In this document: positions 1 through 7,956 of the stretch, in pieces
Layout of the letters: each line of letters opens with the position of its first letter
Position numbering within the stretch: position 1 is the first letter of the stretch
Assembly: GCF_006345805.1 (NCBI RefSeq)
Contig: NW_021828573.1
Coordinates: 1-7,956, forward strand
Source of the DNA: Octopus sinensis
Lineage: Eukaryota
Reading direction: 5' to 3'
DNA length: 7,956 nt
The notes under the pieces: generated by a model
Databases searched by the model: none
Told to the model about the DNA's origin: nothing
The model's input: the letters and a program-made list of their open reading frames with translations, nothing else
Position numbers and translations under genes: made by a program

Positions 1-589
1 ACAAAATGGATTCTGAAACTCTTAATGACGTAAACGAAAAAAGACGAGTTGAAAAGATTGAACACTGAACTAAATACACAAATAAGTGAACAAATAAATA
101 TACAAATATGAATATAGAGAAAAACAAATCTATAATATCATTAGAAAAAAATATATATGTTTTATATGATGGACATACTTGCAAAAAAATCTTTGTTTCA
201 TGCGTAAATCATGTTTGACTTATATTTTTTTGATCGTCTGCTCTTTGTGAGAACTTTGATCGTTGTGTTTTTAGTGGAAAGATTAATTAAACAGAGAGAA
301 AGTTGAGAGGGAATTACTAGAGCAAGGCTGACCAGTCTGTGGAGATTTTAGTTCTTTGTAACAATCCACCAGCACAGAATTTGTTGTGCTTTATTGTCTT
401 ATGTTTTCGTTATTTTATTCCTTCGTCTCTCGTATATTCCTGTTAAAATCCCACCACTTTTGTCGTAATAATATTGGCGTAGAGGCTTTTAATGAGAATA
501 TTTCCATATAAAATGTTCAATATAGGGGGGGGGGGGAGGACGCTGACATCCGTTCAATAGTGAATAGGAAATTTATGGAAAGAACGGTC

Positions 590-825
590 GGATGTATATA
601 TGTGATTGCATGTGTATGAGTGTATGTATATATGTATGTGTGTGTGTGTGTGTGTATGTCTAAGGCTTTGTGCACACACATATTTACCAATATTGTTATA
701 TTGTATGTTGTATATTTCATACATATATATCTGTGTGTGTGTGTATTACACTTTGTATATTTATATGTATGTATGTATATATGTGTTTTATGTATGATAT
801 CAGTAATAGCTATGTACATTTAGAC

Positions 826-874
<49 letters not shown>

Positions 875-990
875 CATACATATTATATATATATAATATA
901 GTATATATTATATATATATATTATATATAATATATTATATATATATTTCATTTATATGCGTATATATGCATTAAATATATACATGTATAC
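590..990. repeat. Compound (TA)n/(TG)n/(TATG)n microsatellite
   Basis: Directly visible alternating TA/TG runs, including a long pure (TA)n at ~828-870. Explains ORFs 517-819, 606-797, 620-823 and 670-930. Confidence 0.97.
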
Positions 991-991
991 A

Positions 992-1805
992 TCTATATAA
1001 TATATGTAGGCATCTGAAACTACTAGCGACCGTTCTACCCGACTTGCAAGGGCAGCAGCGTACAGATCTTTCCTCCGCTCGAGGTTGACGAAAGAGCAAC
1101 AGTCCAGCCAAAACATGCGGGCTTCTTCCTGTGCTTCCATCCGCAGAGCTCGCGAGAACCCCGAACAAAGGGCCATTCGGAATGCGGCTGACGCCGCTAG
1201 CACCGCCGGGACACGATCTGTCGAAACCCCACAGCAGAGGAGAACTCGCCAAGCTGCTGACGCCGCAAACACAGCCATGGCCCGATCTGCCGAAACTCCA
1301 GACCAACGAACTATTCGGACATCCAGAGATGCCATTAACACTGCTTCTGCTAGGGCTTCAGAGAGTGCTGAGGCGAGAGCTGAAAGGCTTTCAAGGGATG
1401 CCACTGCTACCGCTGACGCACGCGCATCTCAATCTGCTGAGGCACGGCGCACTCGACTTGAGAGTATCAACCAACGTCGGGATATCATTCGGTTGGGGTG
1501 TCAAAAGGGCAGGCATGTGCAACCTTATCACCTCTGCCTATCAAACTCCCAACCCATGCGTTCCCGTCGCGACACTGATCCCGCAGAACTGGGTTGGGTG
1601 TGATAAACAAAACCAGAAAATGCACTTTGACTGTCATAGATTTCTTCGTGCATGCAAGGGAACGGTGCCTGAATGCCTTAATGCCTTTTAGGCTTCATTT
1701 ACCAAAATAAACGGTTCAGTGAGTACAAAAAAGGGTAAAAAGGTAAAGGGCATGCTTATCGACAAAGTTTCTTACATACCAGGGCAACGCCGGGCTATGC
1801 TGTAG
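992..1805 (+). mobile_element. Putative non-autonomous (internally deleted) Helitron
   Basis: Candidate 5' end A|TCTATATAATA at 991/992. The 3' end has the GC-rich imperfect hairpin CCAGGGCAACGCCGGG (1779-1794) followed 11 nt later by ...CTGTAG|T (1800-1806), close to the canonical CCGGGCAACGCCGGG...CTAG|T animal Helitron terminus, but the terminal CTAG is degenerate. A|T insertion site, no TSD. Contains 23-aa repeats of a type seen at RepHel N-termini. The 5' boundary is uncertain because it abuts a TA microsatellite. Confidence 0.6.
1010..1603 (+). CDS. STPR-like (23-aa tandem repeat) DNA-binding-type coding segment; probably a Helitron RepHel N-terminal remnant or captured exon
   Basis: The frame is open from 1010 to TGA at 1601-1603. 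Seven units start exactly 69 nt apart: ETTSDRSTRLARAAAYRSFLRSR (1016), LTKEQQSSQNMRASSCASIRRAR (1085), ENPEQRAIRNAADAASTAGTRSV (1154), ETPQQRRTRQAADAANTAMARSA (1223), ETPDQRTIRTSRDAINTASARAS (1292), ESAEARAERLSRDATATADARAS (1361), QSAEARRTRLESINQRRDIIRLG (1430). DNA periodicity is visible (GCTGACGCCGC at 1187 and 1256). The E-T/S-x-E/D-x-R-x-x-R pattern matches STPR repeats such as FMBP-1 ETSEERAARL. Confidence 0.7.
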   Translation, partial: ASETTSDRSTRLARAAAYRSFLRSRLTKEQQSSQNMRASSCASIRRARENPEQRAIRNAADAASTAGTRSVETPQQRRTRQAADAANTAMARSAETPDQRTIRTSRDAINTASARASESAEARAERLSRDATATADARASQSAEARRTRLESINQRRDIIRLGCQKGRHVQPYHLCLSNSQPMRSRRDTDPAELGWV

Positions 1806-1822
1806 TATAATATATATATGTA

Positions 1823-2182
1823 TATTATTATTGCTTTATTAGCTTGGGTTCGAATTATCAATAAAATTCTTTTTTCTTTTTTTCTGATTTTCCTCTCGAT
1901 TTCACTTGGGCTGTGTAATTTGTAGATGGAAATATTATATATATTTTCCGACCACATGTGCTAGGTGGTTAATCAAAGGTATCTGACGGACATCGGGTCT
2001 CTAATCTGTTGTCGGTGTACACGTGAGCGTTCTGATAGTGCATTTCCCGTCTGACCTACATATATTTCTTCACAATTTGGGCATTTGATGCAGTAAATTA
2101 AATTTCTGCTTTGCGTTCATATTCGCGTTTGTGATATTCACAAACGCGAATATGAACCCAAGCTAAATAAGCAATAATAATA
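1823..2182. mobile_element. Inverted-repeat-bounded ~360-bp module (MITE-like or HINE/DINE-1-like)
   Basis: 1823-1851 TATTATTATTGCTTTATTAGCTTGGGTTC versus the reverse complement of 2154-2182 TATTATTATTGCTTATTTAGCTTGGGTTC: 27/29 identical. Non-coding interior with a perfect hairpin against the right arm. Confidence 0.55.
2115..2157. repeat. Perfect 20-bp inverted repeat with 3-nt loop
   Basis: GTTCATATTCGCGTTTGTGA (2115-2134), TAT, TCACAAACGCGAATATGAAC (2138-2157): exact reverse complements. Confidence 0.97.
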
Positions 2183-2468
2183 ATACTTAGAGGTACTTAC
2201 TTTACTGCTACGACCATGACCACTAACAACAACAACAATTAAAGGTGATCAAGATGAAGATAGCGAAAATTATCTTATTTAGGGTTAAAAGTTCTATTGC
2301 CACCACCATCACACTAGCAACAATAATTAAGGTGCTGACAATGATGATGGGACAATTGAAATATAAAAATCCCTGACAAAGGCTATTTACAACATTCTAA
2401 AAATAGCCAAACAATTGCTGCTCGGCCAGGGTTAAGTACAGGAACTCTTGACATGTTCAAACAAAGCG

Positions 2469-2607
2469 TGACGCCTAAATCAACCAATCAGCTTAAGTAA
2501 TTGAGTGATGTTACACACTGATTGGTCAGAATACTGTTTGCAAAACCTAGCAATCTGGAGCCTACACAGGTGTATTTAAGGCACAGATTTAACCAACTCG
2601 CTACAGT
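2469..2607 (+). promoter_or_regulatory. Candidate Pol II core promoter
   Basis: TGACG (CRE half-site, 2469-2473), ACCAATCAG (2483-2491), inverted CTGATTGGT (2518-2526), TATTTAAG (2573-2580), and CAGT Inr-like motif at 2604-2607, ~31 nt after the TATA-like box. Motifs only, no transcript evidence. Confidence 0.35.
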
Positions 2608-2707
2608 CAAAAATTGTGAAGCATGACTGTCACCACTACTACATGAACCTGAAGATTGCATAATTTAATGCATGAAAGTACTAGTTCAATCAGAATGAAC
2701 ATTTAAC

Positions 2708-2758
2708 ATTCTATTATTCTATTTTATTCTATTATATTATATTATATTATATCATTAT
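2708..2758. repeat. (ATTCT)/(ATTAT)n pentanucleotide repeat
   Basis: Visible degenerate 5-mer array. Confidence 0.85.
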
Positions 2759-2807
2759 AAGATTGTAAATAAAACGTGAAAATCAGACAAGGTTGGAATT
2801 CCTTTTA

Positions 2808-2809
<2 letters not shown>

Positions 2810-2855
<46 letters not shown>

Positions 2856-2910
2856 ACATACATACATACATACATACATACCTACAACATACATACATAC
2901 ATACATACAT
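2810..2910. repeat. (TA)n followed by (TACA)n microsatellite
   Basis: Directly visible. Confidence 0.95.
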
Positions 2911-3151
2911 GTGTGTGGTGATTTATGCTATATAAAACATACACACGTTTCGGTAAATTCCAGTCAGGATTACATAACGTTATATAACCTTGAAAAAATA
3001 TATATATCTTCAGTGTTTTAGCAAAAACATACAATTGTGAATGCGAATTATTAACAGCATCGGTTGCACAATACCTAAGACAATAAAGGAACAGGTCGCA
3101 TGCACAACAGACACAGACACACACTTGTACGTATCAACAAAATTGGGCATG

Positions 3152-3540
<389 letters not shown>

Positions 3541-3794
3541 ACATCACAGTCGCCGACCGTTTCTCTACTAAACCAAAGAATTTCTTTCCATTCCTTTGCT
3601 CTGCGTTTCTCTTAGTTTATACAAATATTGTAAAAGAATTTGATTACAATGATTTCCTCTGATCATCAACCATTCCCATTTTGGTTACTTTTAGATATTT
3701 TTTTAGATATTTTTTCCACCGCAAAGAATAAAATATACTCCAATCGATAACTGTTCAGATATTGCTTTTGGTTCTCAATTTCTGTCCGATTTCA

Positions 3795-3853
3795 TATTTA
3801 TATATCTACATACATACATATACATATATATGTTTAAATATATACACACATAC

Positions 3854-3884
<31 letters not shown>

Positions 3885-3903
3885 GTGTGTGTGTGTGTCT
3901 GGT

Positions 3904-3960
<57 letters not shown>

Positions 3961-4232
3961 TAAATTATATAATATATATGTGTGTGTGTATAATATAAAT
4001 ATATATATATGTATGTATATATGAGTGTGTGCGTATATATATATATATTATATATATATAATATATATAAATACATACAGATAGATATATATAGAGAGAA
4101 AGAGATATTAAACATATATATATATGTATATACATACATGTGTATATATGTATATATACATAAATATTTGTGTGTCTGTGTGTGTACGTTTATGTATATA
4201 TGCATACACACACATACACACACACACACACC
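3795..4232. repeat. Compound (TA)n/(TG)n/(CA)n microsatellite
   Basis: Directly visible. Explains ORFs 3762-3998, 3830-4024, 3834-4229 and 4009-4287. Confidence 0.97.
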
Positions 4233-4907
4233 TTATAACATTGTATTTTACCTTTTTTGCGTCCACTTAATTTTAAATTTAATTTAATTGAGAGAACAAA
4301 ATTGTTGGAATAAAAATGGCAAATTAAGGAATTTTTTGCGTTCCTTGAGGCATGGAATCTTGAAGAGAATAGGATATAAATGCGAAATACTTTGAAAAAC
4401 CGAGCTCGATTGCTGGAACTAAGAGAAAGAAAACTGAACTTCGTTTTTTCTTTTTTTCTTATTCCTTTTTTTCAGTATGTTGCTGTCGTAATTTCTCTTT
4501 GGAATTCTTAGAAAAATATTGGATTGGAATATTGATAGGACGAAATCAAGTCGCAAGGAAATACATTCAAACACTACTTCTTCAAGCAATGTAACGGAGA
4601 ACGACAGAAAGGGAGACAACTCATATGCACACATACAGCTACCCAACTCCACGACCACCATGACAAACATTGGCAGAGGAGGTAAAAAATATAAACAGGT
4701 ACCTAAATGACGAACATAGAATCATCGAAGGAAGGAAAGGAATTAAATCTGATAAAAACGAGACAACAGAGTATTAGAAATCATAAAGCAGCCATAGAGT
4801 TAGTCAAAATCTTAAAGAGAAAAGTGCGACGACAGTGGACTCAATTCATAAATCCTGTGTGTATTACCTAAAAGGGTATCTGTGCACTTGGAGAATATCG
4901 GATATAC

Positions 4908-5142
4908 CTATTTCTTTACTGACCACAAAGGGCTAAACACAGAGGGGGCAAACAAGGACAGACAAACGGATTAAGCCGATTATATCGACCCCAGTGCGTA
5001 ACTAGTACTTATTTAATCGACCCCGAAAGGATGAAAGGCAAAGTCGACCTCGGCGGAATTTGAACTCAGAACGAAGCGGCAGACGAAATACGGCTACGCA
5101 TTTCGCCCGGCGTGCTAACGTTTCTGCCAGCTCGCCGCCTTA
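4908..5142 (-). mobile_element. Full-length tRNA-derived SINE with 17-bp TSD
   Basis: The minus strand starts TAAGGCGGCGAGCTGGCAGAAACG (A box, + coords 5119-5129) and has GAGTTCAAATTCC (B box, 5055-5067). The central GAGGTCGACTTTGCCTTTCATCCTTTCGGGGTCGAT..AAGTAC resembles the Meta-type SINE central domain as I recall it. Ends ...AGTAAAGAAATAG. Flanked by exact direct repeats GAGAATATCGGATATAC (4891-4907, 5143-5159). Second copy at 7068-7267. Confidence 0.92.
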
Positions 5143-5181
5143 GAGAATATCGGATATACGGTCGTTATGTCGCTGCCGCTG

Positions 5182-5397
5182 CAGATCCATGTAAAGAACT
5201 GGGAAGAGCTGACTTCGCCAAAAGCTGAGTGGAGGAAGCGTTTAAGGAAAAGTTGTAAAACTTTTGAAGAGAGTCGCCTTAAGCACGAAAGCCTAAAGCG
5301 CTGGTTTCGGAGGGGCTGGAGGATTGAGGGAGAAAACAGCTTTCAGAGCAACAAAAGCGGACGGGGTTTGTATGAACAGCAAAGACTAAAACAGTAG
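5182..5397 (+). pseudogene. 5'-truncated RTE-clade LINE ORF2 C-terminal fragment
   Basis: Translation QIHVKNWEELTSPKAEWRKRLRKSCKTFEESRLKHESLKRWFRR matches the post-RT pattern of RTE/BovB ORF2 (I-D-x-x-x-WE-x-L-A-x-x-R-x-x-WR-x-x-x-x-x-G-x-x-x-FE-x-x-R-x6-KR-x-x-R) as I recall it. It is followed by FQSNKSGR, a possible decayed C-x2-C-GR zinc knuckle. May extend to the CAA-rich stretch near 5500. Confidence 0.7.
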
Positions 5398-6009
5398 ATC
5401 GAAGGGAGACAAGGTGCAGATGACATGGTCCCTGTATGCACCGAGATATTTGTGAAAGGATATCGACAAATCAGACAAGATGTGCAACAACAACCACAAT
5501 ACAGTAGCGTAGATAAGGTTGGTGAGGAAGCGGTCCGACCCGGGTGACACTTTAATAAGGGCGGCACTTATGGGGTTTGCTGTATAAGCTTGTATAAGAG
5601 GCGGCTAACTCAAGGGTTGTCACGGCAGCACACTCTCTACCTCCACCACTACGACAACAACAATTTGCACATGTGGCTCAGAAGATAGTTTAGCAACTGG
5701 CCGGGATTCAACGGGCATAGATCGATTACATCATTGCAAAAGGACATCTACGTCAACACGTAAATCTACATCACACAACTCTGCTACGTCATCATATATT
5801 TCTGTTAACATCATGATGCAATTCTATTACCTCATTATCGCTAAAGGCCATCTACGTCATCACACACACGTCTACTACGTAATCACACAAAATTATTACG
5901 TTACAAAAATCCTTTACATCGTTATATAAGGCCTCTTCAACAAATAGACCCAGGATGGCCAGCAACCTCATCACTTGGCACGTAACACAATTTATATTAG
6001 TGAAATATA

Positions 6010-6621
6010 CAGTTGCGGCCAAAATGTTCAGAACGGCATTGTTTTCGTCAGAAAAGTAAGTATAAGTTTTTATCAAAGTTTTTTTATATTCTATAATTTT
6101 CACAGACAATAAATACAATACTATTTGTTATTGTATGAGATGCTGGTGTAATTTGAGAGGATAATACAAAAGTTATGGATGATTTAGTGATTTACTGCAA
6201 AACCCATGGCGGCCAAAATGATCAGAACGGTTGAAAAAATAACAAAATAATCAAAAATGACAGAGAATACTGGAATTATTCAATATTTAGTGTGAAGCCC
6301 TTATTTTTTTCAATCACACTTTGACATCTTCGACTGCATGAGGAAATTAAACTTTCAATTTCTTGCTGGTGATCTTATTCCATTCTTCCTGAAGGGCATT
6401 CCATAATTGCTCGGTTGTTTTAGGATTTGTCTTTTCTGTCTGCTTCGAACGTTCTCCTAGAATATTCCACACATTTTCAATAGGATTGAGATCTGGGCTT
6501 TGAGCAGGCCAATCCATAACAATAACCTTTTCAGCCTTGAGGAAGTTCATGACCACCTTAGCCTTGTGACATGGGGCATTGTCCTGCATGAATATGGGTG
6601 GTCGCTTAGTTGAATTTCTAG
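6010..6621 (-). mobile_element. Tc1-family DNA transposon, 3' (right) end only
   Basis: TA (6008-6009) then CAGTTGCGGCCAAAATG, a typical Tc1 terminus. Internal direct repeat at 6209-6230. Transposase C-terminus on the minus strand. No matching opposite TIR in the window. Confidence 0.92.
6280..6621 (-). pseudogene. Tc1 D34E transposase C-terminal remnant (frameshifted)
   Basis: RNSTKRPPIFMQDNAPCHKAKVVMNFLKAEKVIVMDWPAQSPDLNPIENVW...: 34 residues lie between the D of QDN and the E of PIEN. After a frameshift near 6360 it reads IESLISSCSRRCQSVIE, and after a second shift GLHTKY* (stop at 6280-6282). Confidence 0.95.
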
Positions 6622-6768
6622 AAAATTACATATAATAGAAATATAAAAAATAAAATCACGATAATATACCGATGATTAAGTAAATTGCAAAATAATAATA
6701 AAAACGTATATATTTGGTATATATTTGGTTTTTATTATTATTTATATTTCTATTATATGTAATTTTCT
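6620..6768. repeat. AT-rich foldback (41-bp inverted arms, one split by a 45-nt insert)
   Basis: 6620-6647 is the exact reverse complement of 6741-6768 (28 bp); 6693-6705 is the exact reverse complement of 6728-6740 (13 bp); the loop 6706-6727 is (GTATATATTTG)2. Confidence 0.9.
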
Positions 6769-6780
6769 TGTTCCTTTTGA

Positions 6781-6838
6781 ATTGTCAAGCGACGTTGTGG
6801 GGACAAACAAACACACAAACATATACACACACATTCAT

Positions 6839-6906
<68 letters not shown>

Positions 6907-7007
6907 TACGACGTGCTTCTTCGTCAGTTTCCGTCTACCAAATCCATTCACAAGGCTTTGGTCGGCTCGAGGCTATAGTAGAAGACACTTGCCCAAGGTC
7001 CCACGCA
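6781..7007 (-). mobile_element. Fragment of a CORE-like SINE with an internal (TA)/(TG) microsatellite
   Basis: The minus strand reads TGCGTGGGACCTTGGGCAAGTGTCTTCTACTATAGCCTCGAGCCGACCAAAGCCTTGTGAATGGATTTGGTAGACGGAAACTGACGAAGAAGCACGTCGTA-(TA)n-...TGTTTGTCCCCACAACGTCGCTTGACAA. ACCTTGGGCAAGT matches the CORE-SINE motif. The rest matches my recollection of an abundant octopus repeat. The tRNA head is missing. Confidence 0.7.
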
Positions 7008-7067
7008 CCTGGAAGCCCCTATGTCTGGTAACAGGACTCTGCACCGTGCCGCACAAGCAGGAGAACC

Positions 7068-7267
7068 CACAAGGCCAACAATTTTGAGGAGGGGCTAAGT
7101 CGATTACATCGACCCCCAGTGCTCAACTGGTACTTATGTTATCGACCCCGAAGGTATGAAAGGCAAAGTCGACCTAGACGGAATTTGAACTCAGAACGTA
7201 AAGTTATACGAAATGCCGCGAAGCTCTTTGTCCGGCGTGCTAACGATTCTACCAGCTCGCCGCATTA
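7068..7267 (-). mobile_element. tRNA-derived SINE, second copy of the 4908-5142 family with a different 3' tail
   Basis: About 82% identical by hand alignment (~31 differences over ~176 nt) to 4967-5142. B box GAGTTCAAATTCC intact. Beyond the shared AATCG(A/G)CTTA the tail is GCCCCTCCTCAAAATTGTTGGCCTTGTG. No TSD found. Confidence 0.9.
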
Positions 7268-7522
7268 CTATGCCTGAGTATTAATCGATGTGATGGTCAC
7301 AGCTGGAGCACATTTGATTATTGCTCATTGATCTGCAGGATCAGGAATGACACAGGGCGAAACAACAACAAAATTTTTATAAAATGATATCAATAATTTT
7401 TATCGATTTTCTTTTCGATCATATTAAACTAATTAAGAACCTTAATGGATTGATAGATTAATCCACTCTAATGAACTAATTTACACTGATAAACTGTACT
7501 GCCACCTGGGTTACTGTGACTT

Positions 7523-7582
<60 letters not shown>
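7523..7582. repeat. (GTA)20 trinucleotide repeat
   Basis: Perfect 60-nt run; gives the poly-Thr in ORF 7468-7803. Confidence 0.98.
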
Positions 7583-7699
7583 CATATGTATATGTGTATG
7601 TGTGTGTGTATGTAGGTATGAATGTACGCATGCATTGTATGAATGTATCTATGTATGAACGGTTGGACTGATGAGGGCGTATACAAGCATATATATATA

Positions 7700-7766
<67 letters not shown>

Positions 7767-7940
7767 TATATATTATATATATATCGCATATATACGCCCG
7801 CATCCATCCTCATGTATTATATTACGTTTGTATGCATATATGGCTATGTGACTGTATGTGTGTGTGTGTATACGTACATATAAATATAGAGATATAGATA
7901 TATATATACATGTATATGTATAGGTGTGTATATATATATC
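7583..7940. repeat. Interrupted (TA)n/(TATG)n/(TG)n microsatellite region
   Basis: Directly visible, densest at 7688-7790 and 7850-7940. Confidence 0.9.
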
Positions 7941-7956
7941 ATCTCCAAACCTTCTC

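Follow-up and report, generated by a model that had tools for sequence, protein, structure and literature searches.

The GC-rich island and its repeat array

The window, that is, the whole 7,956-nucleotide stretch of Octopus sinensis DNA that was analysed (contig NW_021828573.1), is AT-rich eukaryotic DNA, rich in TA, GT, GATA and GTA microsatellites. It contains an island in which the GC content is 0.55-0.61 over positions 1001-1600, against 0.12-0.18 in the left flank. An earlier note on this DNA, made from the letters alone, had described a GC-rich island of ~810 bp embedded in TA DNA, and the contrast in composition is indeed clear, the TA flank on the right side being only ~18 nt long. 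The features considered here are the following.

830-991, no strand: TA-rich microsatellite forming the left flank of the island (the tract itself spans ~830-1009)
992-1009, plus strand: candidate 5' boundary, TCTATATAATATATGTAG following A991, resembling the Sepia 5' end A/TCTATAAATGGCA
1010-1603, plus strand: open frame of 197 sense codons, remnant of a Helitron RepHel N-terminus according to profile and tblastn matches
1016-1498, plus strand: seven 23-residue STPR units in the FMBP-1 register (Pfam PF21107, PDB 5d23_A, lag-23 periodicity)
1499-1778, plus strand: internal segment with the tail of the open frame and non-coding DNA, AATAAA at 1706-1711
1779-1805, plus strand: conserved Helitron 3' terminus CCAGGGCAACGCCGGGCTATGCTGTAG, common to five Helitron copies
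1806-1822, no strand: short TA-rich right flank TATAATATATATATGTA, ~18 nt

A MITE-like inverted-repeat element (1823-2182) follows directly after the right TA-rich flank, and scanning the window for Rfam families and tRNAs gave no hits. The window also carries SINE copies at 4901-5160 and 7068-7270, for which numerous counterparts with 76-92% identity were found in loci of O. bimaculoides, O. sinensis and O. vulgaris and not one in the loci of Sepia, and this marks the DNA as octopod.

The repeat units are located at 1016-1084, 1085-1153, 1154-1222, 1223-1291, 1292-1360, 1361-1429 and 1430-1498. Their register was set by gapless alignment to the STPR domain of FMBP-1 (PDB 5d23_A), which is the sole PDB match (E=0.0013); the register 1010-1492 given in the earlier note corresponds to the same array, two codons off. 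Comparing the protein with itself 23 residues further on gives an identity of 0.428, against 0.122 +/- 0.027 in shuffled sequences, and none of 5000 shuffles reached 0.428, while the best lag of the DNA is 69 (identity 0.483). The seven 23-residue units in a 69-nt register that the note had read from the sequence are thus confirmed by the periodicity of both protein and DNA, as is the divergence that it had reported between them, since unit-to-unit identity is 35-65% in DNA and 13-61% in protein. The repeat is clear in units 3-6 (39-61% mutual protein identity), moderately so in unit 1 and degenerate in units 2 and 7; this divergence is the reason why the array is missing from the output of Tandem Repeats Finder. 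The assignment of the repeats to STPR, also made in the note, agrees with the match to the Pfam family PF21107 (STPRs; E=5.5e-11, 43.2 bits against a cutoff of 27) as well as with that to FMBP-1.

STPR proteins share Glu1, Thr/Ser2 and Arg9 (PMC4856987). In the array all three are kept in units 1, 4, 5 and 6, and two of the three in units 3 and 7, with Arg6 kept in six of the seven units. The STPR domain of FMBP-1, which favours AT-rich DNA and was crystallized on (atac)4, lays short alpha-helices in a zig-zag along a widened AT-rich major groove, at ~4 bp per helix, and contacts the DNA through Arg6, Arg9, Leu10, Met13, Ser14, Tyr16, Ala17, Arg20 and Leu21 (PMC4856987). Among these residues, Leu10 is retained by units 1, 6 and 7 and Tyr16 remains in unit 1 only; position 13 is Asp in units 3-6, and Arg is found at position 21, not 20, in units 1 and 3-7, Arg20 occurring in unit 2 only. 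The arrays of cuttlefish Helitrons display the same contact-residue pattern (SRDAAATA), which points to a divergent STPR subfamily. Moreover, the unit consensus, ET..QR..R..RDAA.TA.AR, is that of the cephalopod Helitron subfamily and not that of FMBP-1 or ZNF821. By analogy with FMBP-1, the STPR variant of the window would be expected to bind DNA.

The frame containing the array (1010-1603) is immediately preceded by a TAG at 1007-1009 and ended by two stops, at 1604-1606 and 1607-1609. No indel interrupts the array and no stop interrupts the 197 codons, as the note had stated for the seven units, and a start codon is missing from the head of the frame, the first ATG being found only at 1115. 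The proportion of dinucleotide-preserving shuffles that are stop-free in this frame is 0.25%; frame +2 likewise has one stop only, which indicates that composition helps to hold several frames open. Two other long frames, at 1131-1688 on the plus strand and 955-1404 on the minus strand, gave zero Pfam matches.

Homology to the N-termini of Helitron RepHel proteins

An exhaustive phmmer search over 1.84 billion representatives returned 90 proteins (best E 3.7e-19), none of them above 49% identity. The domains found among them were STPRs (53), Helitron_like_N (8), DUF6570 (8) and PIF1 (3), and in at least 15 of the 90 the Helitron motif C..C.A..W..E..CC..GKV stands straight after the repeats. 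The order is well illustrated by P0097 (O. bimaculoides LOC106872177), where the STPR units are followed by the zinc-finger-like motif and then by Helitron_like_N, and P0002 and P0007 combine STPRs, Helitron_like_N and PIF1. STPRs is a domain almost exclusive to canonical (HLE1) Helitrons according to the HELIANO paper (PMC11417382), so that the earlier note was right in placing such arrays N-terminal to Rep in animal Helitrons. When the ORF was used in a word-indexed protein search it yielded zero relatives, no close relative turned up among 15 billion predicted proteins or metagenome contigs, and two versions of the ORF were absent from the protein collection by exact look-up.

The nearest collinear relatives are fragments from Acanthosepion (Sepia) pharaonis, several of which are named in the source as 'Helitron helicase-like domain-containing'. 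Besides the repeats they have in common with the frame a non-repeat signature, RLARAAAYRSFLRSRL in the window and CLAGKAAYRALLRSRL in P0019. Twelve cephalopod relatives were combined into a family profile of 451 nodes, which gives E=2e-29 with the window, through nodes 14-174 of 451 only, corresponding to 986-1477, with no further match outside those nodes in the six frames of the window. In tblastn the frame aligns to residues 15-212 of P0093 and 15-116 of P0019. Judged by these alignments, cephalopod RepHel proteins and the frame are collinear over the N-terminal ~160 residues of the former. The head of the frame corresponds to residue 15 of both P0019 and P0093, the Met and ~14 codons being absent relative to them; relative to P0094, the fullest Sepia N-terminus, ~46 N-terminal codons are absent. 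P0094 and the octopus copies open with MPPK(R/K)R and carry two extra STPR-like units upstream.

Nothing else of a RepHel protein was detected in the window. Neither tblastn nor the profile found Rep (Helitron_like_N) sequence in the six frames of the whole window, the PIF1-bearing proteins P0002, P0007, P0107 and P0122 gave no Pif1 helicase match in tblastn, and the zinc-finger-like Helitron motif occurs nowhere in it. The lack of Rep and Pif1 that the note had reported therefore extends to the window in full. All 134 fetched proteins, used as tblastn queries, gave no credible match outside the array, the others having E>0.05; a weak match at 4523-4591 (E 0.08-0.7), obtained with closely related Sepia proteins only, was treated as chance. 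Searches by tblastn, profile and blastn related segment 1499-1778 neither to Rep or helicase nor to any of the fetched elements.

STPR arrays are also found together with C2H2 fingers (P0004) and with THAP (P0017), and the island could accordingly be viewed as a fragment of a host gene of the ZNF821/FMBP-1 type that lies next to a Helitron-like end by chance. The non-repeat N-terminal signature and the unit consensus nevertheless fit the cephalopod Helitron subfamily, and a Helitron 3' terminus is placed on the same strand, ~200 nt downstream of the stop codon of the frame. The host-gene origin is largely refuted by these features and we give it hardly any credence.

A gene or exon reduced to the STPR array, domesticated and expressed as a binder of AT-rich DNA or as a competitor of the Helitron transposase, would account for a frame that is open and whose product is net basic (37 R+K against 22 D+E), with Glu1, Thr/Ser2 and Arg9 kept in most units. 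It could be read as a terminal exon at 1010-1603, with the AG at 1008-1009 immediately before the frame as acceptor and the AATAAA at 1706-1711 after it as poly(A) signal, and short STPR-bearing Helitron fragments have been annotated as genes in O. vulgaris and Sepia. Yet the frame does not open with a start codon, there is no orthologue or paralogue above 49% identity in the searched databases, and most of the DNA-contact residues of FMBP-1 have been replaced, with Tyr16 in unit 1 only and Met13 changed to Asp in units 3-6. Sequences as short as these splice and poly(A) signals are expected to occur by chance, and the proteins with STPR only that have been annotated in O. vulgaris and Sepia are decayed pieces of Helitrons. 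The STPR-only protein P0028 of O. vulgaris (locus L008) was considered in this respect and set aside; it represents a piece of a Helitron, its locus contains no 3' motif at up to 2 mismatches, and it therefore lends no support to a class of STPR-only genes. Both the STPR-only gene and, within it, the exon with these particular signals appear very improbable. The functions that the note had contemplated, namely dispersal of STPR exons, competition with or regulation of autonomous Helitrons, and a domesticated binder, found no support, the frame having no start codon and no close homologue in the protein and metagenome searches.

The two ends of the island

The right end of the island was defined by comparison with cephalopod Helitrons. 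Three Sepia copies (L001, L003 and L004) have ~3.8 kb in common, with ~89% identity, and their homology stops at CCCCGAGCAACGCCGGGCTTTACTGCTAG, directly before a T. The 3' end of the relatives consists of CCCCGAGCAACGCCGGGC, four variable nucleotides and CTGCTAG, followed by a host T; in a form meant as a search pattern it reads CGCCGGGC, four variable nucleotides and CTGCTAG. This motif closes two L003 elements, L004, L005 (O. bimaculoides) and L007 (O. sinensis), and in the latter two it is found where the homology between copies stops, in the same orientation as the RepHel frame. The window carries the sole such site at the island end, CCAGGGCAACGCCGGGCTATGCTGTAG at 1779-1805, comprising a degraded short palindrome (1779-1796) and CTGTAG (1800-1805) followed by the host T; GGGCAACGCCGGG and CTGTAG together are located at 1781-1805. 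The site is on the same strand as the STPR frame, ~200 nt past its stop codon. Alignment of the window with five relatives leaves 17 invariant columns in the last 30 nt. When region 940-1830 was compared with the five elements by sensitive blastn, the alignments were confined to the STPR region, where they were weak, and to the final 27 nt. Position 1805 is, on this sequence comparison, a genuine conserved Helitron 3' end, and because 1779-1805 matches the ends of five cephalopod Helitrons the boundary that the earlier note had set near 1805 is correct. A look-alike of the terminus at ~1197-1223, inside the island, was judged to be chance.

The terminus of the window has changed with respect to its relatives, since its palindrome has two substitutions and CTGCTAG has been reduced by one nucleotide to CTGTAG. 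The hairpin folds at -3.6 kcal/mol (z=+1.27), and 184 of 200 shuffles fold at least as well; as a thermodynamic feature of this copy the hairpin was consequently rejected, being no more stable than shuffles. The terminal hairpin and degenerate CTAG end described in the note hence stand in part. The hairpin motif is present and conserved in sequence, and the end is homologous to those of the relatives and followed by the host T, but the fold is no better than in shuffles and the decay of CTGCTAG to CTGTAG has broken the CTRR.

The left end is of a different quality. The note had pointed to a TC after A at 992, and an A/TC is present at 991/992, the only ATC in 210 nt upstream; a second one lies at 1012/1013. 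The sequence TCTATATAAT at the candidate end resembles the Sepia 5' end TCTATAAAT in its TA-rich context, whereas the candidate as a whole, TCTATATAATATATGTAG, is not distinguishable from the TA-rich flank. Between 992 and the frame there are only 18 nt, TA-rich in composition, which overlap with a tandem duplication of 21 nt (975-1015). The 18-nt Sepia 5' terminus was found nowhere within 3 edits in the window or in the octopus loci, and 5' ends of octopus Helitrons could not be fixed from the two copies compared. In the Sepia family ~1.6 kb separate the 5' end from the annotated ATG. A frame without a start codon and without ~14-46 N-terminal codons, beginning mid-protein 18 nt further on, does not support a 5' terminus at 992. 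Two histories are possible: the 5' part may have been lost, perhaps to the microsatellite, or two deletions may have left a short 5' stub, the resulting mini-element then being inserted into (TA)n.

These ends bear directly on whether the ~810 bp from 992 to 1805 constitute an intact and mobilisable non-autonomous mini-Helitron, multi-copy, placed in (TA)n and moved in trans by an autonomous octopus Helitron. The 3' terminus at 1805 is real, the A/TC at 991/992 is followed by a sequence comparable with the Sepia 5' end, TA-rich DNA lies on both sides, and the 3' ends of the family are significantly associated with TA tracts; furthermore, O. vulgaris has annotated Helitron families, eight of which were classed as recently active (PMC13282606). 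The frame, however, begins mid-protein just 18 TA-rich nt past the supposed 5' end, in contrast to the ~1.6 kb of the Sepia relatives, and both the palindrome and the CTRR are damaged. The ~185 kb of octopus DNA that were fetched contain nothing similar, which sets a weak bound only, and no close ORF was found among the 15 billion proteins or the metagenome contigs. An intact mini-Helitron is for these reasons an unlikely interpretation of the island.

Origin of the island and comparison with known Helitrons

Taking into account the STPR identity of the repeats, their collinear homology to Helitron N-termini, the absence of Rep and helicase and the conserved 3' end, we consider it probable that the island descends from a canonical (HLE1-type) Helitron by internal deletion and is most likely dead; the history of deletion, the role of the STPR array in the parent and the inactivity of the copy are what we infer from them. 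According to this proposal, the remnant would keep ~160 N-terminal RepHel codons, equivalent to seven of at least nine STPR units, having lost the first 14-46 codons together with the Met and the MPPK(R/K)R start. Past a large internal deletion, whose junction would lie near 1495, segment 1499-1778 is probably the 3' subterminal non-coding region of the parent, so that ~280 bp of it would be retained along with the genuine, now mutated, 3' terminus. The zinc-finger-like motif, the Rep nuclease and the Pif1 helicase, which take up 4-5 kb in full-length relatives, would have been removed. In the parent, the STPR array may have acted as in FMBP-1, providing the transposase with an accessory grip on AT-rich DNA.

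Decay is apparent in the two substitutions of the palindrome, the 1-nt deletion in CTGCTAG, the weak folds and the lack of a start codon. The absence of any stop or frameshift over 197 codons was counted against a dead remnant, as it could reflect recent origin or selection. The frame may stay open through its GC-rich and Ala/Arg-rich composition, or the remnant may be fairly young; as a relic, the frame is not expected to give a protein product.

The flanks of the family's 3' ends suggest a further role for the array. Four of six cephalopod Helitron 3' ends are directly followed by a TA-rich microsatellite, and a fifth nearly so, against a background in which 1.6% of 16-nt windows are equally TA-rich (259 kb examined); the right flank of the island, TATAATATATATATGTA, resembles the TA-rich flanks of other cephalopod Helitron 3' ends. 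Combined with the preference of FMBP-1 for AT-rich DNA, this strong association raises a testable idea on the choice of target, that the STPR array of the family guides insertion. In its fullest form, the array of cephalopod Helitrons would direct insertion to AT-rich repeats such as (TA)n and (ATAC)n through their shape, and the mini-element would have arisen by transposition as a derivative with STPR alone, whose product might compete for such sites. The evidence for this version consists only of the flank association of the 3' ends, and we regard it as a distant prospect, slightly less remote than the STPR-only gene.

Deletion derivatives of Helitrons are common, and the island in itself matters little. 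The literature already describes STPR arrays of canonical Helitrons (PMC11417382) as well as Helitron families of Octopus (PMC13282606). Of wider use is the sequence-level 3' terminus common to cuttlefish and octopus Helitrons, CCCCGAGCAACGCCGGGC with four variable nucleotides and CTGCTAG, which can serve as an aid to annotation.

The properties of the island are best appreciated in relation to three known systems. Like FMBP-1 of Bombyx mori (PDB 5d23, 5d2q, 5d2s) and human ZNF821, the array has a strict 23-residue period and keeps Glu1, Thr/Ser2, Arg6 and Arg9 in most units. It differs from FMBP-1 in having seven units instead of four and in that the contacts Leu10, Met13, Tyr16 and Arg20 are mostly replaced, with Asp at 13 and the Arg moved to 21.

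The cephalopod HLE1 RepHel elements used for comparison were those of O. bimaculoides (LOC106872177, locus L005, ~9789-15474), the O. sinensis copy in L007 and those of Acanthosepion pharaonis (L001, L003, L004). These elements share with the window an N-terminal STPR array with the same unit consensus, the type of 3' terminus and the TA-rich 3' flank, and the Sepia family shares in addition the N-terminal non-repeat signature. The island differs from them in lacking the zinc-finger-like motif, Rep, Pif1 and a start codon, and in its size of ~0.8 kb, against ~3.8 kb in the Sepia copies and ~5.7 kb in the octopus copies. Since its protein identity to them is only 36-46%, the island would belong to a different subfamily, of which no autonomous parent was found. 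The third system is that of the non-autonomous Helitrons. Those that can be mobilised typically keep both termini, whereas in the window the 5' end is only a candidate and the signals at the 3' end are mutated. With non-autonomous Helitrons in general the island nonetheless has in common the retention of a terminal signal after the enzyme domains of the transposase have disappeared, as well as the AT-rich setting and the host T that follows the 3' end.

TA-rich flanks of the Helitron 3′ ends

The end of the GC-rich Helitron remnant (the island) was compared with five other cephalopod Helitron 3′ ends:

window 1805, end of the island
L003 (Acanthosepion pharaonis, two elements), 3612 and 12252
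L004 (A. pharaonis), 12288
L005 (Octopus bimaculoides), 15474
L007 (O. sinensis), 14854

TA-rich microsatellite directly follows four of the six and nearly does so at a fifth, whereas equally TA-rich 16-nt windows make up only 1.6% of the background (259 kb examined). This excess suggests either that (TA)n is preferred as a target or that the microsatellite has grown out from the 3′ end.

The 3′ terminal motif consists of GCAACGCCGGGC, 4-6 nt and CTGTAG. A similar sequence, GCACCGCCGGGACACGATCTGTCG, is found within the third STPR unit at about 1197-1223, and is probably a chance resemblance in GC-rich coding DNA.

Repeats around the island

The remainder of the window carries the following features:

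1823-2182, MITE-like element, immediately after the island
3160-3540, long (GATA)n array of ~380 nt with interspersed variants
4901-5160 and 7068-7270, SINE-like repeat in two copies
6350-6589, minus strand, Tc1/mariner-type transposase fragment (Pfam DDE_3, E=6.4e-12)
6882-7007, additional short repeat
7520-7580, (GTA)n array of ~60 nt

The MITE-like element has terminal inverted repeats of 34 nt, 88% complementary and separated by 292 nt, and contains a 24-nt inner palindrome at 2111-2161; no further copies of it were found in the octopus loci compared. The Tc1/mariner-type fragment is limited to the C-terminal portion of the catalytic domain. Over 154 nt the two SINE-like copies share 83% identity. 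Like the additional short repeat, they have many matches (76-92%) in loci of O. bimaculoides, O. sinensis and O. vulgaris; these matches identify the window as octopod DNA.

On the same strand as the island and 2.7 kb downstream of it, positions 4523-4591 (+) gave a tblastn match of 52-57% over 23 amino acids to the Rep-proximal segment IGIL..GRVPRRD.ILLLQAM of several Sepia Helitron proteins. The match is weak (E 0.08-0.7), its partners are closely related to one another, and it was taken as chance despite this position.

Truncated or deleted Helitrons in Sepia pharaonis

Three copies from this cuttlefish were delimited:

L001, ~8413-11620
L003, 8429-12253
L004, ~8321-12288

They are themselves truncated or deleted Helitrons of ~3.8 kb, stopping inside the Rep region and nonetheless possessing the 3′ terminus. 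The non-coding DNA at their 5′ end extends for ~1.6 kb and contains internal tandem repeats, and these copies are annotated as protein-coding genes.
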